From a bacterium (GTDB lineage Bacteria > Sysuimicrobiota > Sysuimicrobiia > Sysuimicrobiales > Humicultoraceae), in contig JBGQGY010000062.1 in assembly GCA_041497675.1 (NCBI GenBank), positions 1 to 21,162 of the forward strand: 21,162 nt of DNA, written 5' to 3'. Of this stretch, positions 1 to 21,162 are shown one piece after another. A program made the translations under genes and the position numbers. The number at the start of each line of letters is the position of its first letter. The first letter of the stretch is position 1. The notes under the pieces are model-generated. The model did not search any database and was not told where the DNA came from. It was given only the letters and a program-made list of their open reading frames with translations.

Positions 1-2
1 GA

Positions 3-1043
3 TCAGTGCGGGAACGGCCAGAGATCCAGGGAGCGCTTGAACTTCCGAAACAGCATCGCGAGACCGCCGGGCTCCCAGATCAAGAGCACGATCAGCAGCG
101 CGCCAAAGACGATCTCGCGCAACGGCGTCGCGGCTCTTGCGAGCGCCGGCACCATGTGCACAATAACTGGTGTGACAAATCGCAGCCCCTGATTCAATAG
201 GATCACCAGGGCCGCGCCCAGGTGCGGCCCCCAGATGCTCGACAGGCCCCCGAGCACGACCATCGCGATATAGTCGATCGAGAGGCCGATGTTGAAGTGC
301 TCGGCGCTGATGACCTTGTTATAGTGCGCAAACAGGCTGCCGGCGATGCCCGCATAGAACGCCCCCAGCGCGAATGCCAGCAGCTTGTAGTAGAGGAGGT
401 CGACCCCAAGCACCTGGGCCGCATAATCCCGGTCGCGTACCGTCATCAACGCCAGACCGATGCGGCCGCGCACGAGGTTTGCGGCGAAGATCCCGCTCAC
501 AAGCCAAATGGGCAGTAAGAGATAATAGAACTGCGTCTCCGTGCGGATCTGAAAGGCCCCGAGTTTGATGGCCGGCACCACGTTGCCGCCCATCCCGCCC
601 GCCGTGTGGATGATTACGTACTCGGTGATGAACTGAAACGCCATCGTGGCGATGGCGAGATACAGGCCCTTGATCCGCAGCGACGGCAGACCGACCACGG
701 CGCCCAACGCAAAGGCGATCATACCGGCGAGCGGCAGCGCCACGACAAAAGGCCAACCGAAGTGGCTCGTCACGTACCATGAAGCGTACGCACCGATCGC
801 CATGAAGGCGGCCTGCCCCAGAGAGATCTGGCCGGCGAACCCGGTGAGCAGCGACATGCCGACGGCACCAATGGCGAAGATCCCGATCGTGTTGAGGAAA
901 AAGAGATACCGGCCGAGGAGCGTTGGGGCGAGGATCAGCCCGACGAGCAACAGGATGAACCCCACCCGATAGAACCGCGTATCGAGCAGCGCCATGTCGG
1001 CGGCATAGGTGGTCTTGAAGTCGCCCGCCGGGCGGGTGCTCAT
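3..1043 (-). CDS. livM: Branched-chain amino acid-type ABC transporter permease (LivM-like)
   Basis: Highly hydrophobic 346 aa; motifs LLTGFAGQISLGQAAF, LRIKGLYLAIAT, MVVLGGLSSIWG and EPGGL typical of LivM/BPD_transp_2; directly follows a LivH-like gene. Confidence 0.9.
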   Translation of the reverse strand: MSTRPAGDFKTTYAADMALLDTRFYRVGFILLLVGLILAPTLLGRYLFFLNTIGIFAIGAVGMSLLTGFAGQISLGQAAFMAIGAYASWYVTSHFGWPFVVALPLAGMIAFALGAVVGLPSLRIKGLYLAIATMAFQFITEYVIIHTAGGMGGNVVPAIKLGAFQIRTETQFYYLLLPIWLVSGIFAANLVRGRIGLALMTVRDRDYAAQVLGVDLLYYKLLAFALGAFYAGIAGSLFAHYNKVISAEHFNIGLSIDYIAMVVLGGLSSIWGPHLGAALVILLNQGLRFVTPVIVHMVPALARAATPLREIVFGALLIVLLIWEPGGLAMLFRKFKRSLDLWPFPH

Positions 1044-1052
1044 GCCGTCGTC

Positions 1053-1973
1053 CTACAGCCGCTCGATGCGTTCCGTCCCAAACAGCCCGTAGGGTTTGAT
1101 CAGCAAAACCAGGAGGATGACGACGAAAGGCGTAATCTCCTTGAACCCCTGCAGGGAGACGCCAAAGAGCACCACGTGGGCATCGATGTACCCGCCGACC
1201 ACCGTCTCGAGGACGCCGATGATAAAACCACCCAGGATGGCGCCGGGGATGCTGTCGAGCCCGCCGAGGATCACCGCCGCCAGCGCCTTGAGTCCCACCT
1301 GCGCGAGCGCAAAGTTGACTCCCAGCCACAACCCAATGAGAATGCCGCCGACCGATGCGGCCATCGCCGCAAACGCCCACGCGTAGGCGAAGACGCGGGT
1401 GAGGCTGACGCCCAGCGTCGACGCCGTCAGTTGATCGTTCGCCGCGGCCCGCATCGCGATGCCCCACAGCGAGTAGCGGAAGAACAGCGAAAAAGCCGCG
1501 AGCAGAATCAGGGCGACCAATGCGCTCCAGATGCCCACCTCGGGGATGGTCAGATCGCCCAACCGCACGATGCCCGCGGGGACGACCGGTGGGAACTGGC
1601 GCGTGTCGCCGCCCCACAGACAGACCATCACCCCGCGCACGATGTAGCCGAACGCCAGCGTGACGATGATGACGGACAGCACCGACTGTCCAAGCAGCGG
1701 CCGCATGATGGCGCGCTCAACGACAAAACCCAGCGCCGCCGCGGCGGCCAGCGTGCCGACGATCGCCAGGACAAAGGCCATCGCCACCGGCAAATGCAGC
1801 GCCCGCGTGACCGCGATGGCCAGGTAACCGCCAAACAGCACCAGTTCGCCGTGCGCTAGGTTGAGGATCTTGGTGGACTTGTAGAGCAGGGCAAACCCGA
1901 GCGCGATGAGCGCATAGATCGATCCGACCGCGAGCCCAATCACAAGCCCTTCGATGGCGAACTGCACACTCAT
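1053..1973 (-). CDS. livH: Branched-chain amino acid-type ABC transporter permease (LivH-like)
   Basis: GLAVGSIYALIALGFALLY, LNLAHGE, GIAMRAAA, ILGGLDSIPGA and KPYGLFG motifs; start overlaps the stop of the upstream ligase (ATGA). Confidence 0.92.
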   Translation of the reverse strand: MSVQFAIEGLVIGLAVGSIYALIALGFALLYKSTKILNLAHGELVLFGGYLAIAVTRALHLPVAMAFVLAIVGTLAAAAALGFVVERAIMRPLLGQSVLSVIIVTLAFGYIVRGVMVCLWGGDTRQFPPVVPAGIVRLGDLTIPEVGIWSALVALILLAAFSLFFRYSLWGIAMRAAANDQLTASTLGVSLTRVFAYAWAFAAMAASVGGILIGLWLGVNFALAQVGLKALAAVILGGLDSIPGAILGGFIIGVLETVVGGYIDAHVVLFGVSLQGFKEITPFVVILLVLLIKPYGLFGTERIERL

Positions 1974-3925
1974 CCGGGCACGTCCAAAATGTGCATGACC
2001 GGGTGCATCTCCGCGGTGCGACCGTCCTCGTACCGGATCGTGACCGTCGCCTCGAAGTGATCGGCACCGTCGAAGATCGCCTCGATCAGGCCACGATAGC
2101 GCTCGTTGATGTGTCCCCGGCGCAGTTTGCGGGTGCGCGTGAGCTCGTCGTCATCAGGGTGGAATTCCTTGTAGAGTGAGACGAAGCGCTTGATCTTCCA
2201 TTCGGGTTTCAGCCGGCCGTTGGTTTCCAGAACAAGCGCGCGCAGCAGATCCAACACTTCAGGCTTTTGGGACAGGTGTGTGTACGAGGTATAGGAGATG
2301 CCCCGATCTTCGGCCCACTTCCCGACGGTCCGCAGGTCGATGTTCAGGATCGTGGCAAGAAACGGCCGGCCGTCGCCGATCACACACGCTTCCTGAATGT
2401 AGGGCGTGAACTTCAGCATGTCCTCGACGACGCGCGGCGCCACGCTGATCCCATCGGCCATCCGGATCATGTCCCCCACGCGGTCGAACAGGATGACGTC
2501 ACCGCTGGGGTCCAGCGTGCCATAGTCGCCGGAATAGAGCCAGCCGTCTCGCAGGCCTGTGGCCGTCGCGTCGGCGTTTCGATAGTAGCCGAGGAAGACC
2601 GACGGGCTGCGCTCGATGATCTCGCCGTCGCGCGAGATTTCGACCTCCGTACCGGCGATCGGCGCCCCCATGGTCCAGAAGCGCACCTGCCCGTCACGGT
2701 GGACGCACGAGATCCCCGCGATCTCGGTCTGACCGTAGATCTGTTTCAGGTTCAGCCCGATCGCCCGAAAGAACTTGTGGTAATCTGGGCCCAGCGACGC
2801 ACCGCCGTTCCACGCGACCCGCATCCGCACGAGCCCGATCTTGTCCAGGATCGGGCGGTACACGGTCCAGTAATAGATGAAACGCAAGAGACGCAGCCAC
2901 GCGGGGACCGGTTTGCCGTGGGCCTCGAGCTCGACGGCCTCCATGCCCACACGCATCGCCCGATCGTACAGCCGTCGGCGCAGTGGTCCGGCGTCGAGGA
3001 TACGCACGGTGACCGCGGAGTGCAGCCCTTCGTAAATGCGCGCGGGGGCAAAGGTGAAGTGCGGGCCGATCTCACGAAAGTCACGCTGCGCCGTCTCGGG
3101 CGCTTCGGGAAAGTTGACGGTAAACCCGATGGATTGGTGCAGGGTAAACGCAAACATCTGCTCGCCGATCCACGCAAAGGGCAGGTACGAGACAAAGTCA
3201 TCGCCCGGACCGATGTGGGGTTCCACGACGTGGAAGTTTTCGCCCTGGCTCAGCAGGTTGCGGTGCGACAGCATCGCGAGTTTCGGCATCGCGGTGGTCC
3301 CCGACGTCTGGCACAGGATGGCCACGTCGTCTGGGCGGCCCTCGGCCACCAGATCCGCAAAGAGCCGGGGCTCGCGGCCGTCGGTCTGGCGCCCCAGCGT
3401 CTCCAGGTCGGCAAACGAAATCAGCTTGGGGTGGCGGTACTGCCACATGCCCCGCCAGTCCTCGACGATAACCCGTTCCACCGTGGACAGCCGCTCTTCC
3501 ATGTCAAGGATCTTATCCGCTTGTTCTTGATCTTCGCAGAAGACGAACCGGGCACCGGCGAAGCTGATCAATTCGGCCAGTTGCTCGGCTAGGCTGTCCT
3601 GGTACATGCCGCATGAGATCGCGCCGACGGTCTGCGCGCCCATCGCGACGTAAAACTGCTCGGGACGGTTGTCGCCGATGATCATGATGACGTCGCCCCG
3701 GCCCAGACCAAGCGCGTGCAGCCCCAGAGCGGAGGCGCGGGCGTGCTCCAGATACTGCTTCCACGTGATCTGGCGCCAGATGCCGTACTCCTTTTCGCGA
3801 AAGGCGACACGGTCGCCAAACCGCTCGGCGTTCTGGATGAGCCGTTTGGGAAACGTGTCGGGCACATCCACCGCGGCCAGAGTCGCGATGATCCGCGGGC
3901 GGTCCAGGACGGCCTGCGCGGTCAC
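1970..3925 (-). CDS. Long-chain fatty acid--CoA ligase (AMP-binding, FadD/ACSL-like)
   Basis: P-loop QTSGTTAMPK, YGQTE, GWLYSGDYG and C-terminal ELTRTRKLRR; GTG start overlaps the stop of the livG-like gene. Confidence 0.9.
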   Translation of the reverse strand: MTAQAVLDRPRIIATLAAVDVPDTFPKRLIQNAERFGDRVAFREKEYGIWRQITWKQYLEHARASALGLHALGLGRGDVIMIIGDNRPEQFYVAMGAQTVGAISCGMYQDSLAEQLAELISFAGARFVFCEDQEQADKILDMEERLSTVERVIVEDWRGMWQYRHPKLISFADLETLGRQTDGREPRLFADLVAEGRPDDVAILCQTSGTTAMPKLAMLSHRNLLSQGENFHVVEPHIGPGDDFVSYLPFAWIGEQMFAFTLHQSIGFTVNFPEAPETAQRDFREIGPHFTFAPARIYEGLHSAVTVRILDAGPLRRRLYDRAMRVGMEAVELEAHGKPVPAWLRLLRFIYYWTVYRPILDKIGLVRMRVAWNGGASLGPDYHKFFRAIGLNLKQIYGQTEIAGISCVHRDGQVRFWTMGAPIAGTEVEISRDGEIIERSPSVFLGYYRNADATATGLRDGWLYSGDYGTLDPSGDVILFDRVGDMIRMADGISVAPRVVEDMLKFTPYIQEACVIGDGRPFLATILNIDLRTVGKWAEDRGISYTSYTHLSQKPEVLDLLRALVLETNGRLKPEWKIKRFVSLYKEFHPDDDELTRTRKLRRGHINERYRGLIEAIFDGADHFEATVTIRYEDGRTAEMHPVMHILDVPG

Positions 3926-4716
3926 GCGGTGTGCTCCTCGCCGAGGTACGCTTTGATCACACCGGCGTCACGCTGAATCTCACTGGGCGGCCCTTCGGCG
4001 ATTTTCTTCCCGTAGTCCATGGCCACCAGCCGGTCGCAGAGGTCCATCACGACGCTCATGTCGTGTTCAATCAGGATCATCGGCAGCCCGCGCACCTCGC
4101 GCAGTTCCAGGACGAAACGCGCCATATCCGTCTTCTCATCGGCGCTCATGCCGGCCATCGGCTCATCGAGCAGCAGAAGCCGTGGCTCCATGGCCAGAGC
4201 CCGCCCAAGCTCGACCTTTTTTTGGACTCCGTAGGGGAGTTCGGCCACGCGGTGGTTGCGGTACTCTTCCATTTCGAGGAAGTCGATGATCTCTTCCACG
4301 CGTGCCCTGTGGCTGAGGAGCTCGCGTTCAGCCGGACCCCAGTACACTCCGCCGGCCAGCAGGCCGCTGCGCATGTGGATGATACGGCCGGACATGATGT
4401 TGTTCAGTACGGTCATGCTAGGATACAGCGCGATGTTTTGGAACGCGCGCGCGATACCCAGCCTGGCCCGCGCGTGGGGCGGGAGCCGGGTGATGTCGCG
4501 ATTCCCAAAGAAGATTCGGCCTGCCTGAGGACGGTAGAAGCCGTTGATACAGTTCAAGACGCTGGTCTTGCCGGCCCCATTTGGTCCGATGATCCCAAGC
4601 AATTCCCCGGTGTGGAGGGCGCAGGACAGATCGTCGATCGCGGTGATGCCGGCAAACCGCAGGACGAGCCGCTCCACCGTGAGCACGGCGTCGACCAGAG
4701 GGAGGTTGCGCTGCAC
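3922..4716 (-). CDS. livG: ABC transporter ATP-binding protein (LivG-like)
   Basis: Only the C-terminal ~265 codons of ORF 3922..6279 are protein-like: Walker A GPNGAGKT, LPYGVQKKVELGRAL, LLLDEP, IEHDM, AYLG. Start placed at GTG 4716 (alternative GTG 4686). Confidence 0.88.
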   Translation of the reverse strand: MQRNLPLVDAVLTVERLVLRFAGITAIDDLSCALHTGELLGIIGPNGAGKTSVLNCINGFYRPQAGRIFFGNRDITRLPPHARARLGIARAFQNIALYPSMTVLNNIMSGRIIHMRSGLLAGGVYWGPAERELLSHRARVEEIIDFLEMEEYRNHRVAELPYGVQKKVELGRALAMEPRLLLLDEPMAGMSADEKTDMARFVLELREVRGLPMILIEHDMSVVMDLCDRLVAMDYGKKIAEGPPSEIQRDAGVIKAYLGEEHTA

Positions 4717-4723
4717 GCGGATG

Positions 4724-4729
4724 AAGATA
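4724..4729 (-). promoter_or_regulatory. Putative -10 element (TATCTT) of a leaderless livG-operon promoter
   Basis: TANNNT hexamer 7 nt upstream of GTG 4716 on the minus strand; no Shine-Dalgarno sequence before either candidate start. Confidence 0.4.
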
Positions 4730-4781
4730 CGGCCCGGGGTCGCGCGCTTCCTGCCCTGTCCCCGCCCGGCTGGAGGACCGC

Positions 4782-4808
4782 AACTCGGACTCCCCGAACT
4801 CGCACTCC
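4782..4808. repeat. 12-bp direct repeat AACTCGGACTCC / AACTCGCACTCC in the divergent intergenic region
   Basis: Copies at 4782-4793 and 4797-4808, one mismatch, 15-bp period, ending 1 nt before the ATG at 4810. Confidence 0.7.
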
Positions 4809-4809
4809 G

Positions 4810-6057
4810 ATGGACGAGGTCTGGGACCCATCCGAACGATGGTCTCACGAGAGACGCGCCGGGTGGCAAAACCAATGGCTGCGCGAGATCCTCACCGCGG
4901 CGGCCCGCGTCTCGCCGGTCGTTCGCGCGCATCTCGCGGCCGCCGGGGTCGAACCCGCCCGCGTGTCCATCGAGACCCTGGCTTCGCTCCCCGTGTTGCG
5001 GAAGGACTCGCTGCCGGGCCTGCAACATGACGCGCCCCCGTTTGCCGGGTGGCTTGGCGTGCCGGTGGGGCATCTCGCACGGGTGTTCCGCTCGCCGGGC
5101 CCCATCTTCGACCCCGAAGCTCGCCAAGAGGACTATTGGCACTTCGCGCCGGCGCTCTACGCCGCCGGCATCCGGCAGGGTGATCTCACACTTAATACGC
5201 TTTCGTACCATTTGACCCCGGCGGGACACATGATGGATGCGGCGCTGAGGGCGATGGGGTGCCCGGTGGTCCCCGCCGGTCCGGGCAACACCGAGACACA
5301 GGTGCGCGTGCTCGCCGAACTGCCCATCGCCGCGTACATCGGGACACCCAGTTTTCTCGTCACGCTGCTCGAAGCCGCAGCCCAGACCGGCTCGCCTCAC
5401 CATCTGCGGGTGGGATTTGTCATTGCCGAGATGCTGTCCGAATCGTTGCGGGGCCGGCTCGACACGGAGTTTGGGGTCCGGGTCAGCCAGGGGTACGGGA
5501 CGGCCGATCTGGGGTCGATCGGGTTCGAGTGCAGCACGAAGACCGGCATGCACGTCCAGAACGAAGTGATTGTGGAAGTGCTCGATCCGCAGACGGCCAC
5601 GCCGTGCGGTCCAGGCACCCCCGGGGAGGTCGTGGTCACCGCGCTCAACCCAACATACCCGCTGGTGCGCTTCGGCACGGGCGATCTCGCCGTGTGGGCC
5701 GAGGGGCCGTGCGGCTGCGGCCGGACGAGTCCGCGTCTGGCCCGCATCCTCGGCCGCATCGGCGATGCGGTCAAGGTGCGAGGGATGTTCCTGCATCCCG
5801 CCGAGGTCGACCTGGTCATCGCCCGCCACCCGGAGGTGGCGCGCTATCAGGTAGTCGTCACGCGCTCGGGGCACAACGATGCGATGGTCGTGCGCGCCGA
5901 ACTCCGTGCGGGGATCACGGCGCCCACGGACCTGGCCGACCGGATCGCGAACACGCTGGCTGAGATTGTGCGGCTGCGGGGAGAGGTCGAGGTGGTCCCG
6001 GCCGGTACGCTCGCCCCCGACGCGAAGAAGATCGTGGACGAGCGTACGTGGACCTGA
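4810..6057 (+). CDS. Phenylacetate--CoA ligase family protein (PaaK-like)
   Basis: From MDEVWDP within ORF 3931..6057: LPVLRKD, VVPAGPGNTE, YIGTPSFL, QGYGTADLG, PLVRFGTGD, CGCGRT, GRIGDAVKVRG and KIVDER match the PaaK family. Confidence 0.85.
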   Translation: MDEVWDPSERWSHERRAGWQNQWLREILTAAARVSPVVRAHLAAAGVEPARVSIETLASLPVLRKDSLPGLQHDAPPFAGWLGVPVGHLARVFRSPGPIFDPEARQEDYWHFAPALYAAGIRQGDLTLNTLSYHLTPAGHMMDAALRAMGCPVVPAGPGNTETQVRVLAELPIAAYIGTPSFLVTLLEAAAQTGSPHHLRVGFVIAEMLSESLRGRLDTEFGVRVSQGYGTADLGSIGFECSTKTGMHVQNEVIVEVLDPQTATPCGPGTPGEVVVTALNPTYPLVRFGTGDLAVWAEGPCGCGRTSPRLARILGRIGDAVKVRGMFLHPAEVDLVIARHPEVARYQVVVTRSGHNDAMVVRAELRAGITAPTDLADRIANTLAEIVRLRGEVEVVPAGTLAPDAKKIVDERTWT

Positions 6058-6082
6058 TCGGCGGGCACGATGTGGCTGCCGC

Positions 6083-6112
6083 TTGCGCCGACCGGAGGGC
6101 CCGTGGTAGAGT
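6083..6112 (+). promoter_or_regulatory. Putative sigma70-type promoter for the lysA operon
   Basis: TTGCGC (6083-6088), 18-nt spacer, extended -10 TGgTAGAGT (hexamer 6107-6112), about 40 nt upstream of the lysA ATG. Confidence 0.55.
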
Positions 6113-6151
6113 GGCGATGATTTTTGCGTTGTGCGCACACGCCGGTGTCTT

Positions 6152-7492
6152 ATGTTGATTCCCCAACAGCACGGATTCGATGTCGACAACCGCGGCCACC
6201 TGATCGTCGGCGGCATGGACACCGCCGATCTGGCCGCCCGCTTCGGCACGCCCCTGTATCTGATCGATGAAGGCCGCATGCGTGCGAACTGCCGGGCCTA
6301 CGTCGAGGCGATACGCGTCGCGTACCCGGGGCCGGGCCGTGTGGTGTTTGCCGGCAAAGCCCTCTGCACGATCGCCTCCTGTCAGGTGGCGTTCGAAGAG
6401 GGACTCGGGATCGACGTGGTCAGCGCCGGGGAGATCCTGACGGCGCTCCGCGCCGGTGTGCCGCCCGAGGCGCTGTACTTCCACGGCAGCAACAAGACTC
6501 CTGACGAGATCGCCTACGCGCTGGACGCCGGGGTCGGCCGGTTCATGGTGGACAACCAGCATGAACTGGCCACGCTCGACCGCATGGCGCGCGAACGGCG
6601 GACGAGAGCCGACGTCCTGCTGCGGCTGACGCCTGGCATCGAGCCGCACACGCACAAGGCCATCCAGACCGGCGGGGTCGACTCGAAGTTTGGTTTCGGC
6701 ATGCTCGGGCCCGCCGCCGAGGCGGCCGTTCAGGCGGCGCTCGCCGCGCCCGGCATCCGGCTGCGGGGTCTGCACTCGCACATCGGCTCGCAGATCTTCG
6801 ACCTCGATCCCTTCGTGTTGTCGGCCCGCGCGCTCATCTCATTTGCCGCCGAGATGCGCTCGGCCGGCTTCGTCCTGGAGGAACTCAACCTGGGCGGCGG
6901 GTTGGGGATCCGCTACCTTGCCGACCAGGATCCACCGGCCCGCGCGGACTATGTGAAGACTATCGGGGGCGCCGCGTCCGAACTGCTCAAAGGTCACAAT
7001 CTGCCGCTGCCCACATTGATGTTCGAACCCGGCCGCTCGATCGTCGGGGACGCCGGTATCACCCTGTACACCGCGGGCGCCATCAAAACGGTGCCAGGGG
7101 TCAGAACATTCGTCTCCGTCGACGGCGGCATGTACGAGAATCCCCGCCCGGCACTCTATCAGGCGCGCTACGAGACGGTCGTAGCGACCCGCGCGGCGGA
7201 ACGCCCGACCCAGCGCGTGGCGCTGGCCGGACGGTGCTGCGAATCGGGCGACGTGCTGATCTGGGATGCCGACGTGCCGGAGATCCGTGAAGGCGACCTG
7301 CTGGCGGTCTTCGCCACCGGAGCCTACACCTATTCCATGGCGAGCAACTACAATCGCTATGCACGCCCGGCCCTGGTGTTTGTCCGTGACGGCAGCGCGC
7401 AGGTGGCCGTGGAGCGTGAGACCCTGGACGATCTGGTCCGTCTTGACCGGCCGCTGCGGTCGCCGGTCACGCGGACCGGGGCGACGCGGTGA
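6152..7492 (+). CDS. lysA: Diaminopimelate decarboxylase
   Basis: FGTPLYLIDE, PLP-lysine FAGKA, FHGSNK, SKFG, HSHIGSQI, LGGGLG, EPGRSIV, CESGD, GAYTYSMASNYN; ATG 6152 chosen (GTG 6131 alternative). Confidence 0.96.
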   Translation: MLIPQQHGFDVDNRGHLIVGGMDTADLAARFGTPLYLIDEGRMRANCRAYVEAIRVAYPGPGRVVFAGKALCTIASCQVAFEEGLGIDVVSAGEILTALRAGVPPEALYFHGSNKTPDEIAYALDAGVGRFMVDNQHELATLDRMARERRTRADVLLRLTPGIEPHTHKAIQTGGVDSKFGFGMLGPAAEAAVQAALAAPGIRLRGLHSHIGSQIFDLDPFVLSARALISFAAEMRSAGFVLEELNLGGGLGIRYLADQDPPARADYVKTIGGAASELLKGHNLPLPTLMFEPGRSIVGDAGITLYTAGAIKTVPGVRTFVSVDGGMYENPRPALYQARYETVVATRAAERPTQRVALAGRCCESGDVLIWDADVPEIREGDLLAVFATGAYTYSMASNYNRYARPALVFVRDGSAQVAVERETLDDLVRLDRPLRSPVTRTGATR

Positions 7493-8103
7493 TCCGGTTC
7501 GGCGATCCCACCGGGCTCGTCTATCGTCTCATCGCCCTCCTGATCGCCGCGACCATCCACGAGTTCGCGCACGCGTGGATGGCCGATCGACTCGGTGACC
7601 CCACACCGCGGCACCAGGGACGGTTGTCGCTGAACCCCATCGTCCATCTGGATCTGGTGGGGTCGCTCCTCCTGCTGCTCTTTGGATTCGGATGGGCCAA
7701 ACCAGTCCAGGTGAACCCCCGAAACTTTGAGGACCCGCGCAAAGGGATGCTCCTCGTCGCCGCCGCCGGTCCCCTGGCCAACATCACGATGCTGTTTGTC
7801 ATCGGGCTGCTCCCGCAGTTCGGGGTGATCCCACTCTCCGGCGTGGCGGCGCGTCTGCTGCGAGAAGTCCTGCTTATCAACGCGGTCCTTGCGGTGTTCA
7901 ACCTCATTCCTGTTCCACCGCTGGACGGCTCCCGTATTCTCGCCGGTTTATTGCCTCCGGCTCAGGCCATCGCGTACGAACGGTTACAGCAGTTTGGTCC
8001 GGTGCTGCTGTTGCTGCTGATCATGGTGCCGGGGTTGCTCGGTGGCATCATCAACCCGGCGATCGTGTGGCTCATCACCTCGGCATTGGGAGGTGGGCCG
8101 TAG
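7489..8103 (+). CDS. Site-2 protease family (peptidase M50) membrane metalloprotease
   Basis: HEFAH zinc motif, GDPTP..GRLSLNPIVHLD, GWAKPV, AGPLAN, FNLIPVPPLDGSRIL. Confidence 0.93.
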   Translation: MIRFGDPTGLVYRLIALLIAATIHEFAHAWMADRLGDPTPRHQGRLSLNPIVHLDLVGSLLLLLFGFGWAKPVQVNPRNFEDPRKGMLLVAAAGPLANITMLFVIGLLPQFGVIPLSGVAARLLREVLLINAVLAVFNLIPVPPLDGSRILAGLLPPAQAIAYERLQQFGPVLLLLLIMVPGLLGGIINPAIVWLITSALGGGP

Positions 8104-8876
8104 TGGCCGAACCGACGCGCGTGCCGCCACCCGGTAGCGGCGACCAGGGGCCGTTCGTCCGCAGCGTTGGGTACAAGGTCAAGGTCGCGGGATTCGAGGG
8201 CCCGCTCGATCTCCTCGTCACGCTCGCGCACCAGGGAAAGATCGACCTGACGAGGATTGAATTGTCCGGTCTGACCGGCGAGTTTCTGGACCGCGTGAAG
8301 CAATCGCTCGATCTGAACGAGGCCACCGAGGCGCTGTGGATGCTGGCGGCGCTGGTCGAGATGAAGGCCAAGCTGCTGCTGCCGAAACCCCCGCCGCCCG
8401 ACGCGCCGCCGCCGATCGAAGACGCGAGCGATCTTCCAGAGAAGCTCGAGGAACGGCTGGCCGAGTACCGCGCCTTCAAAGAGGCCGCCGACGCCCTGCG
8501 GGCGCTGGAAGAGGTGCAGCAGAAGATCTTCACCAGGGCCCCGGAGGAGGCGCAGTCCGAGTTACTCCTCGAAGGCGTGACCGTAGACGATCTGTTTCGG
8601 GCATTTAAAGAAGTGTTGGAGCGCGCCCGCCGGCAGAAGGCGGCGGAGGTCGCCGAAGAACCGGTGCGCGTCGCCGATCGCATGCGCGCGATCCTCGAGG
8701 CGCTGGCACAGTCGCCCAGGGGCGTGGTGTTCGCGGACCTGTTTCGCGAGCGGTCATCGACGGTGTTCATCGTCGTCACATTCCTGGCGCTGCTCGAGCT
8801 GATCAAGGATCGCCGGGTGCGGGCGCACCAGGACACGGCGCTCGCGCCGATCCGTCTGATGGCGGCGACGACCTGA
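8103..8876 (+). CDS. scpA: Segregation and condensation protein A (kleisin)
   Basis: FEGPLDLL N-terminal motif, LVEMKAKLLLP, C-terminal IVVTFLALLEL; GTG start overlaps the upstream TAG; followed by scpB. Confidence 0.94.
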   Translation: MAEPTRVPPPGSGDQGPFVRSVGYKVKVAGFEGPLDLLVTLAHQGKIDLTRIELSGLTGEFLDRVKQSLDLNEATEALWMLAALVEMKAKLLLPKPPPPDAPPPIEDASDLPEKLEERLAEYRAFKEAADALRALEEVQQKIFTRAPEEAQSELLLEGVTVDDLFRAFKEVLERARRQKAAEVAEEPVRVADRMRAILEALAQSPRGVVFADLFRERSSTVFIVVTFLALLELIKDRRVRAHQDTALAPIRLMAATT

Positions 8877-9433
8877 TGGCGGAAGAGGCGCGCGATCAGG
8901 CTCCGGACGATCTCGCCGGCGCGGTCGAGAGCATCCTGTTCGTCGCCGGTGGGCCCGTGCGTCTGGAGTCCCTGGCGACGGTGACGGGCGCCGAGCCCGC
9001 CCGGATCCGCGACGCGATCGAAGTGCTCCGCGGCCGCACCACCGGCAGTGGGTTGTTGCTGCAGGCGGTGGCCGGCGGGTATCAACTGGCGACCCGCCCG
9101 CAGCACGCAGAGACGGTCAAACAGTTTCTGCAGACCGAGCACGCTGAGAAGTTGACGCGCGGCGCGCTGGAGACGATGGCTATCATCGCGTACCGCCAGC
9201 CGATCACGCGGGGGGAGATCGAGCACGTGCGTGGAGTCCGAAGCGACTGGCACATTGAACGGCTGCTCGAGCGGCAGTTGATCCGCGAGGTCGGGCGCCG
9301 TCAGACGTTGGGTCGCCCGATCGAGTTCGGGACGACCGAACTGTTCCTCCGGTACTTCGGCTTGGCCGAGCTGTCTGAACTCCCGGCCATGGGCGAGCGC
9401 GGCGTCCAGGCGCTGCTCGAGGCCGTCCGGTGA
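8876..9433 (+). CDS. scpB: Segregation and condensation protein B
   Basis: VESILFV, VAGGYQLATRP, ALETMAIIAYRQPITRGEIEHVRGV, GRPIEFGTTELFLRYFGL. Confidence 0.96.
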   Translation: MAEEARDQAPDDLAGAVESILFVAGGPVRLESLATVTGAEPARIRDAIEVLRGRTTGSGLLLQAVAGGYQLATRPQHAETVKQFLQTEHAEKLTRGALETMAIIAYRQPITRGEIEHVRGVRSDWHIERLLERQLIREVGRRQTLGRPIEFGTTELFLRYFGLAELSELPAMGERGVQALLEAVR

Positions 9434-10509
9434 TCCACCTGCGGCGGTTGTCGACACCCATCACCATCCTGCTGCTGCTCACCGCCTTCCCGGTCATTCA
9501 ACCCGGGCTTGCGGCCCAACAGCCCGCCGCTCGACATCCCGCGGTCAGGCGTGAGGTCGGGCCGGTCTCGGCCATCTTGATCGATGTCCGGACGGGTCAG
9601 GTGCTCGACGCACGAGACGAGCACAAGCGCATGGCGCCGGCGTCGACGACCAAGATGCTGACCGCCATCTTGGCTATCGAGCGCTTCCCCCTCGACACGC
9701 CGGTGACGATCAGCGCCCGCGCCGCCGCGCAGCGCAGCGGATCCGCCATCGGTCTCGAAGCCGGCAGCCAATGGTCGGTCGGCGACCTCCTGCACGCGAT
9801 GCTGCTCCGGTCGGCCAACGACGCGGCGGTCGCGGTGGCCGAAGCCTACTCCGGTAGTGTTGAGGCGTTCGCCGAGGAGATGAACCGCAAGGCACAACGC
9901 ATCGGCGCCCGCGACAGCCACTTCGTCAACCCGCACGGGCTCAATGCGCCGGATCATTACAGCACCGCCTATGACCTCGCGCTGATCGCACGCTACGGCC
10001 TGCAGCTCCCCGTCTTCGCGTCGCTGGTCCGGCAGCAGACCTGGCGCGAATTCTCGAACACCAACAGGCTCCTGGTGAAGTATGAAGGCGCCGACGGTGT
10101 GAAGACGGGATGGACGGCCGCCGCCGGACACTGCCTGGTGGCGTCGGCCACGCGCGACGGCTGGCAATTACTCGCGGTGGTGCTCAACAGCCGCACGATG
10201 TACCGCGACGTCGGGCAACTGCTCGATCATGGGTTCGAGGCGTTTGCCCCGGTGAAACTGGCCGGTCGCGGCGATCCGTTGGTCACCCTCAATACGGACC
10301 GCTGGCGGAGCAACGTGGTCGGCGTCGTGCCGAGTGATGTGGTGGCCGTCGTGCGGCGCGGCGCCGCGGTCAGCTCGCAAATCCGCCTGCGGTCCGACCT
10401 CCGACCGCCGGTCGCCCCCGGCGCACCGGTCGGTGAGGTCATCTTCTTTGCCGGGCAGGCGGTGGTGGCGCGGTCGGCGCTCATCGCCGCGGCGCCCAAG
10501 ATCCGCTAG
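9430..10509 (+). CDS. D-alanyl-D-alanine carboxypeptidase (peptidase S11, DacB/DacF-like)
   Basis: Signal peptide; SxxK (PASTTK), SxN (SANDAA), NPHGL, KTG (GVKTGWT); PBP5-like C-terminal domain. Confidence 0.92.
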   Translation: MIHLRRLSTPITILLLLTAFPVIQPGLAAQQPAARHPAVRREVGPVSAILIDVRTGQVLDARDEHKRMAPASTTKMLTAILAIERFPLDTPVTISARAAAQRSGSAIGLEAGSQWSVGDLLHAMLLRSANDAAVAVAEAYSGSVEAFAEEMNRKAQRIGARDSHFVNPHGLNAPDHYSTAYDLALIARYGLQLPVFASLVRQQTWREFSNTNRLLVKYEGADGVKTGWTAAAGHCLVASATRDGWQLLAVVLNSRTMYRDVGQLLDHGFEAFAPVKLAGRGDPLVTLNTDRWRSNVVGVVPSDVVAVVRRGAAVSSQIRLRSDLRPPVAPGAPVGEVIFFAGQAVVARSALIAAAPKIR

Positions 10510-10525
10510 ACCCTCTCGAGTCTTC

Positions 10526-11095
10526 GTGAAGATTGAACGCGAGCGGTGGGAGGAACGCTACCGGTCCGGCGTTCGACCACACGATGGGATGCCGTCGAGC
10601 CTGCTGCGACGGTGGTTGCCGCGCCTGCCTCGGGGCCGCGCCTTGGACGTGGCGACTGGGCTCGGGCGCAACGCGCTGTGTCTGGCCAAAGCGGGGTACA
10701 CGGTCGACGCGATCGACGTGTCGCCAACCGGTCTGCGGATCGCCGAGACGCGCGCCAGGCGCCGCCGCCTGCGCGTGCGATGGATCGAAGCGGATCTCGA
10801 CACCTACCGGTTGCCGCGCGCACGGTATGCCGTGGTCGTCAACGCGTTTTTTCTCAAACCCGGTCTCTGGCGCGCGCTCAAGGCGTCGGTGCGCCCCGGC
10901 GGCGTCCTGATCTTCGAAACACATCTCGAGAGCGCCACCCCCGACGGCGGTCCCTCGCGGACTTCGCGCCTCCGCCGGGGGGAGCTGAGGAGGCAATTCG
11001 TGAACTGGGACGTGCTCGACCTCGAGGAGGGAGTCTTCCACGAGGGAGGCCGCACGTGGTTGATCGGCAGGATCGTGGCTCGCCGGCCGCGCTGA
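10526..11095 (+). CDS. Class I SAM-dependent methyltransferase (TehB-like)
   Basis: WEERY N-terminus, motif I ALDVATGLGRNA, VDAIDVS, EADL, VRPGGVLIFE; GTG 10526 chosen because the longer ORF overlaps the dac gene. Confidence 0.85.
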   Translation: MKIERERWEERYRSGVRPHDGMPSSLLRRWLPRLPRGRALDVATGLGRNALCLAKAGYTVDAIDVSPTGLRIAETRARRRRLRVRWIEADLDTYRLPRARYAVVVNAFFLKPGLWRALKASVRPGGVLIFETHLESATPDGGPSRTSRLRRGELRRQFVNWDVLDLEEGVFHEGGRTWLIGRIVARRPR

Positions 11096-11946
11096 TTGCG
11101 GCCGTCATCACCGCACTGCTGCTGGCGGGGGCGGTGTGGCCCGCATCCGGCGCCCCGGCATTTCCCGTTACCGTCCGCGACGCCGCCGGCAGGGACATCC
11201 TCATCCCGACCCTGCCGCGCCGTATCGTTTCACTGACGCCGAGCGTCACCGAGATCTTGTTCGCGTTGGACCTCGAGGGTGAACTCGTCGGGGTCAGCGA
11301 TGCCGACGATTACCCGCCGGGCCGGATCACCCTCAAACCCCGCGTCGGTGGGGTCGTGATCAACATCGAGCGGGTGGTGGCGCTGCGCCCGGATCTCGTC
11401 ATCGGCATGCTGAGCCTGCAGCGCGACCAACTCGCGCGGCTCGAAGCCGCGCGGCTCCGAGTGCTCGCCGTCGACGCGGCGTCTGCGGACGACACGCTGG
11501 CCCAGATCCGCCTGTTGGGACGCGCCACCGGCCGCGTACGGCAGTCCGAGGCGGTCGCCAGTCGGCTTGTGCACGACCTCGCCGCGGCCCGCCCGACCGT
11601 GAGACGTTCTGTGTACATCGAGGTCTGGAGCGAACCGCCGATCGCCGCGGCGGCCGGCACGCTTGTTGATGATCTGGTCGCGCGCGCGGGTGGGGTCAAT
11701 GTCTTCGCGGATCTTCGGGGCTATCCTCAAGTGTCCGCCGAAGCCGTCGTCGCCCGAGATCCCCAAGTCATCTTCTTGCTCTACCCGCAGAGCGCGGGGT
11801 TTTCTCAACGCCCCGCGTGGCAGACCATCGACGCCGTCCGCGCCCGCCGGGTTCAGTCGTTGCCGGCCTCGCTGGTCTCCCGGCCGGGTCCACGCATCGG
11901 GCAGGGTCTGGCGCTGATCTCGCGCGCGCTGCAGGGATCCCGTTGA
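11056..11946 (+). CDS. btuF: Cobalamin/iron-siderophore ABC substrate-binding protein (BtuF-like)
   Basis: GGGAGG RBS at 11044-11049 before GTG 11056; signal peptide; FPVTVRDAAGR, RIVSLTPSVTEILFAL, ERVVALRPDLV, AGGVNVF, SRPGPRI. Confidence 0.82.
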   Translation: MVDRQDRGSPAALIAAVITALLLAGAVWPASGAPAFPVTVRDAAGRDILIPTLPRRIVSLTPSVTEILFALDLEGELVGVSDADDYPPGRITLKPRVGGVVINIERVVALRPDLVIGMLSLQRDQLARLEAARLRVLAVDAASADDTLAQIRLLGRATGRVRQSEAVASRLVHDLAAARPTVRRSVYIEVWSEPPIAAAAGTLVDDLVARAGGVNVFADLRGYPQVSAEAVVARDPQVIFLLYPQSAGFSQRPAWQTIDAVRARRVQSLPASLVSRPGPRIGQGLALISRALQGSR

Positions 11947-12693
11947 ATGTCCGCTGATCCCAGCATCACGCTTGAGGGCCTGACCTGTCAGTTCGGCGCC
12001 ATCCGGGCATTAGACGGGATCACCCTGTCGATCGGCGCGGCGACCCTGCACGGGCTGGTGGGTCCCAACGGTTCGGGCAAGACGACGCTGTTGCGGGCCA
12101 TCGCGGGTGTGGTCCCGCCGGCCGCGGGTCGGGTGCTGGTGGAGGGACTGCAGCCGCACCTGGCGGCGGCGCCCGTGCTGGCGCGCCGGATGGCGGTGTT
12201 GCCACAGCACCCTGTCGCGCCGCTCGGCGTCACGGTGAGAGAAGCGGTGAGCTGGGGGCGGATCCCGCACCTCCGCCGGCTGGCCGCGGCGGGACCCGAC
12301 GATCTACGCGCCATCGACCGCGCCTTGGAGGCCACGGGCGTACGGGACCTCGACGGGCGATCGGTGGAGACCCTGAGCGGCGGTGAGCGCCAGCGGGCCC
12401 TCATCGCGCGCGCGCTGGCGCAGGAGCCCCGCATCCTGCTCCTCGACGAACCCACCGCACACCTGGATGTGGTCCATCAGGTCGAGGTGATGGCGGTGCT
12501 CCGGCGTCTCGCCCATGACGGTCTGACCGTCGTCGTGGCGCTCCACGATCTGCGGCTGGCGGCCGACTATTGCGACCTGGTCACGCTGCTGGCCCGCGGG
12601 CGGCTGCTCGCGTCCGGGGCAGCTACAGACGTCCTGACGGCCAATCTGGTCCGCGAGGCCTACGGGGACGCCGCGGTGAGCCGAGGGTCATAG
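11947..12693 (+). CDS. Cobalamin/Fe-siderophore ABC transporter ATP-binding protein (BtuD/FepC-like)
   Basis: GPNGSGKTT, LSGGERQRALIARALAQEP, LLLDEPTAHLD, ALHDL. Confidence 0.9.
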   Translation: MSADPSITLEGLTCQFGAIRALDGITLSIGAATLHGLVGPNGSGKTTLLRAIAGVVPPAAGRVLVEGLQPHLAAAPVLARRMAVLPQHPVAPLGVTVREAVSWGRIPHLRRLAAAGPDDLRAIDRALEATGVRDLDGRSVETLSGGERQRALIARALAQEPRILLLDEPTAHLDVVHQVEVMAVLRRLAHDGLTVVVALHDLRLAADYCDLVTLLARGRLLASGAATDVLTANLVREAYGDAAVSRGS

Positions 12694-12743
12694 GAAGCGC
12701 GTGGCACGACCGGCGAAGTAGGGAGGACGCGCGGGGGTCGTCT

Positions 12744-13427
12744 ATGGTCCAGCGAAAACCCGTGGTAGCAATCGACGGGCCGATGGGAGCCGGAAAATCT
12801 ACCGTTGCCAAGGCGCTGGCTCAGCGGCTGGGATTTGGCTACGTCGACACCGGCGCCATGTATCGATCGGTCGCGCTGATGTGCGCGAGACGGGGCATGG
12901 ATATGTACGACGCCGACGCCGTGACCCGGTTGGCGCAGACCCTGCTGATTGAATTCCGGCCGGGGCCGTCCGGGGATCGGGTCATCGTCAACGGTGAGGA
13001 CGTGACCGAAGCCATCAGAGAACCGAGCGTCAGCGATGGCGCGTCGATCATCAGTACCATCCCGCGCGTACGCGAGGCACTGGTCGCCCGGCAGCGGGAG
13101 TTGGGACGAGAGGGGGGGGTGGTGATGGAAGGTCGTGACATCGGGACCGTCGTGTTTCCAGACGCCGAGGTCAAGGTTTTCCTCAACGCGTCCCCGGAGG
13201 CGCGCGCCCGTCGACGCTACGATGAACTGCGGGCTCGGGGCGCGCAGGTGACACTGGAGGAGATCATGCGGGCCCAGGCCGAGCGCGATCAGCGTGACGC
13301 CACGCGAGCGCAGTCACCCATGCGGCCCGCCACCGACGCCGTGGTAATCGACTCAACGGTGTTGAACGTGGACCAGGTCGTCGACGAGCTCGTCCGTCTC
13401 GTCCGGGAGCGCACGGGTGTGGTATAG
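12744..13427 (+). CDS. cmk: Cytidylate kinase
   Basis: VAIDGPMGAGKSTVAK, VDTGAMYR, VMEGRDIGTVVFPDA, RDQRD. Confidence 0.96.
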   Translation: MVQRKPVVAIDGPMGAGKSTVAKALAQRLGFGYVDTGAMYRSVALMCARRGMDMYDADAVTRLAQTLLIEFRPGPSGDRVIVNGEDVTEAIREPSVSDGASIISTIPRVREALVARQRELGREGGVVMEGRDIGTVVFPDAEVKVFLNASPEARARRRYDELRARGAQVTLEEIMRAQAERDQRDATRAQSPMRPATDAVVIDSTVLNVDQVVDELVRLVRERTGVV

Positions 13428-14082
13428 GTTCTGGAGGGGTCTGCTGTGGATCGCCTTCCGGCTGGGGTTTTGGCTCCGCGTGGACGGCCGCGAGCACGAA
13501 CCGGCCCACGGCGCCGTGCTGGCGATCTGCAACCACGTCAGCGCCGTCGATCCGCCGATCGCCGGATGCGCGCTGCGCCGGCAGGCCAGGTACATGGCCA
13601 AACACGAACTCCTCGACACCCCGGTCCTCGGCTGGCTGCTGTGGTCCATCGGCGTCTATCCGGTGCGGAGAGGAGAGCCGGATCGGCGGGCCATCCGCAC
13701 GACCATCGACTGCCTCACCCGTGGAGATCTGGTCGTGATGTTCCCCGAAGGCACGCGGAGCCCTGACGGGCGCCTGATGACGGCCGAGCACGGCGCGGCC
13801 CTGGTGGCGCTTCGGGTAGGCGTGCCGGTGCTGCCAATGGCGGTCATTGGCTCGCAGCACGCGATGCCGAAGGGCGCGAAGTTCCCGCGGCGGGCGCAGG
13901 TCACCGTCCGGATCGGACCGGTGCTCATGGTGCCGAAGGTCGAAGGGCGCATCGATCGCGCGACGCTCGAAGCCTGGGGTGCGCGGTTCATGGCGGCGAT
14001 CGCCGCGCTGCTGCCTGCGGATCAACAGCCGGTGCCGGCGGCGGACTCTACGGGACTTCCTCTTCCCAGCGGTACATCGTGA
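13417..14082 (+). CDS. plsC: 1-acyl-sn-glycerol-3-phosphate acyltransferase
   Basis: HX4D motif NHVSAVD, MAKHEL, PVRRGE, FPEGTRS; classic cmk-plsC adjacency. Confidence 0.92.
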   Translation: MWYRFWRGLLWIAFRLGFWLRVDGREHEPAHGAVLAICNHVSAVDPPIAGCALRRQARYMAKHELLDTPVLGWLLWSIGVYPVRRGEPDRRAIRTTIDCLTRGDLVVMFPEGTRSPDGRLMTAEHGAALVALRVGVPVLPMAVIGSQHAMPKGAKFPRRAQVTVRIGPVLMVPKVEGRIDRATLEAWGARFMAAIAALLPADQQPVPAADSTGLPLPSGTS

Positions 14083-14566
14083 CTCTCAACGGGTAACGGT
14101 ACAGGTTGGGCGCCACACCGTCGTACACGATATCCACTTCGGCCAGCACCGCGCGGTTCTGCATCACGGTGTAGGTGCTGTCGGGGTTGTAGCGGCGCAG
14201 CTCGCCGGTGGAGCGGATGCGCCAGCGGCGCGCCGATGGGGTGCCGGCGCAGTTCAACAGACAGGTCAGCGAGGTCGCAAACCAACGGGTCTGATCGACG
14301 GTCACCGGGTAGTTGGTGTACGCGATCGGTCCCGCATCCTTGTTGTTCTTCAGCAGATAGATCTGGTGCTCGACGCCGGCCTGGGCCAGATAGAGCGCAA
14401 TCGCATCCTGCCGGGTGAGTTGGCCCATCTGCAACTCGGCGATGACCTGCTGCGTGATCCCGGCGACGAGCAACGCCAGGATCAGCGCGACAACCAGCGC
14501 CATGACGAGCGCGACGCCGCGCTCGTCGTTATGGAGCCTGCCGGTACGCGCGCGACGTGAGCACAA
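14048..14566 (-). CDS. PilX/GspK-like minor pilin
   Basis: Class III signal ERG|VALVMALVV lacking Glu5; A.YLAQAGVEH motif typical of PilX N-terminal domains; last gene of the pilin run; TTG start uncertain. Confidence 0.78.
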   Translation of the reverse strand: MCSRRARTGRLHNDERGVALVMALVVALILALLVAGITQQVIAELQMGQLTRQDAIALYLAQAGVEHQIYLLKNNKDAGPIAYTNYPVTVDQTRWFATSLTCLLNCAGTPSARRWRIRSTGELRRYNPDSTYTVMQNRAVLAEVDIVYDGVAPNLYRYPLRVTMYRWEEEVP

Positions 14567-16025
14567 TGTCGGCGACCCCTCCCGTAGGATCCATCACCAC
14601 GAGCGTGATCTCGACCGACCGCACCGCGGCGGCCGGCGCGCAGGCGACGCTCGTTCCAACCGCGTTGTAACACTGAACAGCCATTGAACGGAAGGAACCG
14701 GCCAAGGATTCAAGGACGTCAACGCGTGCACCGTTTTCCTCAGCGCCGACAACAGTTATAGGTTCGGGATCGACGCGCAGCCGGATGATCACCGTCCGGT
14801 GGCGATGCGTCTGGGATACCGCCAGACCATCCACCAGACCGTAGTGCAAACCCGACGCCGCGCCCGCGTGGGTCCCGGTGACCATCCAGGCAGGCTCCGC
14901 CGCACCCACCGCCCAATATTTCGCGCTGAGCGTCGTGCCCACCAGCATCGATCGGCCATAGTAGTCCGCACCGGGAGTGAGTGTGTTCCCGGTGCCGGTC
15001 TGCACGACGACGCTGCCCGCATCGCTCCACGACGTCACATACTTGATGCGCAGCCGATCGTTGGTAGCCTCGGCGGGCGTCACGACGTAGCCGAGCCCCA
15101 CGTCACTGCGCCGTGCGCTCATGCCGACCTGGTGGCGGTTGTTATTGACCGCGGGCGAATCGCTTCGAAATCCCCAGAAGATTTCGACGTTGCCGTGGGT
15201 GAGCGGCTTGCTCAATTCCCGATAGCAGGACGCGGTGGTGGCCGTGAACAGGAATCCGTCGATCGAGGTCGCGTAGGTGCCGCTGCAGGCATCGCGCCGC
15301 GTCCAGCCCGCGAGCGTCGAGCCGTCCTCGTAGTCCAGAAAGACGTAGTCGCCGTTGGCCGGCGGCGTACCGGCCGAGAGGTCTCCGTAGTGCACGTAGT
15401 AGTTGTTGTTCGAACCCCCGGCCGCGATCGGCGCCCGGACGGCAAACCACAGCCGCGTCGTGGTCGTGTTCCATGCCGTTAGAACGTCCTTCACCCGGTC
15501 GAGGTCGATCCATGCGCTCCCGTTCCAATACCGGATGCGGACGTCATCACCCGTAGGCAGGCTCTTGGCCGCCGTCACCAGCGCGGCGTGGTCAAATGTC
15601 AGCAACACAGAATACCCGACGGGGATCGCATTCGCCCCCGCGCTGACCGTGATTCGTCGGCGATAGGCGAAGTCGGCTGCCACCCTGTACTGCAGATCCC
15701 CGGCGACGTTCACCTGGTATTCAACCGTCCGCAGTGCCCCTGTGCCGTCGCCCTGCGCCTGCGTGAAGCGCAGCAGGGTTGGGCTGATGATTGCGAGCGA
15801 CTGCGCGGCGCGCAAATCTCTGACCATCTTATCCAGCGCGCGGCGACCATTCTGCAGCATGTCGACATGGTGATCGACCAGTGACCAGGACTGGCGACCG
15901 ATCTCCAGCAGCGGCACGAGGGTACCGAGGACCAGCACGAGCAGCGATGAGACCACCAGCAGTTCGATCATGGACGTGCCGCGCTCGGCGCGGCGGCGGG
16001 TCGGCCGGCGACGCCGGCACCGCAC
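14529..16025 (-). CDS. PilW/GspJ-like minor pilin with inserted DUF2341-like and lectin-like domains
   Basis: Arg-rich leader then ERG|TSMIELLVV; QNGRRALDKMVRDLRAA helix; C-terminal VRSVEITL strand; large beta-rich insert; start placed at GTG 16025. Confidence 0.75.
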   Translation of the reverse strand: MRCRRRRPTRRRAERGTSMIELLVVSSLLVLVLGTLVPLLEIGRQSWSLVDHHVDMLQNGRRALDKMVRDLRAAQSLAIISPTLLRFTQAQGDGTGALRTVEYQVNVAGDLQYRVAADFAYRRRITVSAGANAIPVGYSVLLTFDHAALVTAAKSLPTGDDVRIRYWNGSAWIDLDRVKDVLTAWNTTTTRLWFAVRAPIAAGGSNNNYYVHYGDLSAGTPPANGDYVFLDYEDGSTLAGWTRRDACSGTYATSIDGFLFTATTASCYRELSKPLTHGNVEIFWGFRSDSPAVNNNRHQVGMSARRSDVGLGYVVTPAEATNDRLRIKYVTSWSDAGSVVVQTGTGNTLTPGADYYGRSMLVGTTLSAKYWAVGAAEPAWMVTGTHAGAASGLHYGLVDGLAVSQTHRHRTVIIRLRVDPEPITVVGAEENGARVDVLESLAGSFRSMAVQCYNAVGTSVACAPAAAVRSVEITLVVMDPTGGVADIVLTSRAYRQAP

Positions 16026-16050
16026 CCTGACCCGAGAGGCGCAGACCGGT

Positions 16051-16461
16051 CTACGGCCGCGACGTGACTTTGGCATCGAACCGCATCTGGTTTTCGGCGG
16101 CGTCACACGCGCCGTTGGCGTTGCCGTCCTGGCAGGCGGTGAGGGCCATGGTCTTGAGCACCCCAACGCCGGTCGTCCCGCTGGACAGTTCCGTCGCGAT
16201 GGTCCACTCGAGCCGACAGGTCGGCAGGTCGGAACAGGTTTCGGCGCCAGAACCCACGCTGTTGATGTCGGCGCGCAGGCGGTTGGTGAGTTCTTCGAGC
16301 TTGCGAACCCCGGCCGCACCTAATCGCAGGTCCGCGTCAGACACTTGCGTGGGACCAAGCGAGCCGGGCAGCAGGACGAGCAAGGGGACTACAGCCACAC
16401 CGATGATGGCCATGGCCACGAGGACTTCGACCAACGTGAAGCCGTGCTCGACACGCCTCAT
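16051..16461 (-). CDS. PilV/GspI-like minor pilin
   Basis: HG|FTLVEVLVAMAIIGV prepilin motif; 136 aa; 4 Cys; start overlaps the upstream stop (ATGA). Confidence 0.85.
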   Translation of the reverse strand: MRRVEHGFTLVEVLVAMAIIGVAVVPLLVLLPGSLGPTQVSDADLRLGAAGVRKLEELTNRLRADINSVGSGAETCSDLPTCRLEWTIATELSSGTTGVGVLKTMALTACQDGNANGACDAAENQMRFDAKVTSRP

Positions 16462-16898
16462 GGACCCGTCACCGTCACGCGTCCGGTGGCCGCGATCACC
16501 TGCACGACGGCCGTGGAGCCACCCGATGTCAGCGTCACGCTTCCGCCGACGACCGCCGTCCCATCCGATCTGAACTGAAACTGCAGCTGCCCAGACACCG
16601 AGACCCCCGGATCAAAGGTCCTCGGGAAGTCGGGTTCCGCCGGCCCCCCCGATGCGTGCACCGAATATTGCGTGTAGGGCGCCGTGGTCGGGGACATCTC
16701 CAGCAGATACTCCACGTGTCTGGCGATGGCCAGCCGCTGGGCCAGCCTGAGATCGGCGGCCAGCTGACGCGCCGGCACCCGCACCACGATCGTCGTGGGC
16801 ACGACGACACGCGGGAACGCCATCAGCGCCAGGACGAACAATATCGCGCTGACCGCCAGCACTTCGGCGAATCCGAACCCCCGTTGACCGCGGCTCAT
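16458..16898 (-). CDS. FimT/GspH-like minor pilin
   Basis: RG|FGFAEVLAV prepilin motif; QLAADLRLAQRLAI helix; FRSDG and terminal TGRV typical of FimT/GspH. Confidence 0.83.
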   Translation of the reverse strand: MSRGQRGFGFAEVLAVSAILFVLALMAFPRVVVPTTIVVRVPARQLAADLRLAQRLAIARHVEYLLEMSPTTAPYTQYSVHASGGPAEPDFPRTFDPGVSVSGQLQFQFRSDGTAVVGGSVTLTSGGSTAVVQVIAATGRVTVTGP

Positions 16899-16913
16899 GC
16901 GAGCCCGCGCCTG

Positions 16914-16942
16914 ACGCCGGCGCTACCCGGTCTGGCCGGCGT
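16914..16942 (-). other. GC-rich stem-loop immediately downstream of the major pilin stop
   Basis: ACGCCGGC (16914-16921) / GCCGGCGT (16935-16942), perfect 8-bp stem, 13-nt loop, no U-tract. Confidence 0.55.
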
Positions 16943-17322
16943 TAGTGCCCCACACCGGTATCGTGGTTCACACCGCCCGCGCTCATCTGCACGCGGCAGA
17001 TCGCCGCGCTGTATGTGTTCACGTATGGCGTGGCTATCCCGTTGCGCGGGTCCGTCGGCGTCCCATCCGGAAAATACGTGGTGTTCCCCAGGAATGCCGT
17101 GAACGCGGCCGCGTCTGCCGGACAGCCGTTGTTCCGATATTGGTACAGCGCCAGCGCCGAGTTGATCGCGCGGACGTTGGCCATGTCCGCCGTACGGCGC
17201 GCATCTTGCTCCGCTCCAAAATAGTTCGGCAGGGCCACCGCGACGAGCACTCCAAGGATGAGGATCACCGCCAGCACTTCGACGAAGGTGTATCCATTTT
17301 CTGTTCCGTGCTTCCCGTCCAT
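16942..17322 (-). CDS. Probable major type IV pilin / pseudopilin (PilA/ComGC/GspG-like)
   Basis: NG|YTFVEVLAVILILGVLVAVALPNY; NVRAINSALALY..NGCP; one Cys pair; strong RBS GGGGAGGT; first pilin after pilC. Confidence 0.88.
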   Translation of the reverse strand: MDGKHGTENGYTFVEVLAVILILGVLVAVALPNYFGAEQDARRTADMANVRAINSALALYQYRNNGCPADAAAFTAFLGNTTYFPDGTPTDPRNGIATPYVNTYSAAICRVQMSAGGVNHDTGVGH

Positions 17323-17363
17323 CTTCTAGCACCTCCCCGTATTAGCTCTTGTACGCGCACTGC

Positions 17364-18572
17364 TTATCTCGTCAGCGTTCTCGCGAGCCCAAAGATCGGT
17401 AGATAGAGCGCCAGCAGCACGCCCGCTACCAGCGCACCCAGCACCAGCGTCAGCGCCGGCTCGGCAAGTGTCACGAGCCGCTTAATCGCGTGGTCGACGT
17501 CCCGGTCGAGCAGGTCCGCCGCGCGTTGCAACATGGTATCGAGCCGTCCCGACTCTTCACCCAGGGCCACCATCCGCGGTACAAGCGGTGGGAACAGACT
17601 CAATGAACGCATGACCTCGCTCAACCGTCGGCCCCGGCTGACGCCGTCCCGCAGGTGTCCAACCGCTTCGTGGAGCCTCGGGTCGGCGAGCGCCTCGGTG
17701 GTCACGTTCAACGCGACCAGCACCGGCACACCGCTCGTGTACATGGCCCCAAACGTACGGACGAACCGGCTGACCTGGACAAAGCGTGCGACCGCGCCCA
17801 CCCTGGGAATGCGCCGCAACAGCCCCGCCGCTGTCTGGCGCACCACCTGCCACACGCGCGCCCGCCCGGCGCCCCAGACGGCAACGCCGGTGACGACGGC
17901 TCCCGGCAGCCAGAAGCGCCTGACCAGGTGGCTGATCTGGACCAGGATCTGCGTCGGCAGCGGCAACGCGGCGCCGGCGGATCGGTAGACGCGCTCGAAT
18001 GCCGGGACGACGAACACCACGAAGAGCCCGACCACGACCACCGACAGCGTGACCACGATGGCCGGGTAGACGAGCATAGACCGTACTTTCTGGTTGAGGG
18101 CGACTTCGCGCTCGAGATAGTCGTTCAGCCGCCGGAGCGCCTGGTCGAGCGACCCGGCTACCTCGCCGCTCCGCACGATCCCCAGATACAGGGGTGAGAA
18201 AATCGCGGGGTGGCGCGCCATGGCGCCCGACAGGCTGTGTCCCGACTGGATGGCGTCTTCCAGATCGCCAATGACGGCCCGCATTCGCGGGTGCTCCGTC
18301 TGCTCGCGCAGCACCTCGAGACCGCGCAGCAGCGGCACCCCGGCCTCCGTGAGGCCCGTGAGATGAAAGGTGAAATCTTCCACCGCTTCGAGTTCGACGC
18401 CGCTGCTGACCCAGGACCGGAGGAGACGGGGCCGTTGGGCTGCGAGCGAGGTGACAAACAGGCCGCGCTCGCGCAGCCGCGACCGGGCCCGGCTATCATC
18501 CTCGGCCTCGATGACACCGCGCACGGGCAGACCGCCGCCGTCCCGTCCCTTGAACTCGAACACCCGCATCAT
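17364..18572 (-). CDS. pilC: Type IV pilus / T2SS platform protein (PilC/GspF family)
   Basis: FEFKGRD..G N-terminus, AGVPLLRGL, SGEVAGSL, MLVYP, LPLPT, GEESGRL, LAEP, LYLPIF; ATG 18572 chosen. Confidence 0.93.
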   Translation of the reverse strand: MMRVFEFKGRDGGGLPVRGVIEAEDDSRARSRLRERGLFVTSLAAQRPRLLRSWVSSGVELEAVEDFTFHLTGLTEAGVPLLRGLEVLREQTEHPRMRAVIGDLEDAIQSGHSLSGAMARHPAIFSPLYLGIVRSGEVAGSLDQALRRLNDYLEREVALNQKVRSMLVYPAIVVTLSVVVVGLFVVFVVPAFERVYRSAGAALPLPTQILVQISHLVRRFWLPGAVVTGVAVWGAGRARVWQVVRQTAAGLLRRIPRVGAVARFVQVSRFVRTFGAMYTSGVPVLVALNVTTEALADPRLHEAVGHLRDGVSRGRRLSEVMRSLSLFPPLVPRMVALGEESGRLDTMLQRAADLLDRDVDHAIKRLVTLAEPALTLVLGALVAGVLLALYLPIFGLARTLTR

Positions 18573-18582
18573 GCGACGCGCC

Positions 18583-20490
18583 TCAGTCAAGCCCGGCGAA
18601 CACGACCCGCCGGACCTCGTCCAGACTCGTGGAGCCCTCCACGATCTTGGCGATCGCCGCGTCACGCATCAACTGCATGCCCGCCCGCGCGGCTTCGCCA
18701 CGGATGGCTCCGGCCGAGCGGCGCTGGAGGATCATCTCGCGGATGCCGTCGGTGATGCGCATGATCTCGAAGACGCCCGTGCGTCCCCGGTAGCCGATGC
18801 GGTTGCAGTCGGCGCACCCCTCGGGGACATACAGCGTCACGTCTGCGGACGGATCGAGGTTCATCTCGCGCAATTGCTCGGGGGACGCCCGGACCGGCCG
18901 CTTGCACGCCGCACAGAGCGTCCGAATCAGCCGCTGCCCGACAGCGGCCAGCAGGGTCGACGTAATGAGGAAGGGGTCGACGCCCATATCGATCAACCGC
19001 ACCACCGCGCCCGCGGCATCGTTGGTGTGGAGCGTGCTGAGCAGCAGGTGACCGGTGAGGGCGGCCTGCACCGCGATCTGCGCCGTCTCGGCGTCCCGCA
19101 CTTCGCCCACCATAACGATGTCCGGATCGTGGCGGATGATCGACCGCAAACCGGCGGCAAAGGACACCGCCATCTTTGAACGCACGGCAATCTGCGTGAT
19201 ACCCGGCAGGTGGTACTCCACCGGGTCCTCAATCGTCATGATGTTGCGTGACGTGTCGTTGATACGGCTGACGCACGAGTAGAGGGTCGTAGTCTTGCCA
19301 CACCCCGTGGGTCCGGTGACCAGGATCATGCCGTAGGGTCGGCCCATCAGCCGGTCGAGCTCGGCCTCCTGCTCTAACAGGAGGCCGAGACGCTCCAGAC
19401 CCAGCAGCACGCGGCTCTTGTCCAGGACGCGGATCGTCACCCGTTCGCCAAAGCTCGCGCCCACACTCGCCATGCGGAGATCGTGCTCGCGCCCGCCCGC
19501 TTCATAGAGGAGCCGGCCGTCCTGTGGCCGGACGCGCTCTGCGATGTCGAGACCGGCCAATGCCTTGAGACGAGAGGTGACGGCGGCGCCGACGCCGCGC
19601 GGCACACGGGTGCGTTCATGCAACAGCCCGTCCAGCCGGTAGCGGACGACGGTGCCGTCGGATTGTGGCTCGATATGGATGTCGGTCGCTCCCTCGCGCA
19701 CCGCGCCCTTGATGAGCGAGTCGACCAATCGCACCACTGGGGGATCGTGGGGCGAGTCGCTGGCCGATACCGCGGTCAGCTCGTCCTCGATCACGTCCAC
19801 AGTGCCGGCGGTGTCCACCGTAGCGCCCGCGGCCTCCGCCATGTCGAGGTGCGACACCAGCACCCAGGCGAAGTCCTGTTCGGTCGTAAAGAACGGCCGG
19901 ATCCGCGCCCGTAGCAGCGCGGCCAGATGATCGATGGCCACGACGTCGGTCGGATCGACCATCGCCACGTGGACCTCGCGGCCGACGCGTGCGAACGGCA
20001 CCACCCGATGCTCCATGATCACCGCCGGTGGGATGCTCCGCAGCAGCGTCTCATCGATGCGGGAGGTCGCCAGGTTGACATAGGCGGTACCCCGCTGCGT
20101 CTGGAGCGCCTCGCCCAGGGCCTGTTTGGTGATGAACCCGCGGCTGCTTAGAATCTGACCGAGACGTTCGCCGGTCTTGGCCTGTTCGGCCATCGCTTCT
20201 TCGAGTTGCACCGGGGTGATGAGCTCGCTTTCGATCAGCAGATCGCCAAGCCGCCTTTGTTTGGCGTTGTTCAGATAGGCGGGGTGAGATCCGTCCACCC
20301 GCCGCACCGCCGCGCCGGCGGTCACCAGATCTTCGAGCGCGGCCTGAACGGCTTCGAGCGGCACTTCGAGTCGGGTGGCGACGGAGTCTGCGGTGTGCGG
20401 CCCGGGTTGGTGGATCTGCAGATAGGCCTGTACCCGTCGACGCAACTGTCCGACGGGGTTGTCCGGCAGGGTCAGGCGGGCACCTGACAC
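18583..20490 (-). CDS. pilB: Type IV pilus assembly ATPase (PilB/GspE family) with N-terminal wHTH-like and MshEN domains
   Basis: ATDIHIEP, RPQDGR, Walker A GPTGCGKTT, TIEDPVEY, DPDIVMVGEVRD, His box TGHLLLSTLH, Zn motif CAAC...CADC, GYRGRTG; GAGGA RBS before GTG 20490. Confidence 0.95.
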   Translation of the reverse strand: MSGARLTLPDNPVGQLRRRVQAYLQIHQPGPHTADSVATRLEVPLEAVQAALEDLVTAGAAVRRVDGSHPAYLNNAKQRRLGDLLIESELITPVQLEEAMAEQAKTGERLGQILSSRGFITKQALGEALQTQRGTAYVNLATSRIDETLLRSIPPAVIMEHRVVPFARVGREVHVAMVDPTDVVAIDHLAALLRARIRPFFTTEQDFAWVLVSHLDMAEAAGATVDTAGTVDVIEDELTAVSASDSPHDPPVVRLVDSLIKGAVREGATDIHIEPQSDGTVVRYRLDGLLHERTRVPRGVGAAVTSRLKALAGLDIAERVRPQDGRLLYEAGGREHDLRMASVGASFGERVTIRVLDKSRVLLGLERLGLLLEQEAELDRLMGRPYGMILVTGPTGCGKTTTLYSCVSRINDTSRNIMTIEDPVEYHLPGITQIAVRSKMAVSFAAGLRSIIRHDPDIVMVGEVRDAETAQIAVQAALTGHLLLSTLHTNDAAGAVVRLIDMGVDPFLITSTLLAAVGQRLIRTLCAACKRPVRASPEQLREMNLDPSADVTLYVPEGCADCNRIGYRGRTGVFEIMRITDGIREMILQRRSAGAIRGEAARAGMQLMRDAAIAKIVEGSTSLDEVRRVVFAGLD

Positions 20491-20494
20491 GAGG

Positions 20495-20731
20495 CTATGG
20501 TCCTCTGCGACGCTTGCTGGCGGGACCCGCGCGCTGCGACCGCCGGGCTGATGGGTTGCCGGTGCCGTTGGACGTCAACCAGCGGTCGATGTGGTCTTTG
20601 TGGAAGCGCCAGACCCGTCCGATTCTCACCGCGGGCAGGCGGCCGCGGTGGATCATCCGATAAATCGTGATGTCGTGGACCCGCAGGTAGCGCGCCACGT
20701 CCTTGACGGTCATCATCGTTGCGAGTCGCAC
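20495..20731 (-). CDS. Excisionase-like / MerR-superfamily helix-turn-helix protein (HTH_17, BldC-like)
   Basis: MMTVKDVARYLRVHDITIYRMIHRGRLPAVRIGRVWRF..IDRWL with a basic tail; start uncertain (GTG 20731 with GGAG RBS; ATG 20746 or 20716 possible). Confidence 0.9.
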   Translation of the reverse strand: MRLATMMTVKDVARYLRVHDITIYRMIHRGRLPAVRIGRVWRFHKDHIDRWLTSNGTGNPSARRSQRAGPASKRRRGP

Positions 20732-20770
20732 GACGCCTGCTCCCATCGCCGTACCGGAATGATCCTGCAC

Positions 20771-20800
20771 AGACTGGTCTACCCAGTCCTACACTGTTCC
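20771..20800. promoter_or_regulatory. Putative operator: three imperfect 10-bp tandem repeats containing an inverted repeat
   Basis: AGACTGGTCT / ACCCAGTCCT / ACACTGTTCC; GACTGG-N5-CCAGTC at 20772-20788; directly upstream of the HTH gene. Confidence 0.45.
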
Positions 20801-20895
20801 AGACGCCGGTGTGCCCACGTGAACTCTCTTTAACAGCAGGCAACACACGAAGGAGCCGCGGAATCAGGCAGGCGCGCAGCGGTGGTGAGGAACAG

Positions 20896-21162
20896 TTAGG
20901 GAGGGGGGGCGAGTACAGTCAGGGCGCCGGGCCGCACGGTGTAGGTCGCCGGCAACCGGCCAATGGATTCTCCGTCGGCCTGGATGGCGAGCGGCGTCGC
21001 GCTCGTAATGCGCACCTCTCTGGCGCGCGCCTGGCGGACCTTCGGGTGTCCGAGGTGGCGCCCTGAGAAGACTTTGGGCAGGACCATCAAGGCCTCAAAC
21101 TTGGTGAGCGGCCCCGCGATGACGATATCGAAAATGCCGTCATCGGGCCGCGCGGCCGGCAC
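20896..21162 (-). CDS. Diacylglycerol kinase family lipid kinase (YegS/BmrU-like), 3' fragment, truncated by the window edge
   Basis: PAARPDDGIFDIV, FSGRHLGHPKV, IQADGE, VRPGAL are the DAGK accessory-domain motifs. Confidence 0.88.
   Translation of the reverse strand: MPAARPDDGIFDIVIAGPLTKFEALMVLPKVFSGRHLGHPKVRQARAREVRITSATPLAIQADGESIGRLPATYTVRPGALTVLAPPP

Follow-up and report, generated by a model that had tools for sequence, protein, structure and literature searches.

What might a winged-helix (WH) domain do at the front of a type IV pilus motor? This question is raised by a pilB gene in a 21,162-nt stretch of DNA (hereinafter designated the window), whose product is predicted to carry such a domain ahead of its c-di-GMP-type MshEN module (Table 1). 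In PilB-type motors, the N-terminal region is where c-di-GMP and separate cofactors exert control. A WH built in beside the site for c-di-GMP would represent a new means of connecting a type IV filament machine with an input or a partner.

Translation and predicted fold of the N-terminal extension

The segment singled out in the preliminary description, 20272..20448 on the minus strand, corresponds to residues 15-73 of the 635-aa open reading frame, and the quoted peptide is present there. Orthologues of the same length are 86-93% identical and have an identical start, and several orthologues have purine-rich sites upstream of the conserved start comparable to the Shine-Dalgarno-like site of the window. 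The preliminary description left room for the segment to be absent from orthologues; instead, 17/17 orthologous loci keep an in-frame start that precedes the first RLG motif by 71-82 codons. The dN/dS of codons 2-76 is 0.15-0.53 in 9/9 pairs. The conserved start and these dN/dS values indicate that the extension is not a chance extension of the reading frame. Judged from these comparisons, it is translated and under purifying selection.

Although the window pilB has in-frame GTG or TTG codons at residues 16, 43, 56, 62, and 65, it is very improbable that the extension is an annotation artefact with translation from one of them, because they are not conserved as starts among orthologues, because amino-acid conservation, dN/dS <1 and a confident fold all span the region upstream of them (which contradicts a start at the GTG near residues 56-62), and because one orthologue has a stop codon one codon upstream of the conserved start.

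In the AF2 model from the 17-sequence alignment, the extension contains three helices (H1, residues 12-26; H2, residues 34-41; H3, residues 45-58), a short strand (S1, residues 32-33), and a hairpin (residues 61-66 and 69-74), the wing, which ends at the conserved Tyr72. Confidence in the model of the WH domain is moderate, with mean pLDDT of 76.4 and no residue reaching 90. The WH elements are identical in the full-length AF2 model (61 sequences), which has a pTM of 0.54 and is uninformative on the placement of the WH relative to the rest of the protein. Thus, the three-helix bundle with H2-turn-H3 followed by a β-hairpin wing is present in both models. The pLDDT of the N-terminal tail is below 50 at residues 1-3 in the former model and at residues 1-11 in the latter.

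Only winged-helix proteins are among the top matches listed by Foldseek against the PDB, and two matches have E ≤1e-3. They include ArsR, MarR, Z-alpha, and the WH of HOP2, with TM of about 0.7. The best compact matches have TM of 0.6-0.74 and rmsd of 1.1-1.7 Å over 62-65 columns; specifically, ArsR (6j05) has TMq of 0.74 and rmsd of 1.3 Å over 63 columns. The best Pfam match is TrmB (PF01978), which scores 25.7 bits against the domain alone and 21.5 bits against the whole protein, with a cut-off of 25.6. Look-alikes of residues 1-79 in the ESM Atlas are small standalone wHTH clusters with scores of at most 0.79, and serve as leads only. The models and the Foldseek matches bear out the proposal that a winged-helix-like domain precedes MshEN as an in-frame fusion: residues 12-74 are predicted, neither as disordered nor as another fold, but as a genuine winged helix directly before the MshEN motif pair.

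The H1-S1-H2-H3-hairpin topology is that of the DNA-binding WH domains of TrmB, ArsR-SmtB, and MarR (Pfam HTH clan). Unlike those, the WH described here is carried by an ATPase rather than a regulator, its acidic H3 has none of the basic or polar residues that read DNA, and the dimerisation helix pair of ArsR or MarR is missing. The preliminary description likened it to the C-terminal WH of DprA (PF17782), which is also a small WH on a non-regulator protein of a DNA-uptake-related pathway. This likeness was not sustained. PF17782 scores 14.3 bits (E 0.042; cut-off 22.9), no DprA structure is among the listed Foldseek matches, and the resemblance is that of the generic fold only.

The putative recognition helix is acidic, as had been claimed, with a net charge of -1 to -4 in 17/17 orthologues. 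Among 61 sequences, the acidic fraction is 0.30-0.75 at positions 46, 47, 49, 51, and 53, and the exposed positions of H3 are acidic, with a basic fraction of at most 0.15. The net charge is -2 to +2 for the wing and -6 to +2 for the whole domain, being zero or negative in 13 of the 17 orthologues. The basic or polar recognition helix and wing of DNA-binding wHTH regulators are absent. Because H3 is acidic in every orthologue, the WH is unlikely, by its sequence, to read DNA classically through this helix.

Conservation within the WH is highest at core residues (L16, A34, A38, L52, L55, and G59), and no invariant polar surface patch is seen across the 61 sequences. Basic residues are conserved at positions 17-19 (0.51-0.82), 63-64 (0.57-0.64), and 77-80 (0.54-0.84), the last being the R/K-rich family consensus of the linker. 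The resulting basic strip (R17-19, R63-64, and residues 77-80) could bind nucleic acid, lipid or nucleotide instead.

Table 1. Coordinates of pilB, the parts of its product, and the neighbouring genes in the window
Feature	Coordinates	Strand	Basis or remark
pilB, whole gene	18583..20490	-	635-aa PilB/GspE/MshE-type assembly ATPase; GTG start; N-terminal extension, predicted winged helix
Residues 1-11, N-terminal tail, poorly conserved	20458..20490	-	Predicted disordered; variable columns
Residues 12-74, predicted winged-helix domain	20269..20457	-	AF2 models, Foldseek, TrmB 25.7 bits, conservation
Residues 75-79, short basic linker NAKQR, joins wing to first c-di-GMP motif	20254..20268	-	
Residues 80-132, MshEN_N module	20095..20253	-	NF053729 63.8 bits, cut-off 38 (NCBIfam)
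Residues 134-219, remainder of MshEN/N1 domain	19834..20091	-	Pfam PF05157 E 1.7e-18
Residues 249-628, T2SSE ATPase core (N2 and C-terminal domain)	18607..19746	-	PF00437 E 1.8e-120
Shine-Dalgarno-like GAGGA	20501..20505	-	10 nt upstream of pilB GTG start; read from sequence
Small excisionase/MerR-like HTH_17 gene, basic C-terminal tail	20495..20770	-	PF12728 E 6.9e-19; TIGR01764
PilC/GspF-type platform gene, downstream	17364..18665	-	PF00482 E 6.4e-58; longest ORF overlaps pilB end
Major-pilin-like gene	16942..17322	-	Pilin gene of same operon
GspH-like pilin gene	16458..16898	-	Same operon
Pilin gene	16051..16461	-	Same operon
Large pilin-like ORF	inside 14529..16319	-	Same operon
PilX_N-like pilin gene	14048..14566	-	Same operon

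The motor and its operon

The MshEN_N module contains two 24-residue c-di-GMP-type motifs separated by a 5-residue spacer (R80..Q103, AKTGE, R109..Q132) and is predicted as four helices (residues 81-87, 93-106, 110-116, and 122-133) in the full-length AF2 model. Measured against the published motif (PMC5013675), each motif of the window PilB departs from the strict form once: motif 1 has Glu instead of Gly at position 10, and motif 2 has Ser at position 7. Among 51 WH-bearing relatives with the motif pair located, motif 1 is strict in 3 and motif 2 in 15; these statistics are partial, as the pair was located in only 61 of the 121 PilB clusters. By its sequence, the MshEN of the window PilB may bind c-di-GMP.

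The T2SSE core scores 402.5 bits against PF00437 (gathering score 24.9), with identical coordinates in the genome search. The Walker A motif GPTGCGKT is at residues 393-400, and C526, C529, C559, and C562 are invariant in 61 sequences; the tetracysteine of PilB-type ATPases forms a zinc site according to a PilB review (PMC11656802). The scores for the PilB (TIGR02538; 538.4, cut-off 675.65) and GspE (TIGR02533; 538.8, cut-off 630.25) equivalogs both fall below cut-off, so the subtype (T4aP, Com-like, or T2SS-like) is left unassigned. TIGR02538 aligns only from residue 81, leaving about 79 extra residues, and in eight PilB clusters that lack the WH and have the motif pair close to the N-terminus, 7-39 residues precede the first RLG motif. 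Both results agree with the earlier statement that PilB, GspE, and MshE proteins normally begin at MshEN/N1.

The upstream HTH_17 gene ends with a stop codon at 20495..20497, 4 nt short of the pilB start. The true start of this HTH_17 gene is probably internal to its open reading frame, judging from orthologues, which begin near residues 13-19. Downstream, PilC is present in 20/20 loci, and in the window its real start is probably an ATG near 18572. The pilin genes (14048..17322, minus strand) have N_methyl, GspH, and PilX_N matches and class III signal-type N-termini. No PilMNO or secretin genes are found within the window. We read the window pilB as the gene for the extension ATPase in a compact operon for a type IV filament, comprising an HTH_17 regulator, the ATPase, the PilC platform, and one major and four minor pilin-like genes.

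Public sequencing runs labelled as RNA contain only 0.04-0.05 of the sampled words. Short contigs from public runs, with about 95% identity, cover parts of the HTH_17 gene and pilB, and one of 246 nt spans the junction of the two; the RNA label of its source run is a guess, and the contig demonstrates neither transcription nor an operon.

Distribution and loss of the winged helix

The WH domain is present in 25 of the 94 species genomes of the phylum Ca. Sysuimicrobiota (CSP1-3), with profile matches of 63-106 bits; the next best match has 28 bits. Each of the 25 lies in an open frame of 547-778 aa, except two cut at contig ends. Of the 121 closest PilB protein clusters, 64 have the domain, at the extreme N-terminus. 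When 1.84 billion protein representatives were searched with a profile, the WH-MshEN fusion was recovered only as one protein (P0011) and truncated fragments of its family. The fusion is restricted to this one phylum. A word-indexed search with residues 1-80 returned four relatives, a number that reflects its limited sensitivity, since 64 clusters carry the WH. Residues 1-135 as query matched three genome loci and no metagenome contig.

No standalone WH copy scores above 28 bits in the 94 genomes, and a separate WH gene joined to pilB by an assembly or annotation artefact was rejected. No architecture with a WH or HTH on PilB or MshEN was found in the open-access papers searched, and the word "winged" has no match in the PilB review (PMC11656802).

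One genus has deleted the WH in frame, with differing deletion lengths and the gene kept (P0162, P0167, and P0172), indicating that the WH is dispensable in that genus. The genome of the window encodes two further PilB paralogues, a TPR-MshEN-T2SSE form of 778 aa and a canonical form. Other N-terminal add-ons among PilB homologues are REC (P0256), TPR (P0249 and P0270), and DUF4388 (P0178). Such add-ons probably give paralogues of PilB-like ATPases separate inputs.

Possible roles of the winged helix

The WH keeps its hydrophobic core, and the helix that would read DNA is acidic. We read it from these two features as a non-classical docking or regulatory module, which would bind protein rather than DNA. 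The N-terminus of the ATPase has acquired a WH, joined by a basic linker of 5-6 residues to the four-helix c-di-GMP-type module, and the WH would give this PilB paralogue a partner of its own, such as the platform, a cofactor or a neighbouring subunit. This could be influenced by c-di-GMP bound at the adjoining MshEN module, which would couple nucleotide and WH binding. Our leading candidate, held with as much doubt as confidence, is that the pilus motor senses c-di-GMP and that its WH is a docking or regulatory module specific to this lineage and paralogue.

The WH could instead have no specific ligand and be a lineage-specific structural cap, now being lost, that stabilises or solubilises MshEN or aids ring packing. 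The conserved WH positions are mostly core residues, the dN/dS of the WH region (0.15-0.53) exceeds that of the ATPase core (0.075-0.23) in 8/9 pairs, the in-frame deletions in one genus look independent, and the WH is absent from 69 of the 94 phylum genomes. However, two families of the phylum have kept the WH, along with the acidic H3 and the start, at 16-59% identity, and its dN/dS is clearly below 1 in 9/9 pairs. We regard this explanation as rather unlikely.

Slightly less likely again is that the WH binds nucleic acid, either DNA (for regulation or for uptake by a Com-like pilus) or RNA, through the basic strip rather than H3. The strip comprises the start of H1, the wing, and the linker, with conserved basic positions in each, and most structural neighbours found by Foldseek are DNA-binding WH proteins. 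Competence pseudopilus operons contain an ATPase, a platform, and pilins and no PilMNO, a layout that the window operon resembles. Against this, H3 is acidic throughout the 17 orthologues, the charge of the domain is zero or negative in most of them, and no DNA-binding family model passed convincingly, the TrmB score straddling its cut-off. In addition, the c-di-GMP motif begins with Arg, and the basic residues 77-80 lie in this motif or directly beside it.

A bolder reading makes the WH the working face of a c-di-GMP switch: nucleotide on MshEN would re-orient the WH, and the motor would capture or release a partner (the HTH_17 regulator, nucleic acid or the platform). If true, an uncultured phylum would have a direct connection from pilus assembly to gene regulation or DNA handling. 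We consider it a long shot.

The preliminary description proposed that the WH docks the upstream, excisionase-type HTH_17 protein, coupling the motor to transcription. The acidic H3 and the basic HTH_17 tail are electrostatically complementary, and HTH_17 adjoins or overlaps pilB (-14 to +4 nt) in 9/17 WH-bearing loci, suggesting coupled expression. Gene order lends the proposal no support, however: the other eight WH-bearing loci (L020-L027) have no HTH_17 neighbour, while a further locus (L015) retains HTH_17 although its pilB has no WH. Upstream of pilB, five of the eight (L020, L022, L023, L024, and L026) have a divergent gene of the L7Ae family, as does L021 when judged by eye, whereas L025 has a GDP-mannose dehydratase and L027 a GH3 fragment. 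Small HTH_17 genes heading operons are ordinarily plain regulators. Complex prediction of the WH with HTH_17 gave a score of 0.00 and a mark of 0.32, which count neither for nor against binding. Docking of HTH_17 is, on gene order, a poor prospect.

The docking or regulatory module that we favour can be set beside three known systems. Vibrio cholerae MshE and MshEN-bearing PilB and GspE proteins share with the window PilB the T2SSE core, MshEN, the 24-5-24 motifs, the tetracysteine, and an operon with PilC and pilins. The first c-di-GMP motif of MshE starts at Arg9 (PMC5013675), whereas here it starts at Arg80, after a complete WH domain, as predicted.

According to the PilB review (PMC11656802), cofactors such as PilZ and FimX are known to bind the N1/MshEN region of PilB, where PilM contacts are inferred as well. 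PilB-PilZ-FimX control in X. citri and P. aeruginosa likewise uses the N-terminal region of PilB as a docking site for c-di-GMP-linked regulators. Those regulators are separate proteins, whereas the window PilB carries its potential docking module as a fusion in cis. The review also describes an enlarged N-terminal region in Thermus PilF (PMC11656802). Thermus PilF, the REC-, TPR-, and DUF4388-bearing homologues, and the TPR paralogue of the window genome are all extension ATPases of otherwise standard make-up with an accessory module placed before MshEN; the module added here is a WH, found in none of those.

The words pili, pilus, and PilB were not found in the main text of two CSP1-3/Sysuimicrobiota phylum papers, and no pilus biology is described for this phylum. 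In this phylum of soil and hot springs, which lacks a cultured member, the WH sets one of three PilB paralogues apart. Until a partner has been identified, its practical value is modest. The WH is a small, well-defined domain that is easily expressed.

A winged helix ahead of the MshEN domain

The N-terminal segment described preliminarily lies within the 635-codon, GTG-initiated pilB frame, and the peptide quoted from it is found there (table below). The c-di-GMP motif domain matches NCBIfam NF053729 with 63.8 bits (cut-off 38), while the alignment to the PilB equivalog model TIGR02538 starts only at residue 81. Thus, about 79 residues precede the usual beginning of the ATPase. In contrast, the first motif of V. 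cholerae MshE begins at Arg9 (PMC5013675), and in eight homologue clusters that lack the winged helix (WH) and have the motif pair near the N-terminus, the first MshEN motif lies at residues 7–39.

Features of the pilB region and of other frames in the window
Feature	Nucleotides (strand)	pilB residues	Basis
pilB	18583..20490 (-)		ORF
WH segment	20272..20448 (-)	15-73	preliminary description
H1		12-26	AlphaFold2
Two-residue strand		32-33	AlphaFold2
H2		34-41	AlphaFold2
H3		45-58	AlphaFold2
Beta hairpin		61-66 and 69-74	AlphaFold2
MshE-type c-di-GMP motif domain		80-132	NCBIfam NF053729
MshEN		134-219	Pfam
T2SSE		249-628	Pfam, E 1.8e-120
HTH_17 gene	20495..20770 (-)		
Prepilin-type frame	14529..16319 (-)		596-codon ORF
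Peripla_BP_2 frame	10546..11946 (+)		466-codon ORF
ABC ATPase frame	3922..6279 (-)		785-codon ORF

The AlphaFold2 model of residues 1–79, built on a 17-sequence alignment, has a mean pLDDT of 76.4. The full-length model (61 family members; pLDDT 79.1, pTM 0.54) contains the same WH elements followed by four MshEN_N helices at 81–133, with a disordered linker at 217–238. Among the matches listed by Foldseek against the PDB, all are winged-helix proteins, including ArsR 6j05 (TMq 0.74, RMSD 1.3 Å over 63 columns), the HOP2 WH 2mh2, Z-alpha 1qbj, MepR and other MarR proteins, only two matches having E ≤1e-3. The top Pfam match is TrmB, with 25.7 bits for the domain alone against a cut-off of 25.6 and 21.5 bits for the whole protein. 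The domain is, as modelled, a winged helix that falls into no established subfamily. The fusion of a winged-helix-like domain ahead of MshEN, as first described, is thus borne out by the predicted elements and the listed matches, while the proposed likeness to the DprA C-terminal winged helix is not, the DprA_WH model scoring 14.3 bits, below its cut-off of 22.9.

Distribution and loss

Orthologous pilB genes were gathered from 20 related genomes, and 17 of the 20 loci carry the extension. A WH profile gives strong matches (63–106 bits) in 25 of 94 species genomes of the phylum, namely 19 of 34 in the family of the window and six of seven in a single genus belonging to a second family; the next best score in any of the 94 is about 28 bits. 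The strong matches sit in open frames of 547–778 aa, except two that end at contig edges, and the profile finds no standalone copy in these 94 genomes. The relatives that carry a name are metagenome-assembled genomes (MAGs) assigned to Candidatus Fervidifonticultor (Ca. Sysuimicrobiota, formerly CSP1-3). Of the 121 protein clusters nearest to the ATPase part, 64 have the WH, in every case at the very N-terminus. In one family member of 860 aa (P0177), the WH is followed by two MshEN domains ahead of the ATPase, so remodelling of this N-terminal region is still going on in the family.

Against 1.84 billion representative proteins, the profile has 361 matches at E ≤1e-3, among which the WH-MshEN-ATPase layout is confined to P0011 and to truncated fragments from its own family. 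The remaining strong matches are generic small wHTH proteins and proteins in which numerous WH repeats in tandem are joined to NHL or LamG domains. Three proteins (P0007, P0008 and P0016) carry 4–8 tandem repeats resembling the PilB WH (…TAxxLAxxLGxPxxxVQxALDxLxxxGxV…GRYG…), fused to NHL repeats or Laminin_G_3; outside PilB, no proteins are closer to the WH than these, and their architecture is itself unusual. A metagenomic protein of 121 aa (P0010) is near-identical to the WH of the window over its first 75 residues and continues into unrelated sequence with no MshEN; a chimeric contig, a frameshift or a rare standalone form might each account for this.

Within a single genus of the window's family, the WH core has been lost through in-frame internal deletions of three lengths (P0162, P0167, P0172; loci L015, L016). 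The start (MSPASQ...) and the wing end and linker (...YAPT.TQKRLG) are kept in two of the three, and only the start and linker remain in the longest. The pattern suggests that the domain is still being lost, and the WH is dispensable in this genus. We consider it unlikely that the WH is a structural cap with no ligand that is disappearing.

Searches of an open-access library turned up no PilB/GspE/MshE ATPase described as bearing a winged helix. The MshEN paper, in the part available, names ATPase, glycosyltransferase and "other domains" as fusion partners and has no mention of HTH (PMC5013675), the accessible text of a 2024 PilB review has no mention of "winged" (PMC11656802), and the main text of the two CSP1-3 genome papers has none of pili. 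The WH is real and cleanly delimited, yet it is small, belongs to the commonest fold class, has no demonstrated ligand and is confined to one uncultured phylum.

Possible partners of the winged helix

The N1/MshEN region of PilB-type motors binds c-di-GMP and docks trans-acting cofactors (PMC11656802), and N-terminal add-ons among the homologues include REC, TPR and DUF4388. The genome of the window encodes two further full-length PilB paralogues, on contigs C3 (L001:334-2670) and C85 (L002:868-2712); one begins with a TPR region, followed by a Pro/Ala-rich spacer ahead of MshEN (778 aa), the other is canonical, and the three differ mainly at the N-terminus. Because of these three observations, we give an even chance to the WH being a lineage- and paralogue-specific docking or regulatory module. 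It is fused beside a predicted, probably functional c-di-GMP pocket.

The acidic "recognition helix" of the preliminary description proves to be a family trait, with a net charge of H3 of −1 to −4 in 17/17 orthologues (−6 to +2 for the whole WH). Exposed H3 positions 46, 47, 49, 51 and 53 are 30–75% acidic and at most 15% basic among 61 sequences. Judged from sequence, such charges count against H3 reading DNA in the classical way but are no proof of protein binding. The same 61 sequences conserve a basic strip (R17-19, R63-64 and linker 77-80), whose target may be nucleic acid, lipid or the adjacent nucleotide site. That the WH is a docking module rather than a DNA binder, as first proposed, is an inference; nucleic-acid binding through the basic strip is, in our estimate, quite unlikely.

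The operon comprises, in order, the small, excisionase-type HTH_17 gene, pilB, a PilC-type platform gene, a major-pilin-like gene and four more prepilin-type genes. Housekeeping genes (ScpA/ScpB, cytidylate kinase, ABC transporters) lie farther out on both sides, and no PilM/N/O, PilT or secretin gene is found within the window. HTH_17 ends 4 nt ahead of the pilB start in the window and in nine of the 17 WH-bearing loci the two genes abut or overlap (−14 to +4 nt), which suggests translational coupling. The other eight have unrelated genes upstream: five have a divergent L7Ae-family gene and a sixth resembles them by eye, one has a GDP-mannose dehydratase gene, and another has a GH3 fragment; ribosomal protein S12 lies past the L7Ae gene in the one locus tested. 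One locus with a WH-less pilB still carries HTH_17. Gene order therefore lends no support to docking of the WH to the upstream HTH protein, as first proposed, and we consider such docking very improbable. The HTH_17 protein has a conserved Arg/Lys-rich C-terminal tail (window and loci L010-L019).

Start codons and reading frames

All 17 extension-bearing orthologues have an in-frame ATG, GTG or TTG 71–82 codons 5’ of the first RLG motif, and GAGGA lies 10 nt 5’ of the pilB GTG start. At locus L026 a stop one codon ahead of the conserved start makes a longer frame impossible. The internal GTG/TTG codons of the window's pilB (residues 16, 43, 56, 62 and 65) are not kept as starts in orthologues. 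For codons 2–76, dN/dS (Nei-Gojobori) is 0.15–0.53 in 9/9 pairs, synonymous sites being near saturation in the more distant ones, and 0.15, 0.22 and 0.26 in the three least diverged, compared with 0.075–0.23 for the ATPase core. The conserved 5’ start and these ratios contradict the downstream start considered earlier, and a mis-called start with an untranslated extension is scarcely credible.

The annotated GTG start of HTH_17 is probably too far upstream. In the prepilin-type frame, the hydrophobic segment does not appear until about residue 117, and translation therefore probably begins at an internal codon; a large minor-pilin-like body (~470 aa) with weak DUF2341 and Cadherin_5 hints follows, and the product is possibly a tip adhesin. 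The ABC ATPase domain and Peripla_BP_2 occupy only residues 549–709 and 227–442 of their respective frames, which either have long N-terminal parts without assignment or are over-extended ORF calls in GC-rich DNA.
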